Assembly (NCBI GenBank): GCA_048887165.1
Contig: JBHLJZ010000009.1
Coordinates: 693-64,692 of the forward strand
DNA length: 64,000 bases
Direction of reading: 5' to 3'
Source: Candidatus Hodarchaeota archaeon
GTDB lineage: Archaea; Asgardarchaeota; Lokiarchaeia; Sigyniarchaeales; SOKP01
How positions within the stretch are numbered: position 1 is the stretch's first letter; each line of letters opens with the position of its first letter. The notes below the pieces were generated by a model. That model saw only the letters and a program-made list of their open reading frames with translations, was not told the origin of the DNA and did not search any database. This document shows positions 1 through 64,000 of the stretch, piece by piece. Both the position numbers and the translations under genes were made by a program.

Positions 1-1
1 T

Positions 2-418
2 GAACGAAAGCCTACGTCAAGAAGTTTTCCATCCTGGCATGCTTATAATGTTACTTCTCAAGGCCTATTAATAGGATATTTTCTTAATTCATTATTAATA
101 ACAATTATAATCATGGGTTTTACTGTATTAGTCGCATTTTCTCGAATTCAATTAGGAGTGCATTATCCTAGTGACGTGATTGCAGGTTATTTGTTTGGTA
201 TTTTTGGATTTTTATTGTCAGTTGGAATTTTTGCTCCTTTATTAATAAGCTTAATAAGCATTATAGAATTTATAATAGGAATTGAAATATATTACCGGAT
301 GATTAATATTTATTTATTTCAAAATGTATGGTATTTTATTCTTTGTATTGGAGTAGTTATACTAATTATTTTATTTGCAACTTTTAAAAGAATAAAAGAA
401 ATATTTATTAAATCATAA
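2..418 (+). CDS. PAP2-superfamily phosphatase, C-terminal part (5' end outside window)
   Basis: Frame 2 is open from base 2 (ERKPTSRSFPSWHAYNV...), upstream of the Met at 113. It carries PAP2 motif-2-like SFPSWH and motif 3 SRIQLGVHYPSD, followed by hydrophobic TM segments. Confidence 0.7.
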   Translation, partial: ERKPTSRSFPSWHAYNVTSQGLLIGYFLNSLLITIIIMGFTVLVAFSRIQLGVHYPSDVIAGYLFGIFGFLLSVGIFAPLLISLISIIEFIIGIEIYYRMINIYLFQNVWYFILCIGVVILIILFATFKRIKEIFIKS

Positions 419-443
419 AATTAAATCATAAAATTGTATAAGT

Positions 444-1694
444 TTAAAGATTAAGTTTTTTCTTCTTTTCAAATAATTGTTTTAACTCATCTAAGACTTG
501 CATTCTAGAATCTCCACGACGAGATGCTAATCCCTGTTGATTAGGATTTTGAATTTCGATAGGAATTCCACTCTGGGCGACCTGAAATGCTCCACTCTCA
601 ATTGCTCTTAATCTCGTATCTAATTCATTCAGCTGTCTAGAGATACTTTCAGAAAGGCGAATAACAGCATTCATAGTTTCTTCCAAGGTTTTTCCTAACC
701 CCTCAACCTTTCTTAATGTTGGATTTGTCAGCGAATCTACTGATTTCATTACATCTTTAATATATTTCGAAAATTGAGGTTCATTTGAAATTAATGAAAA
801 AATTGATGTGAGATACGCTTCATAATCAAATCCATGTTGATTTAATAAAGTATTTAAATTATCTTTTAGGAGCTCAATATTAAGAAGAATTTCAGGATCT
901 CGTTTTAGATCTGGATCATATTTATGAATATAAATTAAGATAAATGGGTTTTCCTCTAAAATATTTAAAATTTCTAATACTTCTTCAAAATATTCAAAAG
1001 ATTCAGCATATCTATCTGAATCTTGCACATCAATTACGTATATTAATAAATCTAATTGTAAAAAATACTTTTCTGGATTTTCAAGATACTTGTTTCGATA
1101 TTTTAATTGACCTCCCATATCCCATATAAATAAATCTAACTCAGATTCCTCTGTTTTGATGAAATGCCGAACAACACCTTTGGTTGGCTTTAATGATGCT
1201 AAGTCTGTTATTCCTAATTTTCCTCCAAATTTAGTTAAGATTGCTGTTTTTCCCGCATTATCCAAACCAATAACTACAACTTTTTGCGCAATTTTTTCAA
1301 TATCTTCTTGTTCTTCTTTTATATTTGCAATAATTGAACTTATCGTAATAGCTTTTTTCAGATTTTTTTCTAAGTCAGGATTTTGTTCTATTAGAGTTTC
1401 TAACTTTTCATTCAACTTTTCCTGTAATTCGGCTGCTTTTATGGGATCTTTTGTAGATTCAATGTTCTTTAACCTTTCAAAAGGGTTTTCTTTATCCAAT
1501 TTTGAGGCTTCCTCTATATTAGAGACATCTAATAGCTCTTTTAATACTTTTGCTTCGCTTTTTTCTAAAAATTTGTAGGAATATATTGGAAGTTTTAACA
1601 CGTCCTCTAATAGCTTTAAATTCTTAGTTTTTACTACGCTAGAATCTAGAAATTTAGAAAAAATGCTGATTATATTAGTTATATCCGTTGTCAT
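444..1694 (-). CDS. Arf-family small GTPase core with long N- and C-terminal helical/coiled-coil extensions
   Basis: Residues ~138-300 carry the P-loop VVVIGLDNAGKT (Arf signature GLDxAGKT), a G2 Thr (KPTKG), switch II WDMGGQ, and HKYD in place of NKxD. About 135 aa N-terminal and 110 aa C-terminal are charged helical sequence. Confidence 0.75.
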   Translation of the reverse strand: MTTDITNIISIFSKFLDSSVVKTKNLKLLEDVLKLPIYSYKFLEKSEAKVLKELLDVSNIEEASKLDKENPFERLKNIESTKDPIKAAELQEKLNEKLETLIEQNPDLEKNLKKAITISSIIANIKEEQEDIEKIAQKVVVIGLDNAGKTAILTKFGGKLGITDLASLKPTKGVVRHFIKTEESELDLFIWDMGGQLKYRNKYLENPEKYFLQLDLLIYVIDVQDSDRYAESFEYFEEVLEILNILEENPFILIYIHKYDPDLKRDPEILLNIELLKDNLNTLLNQHGFDYEAYLTSIFSLISNEPQFSKYIKDVMKSVDSLTNPTLRKVEGLGKTLEETMNAVIRLSESISRQLNELDTRLRAIESGAFQVAQSGIPIEIQNPNQQGLASRRGDSRMQVLDELKQLFEKKKKLNL

Positions 1695-1915
1695 TGTAAT
1701 TTTTAATTTACTTTTTTAATATATTATTAAAATGAATTTTTTATTATTATTTATTAAGCTTTTTAGATAATAGTTAAATAGATTAAGATTTAAATCTTCA
1801 CTACCAAGATTTAATTAGATCAAAATTTAAATATATATTTTATTTTAAATACTATACGAAGAGAAAATAATTCCAATAAGATTAAATAATTATTTTGTTA
1901 GTTTAAATAGTTTTA

Positions 1916-2836
1916 ATGCCACCAAAATTTGAAGAAAATGGGTTTTTTGACGAGAAAGAAGAAGAATCGTGTTGTGATTCACCTAAGATTTCAGAAGAAG
2001 ACGGATATTATGTTTGTTTAAATTGTGGTTCTGTTTATAGTCGAATTCTTGATGATTCGCCGCGTAGAGCTTTTACTCAGGAAGAAATCCAGAAAAGGAA
2101 AAGCAATGAGAGGGTCTATAGTCCAATTGGGCCACGTACAATCATTAGGGGTAGTCGTGATGCTCGGGGGACATTGTTAAGTCCAAAATATAAATCAAAA
2201 TTTAATAGATTAGCTAAGATTCATAGATCTCTTACCACTAGTTATGAACGGAATTTATGGATAGCTTTACCGAATTTACAGAGATTACAAAAAAGATTAG
2301 GGATTCCAGATACCGTTGCTGAAGATGCCCTTAGAATTTACACTCAAACTGTTAAAAAAAAATTAACTATGGGACGTAGCATTGATACATTATTATCAGC
2401 TTCAATATTTTGTGCTTTAAGGGTTCATGGAATTCCTCGTACAGTCGAAGAGATAACTAAAGTGGCCCAGATTCCTAAAAAGAAGGTTATTAAAAGCTAT
2501 AGACTGATTTTAATGGAAGTTTTACCTAATCTAAATCTAAAAGTTAAGCACTTCACCCCAGATCGTTATGTAGACAAATTTAATGATGAATTAAAGCTTT
2601 CCATGCAATGTAGAAATATAGCTGTAAAACTAATAGAAACGGCAAAAGAGAATGGATTTAATTCTGCTGGAAAAGATCCGAAAGGTATTGCCGCGGCAGC
2701 AATATATATAGGCTCAAAAATGTGTAATGAAAATCGAACTCAAAAAGAGATTAGCAAATTAGCAAGAGTTACTGAAGTTACTTTAAGAATGAGAGTAAAA
2801 GACCTTCAAAAATTTGCCAATATGGTTAAACTGTAA
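1916..2836 (+). CDS. tfb: Transcription initiation factor B (TFIIB homologue)
   Basis: N-terminal Zn ribbon CCDSPKI...VCLNCGSVY. Two cyclin-fold repeats (ASIFCALRVHGIPRTVEEI and GIAAAAIYIGSKMCNENRTQKEIS). 306 aa. Confidence 0.9.
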   Translation: MPPKFEENGFFDEKEEESCCDSPKISEEDGYYVCLNCGSVYSRILDDSPRRAFTQEEIQKRKSNERVYSPIGPRTIIRGSRDARGTLLSPKYKSKFNRLAKIHRSLTTSYERNLWIALPNLQRLQKRLGIPDTVAEDALRIYTQTVKKKLTMGRSIDTLLSASIFCALRVHGIPRTVEEITKVAQIPKKKVIKSYRLILMEVLPNLNLKVKHFTPDRYVDKFNDELKLSMQCRNIAVKLIETAKENGFNSAGKDPKGIAAAAIYIGSKMCNENRTQKEISKLARVTEVTLRMRVKDLQKFANMVKL

Positions 2837-2842
2837 AAATTT

Positions 2843-5800
2843 TTATTTTAAATTTAAGTCGATATCTATAAAGATTTTTTCTTGTTCAAATAATGGTAAT
2901 ATTTCTAACAAATCTCGGATTTTGGGAGAAAATTTTTCAATCTTATACAAAATCACATCAAGAATGAAGATAATACACCTAATGAAGTAAGTATCTTCAA
3001 CCAATTTTTTATTTAAGCCTAAGGAATTTAAGACTTCGTTTATATTTGTTCTTATTAATACAGTTAATACACCTGCTTTCAAAAGTGCTAAACCATGAAG
3101 AAGTAGCAAAAGGGAGCTAATTTGAAAATCTTGTCTTCTTGACATAGATTTAGCTAATTCAAGATATTTTTCTCCTGCCACCTTAAATTGGTTATTCTCA
3201 AGGAGAGTTAAAACCTCTTTATATAAAAGTCTTTTCATAGCACTTCGTTTATTTAATATTTCAAGCCTTTCTCTTCTTATATCCCCCATTTGTTGTTTTA
3301 AATAGGCATATTTTTGTTCTTGTTCAACCATTATTCTATTTTTTTCTCCTTTTTCTTCTCTTGATAAGATTTCCTTTTCTTCTAATACTCCTTGCTTTCC
3401 CGGTAAAAAGGATTCTATGAGGTCTAGTTCTGGTTCTTCTAAAGCTAATTTTTCAAGAAAGCCTGTAATTGCTAATTCAATTAAATCATCCATATTATTC
3501 TCTATAATAAAAAATATTTCTTTCATCAACTGAATTTCTGGTAAATCTTCAAAATCACTTTTATATTTTTCAAATTTGCTTAATTTATCAAAAAAAGTTG
3601 ACTTTGCTATTGCTATATCTTTTAATTTTAGCAATATAAATGTTGCTAAAATTAAACTTATAGCTGCTTGTTTAAAGAATTTTTTATCTATGAGAGTGTT
3701 GATTGTATCTAAATAATCTTTTGCGGCCATAGTCAATTTATTATTTGATAAATCCTCTATTGCTAATCGCCAATATTGATTTTTCATTAGTTTTCTTTTT
3801 GCAATATCTTGCTTCTCTTTACGAATTTGATCTGCCAAATTTTTTATAGCTTCTGTTATATTTTTGACTTCTAAAATGTCTAATTCTTTTTTCTCTTTTT
3901 TATAGGCTTTACCAACAAAATCATAGAGTAATTTAACTTCTTCCTCAAAGAGGGGTAAATTTTCAAAAAATAGCAAAGATTCCTTAAATTTAGTATCATC
4001 TTGGAATTTTCTTATATCAAGAATATATTCTATTAAAGTAACGGGGTAAGTTTCTGAAAATGATTTACCTAAACCAGATAATTCTTTTTTTGTATTTATT
4101 AACATTTTATTAACTTCGTTAATTTTGCCTTGGATGATTAAAATTAAAGATAATATCGCTAATGATACTCCAGCTAAATTATATAGTTTAATTTTTATTA
4201 AGCGATCAATGCTTTCTCGATATTTTTTTATAGCATCTTCTAATTCTTTTTTTACTAAATTATCTATAGCTTCTGTAAAATAACTTCTCTTTAAAGCCCT
4301 TCTTTGTTTTAATTCACGTTCTCTCTCATTCAATGCATCCCTTGTTCTTTTTTGAATAATAGAAAACTTTTCTTTAAGTATTTCTCCTTTATAAATATCT
4401 TTAACCTTTTTTGATTCTGCTTCTATTTTAGCTGCTTCTGCTTTAGTAATACTTTTATGTAATTCTGTTTGGATCCATTTATCCTCTATCAGATCATTAA
4501 TTGCATTTGCAGTAGACAAATCTTCTAAGTTAATATAAATTTCTGTTATTTTTTTATAAATATCATCTACGTTTATTTTATCTTTTTCAAGATAAGCAGA
4601 AGATATATCAATTGCTTTTTTAATGAGGGTTATTGCTTTATTTATTCCCTGTTCATTTTCTTGGATATTTACAGTTCGAATAGCTTCTTCTTTTATTACC
4701 CCGATATAAAGCTCACTAAGTTCTTTAGATTGTTCATATAGCATTTGATCTCTATAAATTCTACTTGCATTGGCGAATGTTCTATCATTTTTATCAAAAT
4801 CTCCTTCTTCTCTTAAATCTTTTAACATTTTAATAAAAACAGGGAATTTTTTTTCTAAGTAAACTTTTTTAGTTCCTTCAGTTAGATCAAAATAGAGAGA
4901 GAAAAATTCATCAAATTTTTTGCCTACCAATAAAACGTCCAAAGCCTGGGTAAGAAGCTGATTTTGATCGTCATATTTTCCTATATTTTTTAAAAAATCA
5001 GCTTGAATTTTAATTCGATCCGCTGCTTTTAAATAATCATTACTTTCTATTAGAATATTAGCCTCTTTAATTATTTGAGTATTTATTTCTGTTATGATTT
5101 TTTGTTCTTCCCCTAAAAAGTCATATATAATATTTACTCCTCTCTGAATATTCTCAGTAATTTCTCGCTTTCTTAATTCTTTACTTTTCTCTTCCGCGAT
5201 TAAACTTTCTTTCGTCAGCTTCTTCTTTAAAGATAACGAGTTTAATTTATTAATTAAGTTTGAAGCCATACCAAAATTGTATATCTCTAAAAATAATCTT
5301 ATTAGTTTAGCCAATAATTTATCAATGTCTTTTTTTTTCACTCCATAAGATTCCCATAAATTTTCTATTTCATCAAAGGTCTGTTTGGCAGCGTATTTTT
5401 CTTCATTATTAATTTGAATTTCTAAAATTCGTGCTAAAACCTCAACTAATTTAGGTGTAAACTGATCTACAATTTCGAAAAGTCCTTCTTTTTGGTAAAC
5501 TGCAATTGATTGATATAGTTGATCCTTAGCACTAAAATAATTTTCAATACTAACGAGATAATCAACTGCTGCTAAAATCTTGTTAGAAATTTCATTTAAA
5601 ATTATAATAATTCCTTCATGAGGTAAGCTATTAACCACTTGAAACGCTTTTTCGACGTTGCAAGCAGATACCCAAGCATTTATAGAATTTCTAAATGCTT
5701 CATTTCTTAAACTTCGGTCTCTAATTTCTATTGCTGCAAATTGAGCAGCAGCTAAATATTGTACAGCAGCTTGATCATATAATTTTTTGTTAAATAGGCG

Positions 5801-6574
5801 ATGTCCCTCAGAATTCATATGTGCTATATGTAATTTTTTAAAGTTTTCAGATTTTTTCTTGTCTATCTCTTCTAAAATCTTAGACGCTTCTAAATATAAA
5901 TTAACTTTCGAAAAAAGGATCGCAGATTGCTCACTAATTATATAATATTCTTGCTTATTAAAAATTTCTGCGATCAAACCTGCCTTTTTTATCGCATGTG
6001 CAGCATAGTAATATTCTTTCTGCTTAAAATATATGTTTGCTAATTGAATATAGATTGGAAATCTCATCCAAGCATTTTCAATGTTTAAGGGAGTATCTCC
6101 AGTAATCATTGCCATACATAAACATTCAATAGCTTGGTGAAAATCTCTCGGAGGTAAATTAACAAAGGCTTCTAAATGAGGATATTTTATCCAAAGATTT
6201 TCTAATAATTCATTAATTGATATGGGTAATAACCCATCTTGATTATAATACATAATAACTGTCGGGATATTTCTCTTTACGGAGTCAATAATAGGTATAA
6301 GAATTTCAAAAAATTCATTCTCTTCTTGTTTTAAAGGATTTAAAAAGTAAATAATTCCATCAACTATAGGTATTACTTCATCAAATTCAGCTTTAATAAC
6401 ATTTGTTATACAATCTATTTCCAAATCACAAACATCTTCAAAAACGTTAAATTCTTTATACCATTCAATATAAGACTCCTTAAATTCTCCTCCTTCTTGA
6501 AATGATATCACGCAGTATTGAGAAATTGCCTCAACGTCCAATCCAAACACTAAAACTTTAAAGATATAACGCAT
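2843..6574 (-). CDS. 1243-aa protein: degenerate Arf-like (pseudo-GTPase) N-domain plus long helical-repeat (TPR/solenoid-like) and coiled-coil body
   Basis: N-terminal ~170 aa parallels the neighbouring Arf core. KVLVFGLDVEAIS matches KVVVIGLDNAGKT, VDGIIYFLNP matches LDLLIYVIDV, and TVIMYYNQD matches ILIYIHKYD. It lacks GK[ST] and DxxGQ. The rest is uniformly helical, amphipathic and repeat-like. Confidence 0.55.
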   Translation of the reverse strand: MRYIFKVLVFGLDVEAISQYCVISFQEGGEFKESYIEWYKEFNVFEDVCDLEIDCITNVIKAEFDEVIPIVDGIIYFLNPLKQEENEFFEILIPIIDSVKRNIPTVIMYYNQDGLLPISINELLENLWIKYPHLEAFVNLPPRDFHQAIECLCMAMITGDTPLNIENAWMRFPIYIQLANIYFKQKEYYYAAHAIKKAGLIAEIFNKQEYYIISEQSAILFSKVNLYLEASKILEEIDKKKSENFKKLHIAHMNSEGHRLFNKKLYDQAAVQYLAAAQFAAIEIRDRSLRNEAFRNSINAWVSACNVEKAFQVVNSLPHEGIIIILNEISNKILAAVDYLVSIENYFSAKDQLYQSIAVYQKEGLFEIVDQFTPKLVEVLARILEIQINNEEKYAAKQTFDEIENLWESYGVKKKDIDKLLAKLIRLFLEIYNFGMASNLINKLNSLSLKKKLTKESLIAEEKSKELRKREITENIQRGVNIIYDFLGEEQKIITEINTQIIKEANILIESNDYLKAADRIKIQADFLKNIGKYDDQNQLLTQALDVLLVGKKFDEFFSLYFDLTEGTKKVYLEKKFPVFIKMLKDLREEGDFDKNDRTFANASRIYRDQMLYEQSKELSELYIGVIKEEAIRTVNIQENEQGINKAITLIKKAIDISSAYLEKDKINVDDIYKKITEIYINLEDLSTANAINDLIEDKWIQTELHKSITKAEAAKIEAESKKVKDIYKGEILKEKFSIIQKRTRDALNERERELKQRRALKRSYFTEAIDNLVKKELEDAIKKYRESIDRLIKIKLYNLAGVSLAILSLILIIQGKINEVNKMLINTKKELSGLGKSFSETYPVTLIEYILDIRKFQDDTKFKESLLFFENLPLFEEEVKLLYDFVGKAYKKEKKELDILEVKNITEAIKNLADQIRKEKQDIAKRKLMKNQYWRLAIEDLSNNKLTMAAKDYLDTINTLIDKKFFKQAAISLILATFILLKLKDIAIAKSTFFDKLSKFEKYKSDFEDLPEIQLMKEIFFIIENNMDDLIELAITGFLEKLALEEPELDLIESFLPGKQGVLEEKEILSREEKGEKNRIMVEQEQKYAYLKQQMGDIRRERLEILNKRSAMKRLLYKEVLTLLENNQFKVAGEKYLELAKSMSRRQDFQISSLLLLLHGLALLKAGVLTVLIRTNINEVLNSLGLNKKLVEDTYFIRCIIFILDVILYKIEKFSPKIRDLLEILPLFEQEKIFIDIDLNLK

Positions 6575-6785
6575 AGAATAATCTTCCGTTTTTTTTGTAT
6601 TATAATATAATGAGATATCTCAATAAGAAATTTCTCTTTATTGCATCAAACTCTTCAAATCTTTAAAAATATCAATATTATTAAAAGCTTTAAAAATTTT
6701 TTACCTTTATTTAAATAAATTATTTAATAGTATATTTAAATAATAGAATCTTTTATTAAAAATTCTAATTAAGTGAGATCTTGTT

Positions 6786-7448
6786 TTGGATTATTTGGAA
6801 AGGAATTATAAAATTGTTCAGGAAAGAATGATACAGCAAATGGAGAATTCCCTCGAATTAGGAAAAAGTTTAATCGATACTGAACTAGATATGGGAATTC
6901 TAAATTTCCTAATTAGACCTATAGTTAAAGCATTTTATGAGTATTGGGCTCAAAATGATGCACGATCCGGTACTTTAAAACAGATTAAAATTACCTTAGA
7001 TTCCGGAAAAAGACTATTACTTGAGGGAAATTCAGATGAAAATTTTAATAAAATACTTGAAGAAAATTTTCCTAAATATTTTAAGGCTGATCAAACTTCA
7101 CTTCAATGTAATAAAAAACATAAGAATTATAAAAGATTGAAACAGGTGGCGAAGGAGACTTTTATCAATTATCTTAAGGAATTAAAAATACTTCTCAGTG
7201 TTAATGAAGATGTGAATGATTATGGTGATTTATGTAGAGTAGCATTTAGGAATCAAGAAGAGGCTAAAAAAAATTTAATGAAACAAATCCATTATACTGA
7301 TGAAGGAATTAAAATCATTGAAGAAGATCCATCAATACTTAACATCGCAGTCGGAAGAAACTTAATTGTAAAAGCATTAAGAAAAGGTTTCGAACAAACA
7401 AAAAAAGATTTTACTGAAGCGCTTAATGATACATATAATCAAAAATAA
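6786..7448 (+). CDS. Hypothetical protein, tandem paralogue A (unknown family)
   Basis: 220-aa ORF with a TTG start. About half its positions are identical to the next ORF along the full length (DYLERNYKI, GKSLID.ELD.G.LNF, GTL.QIKITL, QC.K.HKNY, GRN.I.K.LRKGFE.TKK). Confidence 0.7.
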   Translation: MDYLERNYKIVQERMIQQMENSLELGKSLIDTELDMGILNFLIRPIVKAFYEYWAQNDARSGTLKQIKITLDSGKRLLLEGNSDENFNKILEENFPKYFKADQTSLQCNKKHKNYKRLKQVAKETFINYLKELKILLSVNEDVNDYGDLCRVAFRNQEEAKKNLMKQIHYTDEGIKIIEEDPSILNIAVGRNLIVKALRKGFEQTKKDFTEALNDTYNQK

Positions 7449-7511
7449 TTAAACTATTAATTTTTAAAATATTCTATTATATAGCTTATAAAAATAGGCG
7501 GAGATTAGAAA

Positions 7512-8171
7512 GTGGATTACTTGGAAAGAAATTACAAAATTCTGGAAGAAAAAATGATTGATCAGATGAATATTTCCCTTGGTTATGGAAAATCTTTAAT
7601 TGATTCAGAATTAGATGCGGGAGTATTAAATTTTGTAGTTAAACCAGTTGTTAAATCGTTTTATAAATATTGGTCTGACAAAGATGCCAGTATAGGTACT
7701 CTCGAACAAATCAAAATAACCTTAAACTCAGCTAAAGAATTTTTAGTAAGTGGGGATGGCTCAAAAGAACAATTGGATAAAATTGTTGATCGAAATTTTC
7801 CTATTTACTTAGAGAATGACCAAACAGATAGACAATGTAAAAAAGATCATAAGAATTATCCTGAATTGAAAAGAATCACTAAAAAATGTTTTATTACCCA
7901 GGTTGAAGAAAGTATTTTATTTTTGAAAGTAAAGGATGAAATTAATGATTATAACGAATTATCTAGGGCGACATTTCATACAAAAGAAAAAGCTTATCAA
8001 GCTTTAAAGCGTCAATTAGATTATAATGACGCAGGTATCTCAATTGTGGAGAAAGATGATTCGATTTTAAAAGTACCAACAGGAAGAAATATAATATTAA
8101 AAGTTTTACGTAAAGGATTTGAGCTCACTAAAAAAAAATTAATTGAAGAATTGGATTTGATAATTAGTTAA
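7512..8171 (+). CDS. Hypothetical protein, tandem paralogue B (unknown family)
   Basis: 219-aa ORF with a GTG start preceded by GGCGGAG. Collinear paralogue of 6786..7448. Confidence 0.7.
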   Translation: MDYLERNYKILEEKMIDQMNISLGYGKSLIDSELDAGVLNFVVKPVVKSFYKYWSDKDASIGTLEQIKITLNSAKEFLVSGDGSKEQLDKIVDRNFPIYLENDQTDRQCKKDHKNYPELKRITKKCFITQVEESILFLKVKDEINDYNELSRATFHTKEKAYQALKRQLDYNDAGISIVEKDDSILKVPTGRNIILKVLRKGFELTKKKLIEELDLIIS

Positions 8172-9259
8172 TGGTTTCTAATTTTTCCAATGCTATGCCA
8201 GAATTAAACGTTAAAAAGAATAAGAAAAATGTTCTAAGAACAATTTTTATGAACATTTTAATAGTTATTTTTATTGTTATGTGTTACTTCTATCTTTCAG
8301 AAGCAATTGGCTCAATCTCTTATTATTATATTATTGAAACTGAATTTTCAATAATATTTGGTGGAACTCTATTTCTTTTTACATTTTTTTCCGTTTTAGC
8401 AGGTCCAATTCAATCCTTAATTTCTGGTTTTTTAGCAGAATTGTTTTATCAAATTATATTTTATAGATTTATCTATTTTGAATGGTGCATTATAGTCGGT
8501 TTATATGGTTTAATTTGTGGTATATATAGATACAAACCGTTGAAATATCATGAGAGTATGAAAATCTATTATACTTTCCTAATTTTAGTTATCGCATCTT
8601 TTATTTTGACTTTTTTAATTATTATTATCCAAGCTACTACTATGAATTTTGGTTTGAATTTCGAAGAAATATTTGTTAATTTTGGATTCAAATTCATAAT
8701 ACAGGCATTAATTTCAACTACTTTTTTGGTTCCTCTCTGCCTAGTAATTTATGATAGAATATTATCATCTAAAGAACGTTATTTATATTATTTATTGCTG
8801 ACACATCATCCTATTTCAGCAAGTGATCATACTTTTTATTTTCAATTTGGAAGAACTAAGATATTTTTTTGTTCACGATGCTCAGGAGTGATAATTGGGG
8901 GAATACTTGCAGTGTTCTTTACTCATTTAATTGAATTGTTTTATGGTACAATGATTAATGCTGAAATAGCTTTATTGGTAATCATTTTTTTCCCAATCCC
9001 AGGTTTAATAGATTGGGGCACTCAAAGATTATTATTAAGGAAAAGTACAACGGAATCCCGTTTATTAACTGGATTTATAATAGGAGTTGCACTACATTTT
9101 CTCACTTTCACCTATAATTATTATTTTATAACAATTTTCTTAATTACATTATATTTTGGAATCCTTTTCCTACTGATTTATTTAGGTCATAAAAAAGAAA
9201 TGAAAAAGTTAAGCCAGAAAATGGATCAATTATCGTCGGAAGAAATTAATGAAATATAA
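8171..9259 (+). CDS. Polytopic membrane protein; C-terminal half DUF2085-like
   Basis: The ATG overlaps the upstream stop (TAATG at 8169-8173). About 10 hydrophobic segments. The C-terminal half has the DUF2085-type motif HTFYFQFGRTKIFFCSRCSGVIIGG. The N-terminal half is Gly-rich TM helices (ECF-S-like; weak). Confidence 0.6.
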   Translation: MVSNFSNAMPELNVKKNKKNVLRTIFMNILIVIFIVMCYFYLSEAIGSISYYYIIETEFSIIFGGTLFLFTFFSVLAGPIQSLISGFLAELFYQIIFYRFIYFEWCIIVGLYGLICGIYRYKPLKYHESMKIYYTFLILVIASFILTFLIIIIQATTMNFGLNFEEIFVNFGFKFIIQALISTTFLVPLCLVIYDRILSSKERYLYYLLLTHHPISASDHTFYFQFGRTKIFFCSRCSGVIIGGILAVFFTHLIELFYGTMINAEIALLVIIFFPIPGLIDWGTQRLLLRKSTTESRLLTGFIIGVALHFLTFTYNYYFITIFLITLYFGILFLLIYLGHKKEMKKLSQKMDQLSSEEINEI

Positions 9260-9276
9260 TTAATTTTTATGAAGTC

Positions 9277-9795
9277 TTGTTTAATATGAATAATATAATT
9301 TATATTCATGGTCTTCAAAGTTCAGGGGAAGGCTTTAAAGGCAGACTATTTCAAAGAGAGATCTCTGACATATTGACACCAACCTTTCATGAATTTGATG
9401 CTGATATTAGCATTCAATCTCTACTTAACAAGCGAATGGAACAGCTAATATCAATTTTAGATAAAAAAGGAAAATGGGTAATCATTGGCTCTAGTTTTGG
9501 TGGTTTGATGGGAGTTTTATATACTTTAAGCCACCCAGATAAAATAATTAAATTAATTTTATTAGCACCTTTCTTAAATAATAAATTTCTCAACCCTGAT
9601 AATTTTAAATTCTGTAGTGTTCCAGTAATTGTATATCATGGAAAAAACGATCAAATTATTCCCTATAAACATTCAATTAAAAGAGCAAAAGAATTATTTA
9701 CTAATTTAAAGTATAATTTAGTAGATGATGATCATTTACTTCATAATACAGTACAATCTATAGATTGGAAAAAATTAGTTGAGTGTTTAATCTAA
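9277..9795 (+). CDS. Small alpha/beta-hydrolase (YqiA/UPF0227-like esterase)
   Basis: IYIHGLQSSGEG start, nucleophile elbow GSSFGG, a late Asp (GKNDQIIP) and His (DDDHLL). The start may be the ATG at 9286. Confidence 0.65.
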   Translation: MFNMNNIIYIHGLQSSGEGFKGRLFQREISDILTPTFHEFDADISIQSLLNKRMEQLISILDKKGKWVIIGSSFGGLMGVLYTLSHPDKIIKLILLAPFLNNKFLNPDNFKFCSVPVIVYHGKNDQIIPYKHSIKRAKELFTNLKYNLVDDDHLLHNTVQSIDWKKLVECLI

Positions 9796-9958
9796 AAATT
9801 GGACTCCAAATTTTTTATTATTAATTTGAAATATCATTTTATTAAGTCAAAAGTAAAGTAAGATTTTTGCTATTACATCAAGTTAGTACAAATTTACTTC
9901 TTATCAAGAAAATTAAAAAAATTAAATAAAATCCTTAATATATAAGAGTGAGAGATAT

Positions 9959-11596
9959 ATGGTTAAAAAATTGTATGTATGTCGTGAGTGTTCATATGTC
10001 TTCCCAGAAGAACTATCTGAGCTTATTGAAAATAAAGTTCAGGTATTTTGCGAGATGTGTGGAACTCCTTTTACATTAGCAGGCGTAGAGTTTAAAAGAA
10101 CGTCGGATAAATTTCAAGAAAGACCAGACATGCCTTATCCTAGATATGGGATAACTAAAAAAGAAAAGTCTGGTTTAAGTGAAGCTATAAAGACATTAAA
10201 TAAATTATCATCTATCCCATTAATTATTTTCTCTGGAATAGTATTGGGATTAAGCTTTACTACATATTATAGTAGTATATTAGGCGAAAACTGGATTATT
10301 AATCTTTTTGTTCATTTAATTATTGGTTTTAGTGCAATATTAATAGTTATTTATGATCTAAATTATATCTCACCAAAAATTAGAGAAGAAAAATACGATG
10401 AGATTGCTCTTGATGCGTTCTGTTACGGAATTCTGGGATGTATCATATTTGGCACAGGAGTAATTCTCTTGATTAAAGGAGTGTTAATTTTAATTCATGT
10501 TGCTTTTCATTCTGAAAGACCTGAACATAAGATTTATGATTTTGGAATCAAGTTAAAGAATTCAATAAACAATTTTTCTGCTAAAGCTGGGTTTGTTATA
10601 ATTTTTCTTGTTATTTGGAGTATTCTCATCGGAGAGATCGATATTAATTCTATAGTTGAAGGATTTTACTTTATTCAAGGTATTTTAGCTACTTTGGAAG
10701 ACTGGCTGCAGTTAATAATTATTATTGCTATTGTAGCAATATTTTGTTTATTCCCAGTTATTTTGCTTTTAATTGATCTCAAATGGAAAAAGAAAATCAG
10801 AAAAAAACAAATTTTTACATTTGGTGACGCTCTTCGCGTCTTTATAGTGGGTATTATTTGTTCTACTTTCTTTGGAATAGGTATATTTATTCTCCTAAAA
10901 GGAATCTTAATATTCTTCCTTTTCGTTGGCAAACCAATAGATGCAACGAAAGCAGTAGTTATTGGAGTAGAAAAGGAGGAACAAGAGAAAGAAAAATTCA
11001 TATCTACGTACAAGGTTAGTGAAAAGTCACCTAAAGAGAAAATAGAAGAAAAGGAACTAGAATTTAAAGAACCTGAAACTTTACAAAAAGAGCCGGAGAA
11101 AGCCTATATTGATGAAAAAGTAGAAACAAAAAAACCAGTTTCACCTGAGAAGGTTGAAGAAAAAGTAGAAGAAATTTTTCCTAAAGATGAGATAGTTGAA
11201 AAGAAAATAGAAGAAAAAGATACTAAATTAAGGCTTCATGAATCGCTATTACCCGTAAGGGATGAAAAAGATAAAAAATTAGTTAAAGAATATTTCTCAA
11301 AGATTTTTAATGTTCTCTCCAAAAATATAAGAGAACAGATTTTGGCACTTGAAATTCCCAAAAAAGATAAAAAAGAATTATTAAAAGAGTTAGCATTCCT
11401 AACAGAAGTAGAACAGGCGAAATATATTGAAGCTATTAGTATTCTATATAGAGAAATACCTCAAAAATTAATCCAAAGAATAAGGAAACTTAAAAATGTA
11501 AAACCTCAGTATTATGATAAGATTGTAGAACAATTAAAGTTTATGGATATCGATGAACAAATAGAATTTGTTCGATTTTTAGAAGATAATGCCTAA
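9959..11596 (+). CDS. Zn-ribbon membrane protein with E/K-rich linker and helical C-terminal domain
   Basis: N-terminal CRECS...CEMCG ribbon. About 8 TM helices with a duplicated FG.G..LL.KG.LI hairpin motif. E/K-rich low-complexity stretch. Helical C-terminal ~130 aa. Confidence 0.5.
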   Translation: MVKKLYVCRECSYVFPEELSELIENKVQVFCEMCGTPFTLAGVEFKRTSDKFQERPDMPYPRYGITKKEKSGLSEAIKTLNKLSSIPLIIFSGIVLGLSFTTYYSSILGENWIINLFVHLIIGFSAILIVIYDLNYISPKIREEKYDEIALDAFCYGILGCIIFGTGVILLIKGVLILIHVAFHSERPEHKIYDFGIKLKNSINNFSAKAGFVIIFLVIWSILIGEIDINSIVEGFYFIQGILATLEDWLQLIIIIAIVAIFCLFPVILLLIDLKWKKKIRKKQIFTFGDALRVFIVGIICSTFFGIGIFILLKGILIFFLFVGKPIDATKAVVIGVEKEEQEKEKFISTYKVSEKSPKEKIEEKELEFKEPETLQKEPEKAYIDEKVETKKPVSPEKVEEKVEEIFPKDEIVEKKIEEKDTKLRLHESLLPVRDEKDKKLVKEYFSKIFNVLSKNIREQILALEIPKKDKKELLKELAFLTEVEQAKYIEAISILYREIPQKLIQRIRKLKNVKPQYYDKIVEQLKFMDIDEQIEFVRFLEDNA

Positions 11597-11616
11597 ATTA
11601 ATTTGAAATTTGACTT

Positions 11617-12522
11617 TTGAGTTATAAAATGTCGCTTGAAAAAAGAAGGGAAACCAAAGGAAAAAGAAGCGAAGTTGATTTAGAAGAAAGTTCATTTAGG
11701 CGTATGGATTTCACTCCTTTAGAAGAGAGAAAGAAAGAGAAAAGGATTGAGATTACACCTTTAGTAGAAGATCTTACTGAAATAGAAAAAGATGTATTAG
11801 AGATTGCTAAAGAAGTCTTGAAATTAAAGCGATATGATGCAGAATTCGATGTAGAAGTCGATTCAGAAGCAGAATTACAGAAATATCCAATAATAGAAAA
11901 ATTGTATGCAAAATCTATAGCGAAACTTGCTTATAAAAAAGGATATAGCAAGGAAGACATTTTTCTTGCTATTAGAAGCTTAGAAGAAAAAAATTGGATT
12001 GTTACGAGTGAGAGAAGAACAAAATTAGAAATCTTAAAGAATAAAAAATTAATGAAAATTCTTAAATTTATAGAAAAAAATCCTGGGATTCATGCTCGAG
12101 ATGATAGAATAGAAGTAGAGTTAAATATTACAAGAACTCCATTTCTCAAACATATAATGACTCTAGAGCGCTTTAATCTTATTAGGTCTAGAAAAGTAGG
12201 AAAATCGTTACATTACTTTTTAGCTGAGGTGCCTGAAGATTTCGATAAATATCGAGTGATATTTTCCAATCCTATGATTCCAAAAATAATTGAAGAAATT
12301 TTTAAAGATGAGGAAGTTTCAATTTCTAAAATGGGAGAGACACTTGATGTTTATTCGGGAACAATACAATATCATTTAAAAAAGTTAAAGCAATTAAATT
12401 TATTAAAGAGTTTAAAAAATAAAAATAATCAAAAAATTCATTTAGTTAACATTGAATTATTGAAAAAATATAATAAGTTTTTTGATGAACCTGATTTTAG
12501 TACACTATTAAAAGGACTTTAG
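11617..12522 (+). CDS. Putative transcriptional regulator with two winged-helix (ArsR-like) domains
   Basis: ILKFIEKNPGIHARD...TPFLKHIMTLERFNLIRSRKVGKSLHYFL and ISKMGETLDVYSGTIQYHLKKLKQLNLL. A more likely start is the ATG at 11629. Confidence 0.55.
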   Translation: MSYKMSLEKRRETKGKRSEVDLEESSFRRMDFTPLEERKKEKRIEITPLVEDLTEIEKDVLEIAKEVLKLKRYDAEFDVEVDSEAELQKYPIIEKLYAKSIAKLAYKKGYSKEDIFLAIRSLEEKNWIVTSERRTKLEILKNKKLMKILKFIEKNPGIHARDDRIEVELNITRTPFLKHIMTLERFNLIRSRKVGKSLHYFLAEVPEDFDKYRVIFSNPMIPKIIEEIFKDEEVSISKMGETLDVYSGTIQYHLKKLKQLNLLKSLKNKNNQKIHLVNIELLKKYNKFFDEPDFSTLLKGL

Positions 12523-12555
12523 ATTAATTTTCTGAAAAGTCTTGAAGAATGGTAA

Positions 12556-13428
12556 TTAATTTAAAATATGTTGAATTTTTGGTAAAGAATTTATCACTAT
12601 TTTAATAGCATCATTGATACCTTTTTCCATATTTGGATGAATTTCATTTGAATTTAGAAGATCGTATTGAGGGTCTCCAGGTAAGTCTGATACAGAAAGT
12701 ATTGATGCTGTCTTAAGATTATACAATTTACCGAGTAAAAATAATATTGATGATTCCATATCTATTGCTTCAACATTGATGGACTTTAAGACTCTCACAA
12801 ACTCAAAAGTTTCGCAAAATAAAGCATCAGTAGTCCATAGATTTACTTCTTTTGTCTTAGATAGTGAATTAGCTTCTCTTAATAATAATTCTTTTAAGAT
12901 TTCATTAGGTTTAGAGATAAAAATAGTATGATTTCCTGCGATTACATTTTGAATTGTAGATAAAGGGTTTTTAATTGATTCTAATTGATTTAATAAACTT
13001 GGATTCGATCTAATATATTGAGGACTTGTCCCATCATCGCAATATGCCAGCTTTGGTATTATTATATTCCCTATTTCTATAATATCAATATCATTTGGAA
13101 TCCCTCCACAAAAATCAATTCTTAAAATTATTTTGGCTTTACTCCTTTTTAAACACTCGATTGTTAACGCTGCATTAGGACATCCAATTTGGGAACGTAT
13201 AATACTTACCCTTATTCCATTTAAAAACCCATTATATACTCTACCATGAACAATCTTGTTTTGAAGTTTTTGGACTATCTTTTTCATTACCATTTTTGTA
13301 GCAGGTAAAATCACAATTTCATTAATGTTAGAAGAAGCTGTTTCTAAAATCATTCTTACAATTTTTTCATCAACACTGATAAATTTTAATCCAAAATTTA
13401 GTAACTCGCCTTTAATCTTATTTAACAT
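12556..13428 (-). CDS. Nucleoside phosphorylase family-1 (PNP/UDP) protein
   Basis: QIGCPNAALTIECL, RIDFCGGI and IDMESSILF...ASILSVSD match the PNP_UDP_1 fold motifs. Confidence 0.6.
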   Translation of the reverse strand: MLNKIKGELLNFGLKFISVDEKIVRMILETASSNINEIVILPATKMVMKKIVQKLQNKIVHGRVYNGFLNGIRVSIIRSQIGCPNAALTIECLKRSKAKIILRIDFCGGIPNDIDIIEIGNIIIPKLAYCDDGTSPQYIRSNPSLLNQLESIKNPLSTIQNVIAGNHTIFISKPNEILKELLLREANSLSKTKEVNLWTTDALFCETFEFVRVLKSINVEAIDMESSILFLLGKLYNLKTASILSVSDLPGDPQYDLLNSNEIHPNMEKGINDAIKIVINSLPKIQHILN

Positions 13429-13597
13429 CTTTTATCTGGGTAAATTGTTTATTGTAATTTAATTATATTTTATAAGTACCTTCCTAATTACATTAGTACT
13501 TATATTTCTTAATAATAATTTTTAATATCTTAATAAAATACATTAATCTATAGTTATAAATTAGTAGGATACGTAGGTTATTAGTTGGTACATTGAA

Positions 13598-14887
13598 ATG
13601 AAAAAACAGTTTATCATCGATAATAAAATTACAAATGATTTTGTCGAATCATATACAAAAACAACATATAGAATTATAGGAAATAATAAGCACACTGCCA
13701 TTAAACCTTGTCATTGGCTTGAACAAAGATTAATGACTGGTAGAAATAACCGAAACTGTTATAAGGGGATTTTTGGAGTTCAAAGCCACCGTTGCTTACA
13801 AAATACACCATCTTTACCTTTCTGTAATCAAAAGTGTGTATTTTGTTGGAGAGATATAGAGCTTGGTTCGGTTGGGAGTAATTTCCTTGTTGAACCAGAC
13901 GAACCAAAAGAACTAATTGATGAAATGATTCGACATCAACAAGATATTATCAAAAATCATTTACCACTTAGGAGATACTTAGATAATTATGAAATTATGA
14001 TTGATATTCTTTTTTTTATGCTTATTCAAAATAAACCTTACAATATTAGTTCTCTCTCCGATAATTTGCATATTAGTAGAAATAAAGTTGAGCGAGCTAT
14101 TAATCTGCTAAAGAATCAAGAATTTATAAGACCAATAGAGAATTCAATAAATAATTTTATAGTGGATACGGAGATTTCATGTTGTATAGACTCAAGGGAA
14201 GAAATTGAAAGGTTAATTAAGTTTGAGCTAACTAATCCCGATGACATCATGACTGCTCACGCTGAAGCAATGAATCCAAATCATGCAGCAATATCATTAG
14301 ATGGAGAACCATTATTATATCCAAAGATGAATCAATATATCGAGGAATTTCGAAACCGTAATATGACTACATTCATTGTTACTAATGGAACATTGCCAAA
14401 GAGAATTGAAAACTTAAATCATTTACCTTCGCAGTTATATATTACTCTAAGTGCACCCAATGAACAAATCTATAAAAAAATTTGTCGTCCAATGATTAAA
14501 AATGGATGGACTGAAATAATGAAAAGTTTAGATTTAGTCCAATCACTTTCATGTCGAAGTCTAATAAGACTTACTGCCGTGAAGAATTTGAATTTGAAGG
14601 ATGATTTAATTAAAGATTATGTAAAATTAATTGAAATGGCAAATCCTAACTTCTTTGAAATAAAAGGCTTCACTTTACAAGCAAAAGCCTTATTGGTAAA
14701 GGAACGATTACGTAGCGATGAATCCCTTCAACATTTTTTTCCAGATTATGAATATTTAGAAAACTTTGCCTTGAAGTTCGAAGAAATAGGAAATTTCCCA
14801 TTAATTTATAAAAATAAAGCAAGTAGAGATTTTTTATTTGCCGTTAATTGGGATAAAGAAAAAGATCCGAGAATTGAAAAGCCATAA
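13598..14887 (+). CDS. taw1: tRNA 4-demethylwyosine synthase (Taw1/TYW1, radical SAM) with an internal insertion
   Basis: HRCLQNTPSLPFCNQKCVFCWR radical-SAM cluster motif. NPNHAAISLDGEPLLYP, FIVTNG and QLYITLSAPN. Confidence 0.8.
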   Translation: MKKQFIIDNKITNDFVESYTKTTYRIIGNNKHTAIKPCHWLEQRLMTGRNNRNCYKGIFGVQSHRCLQNTPSLPFCNQKCVFCWRDIELGSVGSNFLVEPDEPKELIDEMIRHQQDIIKNHLPLRRYLDNYEIMIDILFFMLIQNKPYNISSLSDNLHISRNKVERAINLLKNQEFIRPIENSINNFIVDTEISCCIDSREEIERLIKFELTNPDDIMTAHAEAMNPNHAAISLDGEPLLYPKMNQYIEEFRNRNMTTFIVTNGTLPKRIENLNHLPSQLYITLSAPNEQIYKKICRPMIKNGWTEIMKSLDLVQSLSCRSLIRLTAVKNLNLKDDLIKDYVKLIEMANPNFFEIKGFTLQAKALLVKERLRSDESLQHFFPDYEYLENFALKFEEIGNFPLIYKNKASRDFLFAVNWDKEKDPRIEKP

Positions 14888-14969
14888 GAAATACTTAAAA
14901 TAAACTAAACCTGTTATTTTGCTTATTTAGATAAAATTCATAAAGTTAATGTTATTTTTTTTAATAATT

Positions 14970-15578
14970 ATGTATATTGCTTGCTTAGATTTAGAAGGAG
15001 TGTTCACCCCTGAAATATGGATTTCAGTAGCAGAAGCTACAGGTATCGAAGAACTCAAATTAACTACTAGAGATGAACCAGATTATGATAAACTAATGAA
15101 AAGAAGGTTGAATATCCTTAAAAGTCATGAAATTACTCTATATGATATTCAAAGAGTGATTTCGAATATGGATCTTCTACCAGGTGCTAAAGATTTTATG
15201 GAATGGCTTCATTCAATAATGGAAGTAATAATAGTAAGTGGAACTTATATCGAATTTGCCAAACCTTTAATGAAGAAATTAGGTTTTGCTACTCTTTTTT
15301 GCCATAGCTTAAAAGTAAGTGGAAATGGTATGATTGATAGTTATATCTTAAGAATAAAAGATATGAAAAAAAATACAGTAGAAAAACTTAAAGATTTAAA
15401 TTATAAGGTGCTTTCTATTGGTGATTCTTATAATGACATAGCAATGTTGAAGGAAGCAGATTTTGGAATATTATTTCGACCTCCCCCTAACGTTATAGAA
15501 GAATATCCTAAATTTCCAATAGCGTATGAATACTCTGACTTGAAAAGAATAATTTGTGATTATTTAGGAGTATCTTGA
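14970..15578 (+). CDS. thrH: ThrH-type HAD phosphoserine phosphatase / homoserine phosphotransferase
   Basis: MYIACLDLEGVFTPEIWI..., TTRDEPDYDKLMKRRL and GDSYNDIAMLKEADFGILFRPP are collinear with Pseudomonas ThrH as I recall it. The track ORF starts at 14949, but the conserved N-terminus begins at the ATG at 14970. Confidence 0.75.
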   Translation: MYIACLDLEGVFTPEIWISVAEATGIEELKLTTRDEPDYDKLMKRRLNILKSHEITLYDIQRVISNMDLLPGAKDFMEWLHSIMEVIIVSGTYIEFAKPLMKKLGFATLFCHSLKVSGNGMIDSYILRIKDMKKNTVEKLKDLNYKVLSIGDSYNDIAMLKEADFGILFRPPPNVIEEYPKFPIAYEYSDLKRIICDYLGVS

Positions 15579-15595
15579 TCTATTTTTTCAACCAT

Positions 15596-15618
15596 GTTTG
15601 AAACTAAAAGTTTCAAAC
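15596..15618. terminator. Perfect 9-bp hairpin downstream of thrH, next to a T-run
   Basis: GTTTGAAAC-TAAAA-GTTTCAAAC, 18 nt after the thrH stop. Preceded by TTTTTT at 15583-15588. Confidence 0.3.
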
Positions 15619-15721
15619 CCCTCTATTTCTGCCTTGTTACGTAATCTTGATTAAATTTATGATGAGGAAGAGAAAAATTGTCTGAAGAAAGAATTATAAC
15701 TAAAAAAATCAAATATAATAT

Positions 15722-17752
15722 ATGGCCATCAAACCGGTGAATAGAAGGAGACAGCTTTATAAGAGCATAGCATTATCATCTGTCATAATAAGTATAATTA
15801 ATATTGGAATAATAGGATATTTTGGTAGTTTTATATGGTTTGGGCCAAGATGTACAACCTGCTTTTTTCACTTTAATATAGATTATCGCTTAGGAGTAGC
15901 AGAAGTAGAAGATAGAATTATAAGAGAACCTTATTACAAATTATTAAGATTGTACGATAAGCACCCGAACTGGGGTTTTACTGTTGAATGTCAAGCAGAA
16001 ATGATTTTAAGAATTTTTAATAATTCTGAGTATGAAGAAATTAAAAACCTTACGATAAAATTATTAAATCGAAAACAATTGGAACTTTTATGTGCTTTAC
16101 AATATAGCCAATTGTTTTATGTTTATCCTGCTGACGTTTTTGAATTAAATCTAAAATATGCGAATCAAACGCTACAGAATCTCGGGTTACTTGAGCAAAG
16201 AAGTAATTGCATCTTATTTCAAGAGGGTCAATTTGCTTATGGGTTAGCCACTTTGTTAGATAGTCCTTATACGGGTAATATTGATACTGTTTTAGTTTCT
16301 GCGCAACAAATAAAGGGATTCAGATACCCCGGTTATAATAAGAAAGATTATCCAGTATTTCGACTTAATAACATAGAAACAGGAAAATCAATAAAAGTGT
16401 TACAATATGACTATTTTCCTAAATGGGAGGCAGGTTATTTTCATTCTTGGATTTATTTATATGATGGTGAATTAGCTTTTGAAGATGAGGATGCTGAATT
16501 AGAATTCATAGTATCAGAAAAGAAATTACGAGCTTATGAAGAAGAGCTTATGCTACTTGAACAAGAGGGAAATAAATTCTTCACTTGTTCCGAGTGGGTT
16601 GCCAATTGTGAAAATCGGAATGCGATTGGAATATTGGATTATTACATACCTGAATGTAATTGGGCAAATGCTGAATATAATTCAAGTTTTACTTGGGCTG
16701 CGAAAAATTCTGATTCTACAGATGATGGCGAGATGTTAGCTAATAATTTTCGTTGCAGACAAATAATTTTTGCGACAAGAATCATTTATAAAAAATATGA
16801 AAGCCTTCTACCGGTCGAAAATCGAACTTTAATCGAGAAAAAATTTGAATCAGCTGAAAAGTTGTGGCTCCAAGCTACCTGTTCCGATTCTACTGGTGTA
16901 GGCCCTGATCCTATAGAAAGAATCACAGCTGAACAAAATGTATTGAAAGCTCAAAAAAATTGTTCTCAAATACTCCAAATAATTGCTGATAACATTGAAG
17001 AGGTAAATGTTTCTCGAATTCAAGTAGATTTATTAACTGAAATGTTTTTAAATAAAACGAATGATTTTATTTCCCTTACTAAAATTGTTAATAATGATTT
17101 AAGTCTTTCAAATTTGCCTGTTAATGTTATTTTGACATCAGAAGTTGATAGTAATTACAATTTAGAACCAAATGTATCTGTAAGTTCAATAATATATAAT
17201 TCATCGGATAATTCTATTAATAGTGAAGTGTTAAATTTATTTCAATTAGACCTTATATTTAAAGGAACACACGATTGGGCAAATGACTCAATTAGAGAAA
17301 TAGGTATTCAATTTAAATTCCCAAACCACGCTAGAAATTTTCAGAATATTGTCTATTCTCCTTCACTACTAGAAAATGAAACAAAAAGTGTCGATCGAGC
17401 GGACTATATGCATCATCCCCTGTACTTATTTTTACCATTAAGTAATGGATTATTATTTATTCCCAATGAATCATCAAGCAAGACAGGAACTATGATTGTA
17501 AAAAATGTAACAAGAAGACACACCAGCTGGCTCTGGGAAGATAATTATGTTAAAGTTATAGAAACAGAAGGGATACATTTGGATGCTTATCATCAATTTT
17601 TTATTATGGAGAATATATCTCTTGACCAAGCATTAAGGTTTGCAAATAGAATCAACCTATTTCCTCCATGGATTATAAGTAAAAATGTGACCCTTATCCA
17701 AGGTAATGAAGTTTATAAGATATATGAACAAATGGAAAATAAATCACCTTAA
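15722..17752 (+). CDS. Membrane-anchored, probably extracellular protein; possible GH57/GH38-like glycoside-hydrolase fold (uncertain)
   Basis: N-terminal TM anchor. FHFNIDYRLG...ECQAEMILRI...FQEGQFAYG loosely resembles the N-terminal barrel of GH57-type enzymes. Many N-x-S/T sequons. Confidence 0.3.
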   Translation: MAIKPVNRRRQLYKSIALSSVIISIINIGIIGYFGSFIWFGPRCTTCFFHFNIDYRLGVAEVEDRIIREPYYKLLRLYDKHPNWGFTVECQAEMILRIFNNSEYEEIKNLTIKLLNRKQLELLCALQYSQLFYVYPADVFELNLKYANQTLQNLGLLEQRSNCILFQEGQFAYGLATLLDSPYTGNIDTVLVSAQQIKGFRYPGYNKKDYPVFRLNNIETGKSIKVLQYDYFPKWEAGYFHSWIYLYDGELAFEDEDAELEFIVSEKKLRAYEEELMLLEQEGNKFFTCSEWVANCENRNAIGILDYYIPECNWANAEYNSSFTWAAKNSDSTDDGEMLANNFRCRQIIFATRIIYKKYESLLPVENRTLIEKKFESAEKLWLQATCSDSTGVGPDPIERITAEQNVLKAQKNCSQILQIIADNIEEVNVSRIQVDLLTEMFLNKTNDFISLTKIVNNDLSLSNLPVNVILTSEVDSNYNLEPNVSVSSIIYNSSDNSINSEVLNLFQLDLIFKGTHDWANDSIREIGIQFKFPNHARNFQNIVYSPSLLENETKSVDRADYMHHPLYLFLPLSNGLLFIPNESSSKTGTMIVKNVTRRHTSWLWEDNYVKVIETEGIHLDAYHQFFIMENISLDQALRFANRINLFPPWIISKNVTLIQGNEVYKIYEQMENKSP

Positions 17753-17786
17753 ATTTAAAATGAATTTTAATATTGAGGTTAAATAA

Positions 17787-18572
17787 ATGCTAAATAAAGC
17801 TAAGAATTTTCAAGAAAAAACAAATTTTATTTTATTTTTAGGTACTGGTTTATATCAAATAAGCATAGGTCTTATCGCAAATTTATTAGTAAGTATACTT
17901 CTTGGATCTTCGATTATTATATTTTATCCCATTATTAATCCATTAATTTTAAAAATTTTCGTCTACATTGGTTGGGGATTAATAATTATCGGGATTATTA
18001 CAACTATTTTTCCATTATTAAAAAGTGCAATGACAAAGAAAAAAATTCTTTTTAAATTATTTTTCATAATTCTTAAAATTAGTGCATTATTGACGTTGAT
18101 ATTGATTCCAATCGGGATTTTTCTAGGAATTGGATTACGGTCGGAATTAAAAGTAATTAAAATCAATGAAGCTGAGCAAAAAAGAAGAAGAGAGAAAAAA
18201 ATTGCTCCTATTTATTATTTTTTAATTTTTTTAACAGGATTTACTCATTTAATTCTGGGTATAATTTTGTTATTTTTACTTATACCTTTTATTTCAAATG
18301 AAATTGATTTTGTGTTTCCTTATATAACATACGGTTTACTTTCAATATTTCGTTTTATTGGCTGGATTTGCTTTATTCCAGGTGCTATATTGATTTTTTG
18401 TTCAATATGGTCAAAAAGACTAAGTAATTTTAAGGAAACTGCTAATAATGGTTACTTTATAAGAACCTTAAGAGTTCTATTATTAAGTGCATCAACTTTA
18501 TTAATGATAATATTTCCAATAGGTACATTTTTTGGTTTAATTCTAATTCAAGAATTTTACCATTCTAGATAA
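17787..18572 (+). CDS. Polytopic membrane protein, unknown function
   Basis: Eight or so hydrophobic helices with a repeated PIG.F.G motif. 34 nt downstream of the previous gene on the same strand. Confidence 0.5.
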   Translation: MLNKAKNFQEKTNFILFLGTGLYQISIGLIANLLVSILLGSSIIIFYPIINPLILKIFVYIGWGLIIIGIITTIFPLLKSAMTKKKILFKLFFIILKISALLTLILIPIGIFLGIGLRSELKVIKINEAEQKRRREKKIAPIYYFLIFLTGFTHLILGIILLFLLIPFISNEIDFVFPYITYGLLSIFRFIGWICFIPGAILIFCSIWSKRLSNFKETANNGYFIRTLRVLLLSASTLLMIIFPIGTFFGLILIQEFYHSR

Positions 18573-18581
18573 AATAATAAT

Positions 18582-19208
18582 CTAATGATTATATCTCTTT
18601 ATTATCTTTTTTAATTTATCGAGATTTGTTTTCTTTAAAGCTGAAAATTCTAAATATGGAATCTGGGCTTGATTTTGATTAGAAAAATCATCTAAATTAA
18701 TTATATTTAAGCCAAAATCATTAGAAGTTTTCAAAAATAGTGAGATAATTCTTTTTGTATCGAACTTAGATAGTTTATCTATCTTATTAATAATAATTAA
18801 TAGAGGTATTTCAAGTTCTTTAAGAAATTTAATCAATTCAAAAGTTAAGGGGATTGTATGCTTTTTCTGTATAAAATATTTCAGAATCTCATCTTCAATT
18901 CTTAAAATATTAATTATAATAAGAGCTAAAAAGTATTCTTGATGGTATTTTTCCAAATGGATCACGATTTGTTTCTTAATATGTTCTTCTCTTCGTTGGC
19001 TTCGATGTTTCATATAACCAAAACCAGGTAAATCAACAATTTGATAATGCATAGTAGGTTGAAAAATTTTGTTAATTAATAAGGTACTTCCAGGAGTTTT
19101 ACCAATCTTTCCCTTAAATTTTTTAGGATTTGGTAATAATAATCTTGTAATTGAACTTTTTCCTACATTTGAATTTCCGATAATTAATAATGAAGGTTTA
19201 TCTTTCAT
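18582..19208 (-). CDS. engB: Ribosome-biogenesis GTPase EngB/YsxC
   Basis: GNSNVGKSS (G1), DLPGFGY (G3), NKIDKL (G4), ~200 aa. Confidence 0.8.
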   Translation of the reverse strand: MKDKPSLLIIGNSNVGKSSITRLLLPNPKKFKGKIGKTPGSTLLINKIFQPTMHYQIVDLPGFGYMKHRSQRREEHIKKQIVIHLEKYHQEYFLALIIINILRIEDEILKYFIQKKHTIPLTFELIKFLKELEIPLLIIINKIDKLSKFDTKRIISLFLKTSNDFGLNIINLDDFSNQNQAQIPYLEFSALKKTNLDKLKKIIKRYNH

Positions 19209-19238
19209 CTTTTTAGTGAATTGAAAATTCAGATTGAT

Positions 19239-20150
19239 CTATATATCCAGAAACTCATCATTAAGAAAATCTTTATACATTTTCTTCTTCTCTTCTTCTG
19301 TCAGAATAGGTCGGGTGCTTATTGGCTCTCCTATTACGTCCAAAATTTCTTTTAATCCTTTTATCCCTATATTAATTTTAAATTTACCTCCACTTATATA
19401 ACGAATTATTTGCTTTTCATTCAAAGTTAGTCGAAGAATATAACCCAAGCCAAAATAAAACTGATTTTCAGGAATAGGATCAATAGGACTTTTACTTGTA
19501 ACTTCTTTTAACATTTCATATAATAACTCTTTACTTGCAATGTAATCTTCTGTCTGAAAGACAATATAATAAAGAGCATGATACCAAATTTTATCCCTCT
19601 TATTTTTAGTGTATTGAATAAACTTTTCAGGGGTAACGATTACTTTCTCTTTTTCTTCCTTTCTTTCAAGAAGTTCTTGTTTGATACGCTCTTCTAATTC
19701 TGAAGATATCTTTGCACTTGGTTGGATATCAGATGCTTGTTCGGATTTGGATTGAATTTCTTCTTGTTTAACCGTTTCAATTGCTTCTTGTATTTCTTTA
19801 AGTTCCTCAAATTCAAATTCATCAAGATCTGAAAAATCTGAAATCAGTGCTTCTTTTTGAGCTAAATAGTCATCTAGTTTAGCTTTTTCAGTTCCATTTG
19901 TTGCTATGGTGCTTATAGATCCTTCTTCAATTTTTTGGTCATTTTTTATAGTATCTAGTTCTCTTACTTTAGCAATAGCTTCTTGCATTTCTTTTAATTC
20001 TTCAAAATCTAAGTCATCTAAGTCTGAGAAATCGGTTTCAAGGTCCTTCATATCCGTTAAATATTCTTTTAAATCGTCTTGGTCTTGAATATTATTTTCA
20101 GATTTTTCTTTTAGTTCTTCATCTAATAGATTATTTGGGTCTTCGTTCAT
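19239..20150 (-). CDS. Acidic protein with duplicated FSDLD-EELKE-QEAI motif and a globular C-terminal domain
   Basis: The ORF is intact. The two 23-aa repeats are FSDLDDLDFEELKEMQEAIAKVR and FSDLDEFEFEELKEIQEAIETVK. The C-terminal ~130 aa are non-repetitive. Confidence 0.5.
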   Translation of the reverse strand: MNEDPNNLLDEELKEKSENNIQDQDDLKEYLTDMKDLETDFSDLDDLDFEELKEMQEAIAKVRELDTIKNDQKIEEGSISTIATNGTEKAKLDDYLAQKEALISDFSDLDEFEFEELKEIQEAIETVKQEEIQSKSEQASDIQPSAKISSELEERIKQELLERKEEKEKVIVTPEKFIQYTKNKRDKIWYHALYYIVFQTEDYIASKELLYEMLKEVTSKSPIDPIPENQFYFGLGYILRLTLNEKQIIRYISGGKFKINIGIKGLKEILDVIGEPISTRPILTEEEKKKMYKDFLNDEFLDI

Positions 20151-20467
20151 TATTATAATAATTAAGATATGAATATTTTTTCTCTAATATAAGATATAAT
20201 TATTCTATTCTTTAAATCTTAAGATATGACAAGATTTTTAATAATTTATTAAGTATTTTCCTAAATAATTAATTTAAGTAAAGTTCAGTGATTTTCATAA
20301 TGTAAATTATGTTTTTCTAAAAAAAAAGAGTTACCGAAGCTTTTCAAGCGTTAGTTGGAACTTTATATTCGAAAGCAAAATAATCTAACTTCTGAATGAA
20401 GTTTTTGTACTAGCAAATAAAATAAGATAATAAAAAGTAAATTTATCAGAAATAGGAAAATAAATTT

Positions 20468-22720
20468 TTAAGTCTTCTTATAGATAAATCTTTCCCAACT
20501 CTTGGTAGAAGGCATTTCAACCGGCATACTTTTTCTCTTACGAATTTCAAGTATAAGATCTTCTTCTAGTGAAGCAGGTACTTTTTCGAAACCTGAAAAT
20601 TCGTATCCGAAGAATGCTCGTCCTTGGGTTGTTCCACGAATATCGTCAGCAAGACCAATAGTCTCTGCTGCTGGAATCACTCCTTGGACCCTTACATACT
20701 CACCTTCGGGAATTACATTGGTTATTCTTCCTCGTCTTTTTGTTATAATTGTACTTATATTACCCTCAGTTCCGGTGGGCGATTTTATATCAATTTTTTG
20801 TATAGGCTCATAAAGATGAGGTTCAGCATCCAACATTGCTAATGACATTGCTGAAAACGCCATACCAGCAATTTGTCCATATTGAGTATGTCGTGGGTCC
20901 TCATGGATAACCATATCTGTAAAGACTACTTTGAATCCAGTAGCAGGTTCTTTCGCCAGTATACACGAACCTAACCAATCTCTAAAAGCGGCAGTAAGAT
21001 AAGATTTAACTCTATCAAACCTCTGTAGACCTGAGGTACCATTGACAAGTAAGCTTCCATGATAAACGTCAACAATACGCCTTGCTTCTTTTGCATCCCA
21101 TCCAGCTTCCTCTCTCAAGATTTGTGCGCGATCTTTTTCATTCTGTAAATCAGTGATTTTTCTGGTCTCAATTAATTTTTCAGTCTTCTTATCAAGTGGT
21201 TCTAAATAGAGTAAGATTCGATTGTGAGTATTGGCTGATTTTGTATGAAAGTCTTTGCTTTTTTTTGAAATTTTCTCCCTATATACAATAATAGGTTCAC
21301 CTATAATAATTTCAACCTGATTATTGATTCGTTTAGTTAAGATTTCAATTTGGAGTGGATCTATTCCACTTAATATAAACTCCCCTGATTCTTTATCCAT
21401 TCTGTATTCCGCAGTAGGATCTGCTTGCAGCCATTTTCCAACAACTTCATCCAATTTATCAATATCGTGAGGATCACGAGATTTGATGCTTCTTGAAACA
21501 ACAGGTTCACAAGCATAGCTAATTCGTTCAAAAGCCGGTAATCTTGATTGTTCCTCTTTATCTTTGGGAACATTATCAGCAGACATGAATGTTTCTCCAG
21601 AAGGACAAATGAAGCCAAACAAAGCAAATAAATTACCTGCTGGTATTTTAGGCATGTCTAAAATATCTGTAATTTCCATTACACCTAGTCTTTTTAATCG
21701 CTGTTTACTTTTGTTGTTTACAAGGAAAATTGTATCAGATTGATTAAAAGTTCCTGAAAAAACTCTGCCAATTAATGTAGCTTGATAGTTTCTTTTTGGA
21801 TCTAAGAAAATCTTAGTAATCATACCATATAAGGGTCCATTAGGATCGCTTTTAACTAATGCTTTTCCCAAACCAGAATTTAAATCACCACCCCATATAT
21901 GAGGAATTCTATATTTTGAAGCTGTAACTGGATCTGGTAAATGATCGACAACCATACGAAGCATAGGTTCATCCAAGGGTAAATTGTCTCTTAACCATTG
22001 AATATCTCCTTCATTATACTTTTCAAATACAGTTATAGGAGTGAATCCTTTTTCCTTTAAGATTTCGTATGTAAATCCCCATCCATGCTTAGCAGAACCT
22101 ACAGCTACGCTATTTTTAGCGAAATCTACTCCCCAGTCAAAACCTTCAGGTCTAACCTTTCTAATGAGCTCATTTACTTGCTTTGTAATATCATCAATTT
22201 TGGCATAGGTATCTTCTGGACTTAATTTTAATTCACTAATTAATCTATCAACCTTATTAATGAATAATACCGGTTTACATAGTTCTTCTCCAACAGCTAG
22301 GCGTATATTTGTTTCAGTTTGGGTCATTACTCCTTCTAACGCATCAACAAGTATAATAGCACCATCTGATCCTCTCAAAGCTCTTGATACTTCTCCTGTA
22401 AAGGAAATATGACCTGGAGTATCATTGATTTGAAAGATGTATGGTTCTCGATCATTAGGATTTCTTGGATCAGTAAAAGCAAGTAACACTACTGAGGTAA
22501 AAATAGTAATACCTCTTTCTTGTTCTTCATCATCAGAATCAGTCATTTGAAGTTGTCCAGCGTCCTCCGGGCGCATTAAACCTGCTCTCCTCAACAAATA
22601 ATCCGAAGCTGTTGTCTTACCATGATCTATATGAGCTGTTATAGAAAATATTCTCTTTTTAGTATAGTTAGTGCTGGCTACCATCGATTGAATCTCATCG
22701 GGATTTTTTACTTTAACCAT
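20468..22720 (-). CDS. Translation elongation factor 2 family (aEF-2 or EF-2 paralogue) with a divergent diphthamide loop
   Basis: AHIDHGKTT, EQERGITI, DTPGH and NKVDRL. Full five-domain length (750 aa). The domain IV tip reads IHEDPRHTQYGQ. Confidence 0.85.
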   Translation of the reverse strand: MVKVKNPDEIQSMVASTNYTKKRIFSITAHIDHGKTTASDYLLRRAGLMRPEDAGQLQMTDSDDEEQERGITIFTSVVLLAFTDPRNPNDREPYIFQINDTPGHISFTGEVSRALRGSDGAIILVDALEGVMTQTETNIRLAVGEELCKPVLFINKVDRLISELKLSPEDTYAKIDDITKQVNELIRKVRPEGFDWGVDFAKNSVAVGSAKHGWGFTYEILKEKGFTPITVFEKYNEGDIQWLRDNLPLDEPMLRMVVDHLPDPVTASKYRIPHIWGGDLNSGLGKALVKSDPNGPLYGMITKIFLDPKRNYQATLIGRVFSGTFNQSDTIFLVNNKSKQRLKRLGVMEITDILDMPKIPAGNLFALFGFICPSGETFMSADNVPKDKEEQSRLPAFERISYACEPVVSRSIKSRDPHDIDKLDEVVGKWLQADPTAEYRMDKESGEFILSGIDPLQIEILTKRINNQVEIIIGEPIIVYREKISKKSKDFHTKSANTHNRILLYLEPLDKKTEKLIETRKITDLQNEKDRAQILREEAGWDAKEARRIVDVYHGSLLVNGTSGLQRFDRVKSYLTAAFRDWLGSCILAKEPATGFKVVFTDMVIHEDPRHTQYGQIAGMAFSAMSLAMLDAEPHLYEPIQKIDIKSPTGTEGNISTIITKRRGRITNVIPEGEYVRVQGVIPAAETIGLADDIRGTTQGRAFFGYEFSGFEKVPASLEEDLILEIRKRKSMPVEMPSTKSWERFIYKKT

Positions 22721-22893
22721 TTTAAATTCACTTAAATATAGTTGTAATTAAAAATATTGATAATTATGAAAAAAAATTAAAGAAATGATAAAAATTTTAT
22801 GTTTTATATGTATAAATTGCTATTCTTATATAATTTTTCGTTAGTATATATAAAACTGTTAACTTTTTCTAAAGATTGAGAAAATTTCTAATC

Positions 22894-24351
22894 TTATTCA
22901 ACAAAGGGTAAAACCAAATTCGTTAAAATATAGAGAGCTCGTTTACCAGATGAAGTTTTAACATTATTTGCTTGAGAAATATTGATTATTTCAAAATTCT
23001 CTGGTACTTTATTTCTAATAAAGTCATTGAGAAAATTGATAAATAAACTATATTCCCTTTTAGTTTCTACCCAAAGATAGTTATCCTTTTCAAAATAATC
23101 GGGATTTTTCTTTATAAACTTCATAACATGGAGTTTTTCTGATTTTGGAGGACCTCTACGAGTGTATTTCTCTGAAATTTCTGGTTTTTCACAATAAAAA
23201 GCTATGCTAAACTCATCGAAATTATTTTCAAAGTATACTTCATATTCAATTTTTTTAAAACGGTCATTATGTGAGTATTCTTTTTCTCCAATTGTTTTTA
23301 TACGTTCTGCTAAAGAATATAGTTTATCTCTATTTATTGTATAATGAATATTGGGGTCTAAATTTTTCAATTCAACTATAAAAATTTTGAATAACGTTTC
23401 AGAGTTGGAAGTAGTTAAATTAATTTTGGGAATTGGATTAATTTTAAAAAAATCTTCGCTTGGATCTTTTAAAAACTCTTGGATTTTAAAGTCGCAATAT
23501 TTAAATGCTTTTTGAGATATAGAAGATGCTACATTTCTATTTTTATCAATGGGATCTACTATTATGAGATAATCTTGCTGGAAATGAACTATGTCTTCCA
23601 ATTCTTTTGTAGTTCTTCCATAATAATCTAGTCTATAGTCTTTTAATTTGTTAAAATTTGATAAAAGGTTATTAAGATTAGTAAAATAATAAATAAGCAA
23701 TTCGGCACTATAACCAATAAATCCTACTTTTCCTACTGCACTTTTATCTCCGTAACAATATGACGCTTTAAAGAATTGTTTTATTAATCTTACGTCATCT
23801 TTTTGTTCATTTGTTAAATTATCTCTAATAAATCGTCCATGCCAAGGGGATCTATCTACCGCTGTAATAGGTCCAAACTTTTTAATGTATTCGATATCCA
23901 AATCAAAGTATAGGACAATATCAATTTTGATTTTGACGTTTTTGAGTACATAATCCACAGTAACATATGGGTGTTCAGCATATAAAAGCTTAGGATTATT
24001 AAATTCCTTGGATGTTAATGATTTTATTATCCAATTATTACAGAGCTTTAAGAAATCCTTTTTTGATTCTCTTTTTAATTGATTTTTACTCAAACCATTG
24101 TAGTTATGCTTATATAAATCATAATCTAATCCTATAAACAAATCTATATCAAAATCGTCTCTTAATTGAGTTTGTTTAATTCCTGTCGATCCTTGTGGTT
24201 CAATTTGAGTATACTTAATTCCTAATTCATGAGCAGTTTTATTAAGGATATTAATTAATCTAAGATTGATTTTGTTAATTAAATTTAATTCTTGAGGAGT
24301 GGGTCTAATTTTTTCTAAAACTTCAGTTAAAACTCTAGTTAATTGAGTCAT
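22894..24351 (-). CDS. cca: Archaeal class I CCA-adding enzyme (tRNA nucleotidyltransferase)
   Basis: GSTGIKQTQLRDDFDIDLFIG (the GS...DxD polymerase-beta motif), RSPWHGRF, ~480 aa. Confidence 0.8.
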   Translation of the reverse strand: MTQLTRVLTEVLEKIRPTPQELNLINKINLRLINILNKTAHELGIKYTQIEPQGSTGIKQTQLRDDFDIDLFIGLDYDLYKHNYNGLSKNQLKRESKKDFLKLCNNWIIKSLTSKEFNNPKLLYAEHPYVTVDYVLKNVKIKIDIVLYFDLDIEYIKKFGPITAVDRSPWHGRFIRDNLTNEQKDDVRLIKQFFKASYCYGDKSAVGKVGFIGYSAELLIYYFTNLNNLLSNFNKLKDYRLDYYGRTTKELEDIVHFQQDYLIIVDPIDKNRNVASSISQKAFKYCDFKIQEFLKDPSEDFFKINPIPKINLTTSNSETLFKIFIVELKNLDPNIHYTINRDKLYSLAERIKTIGEKEYSHNDRFKKIEYEVYFENNFDEFSIAFYCEKPEISEKYTRRGPPKSEKLHVMKFIKKNPDYFEKDNYLWVETKREYSLFINFLNDFIRNKVPENFEIINISQANNVKTSSGKRALYILTNLVLPFVE

Positions 24352-24462
24352 TGGTTTGAAATCAATGCTATGGGATAGGTTTTAATAATTCCTATAATAA
24401 TTAATTACTTTACTATTTAAAAAAATTCTTTAGAAAGTTGGAGTAAGAAAAATATATGATAA

Positions 24463-26268
24463 TTACATGCCCCACCAGGGATGAGTTGATTTACGCATTA
24501 ATATAATGTATTCCCTTAAAGCTTCTTTCTGATCATCCGTGAGTTCGTTTAAAAATTTGCCCATTAATTGTCGGACATGGGATTCTGGCACGCTAACAAA
24601 TAATAATTCATCTTTTCCTAAATCTTTTCCAATTTCTATGCCTCTTATTGAAACAGCTACTTCAGAATCTTTATTTGCTTTTTCTAAAGTTTTTCCTTTA
24701 TCTTGAATTTGATGTATTCGTCTTACTTTTTTACCTTTATCTGTTATTAAAGGAACTTTAGGTAATAAAGTTCCAGCCTCAACATGTACTCCAAAAACAG
24801 CTGGATTTGAATTTCTAAAAATGAAATCAGGAAGCATTTTAAGTTTCGCTGGCAATACAAGTTCACTCAATCCTTTAGCAGTATCTTCTGCTTTCCTAGT
24901 TTCGGAATATTCAATATAATCTTCTAATAATCTATAAATTACATCATTTGTAAAAATTCTGATATTATCGATGTTTGCTTGTTCTCTAGCTTCAGGTAAA
25001 ATAGAGACATTGAAGCCAAGAACAGCAGCAGAATATGGATCTAAATATTTAACTATATTCGCATTCATAACATCTTCTTTTTTTATTGGGCCTACGTCAG
25101 CTATACTTATTTTGACACCATTTTTTGTAAAATGATTTTCTAATGCTTCAAGAGAACCTAATGTATCTGCTTTTAAAACAACTCCCGCTTTATCTGTTTT
25201 TATTCTAATGCTTTGCACTTCATCTTCAATTTCTTTATATACGAAATCCTCGTTAGAGGGATCTACAATAGTTCTAAACGGTGATCCGGCAACAACATCG
25301 TCAATATTCGGTGCGAGAATTTTGATACCAGAAGCAGCACTTACCAGATTTTCAGAATCGAATTTTTGTCGTGGATCTCTAATTTCATCTAATGGTTTTG
25401 GTCTTAAAAGGGCTCTTACTTTGGATTTAATAGGTTTTTCAAGGCCACCTACTATAAAATCATCTCCTTTATTAATAATACCATCATAGATTAAAACATC
25501 CATGGTAACTCCTTGTCCTTTTTCTTTTTTTACTTCTAAAACAACTCCTTTTGCAGGTCCTTCTGAAAATTGTAGATTCTCAGTTAAATATTGCTGTACC
25601 AAACCCATTAATATCATTAATAGTGTTGATATACCCTCACCGGTTTTAGCGCTAGTTGGGACAATTGCTATTTTCTTAGTAAAATCGCGAATTTTATCAT
25701 ATCTATCAATTCCTTTAAATCCTTCTTCTAGGAAATTACCAACAATTTCTAATAATTTTTCATCCAAAAAATCTTTTACATGAGATTTCTGAGAATTGTA
25801 AGAATCTAAAAAGTCAGCATCCTTTTTAGATTTCCAACCAGAAATTCTATCTATTTTATTAGCAGCTATAACAAAAGGAGTTTTTCTCTCTCTTAATATC
25901 CTTACTGACTCCCATGTTATTGGCATTGTTCCTGCTGTGACATCAATAACTAAAATAGCAATATCAGCAACAGCTCCACCTCTACGTCGTAAATTCATAA
26001 ATGCTGCGTGCCCAGGTGTATCTACAACTAATATACCGGGTAATTTTATTTCTTTTTCAGCAAATTCCTGTTTTGATTTACTTAAGAATTCTTTAATATC
26101 TTCAGTTGGAAAATATGAAGCCCCAATATGCTGAGTAATACCCGCTGCTTCTCTTTGTTGAACTACTGTACCTCTAATATAATCTAAAATACTCGTCTTA
26201 CCATGATCTATATGCCCTAAAATACAAACTATCGGTGCCCTTATAACTTTATTATTTTGTGCTGACAT
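24463..26268 (-). CDS. infB: Translation initiation factor aIF5B (IF-2)
   Basis: RAPIVCILGHIDHGKTSILD, DTPGH, NKIDR, 601 aa. Confidence 0.9.
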   Translation of the reverse strand: MSAQNNKVIRAPIVCILGHIDHGKTSILDYIRGTVVQQREAAGITQHIGASYFPTEDIKEFLSKSKQEFAEKEIKLPGILVVDTPGHAAFMNLRRRGGAVADIAILVIDVTAGTMPITWESVRILRERKTPFVIAANKIDRISGWKSKKDADFLDSYNSQKSHVKDFLDEKLLEIVGNFLEEGFKGIDRYDKIRDFTKKIAIVPTSAKTGEGISTLLMILMGLVQQYLTENLQFSEGPAKGVVLEVKKEKGQGVTMDVLIYDGIINKGDDFIVGGLEKPIKSKVRALLRPKPLDEIRDPRQKFDSENLVSAASGIKILAPNIDDVVAGSPFRTIVDPSNEDFVYKEIEDEVQSIRIKTDKAGVVLKADTLGSLEALENHFTKNGVKISIADVGPIKKEDVMNANIVKYLDPYSAAVLGFNVSILPEAREQANIDNIRIFTNDVIYRLLEDYIEYSETRKAEDTAKGLSELVLPAKLKMLPDFIFRNSNPAVFGVHVEAGTLLPKVPLITDKGKKVRRIHQIQDKGKTLEKANKDSEVAVSIRGIEIGKDLGKDELLFVSVPESHVRQLMGKFLNELTDDQKEALREYIILMRKSTHPWWGM

Positions 26269-26370
26269 ATCTTCTTAAGATTTAATGTTAATAGATAAAT
26301 TCTATTATTGAATTATTCTTATTTTTAAAAAAGTAATTGAAGGTTTAGAAATATTTCTATTAATTTATAA

Positions 26371-29244
26371 TTAGTTATGATTTAGATATTTTTTTAGATA
26401 TTTTCCAGTATATGAACTTCCAATTTGAATAATTTCTTCTGGAGTACATTCAGCAACTATTTTTCCTCCTTTTTCACCACCTTCAGGTCCAAGATCTATG
26501 ATATAATCTACAGATTTTACAATTTCCATGTTATGTTCAATAATGATTACTGTATTTCCTTTATCTACTAGCTTTTGAAGTACTTTCAGTAAAAATTGGA
26601 TATCATACATATGCAATCCCGTCGTTGGTTCATCTAGAATATAAAGTGTATTACCTGTACTAGTTTTTCTTAGTTCTCTTGCTATTTTTAGTCTCTGGGA
26701 TTCACCTCCGCTTAAAGTAGTTGAAGATTGCCCTAGTTCTAAATACCCCAGTCCTACATCAACTACAGTTTTTAATGTTCTTTTTAGTTTTGGAAAACTG
26801 TCAAAAAATTCTAATGCTTGATGAAACGTCATTTTTAAAACATCTGAGATTGATTTTCCACGGTATTTAATGTCAAGAGTTTCAGCATTATATCGATTTC
26901 CTTTACAGAGATCACATTTAATATATACATCTGGTAAAAAATACATCTCTTTTAGAATAAAACCTGTACCTTTACATTTTTTACAATGACCTGCTTTAGT
27001 GTTAAAACTAAATCTGCCTTTTTTATAACCTCTTTCCCTTGATTCTGGTAAACTGGCAAAAATTTCTCGAATATAATCCAAAGCTTTAGTATATGTAGAA
27101 GGAACTGATCTAGGAGTTCTTCCAATTGGTGATTGATCAATATTTATGATTTTATCAATTTTTTCAAAACCTATGATCTCATCAAAATCTCCAGCAATTA
27201 ATCGAGAACTACGAGTGTTGATAATATTATGTAAGCCTTTATACAAACAATCAATTATTAGACTAGTTTTTCCAGCACCAGAAACTCCTGTTATACAAGT
27301 GAAAACTCCTAAAGGAATTTTAACATTAATACTTTTTAAGTTGTTCTCTCTCGCACCTTTAATCTCAATTATATTATCATTCACTTCTCTTCTTAATTTG
27401 GGGATATCAATTTTCTTTTTACCTGACAAAAACTTTCCGGTTAATGTTTTTGATTCTAATATAGTATTTAGTGACCCTTGAGCAACAATTTCTCCTCCAT
27501 TTTCTCCTGCTAGGGGACCCAAATCAATGATATGATCTGCATTTCTCATAATTTCATCATCATGTTCTACTACAATTACTGTATTACCCAAATCTCTAAG
27601 TTTTTTCAGCATTTCGATAAGTCGATTTATATCTCTCTGATGTAAACCTACACTTGGTTCATCTAATACGTATAACACTCCAACCAAACTTGAACCTAAT
27701 TGAGTTGCTAATCTGATCCTTTCAGCTTCTCCTACTGATAAGGTATGTGAGCGACGGCTTAAAGTAACATAATCTAAGCCAACATTTTCTAAGAATGACA
27801 ATCTATCGAGGATTTCTTTTAATACATCCTTTATAATTGTTTTTTGAATTTCATCCAATTCTAATTTATTAAAAAAAGTTAATGAATCCTTAACGGAGTG
27901 ATCAGATAATTCTGCAATATTTAATCCTTTTATTGTTACAGCTAAACTTTCTGGTTTTAATCTTTTCCCTTTACATTGAGGACAATCAATCTGATTCATA
28001 AAACTTTCATATATTTCTCTTGCCCATTCAGAGCGAGTTTCCATATATCTTCTATGTAGCCAAGGAATTATTCCTTCAAACGGCCTTACAACATGCCAAG
28101 AAGATTTTACTTCACCTTTCGAATTATTGTATTCATGATTTTCACTTTTAAAATGAAATTCAATCGATTCATCTTCAGTACCAAATAAAATTTTATGAAG
28201 ATTTTTTGGATCTATATCTTTCAGAGGAGTCTTGTTCACATTGAATCCATAATGTTTTGCAACTTGCTCTATAGATTGCCAAGAATATCCATTTGATGAT
28301 CCAAACCCAGGAATATCTCTTATTGGAGTATCTTGTAAAGTTATCTCCAAATCATCTCCTAAAATTAAGCCATAATCAAATTCCATTACTGTTCCTAAAC
28401 CACTACAGTATTTACAACTTCCGTGAGGAATGTTAAAGGAAAACATCTTATGATCTAACTGGGGAAATGATATCCCACAATCTATACATGCGAGATGCTC
28501 TGAATATATTTGTTCTTCCTTTCCAATAATTTCAATTGTGACTATGCCTTCAGCTAGATCTAAAGCGGTTTCTATGGAATCTGCTAATCTAGATTTGATT
28601 CCATTTTTCATTACCAATCTATCAACAATAACATTGATAGTATGTTTCACATTTTTATCCATAGAGATTTCTTCATCAAGAGTATATTGGATCCCATCAA
28701 TTTCAACCCTAACGTATCCTTGTTTCTTAAGGTCTTGTAGGAGTTCTTTGTATTCTCCTTTTCTATCTCTTATTACTGGTGCTTTAATAATAAATTTTTG
28801 ATTATCTTCAATAGATACTAATATCTGTTCAATGATCTGTTGAGGCGTTTGAGGTTTAATTTCTTTCCCACAGTTAGGACAGTGGGGAATTCCAATATTA
28901 GCAAATAGTAATCGATAATAATCATAAATTTCAGTTACAGTTCCAACAGTACTTCTTGGATTTTTAGATAATGGTTTTTGTTCTATTGCAATAGCAGGTG
29001 ACAATCCTTCAATAGAATCGACATCTGGTTTATCCATCTCACCTAAAAATTGCCTAGCATAACTTGATAAAGACTCTAAAAATCTTCTTTGGCCTTCAGC
29101 ATATAATGTATCCATTGCTAAACTTGATTTTCCACTTCCACTAATCCCTGTAATAACTACTAATTTATTACGTGGTATAACAACGTCAATATTTTTTAAG
29201 TTATTCTGACGTGCTCCTTTAATAACTATTGAATTCTGACTCAT
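26371..29244 (-). CDS. uvrA: Excinuclease ABC subunit A
   Basis: Two ABC modules (GISGSGKSSLA and GVSGAGKTSL; LSVGEAERIRLA and LSGGESQRLKIA). Zn-finger cysteines. 957 aa. Confidence 0.95.
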   Translation of the reverse strand: MSQNSIVIKGARQNNLKNIDVVIPRNKLVVITGISGSGKSSLAMDTLYAEGQRRFLESLSSYARQFLGEMDKPDVDSIEGLSPAIAIEQKPLSKNPRSTVGTVTEIYDYYRLLFANIGIPHCPNCGKEIKPQTPQQIIEQILVSIEDNQKFIIKAPVIRDRKGEYKELLQDLKKQGYVRVEIDGIQYTLDEEISMDKNVKHTINVIVDRLVMKNGIKSRLADSIETALDLAEGIVTIEIIGKEEQIYSEHLACIDCGISFPQLDHKMFSFNIPHGSCKYCSGLGTVMEFDYGLILGDDLEITLQDTPIRDIPGFGSSNGYSWQSIEQVAKHYGFNVNKTPLKDIDPKNLHKILFGTEDESIEFHFKSENHEYNNSKGEVKSSWHVVRPFEGIIPWLHRRYMETRSEWAREIYESFMNQIDCPQCKGKRLKPESLAVTIKGLNIAELSDHSVKDSLTFFNKLELDEIQKTIIKDVLKEILDRLSFLENVGLDYVTLSRRSHTLSVGEAERIRLATQLGSSLVGVLYVLDEPSVGLHQRDINRLIEMLKKLRDLGNTVIVVEHDDEIMRNADHIIDLGPLAGENGGEIVAQGSLNTILESKTLTGKFLSGKKKIDIPKLRREVNDNIIEIKGARENNLKSINVKIPLGVFTCITGVSGAGKTSLIIDCLYKGLHNIINTRSSRLIAGDFDEIIGFEKIDKIINIDQSPIGRTPRSVPSTYTKALDYIREIFASLPESRERGYKKGRFSFNTKAGHCKKCKGTGFILKEMYFLPDVYIKCDLCKGNRYNAETLDIKYRGKSISDVLKMTFHQALEFFDSFPKLKRTLKTVVDVGLGYLELGQSSTTLSGGESQRLKIARELRKTSTGNTLYILDEPTTGLHMYDIQFLLKVLQKLVDKGNTVIIIEHNMEIVKSVDYIIDLGPEGGEKGGKIVAECTPEEIIQIGSSYTGKYLKKYLNHN

Positions 29245-29437
29245 TTTTATGACTATTAAATATAATCAATCATATAACAAAAATTTCATGGCTTTATTTT
29301 ATAATCCTCAAATATTGTATTTTTGCTCCTAAAGGGTATTGATTTTCTAATCATGAGCTTAATTTCATTGGAGAATAAAGTTTTAATGTTAATTTTAAAT
29401 ATAGAATCAAATTCTATTATTAACCGATTAATTTAAA

Positions 29438-31435
29438 TTAAAAGTGATCCTTTCTTATTTCTTTTATTTTATCTCTCAAGAAAGCTGCATCTTCAAAGCG
29501 TAATTCCCTCGCTGCCATATACATCTTGTTTTCAAGGTATTCAATTAATATATCTGTATCTCCTTTTTTCTCAAGTTCTTTAAGTTTATTAGTAATAGAT
29601 TGCTTTAATCGCTTTGTTTCTTTTTCTTTAAGTCCTCTTTCTTCAGAAAGAGACTCTAAAATATTCTTCTTTATTGTTTGAGGTGTGATGTTATGTTCCT
29701 CGTTATATTTAGTCTGTTTGTTTCTCCTTCGGTTGGTTTCGTCAATAGCAGCTTTCATAGCTGGTGTTATTTTCTCTGCGTATAATATAGCATGGCCTTC
29801 TACATTCCTTGAAGCCCTTCCAATCGTTTGAATAAGTGATCGTGTGTCTCGTAAGAAACCTAACTTATCTGCATCTAATATTGCTACTAATTTCACTTCA
29901 GGTAAATCTAGCCCTTCTCTTAATAGATTTATTCCAACAAGCGCGTCAAAGGTACCGTCTCTAAGTTGCCTTAAGATATCAAAACGTTCAACAGTATCTA
30001 CTTCTGAGTGTAGGTAAGCAATTTTTATTCCTAACTCTGAATAATACTCAGCAATATCTTCAGCCATTCTTTTAGTTAGGGTAGTAATGAGCGCTCTTCC
30101 TTTACTTTTAATAACATTTCGAAGTTCATTTAAGAGATCATCAATCTGATTTTTAGCAGGTCGTACTTCAACTTGTGGATCCACTAATCCAGTTGGTCGA
30201 ATGATTTGTTCTGCTGAAATCCCATTACTCTTTTCAAGCTCATAATCTCCAGGAGTAGCGCTCATGAAAATAATATATTTTATTTTACTTTCCCATTCTT
30301 CAAATGTAAGAGGCCGATTATCAAAAGCACTAGGCAATCGCCAACCATATTCGACAAGATTCTGTTTTCTCGATCGATCACCACCAATCATCCCATGAAT
30401 TTGAGGGATTGTAATGTGTGATTCATCCACAACGATTAAAAAATCATCTGGAAAATAATCAATTAAACACATAGGAGGGGTTCCAGGAGGACGACCATCT
30501 AAATGTCTTGAATAATTCTCAATGCCTTTACACCATCCCATTTCCCTCATCATTTCTAAATCGAATTTAACTCTTTTCTCTATCCATTTTGCCTCAGCAT
30601 ATCTCTTTTCATCCCAGAATTTTTTAATTTGTTGTTTCATCTCTAGTTCAATCGATTCTAATGCTTTTATTTTATTTTCTTCAGGAATTATAAAATGTGT
30701 TGCTGGAAAAATTCTACAATTTGATAAATCTTTTATGATATCATTAGTAATTGGATGAATTTCTTGGATGGACTCAATTTCATCTCCAAAAAGTGATATA
30801 CGGATTGCGGTGTCGAGATAAGCAGGAAAGATATCAATAAGATCACCCCGAACTCGTATGACCCCCGGTTTGAATTCAATATCTTTTCGTTCATAATTCA
30901 TCCTTATTAAACCTTTAATGATATCAGATCGTTTTATAGATTGTCCGATCTCGAGATTAACTGAAACTGCCGTCCAAACCTCAGGGTCTCCTATTCCATA
31001 TATGCATGAAACTGTAGCAACGATTATTACATCCTTTCGTGTTCTAATTGCATGAGTAGCTGCTAATCTTAACCTTTCAATCTCTTCATTTACGCTAAAA
31101 TCTTTCTCTATATACAAGCCAGTAACAGGCATATATGCTTCAGGTTGGTAATAATCATAATAACTAACAAAATAGTGAACTGCATTCTCTGGAAATAGTT
31201 CTTTAAGCTCATTATACAATTGTGCTGCAAGTGTCTTATTTGGAGCCATAATAAGCGTAGGTTTTTGAATTTCTTCAATTATATTAGCAATAGAGAAAGT
31301 TTTACCAGTTCCAGTCGCCCCTAAGAGTGTTTGAAATCTCTCATTATCTTGAATTCCTTTTTTTAAGCAAGAAATTGCAATTGGCTGATCTCCCGCGGGA
31401 GAATATTCTGTTTTGATTTTGAAACTTGAACTCAT
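29438..31435 (-). CDS. uvrB: Excinuclease ABC subunit B
   Basis: GATGTGKTF, VVDESH and helicase motifs. C-terminal UVR domain (RFEDAAFLRDKIKEI). Confidence 0.95.
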   Translation of the reverse strand: MSSSFKIKTEYSPAGDQPIAISCLKKGIQDNERFQTLLGATGTGKTFSIANIIEEIQKPTLIMAPNKTLAAQLYNELKELFPENAVHYFVSYYDYYQPEAYMPVTGLYIEKDFSVNEEIERLRLAATHAIRTRKDVIIVATVSCIYGIGDPEVWTAVSVNLEIGQSIKRSDIIKGLIRMNYERKDIEFKPGVIRVRGDLIDIFPAYLDTAIRISLFGDEIESIQEIHPITNDIIKDLSNCRIFPATHFIIPEENKIKALESIELEMKQQIKKFWDEKRYAEAKWIEKRVKFDLEMMREMGWCKGIENYSRHLDGRPPGTPPMCLIDYFPDDFLIVVDESHITIPQIHGMIGGDRSRKQNLVEYGWRLPSAFDNRPLTFEEWESKIKYIIFMSATPGDYELEKSNGISAEQIIRPTGLVDPQVEVRPAKNQIDDLLNELRNVIKSKGRALITTLTKRMAEDIAEYYSELGIKIAYLHSEVDTVERFDILRQLRDGTFDALVGINLLREGLDLPEVKLVAILDADKLGFLRDTRSLIQTIGRASRNVEGHAILYAEKITPAMKAAIDETNRRRNKQTKYNEEHNITPQTIKKNILESLSEERGLKEKETKRLKQSITNKLKELEKKGDTDILIEYLENKMYMAARELRFEDAAFLRDKIKEIRKDHF

Positions 31436-31569
31436 AAGGATTAATATTAAATTAATTAAAGCTATTAATATTCAAATAAAATTTAATATATAGACTATAA
31501 GTCTATAGATATTCTAATAAACCATAATTTATGATTTTAATGGTTTTTTAAATAAAAAATAAATTTAAT

Positions 31570-34500
31570 TTATACGACGGTTTCTTGGTGTGAATCTTCG
31601 GCCCCTTCTTCAGTTCGCACTAATATTTCTATTTTATTTCCAGCGACTATACTTAATTCCAGAAAATCTTCAAGATCTGAAAGAGAAATCGAAATTGTAA
31701 TGTATCCTATAGAATTTTGAAGTTCATATGAATTTCCAGTCAACATTGTGTAATTTGCTCCATCTACAAAAGTGAAATTTGCTAATGGAATATAAGTATC
31801 ATTGACATAAACTGAATTTATAGTTACATTTAGCAGCCCATTATTAGTTATTTTCATTTCTAACTCACTACTATCCACAAATGTTGCTGAATCTTCGATA
31901 TTAATATTAAAATATGTAGGATCAACAGTTGCAGTAAGATTTGCAGTTGCTTGTGCTGATGTATTAGTGGTTACTCTAATGTCTATTTGATTAGAAACGT
32001 TTATCATTAAACTAGTGATATTAAAAGACACTAATGCACATTCTTGAACACCTAATGAGAGATCTCCATATATAAATTCGGTTTCATTGTCAATAGAAAT
32101 ACTAACGGTTTCATTTAATATAATCTGATCTAAATCAATTGGTTGGTCTCCAGTATTTTTGATTAATAATGTTCCAGTCTCATTTGCTTGAATTTTCGAT
32201 ATTGTAGTTCCCTCAACATCTTTAATGATTTGGATATCAGCCTGATCACGAATGGTATGTACGTAGCCTATGTCTGCTGTTTTAGTAGACCCATCAAAAA
32301 GAGCAGATACTATCACACCAATCTCATCATTTACATCAAAATCAAAATAATCTGACGCTATTACAGTGATATTCAACTCTTGTCCAGGATTAATATTTTT
32401 TATAGGATTAAAATCTACAGAAGTCCAAGTTTCGGTTTGTTTTAAGTATACAGAGTCCATGCCAAGAATAATATCTCCTATGTTTTTTACTCTTAATTTA
32501 ATAATAGTTGTTCCATTATCGTACGTGTAAGCATATGTTTCATTGAAGTAGATAGGAATGTGTTTTCTAAAATATCCTGTATCTGATGCGAGTACCTCTG
32601 GCGAAAGGATTCTCTTTTCACTAAATAATGTTAATTCATAGTTTTCAAAGCTTGACGTAAGCAATATTTCACTTTTTACACCATTAGGGGTAATAACTCC
32701 AATTTTATGGTCCGTTCTTACGGGATAGAAGCTTACGATTGAATTCGGCAAGCGAACCAATGCCTTCTCTCCAGGTTGCAGTATTGAAGAACCACTTAAG
32801 TATTCTTCAGTAGGAAATACATTATCATCCGTATCAGCATAAAAATCATCTAAAATAGCAACATTTTCTCCAACATTTTCTACTTCTAGATATACATCTG
32901 CTGTTATCGAATCAATTTGTACAACTCTGCTATTTTCCTTATTTATCTGAATTTTGCTAAGCACTCCTTCCTTCACAAAAAAATTACTCGTTTGATTTGT
33001 AAATGAATAAATTGATCCTTCTGCAGTTGCTTCAACAGTGATTTGAGCAATATCATTTTTGTTAAATGTCTTACCACCCGAATTAATATCAACCCATACT
33101 AAATCTTCTTCACTTGCATTTATGATATTAGTACCTACACCTTTTCCTAAAGAATAATTATAGCTTTGACCATTGATTTGCACATCTGAAATAACTAAAT
33201 TTTTAGTTCCAGTATTTGTTAATTTTAACGTTGCATAACCACTATCAAACACTTCTGGTTGAGAAATCTCAAAGCTCGATTCTAATGCTGTATAATCAAC
33301 TTTATAAAGTTTAACCATGCCTAAATTAGAGATATAAGCACGTTGAAATACTTTAAAATCATAATCCCCATTATTAGGTATTGAATATGACCACACGTCA
33401 TCATCAGCATCGCGTCTCGTATTTATTTGTTGTTGGTAATATTGGTCAAAAGTTTGAGGTTCTCCTTGATATGGCGCGGTATCTATGTCATAAAACATTA
33501 ACCTTACAAGTTGACTTTCAAACCATTTCTTCTCAGGTACTTGTAACTCATCATTAAAATATTCACTCTCATCAAAAACAGAATTATCTGCCCAATTATC
33601 TTCTTCAAGTCCCAATGATTTGTAAATTTCATAATTATCATTGCATATTCGAACCATCCAAGGCCACTTTCCCTCATCACCACCCAATCCATTAATAAGA
33701 AATCCAAAGTATACTAATACATAATCAGCTTTTAAGCGTCGTAATATTTTTGCGCTATAAACCTCATTTGTCTGCATCAGAGCCATTCCGGTTAAACCAA
33801 TCCTAGTTTGATTTATCGTAGCATTATCATTTACAGTAGTCATATTACCGATTGGTGTAATCCAATATCCATAGTCCCACCAGCTTACAACGACGGTATC
33901 TCCAGGGAGATTTGTTTTCATCCAAGTTAATGTTTCCTCCCAGTCATGATAAATTCCGCCAGGAGCAATTTGACTAGTTGATAACTGAGTTATTGAAATA
34001 TTAGTAGCGTACATTACTTGTGCTATGCACATAATTCCTACAATAAAATAAACCGCTGTTATCTCCGACTTTCCAACCATTCTTTTTAATTGTCGCTTTC
34101 TCTTCCTACTTATTGTTCTTTTTTCTCCATAGAAACTACCAAAAATTTTTAGTACATTTACTAGTCCGTACGCACCTACTAATGATGCTGCGGGAGCAAA
34201 TAGTAAAATAATTCGAATCATGCTACTTGTAAAATAGAAGATCAGTATGATAAACACCATTAGAAATATATCCGCTGCATCTGATCTTTTAAACGCGAAA
34301 AATATTCCAAGAGGCAAAAGCATTAAGGGGATCAAAGTATTATAGTAAAATACACTCCAGGGACTAGGCATATGTTCTGCTACGGAGGCTACTAAATGCA
34401 TCGAATCACGGAGCAGAGGGCTAAGAATACTTTGAATACGAGTACCGAAACCAAAGGGAATAATGCTTGGAGCAATCCAAATAATAATGGCACCAACTAT

Positions 34501-35454
34501 AACTATTGGAATTATCCCCCATTTTAGAAGATTAACGATTGTGTTATAAAATTTAGGATACTGCGTTTTTTTAGTATAAATTAAATGAAATATTATAAGT
34601 AATATAGTAAAGATAAAGATACCTCCGATATTTAAACTTGTAAATAAGTTTCCATAGTTAAAAACAGAAAAGAGCGAGAATAATAGTAATCCAACGCCCG
34701 TAATTCCACTATAAGCAATTAAAACATTTGTATCGTATTTATTGGCTAGAATTAAAATTCCAGTAATTAAGGGAAGACTAAGAAACACAAAATCATAACC
34801 TCCCCAGCTGAGTGCTAAATATCCGAGAAATAAACCTCCCAAGACAGAATGAACTATTCTACCTGATTTTAATGTCTTAATAAAAAAATAGAAGGTCATT
34901 AGTGTTGCAAATACTCCTATTGTCTCATTATCAAAGAATCCAGCAACCGTGCGTTGCATATAACCAACATTAAAAGCCATGAAAAAAGCTGCAAATAAAC
35001 CACACTTTCGATCTAGTACTTCTTTACCCAGTAGATAGGCTGCAAATACACTTAAACCTCCCATAAATGCAGGAAAGTAGAAGCATACATCATATAGAGA
35101 AACATTAATCCCAAGAAAATTGAATGCTTGGAAAATAAATACTACAGTAAATGTCAAACCGGGACGTAAAGCTCCTCTATTAATACCTTCTGGAAACCAA
35201 CTTTTAAAGTCAAGCCAATTGAAATATTCGAATATGGAATGTTCTGAGAGATAATCTGCACTATAATATTGAATCCAAGGATCGAATGCTTTGATTAGGT
35301 AATTTCCATCAACAACAGGGGAGAGACGGATCACTATAGCGACTATAATAAGTAAGATTAATGCTAAAAATAGTAAAATATTGCTCCTTTTAACTGTTAG
35401 ACTTGCCTGTGTTCTATCCCGGAAATTCCTAAGAGACCGAATAATTTTCGACAT
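31570..35454 (-). CDS. aglB: Oligosaccharyltransferase AglB/STT3 with a ~600-aa C-terminal beta-rich extension
   Basis: 13-TM N-terminal half with AFDPW and GFFDNETIGVF. WWDYGYW catalytic motif, and DNATINQTRIG. The C-terminal half is repetitive beta-sandwich-like sequence rich in sequons. Confidence 0.9.
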   Translation of the reverse strand: MSKIIRSLRNFRDRTQASLTVKRSNILLFLALILLIIVAIVIRLSPVVDGNYLIKAFDPWIQYYSADYLSEHSIFEYFNWLDFKSWFPEGINRGALRPGLTFTVVFIFQAFNFLGINVSLYDVCFYFPAFMGGLSVFAAYLLGKEVLDRKCGLFAAFFMAFNVGYMQRTVAGFFDNETIGVFATLMTFYFFIKTLKSGRIVHSVLGGLFLGYLALSWGGYDFVFLSLPLITGILILANKYDTNVLIAYSGITGVGLLLFSLFSVFNYGNLFTSLNIGGIFIFTILLIIFHLIYTKKTQYPKFYNTIVNLLKWGIIPIVIVGAIIIWIAPSIIPFGFGTRIQSILSPLLRDSMHLVASVAEHMPSPWSVFYYNTLIPLMLLPLGIFFAFKRSDAADIFLMVFIILIFYFTSSMIRIILLFAPAASLVGAYGLVNVLKIFGSFYGEKRTISRKRKRQLKRMVGKSEITAVYFIVGIMCIAQVMYATNISITQLSTSQIAPGGIYHDWEETLTWMKTNLPGDTVVVSWWDYGYWITPIGNMTTVNDNATINQTRIGLTGMALMQTNEVYSAKILRRLKADYVLVYFGFLINGLGGDEGKWPWMVRICNDNYEIYKSLGLEEDNWADNSVFDESEYFNDELQVPEKKWFESQLVRLMFYDIDTAPYQGEPQTFDQYYQQQINTRRDADDDVWSYSIPNNGDYDFKVFQRAYISNLGMVKLYKVDYTALESSFEISQPEVFDSGYATLKLTNTGTKNLVISDVQINGQSYNYSLGKGVGTNIINASEEDLVWVDINSGGKTFNKNDIAQITVEATAEGSIYSFTNQTSNFFVKEGVLSKIQINKENSRVVQIDSITADVYLEVENVGENVAILDDFYADTDDNVFPTEEYLSGSSILQPGEKALVRLPNSIVSFYPVRTDHKIGVITPNGVKSEILLTSSFENYELTLFSEKRILSPEVLASDTGYFRKHIPIYFNETYAYTYDNGTTIIKLRVKNIGDIILGMDSVYLKQTETWTSVDFNPIKNINPGQELNITVIASDYFDFDVNDEIGVIVSALFDGSTKTADIGYVHTIRDQADIQIIKDVEGTTISKIQANETGTLLIKNTGDQPIDLDQIILNETVSISIDNETEFIYGDLSLGVQECALVSFNITSLMINVSNQIDIRVTTNTSAQATANLTATVDPTYFNINIEDSATFVDSSELEMKITNNGLLNVTINSVYVNDTYIPLANFTFVDGANYTMLTGNSYELQNSIGYITISISLSDLEDFLELSIVAGNKIEILVRTEEGAEDSHQETVV

Positions 35455-35645
35455 TATTTTTTTTGATTTAGATTTTTTAAATTTAAAATAATTACTAAAA
35501 TTTAGATTATAAAAAAATTCCTTTTCATTAAAAGATTATTTTTTAATATAGTAAGTGGTCTTGATATTATAACAATAGATTATTTTGTGATTGTATTTTA
35601 TAATTTTAAAGAAGGTTAGGATTTTTTTTTTGGTGATGATTTTAA

Positions 35646-36470
35646 ATGGAAATTGCTAGATATCTTTTTAAATTTTACTATATCGGTTTAAAGAGATTTT
35701 ACGGTTCACAAAGACAATTAAATAAATTAACTATTGAAGATTGTTTAATAGAAGCATTACTTAAAAAAAATTATATTCTTAGTTTGAGGAATTCTGGTTT
35801 TGAAGTAGCAAGTAGGACAGATAGATTAGTATCTGCACGGGGAGCTGTTTTTTCAATAAAGAGTAAAAAAAATCCAATTCTTATGGAGATAAATTCAGCT
35901 CTACCCAAGCAAATTGGAGTATGGGCGTATGCTAAAGTACCAATAACCTTTTTATCAAGATTTAATGCTAAATACCGACATTATAAATACTTTATGCCTA
36001 TTACTCAAAATTTAAATTTAGGAATAATTAATAAAGCGTGTAAAGAATTAGAAGGTCGACATGATTTTAAAAATTTTTCTAAGCGTGATAATGAACATAT
36101 AAACACCATAAGGGATATGATGTCAATATATACTAGTATAAAGGAAGATTATATTATTTTTAATTTCAAAAGCAAAGCATTCTTAAGACAACAAATTAGA
36201 CGTATGGTTGCGAAGTTAATCGAATTAGGAATGAACGAAATTAGCTATAACGATTTTAAAAGCTTACTTAATTCTAATGAATACAAATCATATCAACCTG
36301 CTAATCCAATTGGATTAATTCTATGGGACGTTGTTTATAATAAAGAAATAAAATTTATACATGATATTAAATCTATAGAAAGGATGAAAAATTTATTCTC
36401 TAAATTAGAACAAGAATCAAATCAAAAACGTTTATTATTCAAGATCTTGCAACTTAATAATATTGGCTAA
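35646..36470 (+). CDS. truA: tRNA pseudouridine synthase A
   Basis: KFYYIGLKRFYGSQRQ, catalytic SRTDRLVSARG, and later HDFKNF and RRQQIRRM. Confidence 0.7.
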   Translation: MEIARYLFKFYYIGLKRFYGSQRQLNKLTIEDCLIEALLKKNYILSLRNSGFEVASRTDRLVSARGAVFSIKSKKNPILMEINSALPKQIGVWAYAKVPITFLSRFNAKYRHYKYFMPITQNLNLGIINKACKELEGRHDFKNFSKRDNEHINTIRDMMSIYTSIKEDYIIFNFKSKAFLRQQIRRMVAKLIELGMNEISYNDFKSLLNSNEYKSYQPANPIGLILWDVVYNKEIKFIHDIKSIERMKNLFSKLEQESNQKRLLFKILQLNNIG

Positions 36471-37415
36471 TAACGCTTGCAATTGGATCTCTTCTGTCCC
36501 TCCTTGACTTAAACGATATTCGAATTCTGCTAAGAGTTTTGAAATTTCAATTTTCATATCTTCTGAAATATTAAGATTATAGATTTCTCTATGTAGATTT
36601 TTAATGATATTTATACCAGATAATCCATAATCTTTATTAATATCGTTAAGAAGCTTTATTGAAAATTGTAATTTTCCTGCTAATGCTGTATGAAGTATTT
36701 CTTTAACTTTTTCAGGAGGTACTTCACCAGCTACTCGAAATACAAGATCTTGATCAATCTTAGAGGAAATAGTTCCGCAGGATTGGAGATAATTTATAGC
36801 TCTTCTGCAATCACCCCTTGAAACATTTACTAATCCATTTAAACCATCTGGTTGAATAGAAATTTTTTCTTGTTTAGCCACATATTTTATCCTTTCTTTT
36901 ATATCATCATCGCTCAATGGTGCGAATCTAAACACAACACACCGAGATTGAATTGGGGGGATGATTTTATTAGAATAATTGCATATTAGTATCATTCGAC
37001 AATTCTTGGTATATTTTTCCATAGTTCTTCTTAAAGCTTGTTGAGCTGGTGAAGTCATATTATCTGCTTCATCTAAAATTAAGATTTTAAAAGGAATATC
37101 AAAAGGAGGTCTAGCCTTTGCAAAATCTTTAATAAAAGTCCTAATAACATCTATTCCTCTCGCATCACTCGCATTTAATTCCAAATATGTGGAATTAGGA
37201 GCCATTTTTCTTCCATATAGTCCTCTTACCATGGCTAAAGCAGAAGTAGTCTTACCTGTACCAGCAGGACCAGCAAAGATGAGATGTGGCATAGATTTAT
37301 CTTTAATAAATTGCATTAAACGCTGAATAATCGCTTTTTGGTTTACAATTTCGTCTAAAATCCTAGGACGATACTTTTCTACCCAGGGTCTATTATCTAA
37401 AGACATATTTATCAA
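36435..37415 (-). CDS. rfcS: Replication factor C small subunit
   Basis: PWVEKYRP, GPAGTGKTT, DEADNM and SRC. No intein. Confidence 0.9.
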   Translation of the reverse strand: MINMSLDNRPWVEKYRPRILDEIVNQKAIIQRLMQFIKDKSMPHLIFAGPAGTGKTTSALAMVRGLYGRKMAPNSTYLELNASDARGIDVIRTFIKDFAKARPPFDIPFKILILDEADNMTSPAQQALRRTMEKYTKNCRMILICNYSNKIIPPIQSRCVVFRFAPLSDDDIKERIKYVAKQEKISIQPDGLNGLVNVSRGDCRRAINYLQSCGTISSKIDQDLVFRVAGEVPPEKVKEILHTALAGKLQFSIKLLNDINKDYGLSGINIIKNLHREIYNLNISEDMKIEISKLLAEFEYRLSQGGTEEIQLQALLANIIKLQDLE

Positions 37416-37524
37416 AATAATTTCAAGATATATATAATAATATATAAAAAATACTATTAAGAATTAAAATTTCATTTTTCATTATTAATAAACAATTATA
37501 TAAAAAGAAACAAAATTGAAAATA

Positions 37525-38832
37525 ATGACGAATTTTAAAATTAGTAAAATTAAATCTCGGTGGATATTAGATTCACGTGGTAATCCGACAGTAGAAACTG
37601 ATATTTATTCTGATAATGTCTATGCTAGAGCAGCAGTTCCTTCAGGGGCATCAACAGGTGTCTTAGAGGCTTTAGAATTAAGAGATGGGGGAAAAGCATT
37701 TTTAGGAAAACATGTGACAAATGCTGTATCAAATGTAAATGGAATTCTAGCTAAAAACTTGATCGATTTTGATGTTAGAGATCAAAGTAGATTGGATAAA
37801 GAAATGATCAAGATAGATGGAACTGAGAATAAAAAAAATTTAGGAGCAAACGCAATTTTATCTGTCTCTTTAGCAACAGCAAAACTAGCATCCAAATTAC
37901 TAAAAAAGCCGTTGTTTTCTCATTTATATGATATTACTTATGGGAATTCTAGGGAAGATTACTTATTACCTATTCCCTTTTGTAATATTTTAAATGGAGG
38001 AGAACATGCAGGAAATAATCTTGCAATTCAAGAATTTATGATTGCACCTATAGGTGGAAAATCCTTTTCTGGTGCTATACAAAACGTTTCAGAAGTATAT
38101 CAAACACTTAAGGGTATTTTACTTAAAAAATATGGTAAAACAGCTGTAAATGTCGGAGATGAAGGTGGTTTCGCTCCAAATCTATCAGATACTCACGAAG
38201 CTGTAAATGTTATTGTTGAAGCCATTGAAGAAGCAGGATTTATTATAGGTACAGACTTTTATTTAGCAATGGATGTTGCTGCAAGTGAATTTTATGAGAA
38301 TGGATTATACAATATTGATGGAAAGAAATTGAATGAAAATGAATTTCTGCAATATTACTTAGATCTGATAGATGAGTATCCTTATATAAAATCTATTGAA
38401 GATCCATTTGATCAGACTTCATTTAATGATTTTACTAAACTAACAGCTAAAATTAATAAATCAATTCAAATAGTTGATGATGATCTTACAGTTACTAATA
38501 TTAAAATTTTAGAAAAAGCTATTAATGAAAATGCTGGTAATGCTTTACTTCTCAAAGTTAATCAAATTGGGAGTTTAACAGAAGCAATTGAAGCGTCTAA
38601 AATGTCATTTAAAAATGGCTTTAATGTTATGGTTTCACATCGTTCCGGTGAGACTGAAGATCCATTTATCGCAGATTTAGCTGTAGGATTATGTACAGGG
38701 CAAATTAAAAGTGGTGCACCATGCAGAAGTGATAGAACTGCTAAATATAATCAATTATTAAGAATAGAAGAGCTATTAGGAGAAAATGCGATATATCCTA
38801 ATAATTTTGATGAGTGGAAAAAATTCCAGTAG
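37525..38832 (+). CDS. eno: Enolase
   Basis: LDSRGNPTVE and SHRSGETED, ~435 aa. The track ORF begins at the TTG at 37516; the ATG at 37525 fits the family N-terminus. Confidence 0.95.
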   Translation: MTNFKISKIKSRWILDSRGNPTVETDIYSDNVYARAAVPSGASTGVLEALELRDGGKAFLGKHVTNAVSNVNGILAKNLIDFDVRDQSRLDKEMIKIDGTENKKNLGANAILSVSLATAKLASKLLKKPLFSHLYDITYGNSREDYLLPIPFCNILNGGEHAGNNLAIQEFMIAPIGGKSFSGAIQNVSEVYQTLKGILLKKYGKTAVNVGDEGGFAPNLSDTHEAVNVIVEAIEEAGFIIGTDFYLAMDVAASEFYENGLYNIDGKKLNENEFLQYYLDLIDEYPYIKSIEDPFDQTSFNDFTKLTAKINKSIQIVDDDLTVTNIKILEKAINENAGNALLLKVNQIGSLTEAIEASKMSFKNGFNVMVSHRSGETEDPFIADLAVGLCTGQIKSGAPCRSDRTAKYNQLLRIEELLGENAIYPNNFDEWKKFQ

Positions 38833-38842
38833 ACCTTATCAA

Positions 38843-39495
38843 TTATACGGCGTCCTTAGTAAACCTGTATATGTTTACATCAATATTTTTTACTCTTTTT
38901 TTATGAAAATGAAAAGATCTTTCAAGGGTTAGTTTCAAAGGAAAAATGTAATTTACACTCCAATTATATTTTTTTATATATCTCCGAATAAATTTGCTTA
39001 CCTCTTCGTTAGCTAAATGGATGGAATATATAACTGATGAGAAAGAAAATGCTTTTTCCAAAAAAATTCTATCTGCTTTTTTCTTCTTTACTCCGAAAGG
39101 AGGATTCATAATAGTTGTAATTTTTTGAACCCTATTTAAAAAGGATTGATTAAGTTCAAAATGTCCTATTTCTGCACAAATTGGAAATATTATATTATTA
39201 AGTTCAAGGTTATCAACATTTTTTTTTAATATCTTTAAAGCTTTACAATCAATATCAACACTTAATATATATTTAGCCTTAAGAAATGCACTTGCTATTG
39301 ATAACCTACCTGTACCTGCTCCTAAATCAATTATAACTTGATTAGTAATATCATCAAATTCAAATCCAGCAAAATATATAATATCAACTGCACTAATTGC
39401 ATCAATGCAATATTGCTCAAGTTCAATTTGTGGGTCCGAGAATGCTTGTGTGTTTTGAATTATAGAAATTAAATCTTTTTTATTTATGTTTATCG
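38843..39495 (-). pseudogene. METTL5-like N6-adenine (rRNA) methyltransferase, frameshifted and without a canonical start codon
   Basis: The C-terminal frame reads ...ICAEIGHFELNQ..MNPPFGVKKKKADRIFL...FHFHKKRVKNIDVNIYRF. The N-terminal part (KKDL...PQIELEQY...IIDLGAGTGRLSIASAFLKAKYILSVDID...) is in a different frame. The frames switch between 39169 and 39193. Confidence 0.7.
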
Positions 39496-39602
39496 CCTAA
39501 AAATTCTGCTTATTAAAATTTTTATTTATAATTATGATTAAATTTATTTATTTTATTTAATAATAATTAATTAGGGAAATTAAAAGATTTTTGTAGAAGG
39601 TT

Positions 39603-40199
39603 ATGAATCAATCAGCAAAAAACAAGGATATTGTCTTCACAGGTCAGTATTTAGGAGTTGTAGAAGAATTTCTTCCTGATAAACAATCTACCTATGTTAA
39701 AGATGGTAAAATTTTTGCTACAAAAACAGGAATACTTCACATAGATAAAAATAAAAGAGAGATTGAAATTAAAAGTCATCAAGAAAAAGACAGAAAAACT
39801 GTTAAAATTGGAGATATTGTCATTGGAACTCTTATTTTTCTTAGACAATACTCTATTGGGTTAAATTTCCATACTATTAATAATAAAATTCATTTTAACA
39901 GTTCTTATTTAGGAAACATTCATGTATCTCAAATTTCGCATAAGTATATCGAAAAAATTTCGGATGCATTTCAATTAACCGATATAATTCGTGCGAAAGT
40001 TATTGATCAGAATCAGAATGAATTTGTTTTAAGTAGTGTAGGGAAAAATTTAGGAGTGATCCATGCTGACTGTGTTATATGTGGGACTGAACTTGAAAAA
40101 ATAGGAACGAATAAATTAAGATGTTCTAGATGTGGAAATATTGAAACACGGAAACTTGCCATTGATTATGGAAATGTATTAGAAAATTTAAGATATTAA
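39603..40199 (+). CDS. csl4: Exosome complex RNA-binding subunit Csl4
   Basis: N-terminal GQYLGVVEEFLPD, a central S1-like barrel, and a C-terminal Zn ribbon CVICG...CSRCG. Confidence 0.75.
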   Translation: MNQSAKNKDIVFTGQYLGVVEEFLPDKQSTYVKDGKIFATKTGILHIDKNKREIEIKSHQEKDRKTVKIGDIVIGTLIFLRQYSIGLNFHTINNKIHFNSSYLGNIHVSQISHKYIEKISDAFQLTDIIRAKVIDQNQNEFVLSSVGKNLGVIHADCVICGTELEKIGTNKLRCSRCGNIETRKLAIDYGNVLENLRY

Positions 40200-40243
40200 A
40201 GTTATTTTTTACTAAATTCAATTTTATAGAAGGGTTCTTTATC

Positions 40244-40465
40244 TTGACAAGAAAGGGAGGACGAAAAGTTATTCATTTTTACAATTCTTCCGGAAATATT
40301 GATAACCTTATCAATTTTTTAGAAAAAGTACAAGCAAAAATTAATTACCTTAATCTTAATTGCACAGTAGATGGTAAAAGTATCAAAATAACTTTATTTG
40401 GACCGAGAGATCTTCAATATTTAGCTCAGGAGAGGTTAAGGGAATTAGCTGAAAGATATTTATAA
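40244..40465 (+). CDS. Small hypothetical protein (73 aa)
   Basis: ORF with a TTG start between csl4 and rpoL on the same strand. No motif recognised. Confidence 0.35.
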   Translation: MTRKGGRKVIHFYNSSGNIDNLINFLEKVQAKINYLNLNCTVDGKSIKITLFGPRDLQYLAQERLRELAERYL

Positions 40466-40548
40466 AGAATTTCTGTTTAGAAAACAAAAAAAATTTATTT
40501 TATTCTATATTAGATCTATTAAAGTCGAAGATTTTGGTGTAATTTTTA

Positions 40549-41028
40549 GTGGCTAAAAAAAAAGTCGAACCTGAAGAAGAAGAAGATATTGATGATTTTG
40601 AAGATGATTCATTTGAAGATATCGAAAGTCATTATCCTAACCTTGAAGGAAAGAAAGTTTCAGAAATGAAAAGTATCGATGGTATTGAAGAAGAAATAGA
40701 AGAAGAAGAAGAATTTGAATTAGAACCTGAAGTTGAATTTCCAGAATACAAACATCTTGGGATAGAGATAAAGAAAGGTCTTAATGAAAATGATTATAAA
40801 GTAATAATTAAAGGACAATCTCATGGATTCTGCAATAGCTATGTCAAACATCTATTAAAGGTCGAGGGTATTATTATTTCATCCTATAAAATAACAAAGA
40901 TTGAACCTCCAGAAATATTTGTTCGAATTGAGAATGGTTATAAAATAAAAGATGTGTTATATAAGGGAATAGAAACTCTTAGAAGTGAAGTAGCTGAAGT
41001 TCAAGGAATATTCAAAAAACTTATGTAA
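40549..41028 (+). CDS. rpoL: RNA polymerase subunit L (Rpo11/Rpb11-like) with a ~70-aa acidic N-terminal extension
   Basis: The C-terminal 90 aa (EIKKGLNENDYKVIIKGQSHGFCNSYVKHLL...VRIENGYKIKDVLYKGIETLRSE) are collinear with archaeal RpoL as I recall it (EIEGEDHTLGN...KAIETVR). csl4-rpoL linkage is typical of archaea. GTG start. Confidence 0.65.
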   Translation: MAKKKVEPEEEEDIDDFEDDSFEDIESHYPNLEGKKVSEMKSIDGIEEEIEEEEEFELEPEVEFPEYKHLGIEIKKGLNENDYKVIIKGQSHGFCNSYVKHLLKVEGIIISSYKITKIEPPEIFVRIENGYKIKDVLYKGIETLRSEVAEVQGIFKKLM

Positions 41029-41082
41029 CTCCTATTTTGAACTATTTTTATGAAAACTTTATAAGAGCTAGTTATTCAACTA

Positions 41083-41535
41083 GTGTTAATGCCTTATGAG
41101 TTTTTATTAACAGATATAAATCAAAACCTAACGGAAAAAGCAATAGGAGCCGATAAAGGTTTAGCAAAAATTGGGGATAGCATCGTAAATTTGACTTATT
41201 CAGTTGCTAAATCTATTTATCTAACGAATAATAATTTAAATAGCAGAATTATAAGAACAGGGATGAAAGTAAGTAAAAAAATATTAGCAGAAGCTTTGAA
41301 AGAAGCTAACATGAAAATTTATGCAAAAACTAGAGCTGATTCGCATGATTTAGCAGATACGGTGGAAGCTTTAATCGCTTATATTTGGTTATCTGAAAAA
41401 ATGTCCACTAAGGAGATTATAGACTTTCTTGCTAATAATCTATCAGGTGATTTAAATAATAGAGTCGAGGAAGTCAATTCTGCCAGATCAGCATTTACAA
41501 GACTTTTAAAATTGATAAATAAAATTATACAATAA
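41083..41535 (+). CDS. RNase III-domain-like protein (Mini-III-like, single domain)
   Basis: GLAKIGDSIVNLTY resembles the RNase III signature (ERLEFLGD). HDLADTVEALIAYIW resembles the second catalytic block (aDxxEAliGAiy). 150 aa, no dsRBD. Confidence 0.5.
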   Translation: MLMPYEFLLTDINQNLTEKAIGADKGLAKIGDSIVNLTYSVAKSIYLTNNNLNSRIIRTGMKVSKKILAEALKEANMKIYAKTRADSHDLADTVEALIAYIWLSEKMSTKEIIDFLANNLSGDLNNRVEEVNSARSAFTRLLKLINKIIQ

Positions 41536-41542
41536 ATAAATT

Positions 41543-42103
41543 ATGAAAGTGGCTCCAATAAATATTGGATTTGATGACGCTAAATTCGAATTTAAATCAA
41601 CATATAACACTACTAGTTTAATAGGTGTTATTTGTCAAGGTATCAGAATGGTAGATTTCATAAGATCAGATATCACTATTGATGGGGATGATGCTACAGA
41701 TGCACTTATCTCTATTGTAAAGCAAAAAGAAAAACATATACAATATATTTTTACTGATTCTATTACATTCGCTGGATTCAACATCATTGATTTAGAAAAA
41801 ATCTTTAACCAAACAGGTAAACCGATTATTGCGATTACAGAAAAACTTGTCGATCTTGATGCAGTTAAAATTGCTTTAATCAAAAATTTTCCAGAAGATT
41901 TTAAAATGAAGTTTAATCACATTTTGAATGCGGGTTATTTATATGAAACTCAACTTGAAACTGCAGGCGGTTTTTCAAAAATTTTTTATCATTGTGTAGG
42001 AATAAAATCTGATAAAGTACAACCATTATTAGAAAAAGTCTGTGTTGATTCAAAACTTCCAGAATCTGTTCGGCTTGCTCATGTAATAGGGAAAGCTATT
42101 TAA
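41543..42103 (+). CDS. DUF99/UPF0215 family protein (endonuclease V-like fold)
   Basis: IGFDDAKF, LIGVICQG..MVDFIRSDITIDGDDATDAL and FAGFNIIDLEKIFNQTGKPIIAI match the DUF99 pattern. 7 nt after the previous stop. Confidence 0.7.
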   Translation: MKVAPINIGFDDAKFEFKSTYNTTSLIGVICQGIRMVDFIRSDITIDGDDATDALISIVKQKEKHIQYIFTDSITFAGFNIIDLEKIFNQTGKPIIAITEKLVDLDAVKIALIKNFPEDFKMKFNHILNAGYLYETQLETAGGFSKIFYHCVGIKSDKVQPLLEKVCVDSKLPESVRLAHVIGKAI

Positions 42104-42110
42104 TTTTCTT

Positions 42111-42542
42111 TTAAAATGTAGCAATCTCGTATTCTAAAATCTCCTTCATTCTTTCACGCAGTTCAGTTCTTATTGCGGACATTCCATATGTTTTTAATCC
42201 GCCAAGCCTTTTCTGCACTTCTTGAGCACTTAAAGCTCCAGGTAAATCTTGCTTGTTAGCGATAGCGATTATTTTAGTACCTAAACTGCGTTCAAACCTA
42301 TCATAAATTTCTTTTGTTCTTTTCACATTCTCTTCTGTTGAATCACAGACTAAAACAGCTAAACCAGCACCTCTTAGGAAATCTTGCCACATAAACTTAA
42401 ACCTTCTTTGACCAGCGAAATCCCAGATCGAACATTTCTTCCCATTTAACAGTGAATCTTCTACTTCTAACCCAACTGTAGGAATCCGTTCTTTTGAGAC
42501 GTCTCTCCCTTGTAATAAAGATAATAATGATGTTTTCCCCAC
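42111..42542 (-). CDS. Ras-superfamily small GTPase (true start uncertain; the P-loop begins upstream of the GTG at 42542)
   Basis: G2 PTVG, G3 WDFAGQ, G4 NKQD and SA. The frame stays open to 42593 and encodes KQKICLVGDTGV before the GKTSLL of the called start. Confidence 0.75.
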   Translation of the reverse strand: MGKTSLLSLLQGRDVSKERIPTVGLEVEDSLLNGKKCSIWDFAGQRRFKFMWQDFLRGAGLAVLVCDSTEENVKRTKEIYDRFERSLGTKIIAIANKQDLPGALSAQEVQKRLGGLKTYGMSAIRTELRERMKEILEYEIATF

Positions 42543-42827
42543 TCCAGTATCCCCTACAAGGCAAATCTTCTGTTTTGTTGTAAAAACTTTATATCAACCC
42601 TTTCTAATGCAACATTATGTTAATTAGAAAAGGCAAGAAATTGTTCAAAAATTAAAATAATATTGACATATCATGCGAATTTTATAATATAAATTCTATA
42701 TTATCAATTCAATAATGAGAAAGGTGTTGGATTTTTGAAAATATCCTCCTATTTATCTTTTTTATATTTACATAACATGAGATTTTAAATAAAAAGTAGA
42801 TTAAGGTAAGATTGAAAATAATTATCA

Positions 42828-43241
42828 GTGAATATTATGAATTTTTTACTTGATTTTATTGTTTCTAAAGAAGGTGGTAAAGTAATTTATAGCACTGATT
42901 CTAAATTAGATATTGTTAAGGATGTTCTTCTTTTTGGAGGTTTTTTAGAAGCTATAAATAATTGTTATAATCATGCGCTTATAGATGATTTGAAAAAGAT
43001 TGAAGGATGCCATTATCGAATATCATTTATGGTAAAAAAAGACTTTCAATTTATTGGTTTATCTTCTATAGAAACAGATCCCATATTCGTAAAAATGGAA
43101 TTTGAATATTACGCACACAAATTCACTAAACTTTTTCAAAATAAATTATCTAATATTTCTGATAATGATGTTCGTATATTCAGAAAATTTAATAAAGAAA
43201 TTCTGAATAAAAAAGCTATAGAACCATATGTTACGAGTTAA
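42828..43241 (+). CDS. Small longin/roadblock-like domain protein (putative GTPase regulator)
   Basis: 137 aa. The beta-beta-alpha-beta-beta-beta-alpha pattern is inferred from the sequence (FLLDFIVSKEGGKVIYS / LLFGGFLEAINN / CHYRISFMVKKDFQFIGLS / FVKMEFEYYAHKF), which resembles sigma-adaptin/longin proteins. Confidence 0.4.
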   Translation: MNIMNFLLDFIVSKEGGKVIYSTDSKLDIVKDVLLFGGFLEAINNCYNHALIDDLKKIEGCHYRISFMVKKDFQFIGLSSIETDPIFVKMEFEYYAHKFTKLFQNKLSNISDNDVRIFRKFNKEILNKKAIEPYVTS

Positions 43242-43335
43242 GATAAAATTTTTGATTATATTCTAATTCGTTTTAAAAAAATAATAGATTTGTAAAAAAA
43301 GATAATTTAATAAAAAAAAAGCAAAATTCTTTTCA

Positions 43336-44637
43336 TTAATCTCCTGTTTCTAGATCCTTAACTATTCCTACAGCTACAGTTCTGCCCATATCTCTTATAG
43401 CAAATCTCCCCATTTCAGCAAAATTTTCATATTTCTCGATGCAGATTTTCTTGATAGGCTGTAATTTGATTATTGCTGATTCATTCCTTTTGATAAATTT
43501 AGGAGAATCTTCAATAACTGCTCCTGTTTTTTGATCTAATTTTTTATTTAGTTCAGTAAATTTTGCTGCTATTTGTGCTGTATGAGCATGAATAACAGGA
43601 GTATATCCTTGAGCAATAGCAGTAGGGTGCCAAATAACAATAATCTGCCCCGTCCAATTGCCGCTTGGATTGACTACAGTTGGTACATTATTTGGATGTC
43701 CTAAACAATCTCCACGACCGACATCCTTCATTTCAAGACCTCTAATACTGAATCCTACGTTATCTCCTGGTTCTGCTTGAGGAATCTCTTCATGGTGCAT
43801 TTCGATACTGCGAATTTCTCCTTTGAACCCAGTTGGCATTATAACAATTTTATCTCCCTTTTTAAGAACTCCTGTTTCAACCCTTCCAACAGGAACAACA
43901 CCAGTACCTTTAATTCTATAAGCATCTTGAATAGGCAGACGTAAAGGTTTATCAGTAGGTTTTGGAGGAATTTCGAATTTATCAATAGCATCAATTAAAG
44001 ATGGTCCTTTATACCATGGCATTTTATCGCTAGCTTCAGTTAAATTATCTCCAGTCATACCACTCGTAGGTACAAATTCTATATTCTTAACATTATATCC
44101 TATTTGCTTAAGAAGATTGGATACAGATTCTTTACATTCATTAAATCTATCTTCGCTATAGTCATAATTATCTGCTTTATTTATAGCAACACAGATTTGT
44201 TTTACGCCTAAAGTTTGAGCTAAATAAGCGTGTTCTCGAGTTTGACCATTTGCTGCAACTCCAACTTCCATTTCGCCTTTCTTACCAGAAACGACTAAAA
44301 TTGCAGCATCTGCTTGTGAAGCACCTGTGATCATATTTTTTACGAAGTCAGCATGACCAGGAGCATCTATTATTGTGAAATATTTCGATTTAGTCTCAAA
44401 TTTTCTAAATGCGAGATCAATCGTGATTCCACGCTGTCGTTCTTCCTTCAATCTATCAAATACATAAGCGTAAGACCAGGAAGGACGATCGTATTCTTTA
44501 GCAATTTTTTCTAATTCTCTTGCTTCTCTATCTGAAATAGCACCAGTTTTGATGAGTAAAGCGCCCATCATGGTAGACTTACCGTGATCTATGTGCCCGA
44601 TTATTACCAAATTCAAATGAGGTTTATCTGTTGGCAT
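43336..44637 (-). CDS. tuf: Translation elongation factor 1-alpha
   Basis: GHIDHGKST, DAPGH, NKAD, 433 aa. Confidence 0.95.
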   Translation of the reverse strand: MPTDKPHLNLVIIGHIDHGKSTMMGALLIKTGAISDREARELEKIAKEYDRPSWSYAYVFDRLKEERQRGITIDLAFRKFETKSKYFTIIDAPGHADFVKNMITGASQADAAILVVSGKKGEMEVGVAANGQTREHAYLAQTLGVKQICVAINKADNYDYSEDRFNECKESVSNLLKQIGYNVKNIEFVPTSGMTGDNLTEASDKMPWYKGPSLIDAIDKFEIPPKPTDKPLRLPIQDAYRIKGTGVVPVGRVETGVLKKGDKIVIMPTGFKGEIRSIEMHHEEIPQAEPGDNVGFSIRGLEMKDVGRGDCLGHPNNVPTVVNPSGNWTGQIIVIWHPTAIAQGYTPVIHAHTAQIAAKFTELNKKLDQKTGAVIEDSPKFIKRNESAIIKLQPIKKICIEKYENFAEMGRFAIRDMGRTVAVGIVKDLETGD

Positions 44638-44806
44638 AATTCATCAATTTCCTCTATTTTTTATTTAATTAATTAATTTTGAATAGTATACATATTTAGA
44701 TTAAATGATAACTACTTTAATGATATCCAATATATATTTTTTACTATAATTTTTTGGTATGTTTCTAGGGGGATGATTTGTAGTTAGATTTTTTATCTGG
44801 TTTTCA

Positions 44807-45214
44807 TTAACCATCTTTTTTTTTAGAATCCATTAAATATTCACCTTGAAGATCATTATAAAGTTCTTCCCTATTTTCCTTTAATAAAAGAAATATATCA
44901 TTTAGTTCATTTTGAAATTTAATTCTTTTGCCACACTCATCAATAAATTCTTTAACAACTTTTTCTTGTAAGAATTTTTTAAAGACAAGATCAAGGTTAG
45001 AAATATCAAATCTTGTTTCTTTGAAGTAATCTAGTAAATGGTGTAGGTAAAAAGCTTTGATATAAAGATAGTTACTGCTATATTTCTTCTCTAAATCTTT
45101 TTGATAAAAGAATTTTAATTGTCTTATTAAGATACCATCATCATCATTAAATAGTATCCTTTTATCTTCGTAATTAAAAGCCCATTCAGTGCCGAAATCG
45201 ATATTCCTATCCAC
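44807..45214 (-). CDS. Hypothetical protein (135 aa)
   Basis: ORF with a GTG start. No motif recognised. Confidence 0.4.
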   Translation of the reverse strand: MDRNIDFGTEWAFNYEDKRILFNDDDGILIRQLKFFYQKDLEKKYSSNYLYIKAFYLHHLLDYFKETRFDISNLDLVFKKFLQEKVVKEFIDECGKRIKFQNELNDIFLLLKENREELYNDLQGEYLMDSKKKDG

Positions 45215-45441
45215 ATAATTAGCGATTAATCTATCAATTCCCGCCTTCTCAGACCACTTATTATGAATATCCCAATTTGGTATTTTTTGCTCACTTAAAG
45301 AAATAAATAAATTATATATTTCTTAAAAAATGAAAATAAAAATAAAGTTTAGGTTAAAAGATAATAAACATAAAAAAATATTGATCCTTAATTATTAATA
45401 AGGATACTAAAAATAAATACAAAAATCTTAAGTTAGGAACC

Positions 45442-46266
45442 ATGGTAAGAAGTAGGACACCCTTTCCAAAAGAAGGAGAATTTATAATCGGAAGAGTTGC
45501 GGAAGTTCAGCAACAATATGTCTATGTTGAATTAGTTGATTATGAAGGGTTGCCTTCTGAACCTTCTGCAAGAGGAATGATTCATATTAGTGAAATATCA
45601 AGTCGATGGATAAAAAATATTAGAAACTTTGTGAGGGTTGGACAAAGAATTGTCTGTAGAGTGTTACGAGTTGATCCTGACAAAGGACATATAGATTTGT
45701 CTTTAAGACGGGTGAATTCTGCACAGAAAGAAAATAGAATGAAAGAATGGAAGTATGCTCAGAAATTTGAAAATTTACTCCAATTTTTAACAGAAACTGA
45801 TGGAGTTAATATGAGTTTAGATGAAGCTTATAACTTATTAGGGTGGCCTGTTTTAGAAAAATTCGCTTCATATCAAGAAACTGTTGAAGCACTTAAGGAA
45901 AATGGAGAAGATTTACTTATATCTATTGATGGGATTCCTGAAGAAACGAAAAATGCCTTTTTAAAAATAATTGATGAAAATGTAGAAATATCAACAGTAA
46001 ATATTATAGGAAAAATAAAATTGATAATTCCAGATGGAGATGGTATTGAAAAAATCAAAGATACATTAGGTGAGATTATGAACACAATAAAAAAACCAAA
46101 AGAAACAAGAAAATTGAACTTATCATATCTTGGAGCCCCTTTTTATAGATTGGAGATCGTTTCTAAAGATTATTTGGATGCTGAAAATATATTATCTGAA
46201 GCAATGGAAATCTTAGATCAAAGATCTAAGCAATATGGGAGCACTTATGAATTTATACGAGATTAA
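45442..46266 (+). CDS. eif2a: Translation initiation factor aIF2 alpha subunit
   Basis: N-terminal S1 domain (GEFIIGRV...GMIHISEISSRWIKNIRNFVRVGQ...DLSLRRV). 274 aa. Confidence 0.9.
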   Translation: MVRSRTPFPKEGEFIIGRVAEVQQQYVYVELVDYEGLPSEPSARGMIHISEISSRWIKNIRNFVRVGQRIVCRVLRVDPDKGHIDLSLRRVNSAQKENRMKEWKYAQKFENLLQFLTETDGVNMSLDEAYNLLGWPVLEKFASYQETVEALKENGEDLLISIDGIPEETKNAFLKIIDENVEISTVNIIGKIKLIIPDGDGIEKIKDTLGEIMNTIKKPKETRKLNLSYLGAPFYRLEIVSKDYLDAENILSEAMEILDQRSKQYGSTYEFIRD

Positions 46267-46297
46267 CCGTTGATTCAAAAAAAATTTATAACAAATT

Positions 46298-46483
46298 ATG
46301 ACGAAATATCTTCTAAAATGTAAAGAGTGTAAAAGATACGGATTACATAATCCAGAACTAAAGTGTAAATATTGTGGTGGGCAGTTAATAATCCCACGTC
46401 CTCCAAAATTTTCATTAGTTGATAAATTTGCTAAATATCGTATTCAATATTTTAAAGATGAATTTAAAAAAAGATTCGAATAA
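46298..46483 (+). CDS. nop10: H/ACA RNP protein Nop10
   Basis: 61 aa, CKEC...CKYCG ribbon, PPKFSLVDKFAKYR. Conserved position after aIF2alpha. Confidence 0.85.
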   Translation: MTKYLLKCKECKRYGLHNPELKCKYCGGQLIIPRPPKFSLVDKFAKYRIQYFKDEFKKRFE

Positions 46484-46485
46484 AT

Positions 46486-47157
46486 TTATGGAATTTCTAT
46501 TTTCTTCGCAAATTTTTCATATATTAATATCTTAGCATTTTTATATGGTAAATTAGCTACGTCATTTTCTTCAAAAGGACCATAATTAATTAAGTCTATT
46601 CCCACCAAGGGTGGTGCTTTCTTAATAAATCGAACTAAGGTATAATTATATTCTATTTCTTGTTGTTCTTCAACAACTTCCTTAGTTTGTGAAGAGTGCT
46701 CTTTAATGATTTGTTTCAGTTGTTCTACTTTACTTTCTTCTTCTATTTGTAATATCTTCTGATCTTGTTCTTCCAAAGGTTTTTCAAATTCCTCATAAAG
46801 AGTAAAAGCCTTTAATTTTTGAAAGCCTTTAATCGCACTTACCAAATTCTGATAAAATAATTTTTCAGATTCGATCACCACTTTAAGATCAATTTCCTTT
46901 AGTGATAACGCAGCATTAATTAATTTAACTTCTCTAATTCTTAAAAAATCCTTAAAAAGATAATCAATATTTTTTTTATAAGAATCTAATAATTGACTTT
47001 TAATCTCCTCTTTCTGATTTAGAGGATAATCATTAATATCTTTAAAAATTCTTTTATAATCTTTAAAATTCTCTTCCGATAAAGGCGTTAAATTAACATT
47101 TTCAAATTCTTTGAGCCATTGTTCATACAGTTTATTGTATTCTTTTTCTAAGTCCAT
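46486..47157 (-). CDS. GINS subunit (Gins51/Gins15 type)
   Basis: Helical A-domain (FLRIREVKLINAAL). C-terminal B-domain (VRFIKKAPPLVGIDLINYGPFEENDVANLPYKNAKILI). Sits immediately downstream of priS, as is known for archaeal gins15. Confidence 0.65.
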   Translation of the reverse strand: MDLEKEYNKLYEQWLKEFENVNLTPLSEENFKDYKRIFKDINDYPLNQKEEIKSQLLDSYKKNIDYLFKDFLRIREVKLINAALSLKEIDLKVVIESEKLFYQNLVSAIKGFQKLKAFTLYEEFEKPLEEQDQKILQIEEESKVEQLKQIIKEHSSQTKEVVEEQQEIEYNYTLVRFIKKAPPLVGIDLINYGPFEENDVANLPYKNAKILIYEKFAKKIEIP

Positions 47158-47218
47158 ATGAATCGATATTATTTAAATGATTATATTAAAGAAGTATATT
47201 GAAAAATAAAATATTATC

Positions 47219-48478
47219 TCAAATTATTTTAGCAACTTCTTTACATAATAAAAAGACAGCAATATGATGAGGGATATTTATAATTTCATCTTTTTTGTAT
47301 GGTCCAAAAATTTCTCCTTTAATCTTAATAGCTGGAACTACTTTTTCTATTATTTTATATTTTTTCAAATTTTCTTGTTCACTTATAAAAATAATAGGAT
47401 CTATATCTTGATTTTTTTCGTCTAAAGGGTTAAAATCTTCAAGTTGTTTTAAATTAAGTTGTTGAACTCTAAATCCTGTTTTTCCATGTAAAGAACCAGG
47501 ATATCTAATAAGTCTATGAACGTCAATAGAAACCGGTTTATCAATTTCTGCTCCAACTTCTTTAATTATTCCATCTAAAAATTTATGCCACGTTTTTAAT
47601 CCTAATCCTTCAATCTCCCAGAGGCTTTTCAAAAAAGATTCCTTATTATTTACTATATATTCAATGATTTTTGTATTGAGACCAAATTTTTCTTGCCTTA
47701 ATAAATCAATAATAACATCTCTTGGATAATTCAAAAGAATATGTTTAATTTTTTTAACAATTTTTTGAGACCAACCAACATTTTGTTCTAATAAACCAAT
47801 ATCTGAGCCTAATTCGTCTAAACCTAATATATCATATGAGATGTTATCACCTGTTAAATAATCAACAATTTCTCTTCTTTCAGAACTTGATATCTTTCTC
47901 ATTTTTTGATTTTCAATTTTCAAATGGTATCCTCTATGTCCTGAAAATGCAATTTTTAAATCCTTTTCTTCAATTCCGAAATCTGGGACAAGAAAATCTT
48001 GGACTAATTTAAGGATTTCATTCTTTGCAACATTTAAGCAATCATCACAGATCCAAGATAGGTTTTGAATGTTAGTTTTTCCACATTTCGTGCATTTATC
48101 AGGAGGCATTCCAATTCCATTATTTTCACAGTCTTTACAATACCATAAGTCATGATGATTTTTACAGGGAGTAAAAAAGTGATCAACGTCAATATCAATC
48201 AAAAAATCACAGCCTAAATATCCTTTTTCACTCATATTCGGATTACCAGGATCATTATATAATGTTCCACTCGAAAACAAATGCTTAGGAGGATTTTTGA
48301 TTAAATAGTTTTTTAAATCTTCAGGTTCTCTAAAATTTTTATGTCGTATCATCATCATTTTATCCCATGGTATAAATCCAAATTCTCTTTGATTATATAA
48401 ATTAACCAAAGGGATTTCATTTTTTTTTTGTTTGTAATAAGCTTGAAATAACCGTTGTAAATAATTAATCTCCTTCAT
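47219..48478 (-). CDS. priS: DNA primase small (catalytic) subunit PriS
   Basis: REFGF...RH, FLIDIDVDH, a Zn-knuckle cysteines cluster, SGHRGYH. Confidence 0.9.
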   Translation of the reverse strand: MKEINYLQRLFQAYYKQKKNEIPLVNLYNQREFGFIPWDKMMMIRHKNFREPEDLKNYLIKNPPKHLFSSGTLYNDPGNPNMSEKGYLGCDFLIDIDVDHFFTPCKNHHDLWYCKDCENNGIGMPPDKCTKCGKTNIQNLSWICDDCLNVAKNEILKLVQDFLVPDFGIEEKDLKIAFSGHRGYHLKIENQKMRKISSSERREIVDYLTGDNISYDILGLDELGSDIGLLEQNVGWSQKIVKKIKHILLNYPRDVIIDLLRQEKFGLNTKIIEYIVNNKESFLKSLWEIEGLGLKTWHKFLDGIIKEVGAEIDKPVSIDVHRLIRYPGSLHGKTGFRVQQLNLKQLEDFNPLDEKNQDIDPIIFISEQENLKKYKIIEKVVPAIKIKGEIFGPYKKDEIINIPHHIAVFLLCKEVAKII

Positions 48479-49661
48479 ATTCCTTTCTCACATTATTATT
48501 TTGAAAATTTTCTTTTACTTTTTCAATAAACCTTTTTCTTCGAACATAAGATAAAGGATGATTAATTTTTTTATATTCATCTCTTTTTTTAATGTAATAC
48601 CCCTTTATACATATTTGATCATCATATTTTTTTGCCATACATAAATCTAAGGATTTTAATGTTTCACAAGCATGGGGGATATATTCTTTATTTTTAGCAA
48701 ATTTCACTTGATAAGTTGTCTTTTCTCTATCAAAATCAGGAAGAATTGAATAGATTTGAATAATTTCTTCAATAGGATAATTTAGGGCAAGTAAGAAGAA
48801 TAAAATAACTAATCTCTCTATATGAATTAAATTTTGCCCTTCTTTTGCTTTTAATAAAATCTCTTTCATGCATGGAGGATAGATAATATTGATATTTTCT
48901 CCTTTTATAAAACCTGCATCTTCAAAATATTCGATTTCTTCTTTCCTTTCTTTCCAAGCTGCTTCAATTTTATCATAAAGTTCTTTAAATTCTTCTATTT
49001 CAAATAAACTATCTTTGAGGGTTTTGGTTGAAGATTTATCATCATCTTCAATTTCTAATATCTTATTTCGAACATACTCTTGAATTAACCGCATTAGGTT
49101 TTTTTTCTGAATGTACACATAACCATTCTTGATAGCAATATTTACTAATTTTCTATAATCGTCCCTCAAATTATTCTCTAATTTTAAATAATCTAAGTAG
49201 TGAATTCTAAAATTAGTCTCAAGCTTTTCAGTATTTTCTTTTCTAATTTTTAGACCATATTGGAACTTCTCTTCAGAATATTGAATATCTAATTTTAATT
49301 CAGTACATATTTGATAAACATTGTAATCATTTTCTTCGATTAAGTCATAATAATTAATTTTTGAATACAGATTAGCAATTCTATTCGTAATTCGCTTATT
49401 ATCAAGTATATATAATAGTATCTTCAATAAAATATACAAATATACATTTGAATTATCTAATTTGTAGTATGAAACATTTTCCAAATTATCAAAAGCGGCT
49501 TTAAATATTTCATAAACCCTCTCAAAGATTTCATCTTTAAAATCTTTTGAAAGAATATTAGAGATAAAATCATTCGGGGATTTTTCAGCAATATCACTGT
49601 AATAATCTTTTAGTAATGGGAGCCAAGGATAATGCATAACAAGATCAAAAGAAATGCTCAA
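48465..49661 (-). CDS. priL: DNA primase large subunit PriL
   Basis: YPWLP start, YPPCMKEIL and downstream Cys residues (Fe-S domain). 14-nt overlap with priS. Confidence 0.85.
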   Translation of the reverse strand: MSISFDLVMHYPWLPLLKDYYSDIAEKSPNDFISNILSKDFKDEIFERVYEIFKAAFDNLENVSYYKLDNSNVYLYILLKILLYILDNKRITNRIANLYSKINYYDLIEENDYNVYQICTELKLDIQYSEEKFQYGLKIRKENTEKLETNFRIHYLDYLKLENNLRDDYRKLVNIAIKNGYVYIQKKNLMRLIQEYVRNKILEIEDDDKSSTKTLKDSLFEIEEFKELYDKIEAAWKERKEEIEYFEDAGFIKGENINIIYPPCMKEILLKAKEGQNLIHIERLVILFFLLALNYPIEEIIQIYSILPDFDREKTTYQVKFAKNKEYIPHACETLKSLDLCMAKKYDDQICIKGYYIKKRDEYKKINHPLSYVRRKRFIEKVKENFQNNNVRKEYEGD

Positions 49662-49766
49662 AATTTACATAATCTCCTATTGAAATTAATTTCTCTAGAA
49701 AATCATAATAATTTAATAATAAAATAATCTGAGAGTAAGGAAGTTTATTAAAATATTCAAATAGAT

Positions 49767-50573
49767 TCAAAATTCATCCATATCATCATCTTCATCTTCG
49801 AATTCAGCTTCTTCTACTCTTGGAGCAAGGAAATAACTTAATTCTCCGCCTTCTAAGATATTAAAGATCATTTTTAGAGGATTGTCCGTTTTTAATGAAA
49901 TTTCTAATTTTTCCGTAATTGGTGCAATCTTCAATATAGCTTTCAAAAAGGTAAGACTATATGCTCCGCTACTAGTTTCAGAGATATTGCTTTCTATCAA
50001 ATCATCAGTTGTTAGATTGTATTCCATTTCTCCTATTTGCCCTGAGGAACTAAAAAGTAATCCCTGATTTTCAATTGCTTTCATATTCAAAATTTCAGAA
50101 TAAATTTCAGCATCTTTTATTGCTTCAACAAGAAAATCTGCATCAATAACCCATTTAGTCGGATACTCTATTTTTAATAAATTTTCCATGGGGATTTCTT
50201 CCGTATCAATGTCTAACATTGCTAAACTAAATGTGCGGGTTCTCGTTGTTCCTTCTCTCTGCATTTTAAGTTTGATTTTTTGTTCTGTTTCTTTAAATTC
50301 AATTTCTACTGAGTCATTAGCAGCACTTCTTTTTAGAATTTTATCTAAATCATCTAAATTTAAACCAACTTTGGATTCTTTACTACATTGATATTCATCA
50401 AAATTTTCTTTTTTAATTGATAATTTTAATAAACATATGCGGCTTGGATCCATTGCAGTGATCGTAAACTCTTTAGGTGTTACTCGGAACTCAGTCTCAT
50501 CAATAATACTTGATAGCGTTTCAATAATTCCTTTTAAAATCCGACTATTTTCTAATTTTAACGTAAACGACAT
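49767..50573 (-). CDS. pcn: PCNA sliding clamp, with acidic C-terminal tail
   Basis: Typical two-domain PCNA sequence (ILKGIIETLSSIIDETEF...TAMDPSRICL...). Ends EEAEFEDEDDDMDEF. Confidence 0.9.
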   Translation of the reverse strand: MSFTLKLENSRILKGIIETLSSIIDETEFRVTPKEFTITAMDPSRICLLKLSIKKENFDEYQCSKESKVGLNLDDLDKILKRSAANDSVEIEFKETEQKIKLKMQREGTTRTRTFSLAMLDIDTEEIPMENLLKIEYPTKWVIDADFLVEAIKDAEIYSEILNMKAIENQGLLFSSSGQIGEMEYNLTTDDLIESNISETSSGAYSLTFLKAILKIAPITEKLEISLKTDNPLKMIFNILEGGELSYFLAPRVEEAEFEDEDDDMDEF

Positions 50574-50751
50574 ATTTTATCCGTACTGTAATTTATTTAC
50601 TTATTTTGCTTTTATATTAATAATGTTTTATTGGCAATATTTATAAAATTCGGTATTAGACGCTTAATAATACCTAAATTTAATTTTTAAATTAATTATT
50701 TATAGTTATCTTAAATTTTTAAAACTATACAAATAAAAAAACGTTTTTAAA

Positions 50752-51066
50752 ATGGAAAAGCAATACGCGGTACAAAGAATAATAAAAGATATACTAACCG
50801 ATGATACCAGAATTCAAATTACTGGTTATGTAAAAGAAATCATCAATGATGAATATATTATTCTCGATGATAGAACTGGTCTTATTAGAGTAATGATTAA
50901 AAATGTTGATTATTCACTCAAAAAAGATCAATTAGTAAACGTGATTGGAGAACTTCAATTGAATTTAAGTGGTGAAAAAGAAATTATAGCGGAGATTATT
51001 CAAGATATGTCCAATTTAAACTTTGAATATTATATGAAAATATATAATATTAAAAAAAGTCTCTAA
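50752..51066 (+). CDS. Small OB-fold protein (RPA/tRNA_anti-like OB)
   Basis: RIQITGYVKEI.NDEYIILDDRTGLIRVMIK......VNVIGEL is the classic OB-fold pattern seen in RPA32/Stn1-type OBs. 104 aa. Confidence 0.5.
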   Translation: MEKQYAVQRIIKDILTDDTRIQITGYVKEIINDEYIILDDRTGLIRVMIKNVDYSLKKDQLVNVIGELQLNLSGEKEIIAEIIQDMSNLNFEYYMKIYNIKKSL

Positions 51067-51074
51067 AAATTATT

Positions 51075-51431
51075 TTAATCCAAAAATTTTTGTATTTCCA
51101 GGGTATAACCATTCGGATCTTTAAGGAAGAAATGATATATTTTGAATTTTTTATTAAATTCAGGGGGCTTTGATATTTTCACTCCAGCTTTGACTAGTTT
51201 GTTATATATTTTGTCAACATCTTCAGTTATTAAAGTAATAATAGGGTTCTTTTCTTTTACTTCTACAGACAAATGGGTACAAAAACCAACTTTACCTTCA
51301 TTAGTAATATTAAAAATTTGGCAAATACCTTGATCTTTATATAATGTTAATCCTAAAACATTTTTATAAAAAAAAGAAGTTTTCTTTAAATCTTTTGTGC
51401 CTAAAAAGATTATTATTTCTTTGTAAACCAT
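51075..51431 (-). CDS. VOC/glyoxalase-family protein
   Basis: FYKNVLGL... and FFLKDPNGYTLEI at the ends of a 118-aa protein. Confidence 0.65.
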   Translation of the reverse strand: MVYKEIIIFLGTKDLKKTSFFYKNVLGLTLYKDQGICQIFNITNEGKVGFCTHLSVEVKEKNPIITLITEDVDKIYNKLVKAGVKISKPPEFNKKFKIYHFFLKDPNGYTLEIQKFLD

Positions 51432-51592
51432 GATAATCCCTTACACTTATTTTTAGAAAATATTGTGTATTAAGATTTGACAATTAAAAGAAAAACATGA
51501 TTTAATTATTTTATGGTTTAAAATAGAAAATATTATTTAGAGAGAATAATTTTCCAAATTTATAGAATAACAAATCTTAGAGTGTCGTTGCT

Positions 51593-51931
51593 ATGGTCGA
51601 GTTTTGTCCCAAATGCTCAAATCTTTTACGGAAGAAAAACATGGATGGTAAGTATTATTTGGTATGTCGATGTGGATTTCAAAAAGAGATGGAATCGAAC
51701 AAGAGAGAACTTAAAAAAGAAGCAGAAAAAAAGAATGGAGCTTTAGAAAAGAACCTATTAATTCTATCCGAAGAAGATAAAATTTCTGTGCATATTAAAG
51801 TTTTGAAGATTTGTCCTAAGTGTAATTATCGGGAAGCTGAGGCTTGGCAAGAGCAGACAAGAGGAGCAGATGAGCCAAGCACTTCCTTTTTTAGATGTGT
51901 TAAATGTAAACATACATGGCGTGAATATTGA
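51593..51931 (+). CDS. tfs: Transcription factor S (TFIIS/Rpb9-type)
   Basis: N-terminal ribbon FCPKC..CRCG. C-terminal ribbon CPKCNYREAEAWQEQTRGADEPSTSFFRCVKCKHTW with the acidic DE loop. Confidence 0.9.
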   Translation: MVEFCPKCSNLLRKKNMDGKYYLVCRCGFQKEMESNKRELKKEAEKKNGALEKNLLILSEEDKISVHIKVLKICPKCNYREAEAWQEQTRGADEPSTSFFRCVKCKHTWREY

Positions 51932-51989
51932 GTAATTTTTAAAAAGTATTAATTTAAATTAAAGTAATATCTAAGTCTATTTAATTTAT

Positions 51990-52009
51990 CGTGAAAGAGT
52001 CCTTTCACG
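51990..52009. terminator. Perfect 8-bp hairpin between the convergent tfs and beta-helix genes
   Basis: CGTGAAAG-AGTC-CTTTCACG in the 85-nt gap between two converging stop codons. Confidence 0.3.
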
Positions 52010-52016
52010 AATTTGA

Positions 52017-53861
52017 TTATGATCTTTTTTCTCGAAATATCCAAGCAAGTAATAAGATTATACAAATTGGTATTAAAAAAGTGATTATATTTTGTGTTGA
52101 GATTCGTGTATTTCCACATATATTTCCGTAATAGAAGTTAGGTTCACTGTTATCATCTTGAATATAACAAAATTCATTATTGAATAAGATATTCTGTATT
52201 ATAGAATTATGAATAGACCCATGAGAAAGTTGAATACCATTTAGATTATTGAAAATATTATTATTTTTAATTAAGATATATTTAGAGAAAGCCAATTGTA
52301 CCCCATCAAAATTATTTCCTTTAACATCATTATAGCAAACAGAACTATTTTCAACAGAGTTTAAAAAAACTCCTCTCACACCATTACTTATTATACTGTT
52401 ATGTAAAATTGAAGCATTTTCACATCTTCTTATTGTGATGCCATTATAAATATTATTGCTTAGCGTATTATTGATAAGATATATTTTATCAGATAGATCT
52501 ATATTAATTCCATCATTGATATTGTAATTCATTTGATTATTAACAAGCATTATTTTTGATCCATACCTTATAACTATACCACTAATTTCATTTTTATTAG
52601 AAATGCATTCTTTAATTTCAATATCTTTACATTGCCATAAAAAGATACCATATTGACAGCTTGAGGCGCTGATAAACGAAACGGTATTGTTCGAGCAGCG
52701 TTCTAAATAGATTCCAACGGAAGATTGAGACACGCAGAATTTAGAAATTATTGAATGATTACAATTAATTAAAATTATTTGTCCTGCGTTTGAAAAATTT
52801 TCTGAATTTAGAAAGTTAACATTTTTATAATAATATAATGGCTTATTATTAACAACGTTAGTTATATCTATGAATTGCGTATATAATCCAAAATAATCAA
52901 GAAGGATTCCACAATTATTCATTTGATTTCCTGTAAAGTTATTTTTATCCCCATTTACGATGATCCCCCATTTACAATTATTTATTTTATTGCCTATCAG
53001 TTGATTGGAGTCTGTTACATCTAAATTAATACCATACTCACCGTTGTTAACGCGATTATTTATAATTGAATTATTGTATGAAAGCCTTAAGAACATTCCT
53101 TCGTGAATTTGATTCAAATTAACAATAGAATTATTTCTTATTATGTTGTAAGTTAAATCGTATCCAAAAAATGCGATATATCTATCCCAAGCAGGATGTA
53201 TATAATATTTATCATTATTTTCAATAATATTTCCAGTGATATTGCAAAATGACCCAAATCTTGAATATAGTCCAAAATAAGTACAATCTATAATAATGTT
53301 TGATATAAATCCAATATATTGTGAATTAATAGAATAAAATCCATAAGGATTATCTTTTAAATAATTTGAGAAAATATTTAGATGTGAACAATTGTTTAAA
53401 ATTATAGCTTGATAATATAAATTAATACTATTATTATATATCATTCCATTTGATACATTCTTTAGAACAATACCATGGAACATATGCCCAATAATACCAG
53501 TTAAATTACAATATCTTATTTTAAAATAATCGTTACTATTTTCAATTGTAATAAAAGCTCCTTCAAATTGATTTATTATTCTTATATATTCAATGATAAA
53601 AGGATCAAGAATTGTACCTGAGCCTTTACACCAGTCATAGGATGAATTAGTTTCTGTCCAATTATTATTTATATGAATTTTATATGAAATTATATTTTCA
53701 CTTGAATAGCTTGGAACTTCTTTATATCTTAAATCATCTACTTTCGCTGTATTATTTTGGTTTAAATCGATTAAATTTGCCTGATAAATATTCAATGGAA
53801 TAAGGATTATAAAATTTAGAGTTAAAAAAGTAAAAATTAATATCGTTTTGTTTATCTTCAT
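52017..53861 (-). CDS. Surface protein with right-handed parallel beta-helix (PbH1/NosD-like) repeats and a C-terminal TM anchor
   Basis: N-terminal signal/TM. Many ~22-aa N-x-I/N-N-S-I repeats. C-terminal hydrophobic helix followed by REKRS. Many sequons. Confidence 0.7.
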   Translation of the reverse strand: MKINKTILIFTFLTLNFIILIPLNIYQANLIDLNQNNTAKVDDLRYKEVPSYSSENIISYKIHINNNWTETNSSYDWCKGSGTILDPFIIEYIRIINQFEGAFITIENSNDYFKIRYCNLTGIIGHMFHGIVLKNVSNGMIYNNSINLYYQAIILNNCSHLNIFSNYLKDNPYGFYSINSQYIGFISNIIIDCTYFGLYSRFGSFCNITGNIIENNDKYYIHPAWDRYIAFFGYDLTYNIIRNNSIVNLNQIHEGMFLRLSYNNSIINNRVNNGEYGINLDVTDSNQLIGNKINNCKWGIIVNGDKNNFTGNQMNNCGILLDYFGLYTQFIDITNVVNNKPLYYYKNVNFLNSENFSNAGQIILINCNHSIISKFCVSQSSVGIYLERCSNNTVSFISASSCQYGIFLWQCKDIEIKECISNKNEISGIVIRYGSKIMLVNNQMNYNINDGINIDLSDKIYLINNTLSNNIYNGITIRRCENASILHNSIISNGVRGVFLNSVENSSVCYNDVKGNNFDGVQLAFSKYILIKNNNIFNNLNGIQLSHGSIHNSIIQNILFNNEFCYIQDDNSEPNFYYGNICGNTRISTQNIITFLIPICIILLLAWIFREKRS

Positions 53862-53983
53862 TTAAATTCTTTATTTAAACTTAATTAAATTAAATTGAGT
53901 TAAATCAATTTATTTAATTTACTCTATTTCTGACAAAAATTTAGTATAGTATTAATTTTTTTTTAGTCCAAATAAGAATAGTT

Positions 53984-54190
53984 TTAGGAAAGAACTTCTA
54001 ATATCTTAGTTAAAATACGGGCTTTACCCCCAGTTGATTGTAATAAAGTCTTTCCACACACTAAACATTCAACATCGGTTGCAGCACAGCCAAAAACTAT
54101 TTGTTGATTGCCACAGTTCAAACATTTTACTCTTAAAAATCTGCTTTTTGGTTGTGGAATTAACTCGCTTAACTTTTTCGCTTTTGTCAT
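53984..54190 (-). CDS. rps27e: Ribosomal protein S27e
   Basis: [34 protein letters not shown]. The ATG at 54190 gives a family-typical length; the track ORF extends to the GTG at 54202. Confidence 0.85.
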
Positions 54191-54204
54191 AAATAATATC
54201 ACTT

Positions 54205-54486
54205 CTATACTTCCTGTAATTCTAATCTTTTTACTCTATATGATTTAGCATACTGCTTTTTTCCACATTCAGAACATTCAAGCAGGGGTGTCGTTTTTTT
54301 GTTTAATTTAGCGTTCTTATGAAAGATCTCTTTGGGAAAGCTTCCATAGCCTTTTTTCTTTCTTTCCACTCTCCTACGACCCTGATTTAGCATTCTTTCT
54401 TTTCCCTTCTTATAAAGAGCCACATTATGTTTTGTATGTGATCTACATTTTGGGCAATATCTATTTATAGTTCTGGGATACTTCAA
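54205..54486 (-). CDS. rpl44e: Ribosomal protein L44e
   Basis: [10 protein letters not shown]...[12 protein letters not shown]...CSECGKK. TTG start. Confidence 0.85.
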
Positions 54487-54644
54487 TTTCTCTGTACCAT
54501 GAGCTTCTAGATTATATTTATTAATTATTTATAAATTTTAAACTTTATTAGTACTATTTAATTTCTGTAATAGATAAGTTCCATTTAATAAAAAATAATT
54601 TAAATTTTACTTACATACTTTTAATAAAACTTATATTAAGAATT

Positions 54645-55568
54645 ATGACATTTAAAGACAAATTTAAGGAAGGCATCATAACTGCTAAAGACTTTTCACG
54701 AGAAGATATAGAATATATTTTGAAGAAAGCAAAAGAGATGATAAAGAATAAGAGATATTCAGATCTCCTTAAAAATAAAATATTAGCGACTCTTTTTTTT
54801 GAACCTTCCACAAGAACTCGTTTAAGTTTCGAATCAGCAATGTATAGACTTGGTGGTAACGTAATAGGTTTCCATTCGGGTGATGTCTCTTCAATTAAGA
54901 AAGGCGAGAGTATCGCAGATACGATTAGGACTGTAGAAAATTATAGTGATGGAATAGTGATTAGACATAATCTAGAAGGCGCAGCAACTTTAGCAGCTAA
55001 ATTTTCCAAGGTACCGATAATAAATGCTGGATCGGGAAGTGGTGAACATCCCACTCAAGCTCTCTTAGACATATTAACCATAACAGAAGAAGGTGGAAGT
55101 TTAGATGGTATCAATATTGGAATTATGGGGGATCTAAAATATGGACGAACAGTTCACTCTCTCGCAATATTATTATCAAATTATGATCCTAATATCTATT
55201 TCATTAGCCCAAAGGAATTAATGTTAAGAAATAGAGATAAAGAATTTTTACTGCATAGAAATGTAAAATATAAAGAAATAACTCAATATCGAACCGTAAT
55301 TAAGATTTTAGACATTCTTTATGTTACAAGAATTCAAAAGGAGCGATTTGCTGATGTTGAGGAATATGATAGAGTGAAAGGATCTTACATTTTTACAAAG
55401 GAAGATTTAAAAGACACTAAAGAGAATTTTAGAATAATGCATCCTCTACCAAGAGTAACTGAAATTTCTCCTGAAATTGATAACTCGCCAAAATCAATTT
55501 ACTTTAAACAAACTTATTATGGAATCCCTATGAGAATGGCGATCTTAGCTGAATTATTAGCTGATTAA
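54645..55568 (+). CDS. pyrB: Aspartate carbamoyltransferase catalytic subunit
   Basis: STRTR, HPTQ, HPLPR, 307 aa. Confidence 0.95.
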   Translation: MTFKDKFKEGIITAKDFSREDIEYILKKAKEMIKNKRYSDLLKNKILATLFFEPSTRTRLSFESAMYRLGGNVIGFHSGDVSSIKKGESIADTIRTVENYSDGIVIRHNLEGAATLAAKFSKVPIINAGSGSGEHPTQALLDILTITEEGGSLDGINIGIMGDLKYGRTVHSLAILLSNYDPNIYFISPKELMLRNRDKEFLLHRNVKYKEITQYRTVIKILDILYVTRIQKERFADVEEYDRVKGSYIFTKEDLKDTKENFRIMHPLPRVTEISPEIDNSPKSIYFKQTYYGIPMRMAILAELLAD

Positions 55569-55586
55569 ACTTTACATCAATATAAC

Positions 55587-57572
55587 TTAATTTTGTTCTT
55601 TAAAAGAGAATGCTCTCAATTCTGATTTAATTAAGAGCTTTATTATAGAATTTAATTTTATCATGTCTGAATTTAAAATACAATTAAATACAATGCCTCC
55701 ATCAAGAATATTCTGAAATCTTTTAAATAATCTAACTTTCTTTTCTACTGATAGATTTGCGTCATTTCTTACAATTTCCATGCAATACTTTGTAGGATCT
55801 TTTGATAAATTGGTATTATTAAAATAAATTGAATCAGACAAATAGCTATCTTTATGTGGTTGGCAAAATACAAATTTTTCTTGTTCATTTTCATTTTTTT
55901 CGTTAATAGAATCCTTTAATAAAGTTAAAATTTCCAGACCAAAAGTTTCACTTGATTCAATTCTATCTAGCTCAATTCCACAATGATATTTTATCGCTTG
56001 ATTTAAACCAAAAAAACTTATTGCTTTCATAGAAGTATTAGTCCATTCACTATTTTCTTTATTAAAAAATTCGGAAACCAGAAAATTCCAATCATATATT
56101 GATTTTAATTTTTTACGTGTTAGTTTTTTTTTAATTTCAAAAAGTTTGAATACAGATTTTAACTTTTCAAGTAGAAGATCATAAAAAAGAGTATCATTCT
56201 GTTTTGATTGGAGAGCAATTGCATGTAAATTAATTAAAATCTTATCTAAAATTATTTGATTATTATGAGAACCATCTTTTTCATGCAATACAGGGTTAAT
56301 AATCGTTGAATTTAAGAGAAATGAATTATTATTCCTATAAAATACTAGATCATCGAATAATGAATAAAATTCAATTTCATTCTGAAAAACCTCATTCTTC
56401 AAAAATGAATAGTCAAATAATAGAGATGGATTTTTCAGATTTTTATATAACTTATCATTAGAGTTAAAAAAGTTTAAAAATTGCTTGTTATTCTCAACTT
56501 TGAAAGATTTTGGGTTATTAATTTCGTTATATGTAAATTCTAAAGTTAAATGAGACTTATCATCATAATAACGGTTATTAAGACTGAATATCTGTGGTAT
56601 TAAGACTCTCTCAATAGGAGATTTATTATTAATAATTTGAAAAAGTGAAAGAAAATCTCCATTAAAATTCCCTAATAAGATATCCTCGGAGAAGTATGGA
56701 TTAAATCTGCTTAAAATTTCAAAAAATTTAAGGATTATATCATTTAAATCTAGAACGTTATCAATTTTATTCACATTGAGTGAATACGTTTTTGAAATGA
56801 AATCTAATATTGAACTACAACTAAGATAAAAACCCAAAGGTCTTAAACTCCAATAATTTAAATTTAGCAATGCTATCTCTCCGGATAAATATAAATCAGC
56901 TAAATCTTTAGGTAATAAGTTTAGTAATAAAAACTGTTCTGATGCATCAGATCCCAATTTATTTAGAAACAATTCTGGGTTTAAGTTTGAATTTTCGAAA
57001 TTTTTTAAGGCTTCATAAGGCGGAGTCCCTAAACGGGTTAATTTGTGTCTAATTTCTTCTAATCCATTTTCTAATAAAATTCCATTAATATATTCTCTCA
57101 TTAAAGGAGCTGTAAGATATTCTATATTCGTTTTCGAAAGTCTTTCTTCTACTTCATTGGCAATTTGTTTTGCGAGAAATCTCTCTACTTGCCCTTCCTT
57201 AATTAGATACTCTTCTATTTTTTTTACATTAAAAGGCTCTTTTGAGTATTTTGAAGTTCTAATCATTATTGTCCTATTTTGATCGTTAAGAATCTTTTCG
57301 ATTGATAATATATTTTTTAAGACTTGTTTTCCTAGAAAATTAAGAATATATCCATCTTCCGAAGAATCGATGTAATTGCTATTTTTTAAAGCTTTAAGAT
57401 GGAAAGAAAAATTTATTGAACCAGGATAATTACCTAATACTTCTTTTTGCAATGCTGAAAAAGATAGTGGTCTACGAACATTATTTAATTTCTTTAAAAT
57501 ATCTATTCTAACTCTTTGACCAAGTATTTTAAGATGTTTTTCTAAATTGTCTATATTTATGTCGGCATCCAC
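55587..57572 (-). CDS. wHTH + ATP-cone + degenerate class III RNR (NrdD)-like domain protein
   Basis: ArsR-like wHTH (RVRIDILKKL...SFSALQKEV...FHLKALKNSNYI). ATP-cone (IMIRTSKYSKEPFNVKKIEEYLIKEG...LTAPLMREYINGILLENG). LADLYLSGEIALLNLN occupies the position of the NrdD motif aH.sGdIHiHDl. No glycyl-radical C-terminus. Confidence 0.5.
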   Translation of the reverse strand: MDADINIDNLEKHLKILGQRVRIDILKKLNNVRRPLSFSALQKEVLGNYPGSINFSFHLKALKNSNYIDSSEDGYILNFLGKQVLKNILSIEKILNDQNRTIMIRTSKYSKEPFNVKKIEEYLIKEGQVERFLAKQIANEVEERLSKTNIEYLTAPLMREYINGILLENGLEEIRHKLTRLGTPPYEALKNFENSNLNPELFLNKLGSDASEQFLLLNLLPKDLADLYLSGEIALLNLNYWSLRPLGFYLSCSSILDFISKTYSLNVNKIDNVLDLNDIILKFFEILSRFNPYFSEDILLGNFNGDFLSLFQIINNKSPIERVLIPQIFSLNNRYYDDKSHLTLEFTYNEINNPKSFKVENNKQFLNFFNSNDKLYKNLKNPSLLFDYSFLKNEVFQNEIEFYSLFDDLVFYRNNNSFLLNSTIINPVLHEKDGSHNNQIILDKILINLHAIALQSKQNDTLFYDLLLEKLKSVFKLFEIKKKLTRKKLKSIYDWNFLVSEFFNKENSEWTNTSMKAISFFGLNQAIKYHCGIELDRIESSETFGLEILTLLKDSINEKNENEQEKFVFCQPHKDSYLSDSIYFNNTNLSKDPTKYCMEIVRNDANLSVEKKVRLFKRFQNILDGGIVFNCILNSDMIKLNSIIKLLIKSELRAFSFKEQN

Positions 57573-57736
57573 TTTTCTTATAAGAATTTATCTTCTTGCT
57601 AAAAAATGCTTAACTAAATTATGATTTTATCGGTATATAAAAATTTGGGAATTTTGCGTATCAAATATTAATGCTGATAATATCTAGGTGATATTAAATT
57701 ATAAATAGAAAAAATTTGGTAAATTTCTCTATGAAC

Positions 57737-57964
57737 TTATAATTTTACTCCACAATTCTGACAAAAATAAGCATAATCTGTATGAATCTCTTTACAATTA
57801 TTACATATTAACACATTCTTAATACTTTGAATGTTGTTATTGATTTCTTCTATAATTTCCTTAATAGCTTCTTTATAGTATTCCTTTGGATTTTTATTTC
57901 GAAAATCCTCAGTTTCAACCAACCAGTTTCTTTTTTTAAGTGCTTTCATTAAAGTTTTCCTCAA
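57737..57964 (-). CDS. Small Zn-ribbon protein (75 aa)
   Basis: C-terminal CNNCKEIH...FCQNCG ribbon after a helical, basic N-terminus. Confidence 0.4.
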   Translation of the reverse strand: MRKTLMKALKKRNWLVETEDFRNKNPKEYYKEAIKEIIEEINNNIQSIKNVLICNNCKEIHTDYAYFCQNCGVKL

Positions 57965-58192
57965 TTAATATGAAATTTAATTATAATTAATCCCCAATTG
58001 ATAAACTACTAATTTATTATTTAAATGAAACTGGTAAATCAATGAACTATAAGATACTCAAAGAATAATATATATTAATATAATCATCCATTTTTTGAAA
58101 TAATTAGAAATTTACTAATATTTTCAAGAAAAGAATAAAATTTTTGATAATAATAACTAACAAATAATAGAATTTAATAATCAAGTATTGTA

Positions 58193-58816
58193 CTATCGTG
58201 CTGAAACGGCAATTCTTTCAATTTCATCTTTTCTTTTGACCGCTCTTGACTCTTGACTATTTTTTGCGGCCATTATTAATTCTTGTGCTAAATTAGATTC
58301 AAAGATTCTTTCGCTAGAATGTGACCTTGCACCTATTGCTTGAACCAAATACTTAATTGCCAAATCAACTCTTCTCTGAGGGGATATGTCTACTGCTGAA
58401 GCATAGCTAATTCCGCCCATTGCTATCTTGGTAGTTTCTTCCCTTGGTGCGGCATTGCAAATCGCGTCTACTAAAACTTGGATGGGATTTTCACCCGTAT
58501 TTAATTCTACTAGTTTAAAAGCTGCTTTTAAACTTTTAATCAACTTACTTTTTTTTCCGGAACTATAAGAACTTTTATGACCTTTAATTTTCGAGCTAAT
58601 AAATCCAGGAGCCAGAAGTCTATTAGTAAATCTTTCGATTATCGAAACTCGTGAAGTTTTCCAAAATCTTCTATGTTCATGTCTTCCTGCTGAATGTGGA
58701 ACTATTATTGGTCGTAGGTTAATATATCTTTCTAAAGTCCAATCACTAACCTCTACACCATCGAAAGGCCACTCATTGAATAGTTTAACATCTTTTTTAG
58801 TTTTACTCATATCCAA
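58193..58816 (-). CDS. rps7: Ribosomal protein S7
   Basis: Archaeal S7/S5e pattern (AICNAAPREETTKIAMGGISYASAVDISPQRRVDLAI). Follows S12. Confidence 0.9.
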   Translation of the reverse strand: MDMSKTKKDVKLFNEWPFDGVEVSDWTLERYINLRPIIVPHSAGRHEHRRFWKTSRVSIIERFTNRLLAPGFISSKIKGHKSSYSSGKKSKLIKSLKAAFKLVELNTGENPIQVLVDAICNAAPREETTKIAMGGISYASAVDISPQRRVDLAIKYLVQAIGARSHSSERIFESNLAQELIMAAKNSQESRAVKRKDEIERIAVSAR

Positions 58817-58824
58817 TTACCTTT

Positions 58825-59259
58825 TTAACGCATTGGTTTTTCCTTCTTTCCAGCGATAAGTGCATCTAGTGAAACTCCATTCACTTTAACCACTTTCCAT
58901 CTTACGCCGGGGAGATCGCCAATACTTCTGCCTTTCGCGCCTCCAATTCCTTCTACAAGAACTCTATCATGTTCTTCTATAAAATTAAGGGCGCCGTCTC
59001 CTGGTAAAAAAGCTGTAACACCCTTTCCATTTTTTTTAAGTTGAACACGTACACATTTTCGGATTGCGGAGTTTGGCTGCTTGCTTTCTCTTCCAACTTT
59101 TTGCAGAACAATCCCGAGAGCTTGAGGCGCTCCCTCAAGAGGATCAACTTTCTGCTTGAGTTTGAGCTTTTTCCTTTTATATTTAGTTTTACTCCATCGA
59201 AAACGTCGTCGATTTTTTCTTAATTGACGAGCTGCATAGAGTCCTTTTGGTTTTCCCAT
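58825..59259 (-). CDS. rps12: Ribosomal protein S12
   Basis: [20 protein letters not shown] and FLPGDG. Confidence 0.95.
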
Positions 59260-59344
59260 GATGATATTTTCGAATTTAATTTATTATAATAGGTAAAGTA
59301 TTATTCCTTTAAACTTAAAATTTATGAAATTAAGATTTAAAGAT

Positions 59345-59818
59345 TTAGTTTTTTGTATTTATTATAACGTTATCAATCTCAAAATGACGTATAACAAGTT
59401 CTTTTATCTTTCTAATCATTGAGCCCTCTTTACCAATGGCTTTTCCACGATCTTGCGGTCGAACCGAAATAATTACTGTTTTCTTTTCATTTTTACTTTC
59501 TTTAATTTCAATATTTTGAACTCTGATTGAATTTTTTGCAGTATTAAGAATATACTGAATAAACTGTTCAAGATTATCAGACCATGGTATAATATCTATC
59601 TTCTTTTGTAATTTAGCCATCAGATCTTTTACATGTTCTCCCGCTTTACCTATGGCTTTTCCAACATCTTCTTTTTTCACTAAGAAAATAATAATTTCTG
59701 CATTATTTTCTGGCGATTCGAAAATTAGACAATCTTTAATAATAGCTCCAGAAATATTATTAAATAGAGAAATTAGTTCCATTGATTGTCTATCAATTCT
59801 AATATTTTTCCTTAACAT
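59345..59818 (-). CDS. nusA: Archaeal NusA-like termination factor (two KH domains)
   Basis: Two GKAIGK.G KH GxxG motifs, ~155 aa. Conserved position between L30e and S12. Confidence 0.85.
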   Translation of the reverse strand: MLRKNIRIDRQSMELISLFNNISGAIIKDCLIFESPENNAEIIIFLVKKEDVGKAIGKAGEHVKDLMAKLQKKIDIIPWSDNLEQFIQYILNTAKNSIRVQNIEIKESKNEKKTVIISVRPQDRGKAIGKEGSMIRKIKELVIRHFEIDNVIINTKN

Positions 59819-59840
59819 CTTATATGTTTTCTCTTCAAAT

Positions 59841-60215
59841 TTAATTGCTCTTTGTTTTTAATGATAACAAATCAGAATCACCGAAATCATTTATACCAAC
59901 TATTGATACCATATAAGGCTTTCCCATAGCTAAACCTAAATCCCATGAGGATCCTAAATACTTATAAATAAATATAGGATTTTCTGATAAGGAATTATAA
60001 TAACGCAATTGGTGCTCTAACTCAGCTGGACAGTTATTACTAATAATGAGCATTTTAAAAGAATTCTGTCTTAGCTGTCTTAGAACTTGACTTTTACCAT
60101 AAACCAGTTTCCCTGTTTTATAGGCGACTCTGATGTTAGAATTAACATCAAATTCCTTTACTTTTTTTCTAGATAAATCAATAGATTCACTTATCTTCTT
60201 GTTTTTCCTTGCCAT
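59841..60215 (-). CDS. rpl30e: Ribosomal protein L30e
   Basis: KTGKLVYGKSQVLRQLRQNSFKMLIISNNCP...LG.A.GKPY. About 20-aa basic N-terminal extension. Confidence 0.8.
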   Translation of the reverse strand: MARKNKKISESIDLSRKKVKEFDVNSNIRVAYKTGKLVYGKSQVLRQLRQNSFKMLIISNNCPAELEHQLRYYNSLSENPIFIYKYLGSSWDLGLAMGKPYMVSIVGINDFGDSDLLSLKTKSN

Positions 60216-60358
60216 CGTTTTAATAAATAATATCTATTTTAAAATTTGATAATAAAGTAATAAAAAGTAATACATAATAATTTAAATTTTTAATGTAGAT
60301 TCTGCTTTTTCTTTGTTTTGATTATTCGAAAATTTGCGATTATATGTCTAAATATTTA

Positions 60359-61555
60359 TTATTTTTTCGATTTCTTTAGTATCTCTAAATTTGCATCCAA
60401 ATCGAACATGATGTTCACTCTTCCTGTCCCAATAGGGGTTACTTGCCCTATTATAACATTCTCAGGGATTCCAAGTAACCTTTCTTCTTCCCCGTATAAA
60501 CCAGCGTCTAATAATTGATTAACTGTTACTTCAAAGGCAGCTCTTGCAAATACACTTGATTTAGAACCTGAAATTCCATGCCTACCGATTGATTGGATTG
60601 TTCCCCCTACACACATCAAATCAGATAAGATTAATAAATGTCTTAGATCAACATCTAACCCTTGTTGTTCTAAAACTTTCTGAGATTCTTTAATTATCAT
60701 ATTTCGTGCAGCTTCGATCCCATAGAGTTTTTCTATTTCATGAATATGATTTGAAACTGTTCTTGTTGTATCAACACCTTCGATCTGTACTACACCTTGC
60801 ATGTTTGTACCTTCAGTCTTAATTACCCATTCCTTATTATCATCTGATGGTGTTAATAAGCCCCTTTTAATACCTCTAATCCCTTTTACAACTTTCTTAA
60901 GGATCTTTTCCCTTAATTTTTGAAGGTTTTGGAGATCTTCAATTCCAGGGTCAATTATAATAGAGTTACCTTCACGTTTTATTGTACCCTTTTTTTTATA
61001 CCGTTTTAATACCTCCGGTATTTTTTCAAGATCTATACCTTTCTTTTCACAAATTTCAGGGATCACATTTATGATAATATTCCAATTAACAAAATCTAAA
61101 TCTACATCATGAGTTATTTGTTCGATACGAATTTGTTCAATTCGATTATGAACTTTAAGCGCCTTATCTTCAGTTTCACGATAACCTTCTTCTAATAAAA
61201 TAGTCATTTGAGGTGTAGATGGAAAACGACGAGCGTCTACTATCTCGATTAAACGTGGTAAACCTTGAGTAACTGAAAATTCTTCAACTCCTGCATAATG
61301 AAATGTTCGTAATGTCATTTGAGTTCCAGGTTCTCCTATCGACTGAGCAGCTACGGTACCTACCGGTTCGCTTGTTTCTACAATAGCATTGCTAAAATTA
61401 ATATATATTTTATTTAACAAATAATCTAATTGTTCTTCTTCTAGTTCCTCATCCTTTATTCGCTCTCGAATTTTGTCAATCAAATCATCTGGAACTCCAT
61501 CTGATTTCAATTCATCCAACTTTTTTTCCAACATTTGTTTTGTTATTTTTACCAT
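60359..61555 (-). CDS. rpoA2: RNA polymerase subunit A''
   Basis: [17 protein letters not shown] and downstream Rpb1 C-terminal-half motifs. 398 aa. Confidence 0.95.
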
Positions 61556-61583
61556 TTAATTCAACCTGCTTATTGGTTCTTAT

Positions 61584-64000
61584 TTATTCTCCAAATTTTT
61601 CTTTTCTCCACTCTTGATATCCCTTGGTTGATTTACCTCTCCAAATTGCATTTTTTCCTGTTTCAGCTTCAAACATTTTCATGAGAGTTTCTTCATCTGG
61701 AGTTTCTTTAATTTTCTTTGTTTCTTTTATTTTTGAGCTTTTATCTTTTTGAGTCTCTATAACTGGCTTTTCCTCTATTTTAGCTTTTTTTGGATGTTTT
61801 TTAATATCTTCTTTAATATTTTCAACATCTAAAGCTTTAGCCTTTAAAAGCAAAACATCAAGATTAACTGCTTTTCCATGATCTGTATGCATTGGATCAA
61901 TGTTATCATCACCATAACTAAATTGAATAATATTTTTATCAGAATTCCTTACTGTGCCATCATTTTCAATGACCATATCTTGTAAAGCATTTACTAATCG
62001 TCGTTGCATGTACCCACTAGTAGAGGTTCTAACCGCCGTATCAACCAATCCTTCACGGCCTCCCATAGCATGAAAGAAAAATTCTTCAGGCTTTAATCCA
62101 TTTCGATATGATGATTCTACAAAACCTCTTGCTTTAGGAGTAAGATCATTTATTTTAAAATGAGGAAGCGTCCTTAAAGTATAACCTCTATTTATTCTTT
62201 CGCCTCTAATTGCTTGTTGACCAACTACAGCAGACATTTGACCAAGATTCAAGATATTACCTCTTGCACCTGATTTTGTCATGATAACTGAATGGGCTTC
62301 ATCTCCAATGAAATGAGCTGCAACTTCTTCAGCTTTTTTACGAGCTTCTGCTAAAACTTGTCTTATTCTCAGTTCCAAAGTTTCTCTCATTGAACGTCCA
62401 GGAGCTCTCTTTAAAATTTTAGTATCATTCTCATAATAAGCTTTAATAAGTTTATCTGCTTCTTCATTAGCTTCCTTTAATATTTTTTGAATGTCCTCAT
62501 AAGCATGACCACTAACATATACTTCATCTAAACCCATAGTCATTCCATTCTGACGAATAACGTATAGAAGCATTTTTGTAGCATTGTCTAAAAATTCTCT
62601 TCCTCGTGCATTTCCATGATCTTTAATTATTCTTTGTAAAATACTATTTGATTGCATTGCTCCAAATGAATTCTCATCGATAGTACCTGTTATAAGTCTT
62701 CCATTTTTTATTTCGACATAAGCATCATAACTACAATCTTCCTCTTCACATACTTCACATTTCTTGCAAAACTTAGATTTAACCCGGATATTTAAATCAT
62801 CTGGGAATAAGCAACTAAAAATATCTTTTCCAGAATACATTGGTTCAGGATCTGTTGTGACAGGTTCTAGGTGGTCTATTCTGAAATTTGGGTTAGAATC
62901 AAATATTCCGCCCATATTTAAAAGCATTAAGGTATCCTTTTTATTGTATAAGGATTCTTTACTGGTAAATTGAAACACAGAAGAAATAAAATCTTGGATC
63001 CCACCTACTATTGGTCCTCCAAATCTAGGAGATAAAATATGTTCTTGAACTTTCAATAAGAGTTCTGCTTCTGTACGCGCCTCTTCGCTTTGAGGTACAT
63101 GTAGATTCATCTCATCCCCATCAAAATCTGCATTATAAGGTGGACAGACTGTTAAATTCAACCGAAAAGTTTTACCATCCATAATTTTAACTTCATGAGC
63201 CATTATTGACATCCTATGGAGAGAAGGCTGCCGATTAAATAAAACAAGATCACCATCACTTAAATGCCGCTCAACTGTAAATCCTGGTGCCAACATATCA
63301 GCGATAATTTTTCTATTCTTTACATATCTAAGATCAATTCTTCTGCGATCATTTCTAATTATATAATTTGCTCCAGGATGTCTATGGGGTCCATTTAGAA
63401 CCATTTGCTTCATTTCTTCTATATTCCAATCATTTACATTCGTTGGAATAGTAAGAATTTTAGCTATATCAATTGGAACACCAACCTCATTAATACTAAT
63501 GTATGGGTTTGGAGATATTACACTTCTAGCGGAAAAATCAACACGTTTTCCACTTAAATTGCTTCTAAATCTTCCTTCCTTGCCCTTTAATCTTTGAGTA
63601 AGTGTACGTAATGCTCTGCCTGATCGATGTCTAGCGGGAGGGATCCCTGAGACTTGATTATCAAAATAAGTAGTAATATGGTATTGTAACAACTCCCATA
63701 AATCTTCTACAATTAAGTGAGGTGCACCTGCATCAATATTCTCTCTTAATCTTTGATTAATTCGAATTACATCTACTAGTTTATGTGTAAGATCATCTTC
63801 GGACCGGATTCCACTGTCCAAAGTTATTGAAGGTCTTGCGCAAACTGGTGGTATTGGTAAAACAGTAAAAATAACCCATTCAAGCCTAGCGTTTTCAGGA
63901 GAGATTCCTAAGATTCTGAGGTCATTATCGGTCATTTTTTTAAGGCGTTCTAGAATCTCGATAGGTGTAATTCTTCTTGAACCTTTAGCTTCTTCTTCTT
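61584..64000 (-). CDS. rpoA1: RNA polymerase subunit A' (N-terminus outside window)
   Basis: NADFDGDEMNLH active site. The frame is open past the Met at 63935 to the window edge (EEEAKGSRRITPIEILERLKK-MTDND...). Confidence 0.95.
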   Translation of the reverse strand, partial: EEEAKGSRRITPIEILERLKKMTDNDLRILGISPENARLEWVIFTVLPIPPVCARPSITLDSGIRSEDDLTHKLVDVIRINQRLRENIDAGAPHLIVEDLWELLQYHITTYFDNQVSGIPPARHRSGRALRTLTQRLKGKEGRFRSNLSGKRVDFSARSVISPNPYISINEVGVPIDIAKILTIPTNVNDWNIEEMKQMVLNGPHRHPGANYIIRNDRRRIDLRYVKNRKIIADMLAPGFTVERHLSDGDLVLFNRQPSLHRMSIMAHEVKIMDGKTFRLNLTVCPPYNADFDGDEMNLHVPQSEEARTEAELLLKVQEHILSPRFGGPIVGGIQDFISSVFQFTSKESLYNKKDTLMLLNMGGIFDSNPNFRIDHLEPVTTDPEPMYSGKDIFSCLFPDDLNIRVKSKFCKKCEVCEEEDCSYDAYVEIKNGRLITGTIDENSFGAMQSNSILQRIIKDHGNARGREFLDNATKMLLYVIRQNGMTMGLDEVYVSGHAYEDIQKILKEANEEADKLIKAYYENDTKILKRAPGRSMRETLELRIRQVLAEARKKAEEVAAHFIGDEAHSVIMTKSGARGNILNLGQMSAVVGQQAIRGERINRGYTLRTLPHFKINDLTPKARGFVESSYRNGLKPEEFFFHAMGGREGLVDTAVRTSTSGYMQRRLVNALQDMVIENDGTVRNSDKNIIQFSYGDDNIDPMHTDHGKAVNLDVLLLKAKALDVENIKEDIKKHPKKAKIEEKPVIETQKDKSSKIKETKKIKETPDEETLMKMFEAETGKNAIWRGKSTKGYQEWRKEKFGE

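Follow-up and report, generated by a model that had tools for sequence, protein, structure and literature searches.

A Lokiarchaeial protein with a predicted motif-less GTPase-fold head and a long TPR-type solenoid

The window, the whole 64,000-nucleotide stretch of archaeal DNA analysed here, encodes at 2843..6574 on the minus strand (exact open reading frame bounds) a giant protein of 1,243 residues, in which a G-fold domain without nucleotide-binding motifs is joined to a long helical repeat scaffold, an architecture of which we found no description. We consider this protein best explained, with a probability of about three in four, as a Lokiarchaeial cytoplasmic scaffold in which a pseudo-GTPase head and a five-module solenoid form a nucleotide-independent hub, with p220 and DUF2085 proteins as partners. 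The gene forms a monocistronic unit, with p220 transcribed away from it and a TFIIB gene towards it. Its product begins with MRYIFK, an N-terminus kept across the family, and every one of the 263 homologues (~1,240 residues) is annotated ‘hypothetical’. The literature yielded no description of an Asgard pseudo-GTPase or GTPase–solenoid fusion, and no report of an archaeal pseudo-GTPase; with the family unannotated as well, the view of the initial annotation that this is not a described archaeal family holds.

The N-terminal domain (residues 1–160; 6095..6574, minus strand) is predicted by AF2 to adopt a small-GTPase fold with a pLDDT of 93.9, and a 215-residue model comprising this domain plus the junction reached a pTM of 0.90. 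Strands and helices follow the canonical GTPase order (β1-α1-β2-β3-α2-β4-α3-β5-α4-β6-α5), giving a predicted six-stranded sheet with an antiparallel β2–β3 hairpin and five helices, as in small GTPases. Foldseek comparison with the PDB returned 1,238 matches at E ≤ 1e-3 (best E 1.5e-7), the best 50 of which were all Ras, Rab, Rap or Ral proteins, each at probability 1.00, with TM values of ~0.6–0.73 (normalised to the target) and E about 1e-7. By AF2 and Foldseek alike, the domain is predicted to have a Ras-like fold, and the similarity to the Ras/Arf fold on which the initial annotation depended was found. Although the head thus shares with Ras-superfamily small GTPases (KRAS, Rab8, HRas, Rap1) its predicted fold, the order of its elements and a weak collinear profile similarity, it differs from them in lacking all five G motifs, in having no Pfam or PDB sequence match, and in its fusion to a ~1,080-residue array.

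Loss of the nucleotide-binding motifs extends throughout the family. None of the 112 aligned members carries a GxxxxGK[ST] Walker A, GK[ST] or [NT]KxD motif, AGKT and GGQ are missing from the same 112 N-domains, and no Walker A, DxxG or NKxD was seen in the divergent members inspected; the loss first noted for the window protein is therefore real and family-wide. All that remains of the P-loop is a 3-residue turn, G-[L/-]-[DNE], which is 4–5 residues shorter than in Ras-superfamily small GTPases, and the following helix starts at residue 14. After β3, C/V/A-I-T-D stands in place of the G3 DxxG, and after β5, Y-D-x-x-G stands in place of the G4 [NT]KxD. Mean identity to the window protein is 60% for the N-domain, compared with 72% for residues 161–235 and 46–52% for the modules, and the conserved charged residues of the domain include D72, K100, R101, E135 and N139. 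Because the P-loop is collapsed and G1–G5 are missing in every member examined, the loss being common to all 112 aligned members and to the divergent ones inspected, we read the domain as an ancestral, conserved pseudo-GTPase maintained by selection. The model and the family alignment support a domain that has kept the G fold under purifying selection while losing the binding and catalytic motifs, and which most probably, judging from sequence and predicted structure, binds no nucleotide.

The head passes into the first solenoid helix through a nearly invariant junction (residues 159–173, GDTPLNIENAWMRFP; 6056..6100, minus strand), in which G159, P162, L163, E166–R171 and P173 are invariant or at least 90% conserved. 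Beyond it, the modelled part of the protein, from residue 161 to at least residue 1200, consists entirely of helices (pLDDT 84.5), the arrangement of the modules relative to one another being uncertain in the model (pTM 0.42). Foldseek matches to the solenoid include Ski3, Ctr9, Naa15, OGT and LGN at local probabilities of 0.97–1.00, and are generic in character (full-length TM ≤ 0.12, 9–16% identity). A Pfam TPR_2 match is sub-threshold in the window protein, and precomputed TPR_1 or TPR_2 matches exist for some homologues. A TPR-type α-solenoid of about 1,080 residues after residue ~160 is thus supported by the model, in keeping with the helical solenoid that had been proposed to follow the N-domain. 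The protein contains no β-propeller, being all-α outside the G-like head, and the 50 solenoid matches listed include no coat or adaptin entries, although IFT-A subunits do occur among them; on these grounds a coat or adaptor homologue was rejected.

The solenoid is built from five tandemly duplicated modules of 160–270 residues each, an organisation newly observed here (all coordinates on the minus strand). They are preceded by the first TPR-like helices (residues 161–235; 5870..6094), the best-conserved segment of the protein, with the weak TPR_2 match at residues 174–198. Module M1 spans about residues 236–445 (5240..5869), the duplication being evident from profile self-alignment of residues 499–1168 with 251–985 (E 4e-22), and M2 spans about residues 446–716 (4427..5239), its first element being a 64-residue helix (447–510). 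A linker modelled at low confidence (717–727) precedes M3 (about residues 724–892; 3899..4405), which starts with a basic KR.a[LM]K..Y and ends with an acidic LPLFEEE. M4 follows at about residues 900–1059 (3398..3877), and M5 at about residues 1071–1243 (2846..3364) ends in LPLFEQE, with residues 697–847 aligning to 1049–1200 (E 2e-9). M4 appears to be missing from short deep-branching members: since tblastn places the window M4 and M5 on one and the same stretch of locus L083, members of 1,092–1,123 residues may have four modules rather than five.

The family occurs in 117 species-level genomes, forms 48 clusters among 1.84 billion representative sequences, and appears confined to Lokiarchaeia/Promethearchaeia. 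Sequences from metagenome-assembled genomes labelled as Heimdall-, Hod-, Thor- or Odin-archaea fall in among Lokiarchaeota-labelled ones in the gene tree and show the same synteny, for which reason a genuine occurrence in those groups was rejected. Divergent from the giant gene lie the tandem paralogues p220 (6786–7448) and p219 (7512–8171; together 6786..8171, plus strand), which adjoin it in 76/81 and 75/81 loci, respectively; a gene of the 220-residue p220 family, at 32–41% identity, also lies beside it in the deep-branching loci L082, L083, L084 and L087. The next gene encodes a polytopic membrane protein (8171..9259, plus strand; Pfam DUF2085, 6.1e-14), its start overlapping the p219 stop codon, and a DUF2085 gene near the giant gene is conserved in both crown and deep lineages. 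Comparison of the p220 family and a 143-residue family with PDB profiles and Pfam gave no identification.

In the predicted structure, the nearly invariant junction docks the dead head rigidly onto the TPR-type solenoid, which grew to its five modules through tandem duplication. In the mechanism that we propose, the head would serve as a fixed docking element and the modules as binding platforms, together providing an interaction hub independent of nucleotide. Guilt by association points to divergent p220-family proteins and the DUF2085 membrane protein as the likeliest partners, and not to the Arf-like GTPase encoded nearby. Set against such assignments, the 10 genes conserved as a block in the crown clade may have stayed together because genomes rearrange slowly and not because their products are functionally linked. 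A more far-reaching version, which we think unlikely, is a Lokiarchaeia-specific membrane-associated machine, in which the locked Ras-fold head, the five-module TPR platform and p220 assemble on DUF2085 to organise trafficking or the architecture of membranes or protrusions; if true, archaea would have arrived on their own at the eukaryote-style combination of G domain and solenoid, with the switch hard-wired. In any case, the giant protein and its conserved companions p220 and DUF2085 offer a testable entry into uncharacterised Lokiarchaeial cell biology.

The GTPase just mentioned is central to a different account, favoured by the initial annotation and in our assessment distinctly unlikely, in which the head is a degenerate Arf-family duplicate, possibly of the neighbouring gene, and acts with that GTPase according to a coat- or adaptor-like Arf-plus-solenoid logic. 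The neighbour (416 residues; 444..1694, minus strand) is Arf-like, with intact GLDNAGKT, DMGGQ and HKYD motifs, matches Pfam Arf at 5.7e-19 and Gtr1_RagA at 3.5e-18, and matches Arl3 (3e-12) and RagA (8e-7) in the PDB; no literature was found on its closest structures, 8YL2 and 8ZLA. Its gene lies 1.1 kb from the giant gene and adjoins it in 71/81 loci, the window protein has GLD after β1, and the N-domain profile is collinear with the neighbour’s G domain, weakly, at P = 0.008, or 0.0024 with a broader profile; BLASTP between the two gave nothing significant. The block matches reported initially (KVLVFGLD/KVVVIGLD, VDGIIYFLNP/LDLLIYVIDV and PTVIMYY/PFILIYIH) recur in the same register in this alignment. 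Weak as it is, the alignment outscores the controls, for which a reversed template gave P = 0.25 and 20 templates with shuffled columns gave P = 0.037 at best; it arises in local-mode hhalign only, global mode giving none. However, Rab-like (P = 9e-4) and HRAS (P = 1e-3) templates score as well as or better than the neighbouring GTPase family (P = 2.4e-3), all three collinearly, whereas ARF1 scores at noise level (P = 0.19) and does not align collinearly. GLD, taken initially as an Arf hallmark, is present in only 40/112 members, 45/112 having a one-residue deletion at that point, and is no family feature. In the model β1 comprises residues 2–10, and because it starts at residue 2 there is no Arf-type N-terminal amphipathic helix; nor is any Arf among the best 50 of the 1,238 structural matches, and the solenoid resembles generic TPR proteins rather than coat or adaptor solenoids. 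Neither by sequence nor by structure is the head nearer to Arf than to the remaining branches of the Ras superfamily, and the term ‘Arf-derived’ is not supported.

The implied partnership fares no better, in that the adjacency is a feature of the crown clade only: GTPase and TFIIB genes lie beside the giant gene in 0/6 of the deep-lineage loci examined (L082–L087), and the position of the Arf-like gene is taken by a Rab-like one at L080 and L081. With the Arf family, including the Asgard ArfR/Arf-like GTPases (bioRxiv 10.1101/2024.02.28.582541) and the 416-residue neighbour, the head shares the superfamily fold, GLD in a minority of members, and a β4 motif (DG[IV][IV]Y.[LI].P) that resembles β4 of Arf/Sar/Rag; it differs in lacking the amphipathic helix, GLDxAGKT, WDxGGQ, NKxD and a Pfam Arf match. 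A Ras/Rab-like origin of the head is at least as likely as an Arf-like one.

We also assign a low probability to the head being a non-homologous Rossmann-like or flavodoxin-like (for example, receiver-like) domain that has converged on GTPase-like topology. Such convergence would accord with the want of any significant sequence match to a GTPase family: no GTPase was found in Pfam, NCBIfam or PDB sequences, whether the query was the full-length protein, its N-domain, any of 32 diverse N-domains or the N-domain profile, so that the profile search proposed at the outset to connect the domain with small GTPases or Arf gave no match in Pfam or NCBIfam; the Ras, Arf, Roc, MMR_HSR1 and small_GTP models did not match any of the 32 members even at E ≤ 10; and an N-domain HMM run against the 1.84 billion representatives recovered family members only, with no relative bearing intact motifs. 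One of the 32 members has a 0.062 match to a TadZ-like receiver domain. In the face of these results, the case for homology over convergence of fold draws on structure prediction and weak profile scores: the β2–β3 antiparallel hairpin and the full order of six strands and five helices are those of small GTPases, the best 50 of the 1,238 Foldseek matches are small GTPases without exception, and collinear profile alignments with three independent small-GTPase templates beat all shuffled controls. Highly improbable is a cryptic active NTPase with an atypical site in a STAND-like NTPase–TPR signalling switch, an idea suggested by the NTPase-plus-TPR layout and the five conserved residues from D72 to N139 listed above, but opposed by the Ras-type rather than STAND/AAA+ fold, a β1–α1 loop of only 3 residues, a Walker A-like motif in no member, and no NACHT, NB-ARC or AAA match in Pfam.

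A STAND NTPase was likewise rejected as an identity for the window protein, which has no NACHT, NB-ARC or AAA+ domain, no Walker A or B and no intact NTPase site, as was a Roco protein, since the window protein has neither a COR domain nor an intact Roc. STAND NTPases with TPR sensors (MalT/AfsR type) resemble the giant protein in placing an NTPase-like head before TPR repeats, but the head here is of Ras type, not STAND/AAA+; the initial annotation’s other contingency, a known STAND/TPR family with an intact but atypical site, is not what the protein proved to be.

Large expansions of small GTPases are known in Asgard archaea, and dead structural GTPases have been viewed as characteristic of signalling and cytoskeletal complexes in eukaryotes. 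The pseudo-GTPase scaffold favoured here would add to the Lokiarchaeial repertoire catalytically dead, structural members that are class-wide and strongly conserved. Because GTPase surveys are built on sequence profiles and the head has no Pfam GTPase match, motif-less G domains would be invisible to them. Eukaryotic pseudo-GTPases such as CENP-M, p190RhoGAP pG1/pG2 and the dynein light intermediate chain similarly have a Ras-like fold without nucleotide motifs that serves as a structural or interaction module, whereas the giant protein is archaeal and Lokiarchaeia-restricted, carries a C-terminal TPR array and has no detectable sequence relationship to them. Its weight for eukaryogenesis is limited, since the family was undetected outside Lokiarchaeia and no orthologue can be identified in eukaryotes. 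The long TPR scaffolds Ski3/TTC37, Ctr9, Naa15, OGT (TPR region) and LGN share with it a continuous TPR-type α-solenoid; none of these has a G-like head, and the giant protein is further distinguished by its five large duplicated modules, in which long helices are basic and the LPLFEEE ends acidic.

The giant gene (2843..6574, minus strand) encodes 1,243 aa from an N-terminus reading MRYIFK, exactly where the initial annotation had placed it, and forms a transcription unit of its own, divergent from the 220-aa ORF at 6786 and convergent with the TFIIB gene ending at 2836. All 263 homologues found in a first search (nearly all 1,235–1,256 aa, identity at least 45%) are annotated as “hypothetical protein”. 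A small-GTPase-type fold had been proposed for the first ~170 aa, and the AlphaFold model of residues 1–215 (pLDDT 93.9, pTM 0.90) agrees with it: strands β1 (2–10), β2 (35–44), β3 (47–56), β4 (73–78), β5 (105–109) and β6 (135–138), with helices α1 (14–25), α2 (64–70), α3 (83–98), α4 (120–130) and α5 (142–158), follow the predicted order β1-α1-β2-β3-α2-β4-α3-β5-α4-β6-α5, the small-GTPase topology. Foldseek comparison of this N-domain model with the PDB gave 1,238 matches at E ≤ 1e-3, the best 50 of which are Ras, Rab, Rap or Ral throughout (E 1.5e-7 to 1.8e-6, probability 1.00, target-normalised TM 0.61–0.73, identity 12–18%). The N-domain is clearly GTPase-like by predicted structure, but not by ordinary sequence search: Pfam, NCBIfam and PDB-sequence searches returned no match, whether queried with the full-length protein, its N-terminal 180 aa, the N-domains of 32 diverse members or the N-domain profile, and BLASTP of the N-domain against GTPase416, the 416-aa Arf-like neighbour, found nothing significant. 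Profile–profile alignment did reproduce the register of the three sequence blocks originally matched to GTPase416, although the signal is weak (P = 0.008, or 0.0024 with a broader N-domain profile); it lies above noise, since reversing the template gave P = 0.25 and, of 20 templates with shuffled columns, the best reached P = 0.037. The GTPase likeness is without statistical significance at the sequence level, and the structural statements made here rest on AlphaFold models.

Using the canonical definitions of the G1–G5 motifs, we found GxxxxGK[ST], GK[ST] and [NT]KxD in none of the 112 sequences of the family alignment, so that the loss of nucleotide-binding motifs first noted in the window protein holds family-wide. 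Specifically, β1 is followed by G-[L or gap]-[D/N/E], with α1 beginning already at residue 14, and alignments to Ras and Rab need a 4–5-residue deletion precisely in the P-loop; [V/A/C]-I-T-D follows β3 in place of DxxG, Y-D-x-x-G follows β5 in place of NKxD, and an invariant N139 follows β6 in place of SAK. Because the most divergent members (~26% identity overall) carry the same losses, the dead state goes back to the family's ancestor. The N-domain is not decaying, since it and residues 161–235 are the best-conserved parts of the protein (mean identity to the window protein 60% and 72%, against 46–52% for the rest). The junction GDTPLNIENAWMRFP (residues 159–173) is almost invariant, and the pTM of 0.90 suggests that the head and the first helices form a single rigid unit.

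The proposed Arf derivation of this domain is not supported. With identical hhalign settings for all templates, the N-domain profile aligned to the Arf-like GTPase416 family at P = 2.4e-3, but a Lokiarchaeial Rab-like GTPase from loci L080/L081 (P = 9.2e-4) and HRAS (P = 9.7e-4) scored better, while ARF1 gave a non-collinear alignment at P = 0.19 and an EngB-like GTPase P = 0.12 (the HRAS and ARF1 sequences were entered by hand). No Arf protein is among the best 50 of the 1,238 structural matches. In the model β1 begins at residue 2, so the Arf-type N-terminal amphipathic helix is missing, and the GLD after β1, previously read as an Arf hallmark, occurs in only 40 of 112 members, with a deletion there in 45. 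An N-domain HMM run against 1.84 billion cluster representatives retrieved 48 proteins, one of them a spurious repeat match and the others family members or fragments; none of the 48 was a bona fide GTPase. When tested for the defining features of Arf-family members, active small GTPases, STAND NTPases, and coat or adaptor families, the giant protein fell into none of these classes.

The helical solenoid expected after the N-domain was recovered in a model of residues 1–1200 (pLDDT 84.5), in which all modelled sequence beyond residue 160 is helical; the geometry between modules is uncertain because pTM is only 0.42. Very long helices include 447–510, 724–760 and 1072–1116, and three linkers are of low confidence (717–727, 893–899 and 1060–1070). 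Foldseek matched the solenoid to TPR scaffolds (Ski3/TTC37, Ctr9, Naa15, OGT, IFT-A subunits, LGN, Tom70 and APC subunits) with high probability, but global TM stays at or below 0.12, reaching at most 0.25 when a short target (LGN, for example) sets the normalisation, and the likeness is therefore to generic TPR. A feature absent from the initial annotation is that the array is, by profile self-comparison, internally duplicated: residues 499–1168 align with 251–985 (E 4e-22) and 697–847 with 1049–1200 (E 2e-9), which delimits about five tandem modules, M1 (236–445), M2 (446–716), M3 (724–892), M4 (900–1059) and M5 (1071–1243). M3, M4 and M5 align end to end at 24–26% identity and share a basic start, KR.a[LM]K..Y, and an acidic LPLFEEE-like end. 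In short deep-branching members (1,092–1,123 aa) the modules seem to number four.

Across 81 loci a conserved block comprises HTH, p545, hydrolase, DUF2085, p219, p220, giant gene, TFIIB, GTPase416 and PAP2 genes, with TFIIB present in 77, p220 in 76 and DUF2085 in 69, and many losses falling at contig ends. The proximity of GTPase416 to the giant gene recurs in 71 of the 81, which at first sight favours a link between the two, but neither it nor TFIIB lies within 10 kb in any of six loci from divergent lineages (L082–L087). The four of these with intact upstream sequence keep a p220-family gene (32–41% identity to p220/p219) and a DUF2085 gene, beside two further genes, one for an HTH regulator and one for a family-specific protein of ~143 aa. 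Since these four loci keep p220 and DUF2085 without GTPase416, the evolutionarily persistent association is that of the giant gene with p220 and DUF2085, not with the Arf-like GTPase. In one deep locus (L083) PAP2 comes straight after the giant gene, an order consistent with later insertion of TFIIB and GTPase416. Two loci, L080 and L081, have a Rab-like GTPase in place of GTPase416 (184 aa, after TFIIB; about 10483 (+) in L081).

According to the models and the conservation pattern, the giant protein carries a Ras-fold head that lacks a nucleotide site and sits rigidly on a modular TPR platform, the whole being held under purifying selection. Such a protein is probably a nucleotide-independent scaffold, predicted to work like pseudo-GTPase-containing scaffolds: by general analogy with eukaryotic pseudo-GTPases the head would offer a fixed interaction surface, and the solenoid modules could likewise serve as multivalent binding sites. 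The conserved, divergently transcribed genes suggest members of the p220 family and the DUF2085 membrane protein as putative partners, so that the giant protein may act near the membrane. Surveys of Asgard GTPases exist (bioRxiv 10.1101/2024.02.28.582541; PMC10933270; bioRxiv 10.1101/2020.10.19.343400); our literature searches brought up neither an archaeal pseudo-GTPase nor a pseudo-GTPase/solenoid fusion of this kind.

Among the neighbours, TFIIB (1916–2836, +), between the giant gene and GTPase416, is 81–99% identical across loci where the giant protein is only 40–77% identical. GTPase416 (444..1694, −; Pfam Arf 5.7e-19, Gtr1_RagA 3.5e-18) is, judged by sequence, a genuine Arf-like GTPase, with helical extensions of 135 aa (N-terminal) and ~100 aa (C-terminal). 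It combines an Arf-like P-loop, GLDNAGKT, with HKYD as its G4 motif, in which H substitutes for N, as is usual in Rag/Gtr. The PDB sequences nearest to GTPase416 are 8yl2_A (5e-29), Arl3 (3e-12) and RagA (8e-7); for the closest solved structures, 8yl2 and 8zla (unnamed “GTP-binding proteins”), we found no paper. The tandem paralogues p220 (6786–7448, +) and p219 (7512–8171, +), ~220 aa and 52% identical, have no Pfam or PDB match. The p220 family adjoins the giant gene in crown and deep Lokiarchaeial lineages, and in the latter its conservation exceeds that of the giant protein (32–41% versus 26%). The DUF2085 gene (8171–9259, +), whose start codon overlaps with the end of the p219 stop codon, is followed by a small α/β-hydrolase gene (9277–9795); p220, p219, DUF2085 and hydrolase probably form one operon, divergent from the giant gene. 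The ~143-aa family (L082 9452–9883, L083 9352–9777, L084 9378–9800, L085 9379–9819 and L087 9441–9878, all −) is encoded in deep lineages immediately upstream of the giant gene, in divergent orientation and beside the HTH regulator; it carries the invariant motif TG.C.....C.WEG.F and is found neither in the window nor in loci L001–L081. Searches with p220, the ~143-aa family and DUF2085 gave no informative match. The crown-block member p545 (9959–11596, +; 545 aa) has a zinc ribbon (CRECSY...CEMCG) at its N-terminus, is predicted to contain several transmembrane segments, and is repetitive and K/E-rich throughout its C-terminal half.

When each GTDB species was represented by a single genome, relatives turned up in 117 genomes, labelled almost entirely Promethearchaeota/Promethearchaeia (Lokiarchaeota including Helarchaeales in NCBI taxonomy); cluster names of the most divergent members are also Promethearchaeota or Lokiarchaeia. 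A single project contributed a few MAGs under the names Heimdall-, Hod-, Hermod-, Thor- or Odin-archaeota; we hold these labels unreliable because the sequences of the MAGs are scattered among Lokiarchaeota-labelled ones in a quick NJ tree and share an identical 10-gene synteny. We treat the family as restricted to Lokiarchaeia as far as these searches reach, which outside Lokiarchaeia depended on how sensitive HMMER is to so fast-evolving a protein. Inconsistent labels occur at L011, L040, L043, L048, L052, L072 and L073, and for two neighbouring genes of the window the 100% matches carry different names, Heimdallarchaeota (P0001) and Hodarchaeota (P0121).

Follow-up and report, generated by a model that had tools for sequence, protein, structure and literature searches.

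LD1-type longin domains form the catalytic core of eukaryotic Rab exchange factors (GEFs). The described systems closest to the locus analysed here are the tri-longin Rab GEFs Mon1–Ccz1, Fuzzy–Inturned (CPLANE) and HPS1–HPS4 (BLOC-3), which have three tandem longin domains; the TRAPP core longins TRAPPC1/TRAPPC4 (Bet5/Trs23), which form a longin-dimer platform for a Rab; and the MglA/MglB system of Myxococcus and Thermus, in which a small GTPase and a roadblock GAP are encoded by a conserved, co-transcribed operon, mglBA. In Asgard archaea, longin–GTPase fusion proteins have been described (Tran et al. 2024, PMC10933270; PMC11914678), and the reported content of a Loki-type genome is about 40 longin domains and about 40 Rab-like GTPases, which as a rule do not share operons (PMC10933270). 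In the cultured Loki strain MK-D1, operons that join small GTPase genes to roadblock, longin or TRAPPC3 genes are reported to be the exception (PMC10933270), and the regulators of Asgard Arf-like GTPases have been stated to be unknown (PMC11914678).

The window, a stretch of 64,000 nucleotides, belongs to contig C9 of a 4.1-Mb Asgard genome in 219 contigs (G000), and close protein homologues of the longin discussed below are labelled Promethearchaeota. An initial annotation had singled out two divergent genes in this window, encoding a Ras-like GTPase and a longin- or roadblock-like protein of 137 aa, as a candidate switch-regulator module. Here we describe the two genes and their relatives, and compare the pair with the systems above.

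Gene layout and the start of the GTPase

Both genes are present where they had been annotated, in divergent orientation. The GTPase occupies 42111–42593 on the minus strand, an open frame of 160 codons recognized by its motifs and its Pfam and PDB profile matches. The longin gene lies on the plus strand at 42837–43241 and encodes 134 aa if read from ATG 42837, or 137 aa from GTG 42828. The ATG is the more likely start, given that four of five close homologues (84–90% identity) are 134 aa long and begin at an ATG. The existence of the pair is thus upheld, with two amendments: the left coordinate assigned to the GTPase did not hold (its frame runs to 42593), and 134 aa is the more likely length of its neighbour. 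Upstream of the GTPase and on the same strand lies the gene for EF1-alpha (EF1a; 43336–44637), so that the longin gene sits between the two. On the other side, the gene for Endonuclease dU/DUF99 (EndoDU; 41543–42103, plus strand), the last of a run of RpoL, RNaseIII-like and EndoDU genes, converges on the GTPase, with the two stop codons 7 bp apart. The longin gene (42837–43241) has a G+C content of 24%; that of the GTPase gene is 37%, and the window as a whole averages 29%.

The start of the GTPase is unusual. The position chosen by the ORF finder, GTG 42542, encodes a Val inside the P-loop GDTGVGKT (at about 42531–42554), which begins upstream of that codon. The frame remains open up to 42593 and is closed by an in-frame TGA at 42594–42596; from this stop to the P-loop glycine there is no in-frame ATG, GTG or TTG. 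The sequence that we analysed (P0002) comprises 158 aa, from the Val at 42587. Compared with the sister species, the first 15 codons ahead of the GTG differ by six synonymous changes and one non-synonymous change, and these codons are therefore translated. A frameshift or assembly error behind the missing start codon was rejected, as the identical layout recurs in three independent lineages. The start pattern points to non-canonical initiation rather than to a broken gene.

Gene starts also differ among the relatives. Twelve of 41 GTPase orthologues share the start-less layout (loci L028–L068) and the remainder mostly have TTG; across the alignment, the codon at the start position varies between TTG, GTG, GTT, GTC, ATT and TTT. 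One database entry (P0017, 151 aa) begins the GTPase at ATT 42564–42566, and another gene caller chose Met66.

An Arf-like GTPase core

The GTPase contains all five motifs of the Ras superfamily: G1 GDTGVGKT, G2 IPTVG, G3 WDFAGQ, G4 NKQD and G5 MSA. Its C terminus reads EYEIATF, with no lipidation box (CAAX or CC). The motifs PTVG, WDFAGQ and NKQD and the missing lipidation box had all been described correctly; the family name had not. Pfam returned Roc (7e-20), Arf (1.4e-17) and Ras (6.8e-15), and NCBIfam returned TIGR00231 (2.9e-16). A profile built from 20 orthologues (alignment A2) matched Arf or Arl proteins in all 60 listed PDB matches (1.7e-20 to 5e-16), with Arf6 at 1.7e-20 and Arf1 at 1e-19. 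The switch II/interswitch consensus of the orthologues, WDLGGQKRFKFMW, is Arf-like, as is NKQD, and the protein carries the Arf-type signatures PT.G, WD(L/F)(G/A)GQ..F..W and NKQD. NCBI names the orthologues 'ADP-ribosylation factor-like protein'.

An amphipathic N-terminal helix is given as the defining feature of the Arf family in the ArfR paper (bioRxiv 10.1101/2024.02.28.582541). This helix is absent from the window GTPase, for which the open frame leaves at most 13 residues ahead of the P-loop glycine, and the profile alignment to Arf starts only at Arf residue 13–18. The protein is thus best classified, from its sequence, as an Arf-like core that lacks the Arf helix, and not as Ras-like.

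A stand-alone longin, probably of the MON1/FUZ/HPS1 type

Searched on its own, the longin protein had no Pfam match at E ≤ 1 and no NCBIfam match, and phmmer against 1.84 billion representatives returned nine matches; the subfamily appears to be small and nearly confined to its own lineage. We assembled a family alignment (A1) of 27 homologues from databases, other species of the genus and the same genome. The resulting profile matched longin domain 1 of MON1 in the PDB (seven MON1 chains, E = 1.2e-4 to 5e-3). Pfam PF19036, Fuz_longin_1 ('First Longin domain of FUZ, MON1 and HPS1'), was matched by 21 of the 27 family members (best 1.2e-9), with the window protein itself below threshold, and five of the 27 also touched the SNARE-type Longin model PF13774.

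The AlphaFold2 model computed with alignment A1 (pLDDT 86.2, pTM 0.81) has the element order b-b-a-b-b-b-a-a(-a), which is the longin topology, with no helix before b1: strands at residues 6–10 and 16–19, a helix at 30–48, strands at 54–56, 60–67 and 70–77, and helices at 82–106 and 113–123. Foldseek ranked BLOC-3, Mon1–Ccz1, zeta-COP, TRAPP and MglB at the top. Full-length structural matches to longin proteins reached Z scores of 10.5–12.5, and the best VIA-align scores were 12.5 for TRAPPC4, 12.3 for BLOC-3 and 12.1 for Fuzzy, over 124–133 residues. The nearest ESM Atlas cluster is annotated as archaeal 'FUZ/MON1/HPS1 first Longin domain' (TM 0.82). The longin fold, originally assigned by eye, is therefore borne out by the model, its topology and the TRAPPC4 match, and can be refined: the window protein is predicted, from model and profile, to be a stand-alone LD1-type longin (MON1/FUZ/HPS1). 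The roadblock alternative fell away. Roadblock topology has a helix before the first strand (a-b-b-a-b-b-b), and the model opens with a strand at residue 6; roadblock chains such as MglB cover only residues 1–105 of it in VIA-align.

The dN/dS of the longin gene is 0.06–0.12 in comparisons with its two nearest relatives, and that of the GTPase gene is 0.05; both are real genes under strong purifying selection.

The GTPase is a core gene and the longin a local neighbour

The GTPase is a single-copy core gene. All 81 genomes that we sampled from the class contain a match to it at E ≤ 1e-25, as do 31 of 31 genomes of the genus (73–91% identity), and clear stand-alone orthologues of ~158 aa (54–91% identity) occur throughout the family. 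It converges with the RpoL gene, a single-domain RNaseIII-like gene and EndoDU throughout the family, including four further genera, and usually lies just downstream of EF1a on the same strand. Its association with RNA- and transcription-related genes is an old linkage, one with no obvious explanation. The convergence with RpoL, RNaseIII-like and EndoDU genes (40549–42593 in the window) is also seen in a second family, where the GTPase is 38–40% identical (L079, L082 and L083).

The longin gene does not share this history. Across 41 orthologous GTPase loci (39 of the genus, 4 of other genera), it adjoins the GTPase only in the window genome and in its sister species G042, whose GTPase and longin are 91% and 90% identical to those of the window. 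A third occurrence comes from a metagenome lineage (P0007/L069, 84% identity). At 16 loci of other genera there are no longin-family ORFs closer than ~3.5 kb to the GTPase, and members of the longin subfamily turned up in only 5 of 11 genera. The check proposed with the initial annotation, linkage of the two genes in at least some related genome, was thus passed narrowly, through one sister species and one metagenome lineage. The switch-regulator module itself did not fare as well: our searches of further genomes of the genus, and of the 16 loci of other genera, turned up no such pair.

The slot between EF1a and the GTPase (42594–43335 in the window; L030–L057) is variable. In many species of the genus it is empty, with EF1a ending 175–240 bp before the GTPase, and in other genomes of the genus it is filled with a gene for a membrane protein, an LRR protein, an ABC solute-binding protein or a zinc-ribbon protein.

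A spacer with two histories

The A/T-rich composition noted for the divergent spacer is correct (21% G+C). Its length is ~243–270 bp (243 bp from TGA to ATG) instead of 285 bp, and only part of the spacer has a common history. In a spacer alignment, the ~110 bp nearest the GTPase (42594–42700, minus strand) are conserved also in relatives that lack the longin gene, aligning with their orthologous loci, and the rest (42701–42836, plus strand) is specific to longin-carrying genomes. The GTPase has therefore retained the older sequence upstream of it, and the longin gene came in with upstream DNA of its own. The motif CCTTTTCTAATTAA at 42621–42634 on the minus strand, within the conserved upstream region of the GTPase, may be a TATA/BRE-like promoter element. 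The longin-side spacer is A/T-rich and has TATA-like runs at 42760–42769 and 42784–42796, and 42701–42836 is presumed to hold the longin gene's own promoter; all TATA-like elements were read by eye only. A search of 41900–43500 against Rfam at E ≤ 1 yielded no RNA family in the spacer.

Origin of the longin gene

In other species of the genus, the best longin homologues are 35–51% identical and none adjoins the GTPase orthologue; at the loci of the nearest homologues there is no adjacent GTPase, and a GTPase lies one gene away in 3 of 19. The closest homologues (L010, L013 and L014, and the tandem pairs L009 and L012) stand in the order 3-hydroxyacyl-CoA dehydrogenase (HADH), a 97-aa protein, longin, an FrhB-like gene and a Rab-like GTPase. 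The window longin and the L010 longin are reciprocal best hits, and the corresponding slot on contig C3 of the window genome contains no longin. We infer that relocation of the gene, or duplication followed by loss, would be the simplest reading.

The C3 slot (55900–56720) holds an acidic ORF of ~120 aa that starts with a long Glu run and has no similarity to the longin family; the Rab-like GTPase of this locus is at about 57.7–58.0 kb on C3. L009 (1003–1872) and L012 (999–1866) carry tandem paralogous longin copies separated by ~10 bp and 42–48% identical to the window longin, which recall the heterodimeric longin pairs of eukaryotic GEFs.

Chance adjacency and longin–GTPase fusions

The window genome encodes 83 ORFs with a small-GTPase domain and 29 with a longin-family domain, 26 of them unfused. 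A random ORF of at least 120 aa lies no more than 500 bp from a GTPase-domain ORF in 3.8% of cases. At this rate, 0.98 such pairs are expected among the 26 unfused longin ORFs; we observed two (P = 0.26), and adjacency of longin and GTPase genes is therefore at chance level. Within 3.5 kb, longin-family genes near GTPase genes were mildly enriched (7 observed, 3.0 expected, P = 0.023, uncorrected).

Three ORFs of this genome fuse longin and GTPase domains: C187:2954–3847 (L090), C66:2808–3731 (L091) and C7:4158–5057 (L093). In the C187 protein (298 aa), the N-terminal domain is homologous to the longin family of the window over 124 columns (hhalign 95.7%, E = 1e-8), and the Arf-type GTPase domain is 39% identical to the window GTPase and among its three closest paralogues. 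Because C187 fuses this longin family with a close paralogue of the GTPase, cooperation at the family level is real. We claim only this fusion as a member of the window's longin family. The N-terminal domains of the two closest GTPase paralogues, C6 and C10, look longin-like by eye; C6 was discarded as a longin fusion because hhalign against the family was not significant (probability 5%). In the ESM Atlas, a 376-member cluster of longin plus Arf/Roc/Ras proteins of 308 aa matches the longin model with a TM of 0.80. A complex prediction with two longin copies and the GTPase, each with its own alignment, scored 0.30 against a mark of 0.32, a value that speaks neither for nor against binding.

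The C7 fusion has the reverse order: its Arf domain (Pfam 2e-33) comes first, and the longin-family match behind it is weaker. On contig C192 (L092), a helical-repeat protein with a C-terminal longin-family domain (3–869) is followed 84 bp on, on the same strand, by a Rab-like GTPase (953–1540); judged from gene arrangement, this pair looks more operon-like than the divergent pair of the window.

Discussion

On balance, we favour with moderate confidence the reading that the window holds two real, selected genes standing back-to-back, whose juxtaposition is recent and probably incidental. The GTPase is a core, single-copy, stand-alone Arf-like switch of this Asgard (Promethearchaeota) lineage, set among information-processing neighbours. 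The longin gene would have moved into the variable EF1a–GTPase slot in the ancestor of a small species group, bringing upstream DNA along and coming to lie on the strand opposite to its new neighbours. Going by its family, the longin protein may form a homo- or heterodimeric platform, which might bind the switch face of one or more of the ~80 small GTPases of the genome and could work there in nucleotide exchange, as a scaffold for a GAP or as an anchor. The Arf-like neighbour would be one candidate client among many. Cooperation of these longins with Arf-like GTPases is well founded at the level of the family, and specificity for the window neighbour is not. Several observations count against an incidental juxtaposition: the pair has been kept across three lineages, at a dS of 0.7–1.0, with strong purifying selection on both genes; the C187 protein fuses the two families; longin-family genes are mildly enriched within 3.5 kb of GTPase genes; and the old and the new site of the longin gene are both near a small GTPase.

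The rival reading is a true functional pair, in which the longin protein would be the dedicated GEF- or GAP-type platform of the neighbouring GTPase, an unfused counterpart of the fusions, recently joined to it and co-regulated from the divergent spacer. Such a pair would fit the longin–GTPase fusions of the same genome, with C187 combining this longin family and a close GTPase paralogue, as well as the 376-member ESM Atlas cluster and the place of LD1-type longins at the catalytic core of eukaryotic Rab GEFs; the arrangement has also been retained over that dS range with a dN/dS of no more than 0.12 in both genes. However, the GTPase is found without this longin neighbour in every other genome searched, and therefore does not need the longin, whose subfamily extends to only 5 of 11 genera. 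Moreover, the older upstream region of the GTPase is still in place, the genes point away from each other and are not co-transcribed, and their adjacency is at chance level. We regard a functional pair as unlikely, and a dedicated switch-regulator module is not supported by the sequence comparisons.

In its most specific form, this reading makes the longin protein the exchange factor or GAP platform cognate to the conserved stand-alone Arf-like GTPase, together a naturally split Asgard longin–GTPase fusion, which we consider decidedly doubtful. If true, two small proteins (134 aa and about 155 aa) would make up a minimal system for asking whether one MON1/FUZ/HPS1-type longin domain is already enough to switch an Arf-type GTPase in the closest prokaryotic relatives of eukaryotes. 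We also think it improbable that the longin functions apart from small GTPases, whether as an adaptor, as a SNARE-like regulatory domain or as a module that binds small ligands or partners, in which case the GTPase neighbourhood would be meaningless. Longin and roadblock folds do occur in SNAREs, in the sigma and zeta subunits of coat adaptors and in SR-alpha, all among the structural matches, Asgard proteins fuse the same fold to TrmB, V4R, receiver and TPR modules, and 5 of the 27 family members touch the SNARE-type Longin model. The strongest sequence signal, however, leads to the MON1/FUZ/HPS1 LD1 family, in which the known proteins act as GTPase exchange factors, and the window genome itself encodes fusions of the longin family with GTPase domains.

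By the comparative evidence, the pair arose through a recent rearrangement instead of descending as an ancestral module, and so should not be cited as genomic evidence for a longin–GTPase switch. Regulators of Asgard small GTPases can seldom be traced from gene order (PMC10933270). The locus nonetheless offers two proteins suited to in vitro tests, a core Arf-like GTPase and a stand-alone longin of the LD1 type with a confident structural model. The fused paralogue C187 and the same-strand C192 pair are better starting points than the pair of the window.

Compared with known systems, the resemblance to MglA/MglB is that a small GTPase adjoins a small protein of the longin/roadblock superfamily (MglB Z 11–11.7). 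MglB, however, has roadblock topology with an N-terminal helix and aligns only to residues 1–105 of the longin model, and the conserved, co-oriented linkage of mglBA contrasts with a window pair that is divergent and not conserved. A TRAPP core longin is the top structural match of the window longin (2j3t_D, Z 12.5, 126 residues), which has no sequence-level signal to TRAPP (sedlin-type) families and no TRAPPC3/V4R partner nearby. The Asgard Arf-related GTPases (ArfR/AArf; bioRxiv 10.1101/2024.02.28.582541; PMC11914678) resemble the window GTPase in its Arf/Arl profile matches, Arf-type motifs and NCBI name, and differ from it by their defining N-terminal amphipathic helix.

With LD1 of the tri-longin Rab GEFs, the window longin shares fold and topology; its family profile matches MON1 LD1 (E = 1.2e-4), PF19036 is matched by 21 of 27 family members, and the structural Z scores are 12.3 for BLOC-3, 12.1 for Fuzzy and 10.6–11.3 for Mon1/Ccz1. 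Instead of three tandem domains, it is a single 134-aa domain that fills the whole model; there is no Ccz1-, Inturned- or HPS4-type partner gene beside it or in the window, and its sequence alone stays below Pfam thresholds. The Asgard fusions of longins with Arf-like or Rag-like GTPases (PMC10933270; PMC11914678) differ in that each domain has a gene of its own in the window. The two genes lie on opposite strands and adjoin only in a small species group, and the GTPase is the stand-alone member of its clade. Fusions and window pair are alike in that both domain families occur in the same phylum and that C187, in the window genome itself, joins them in one protein.
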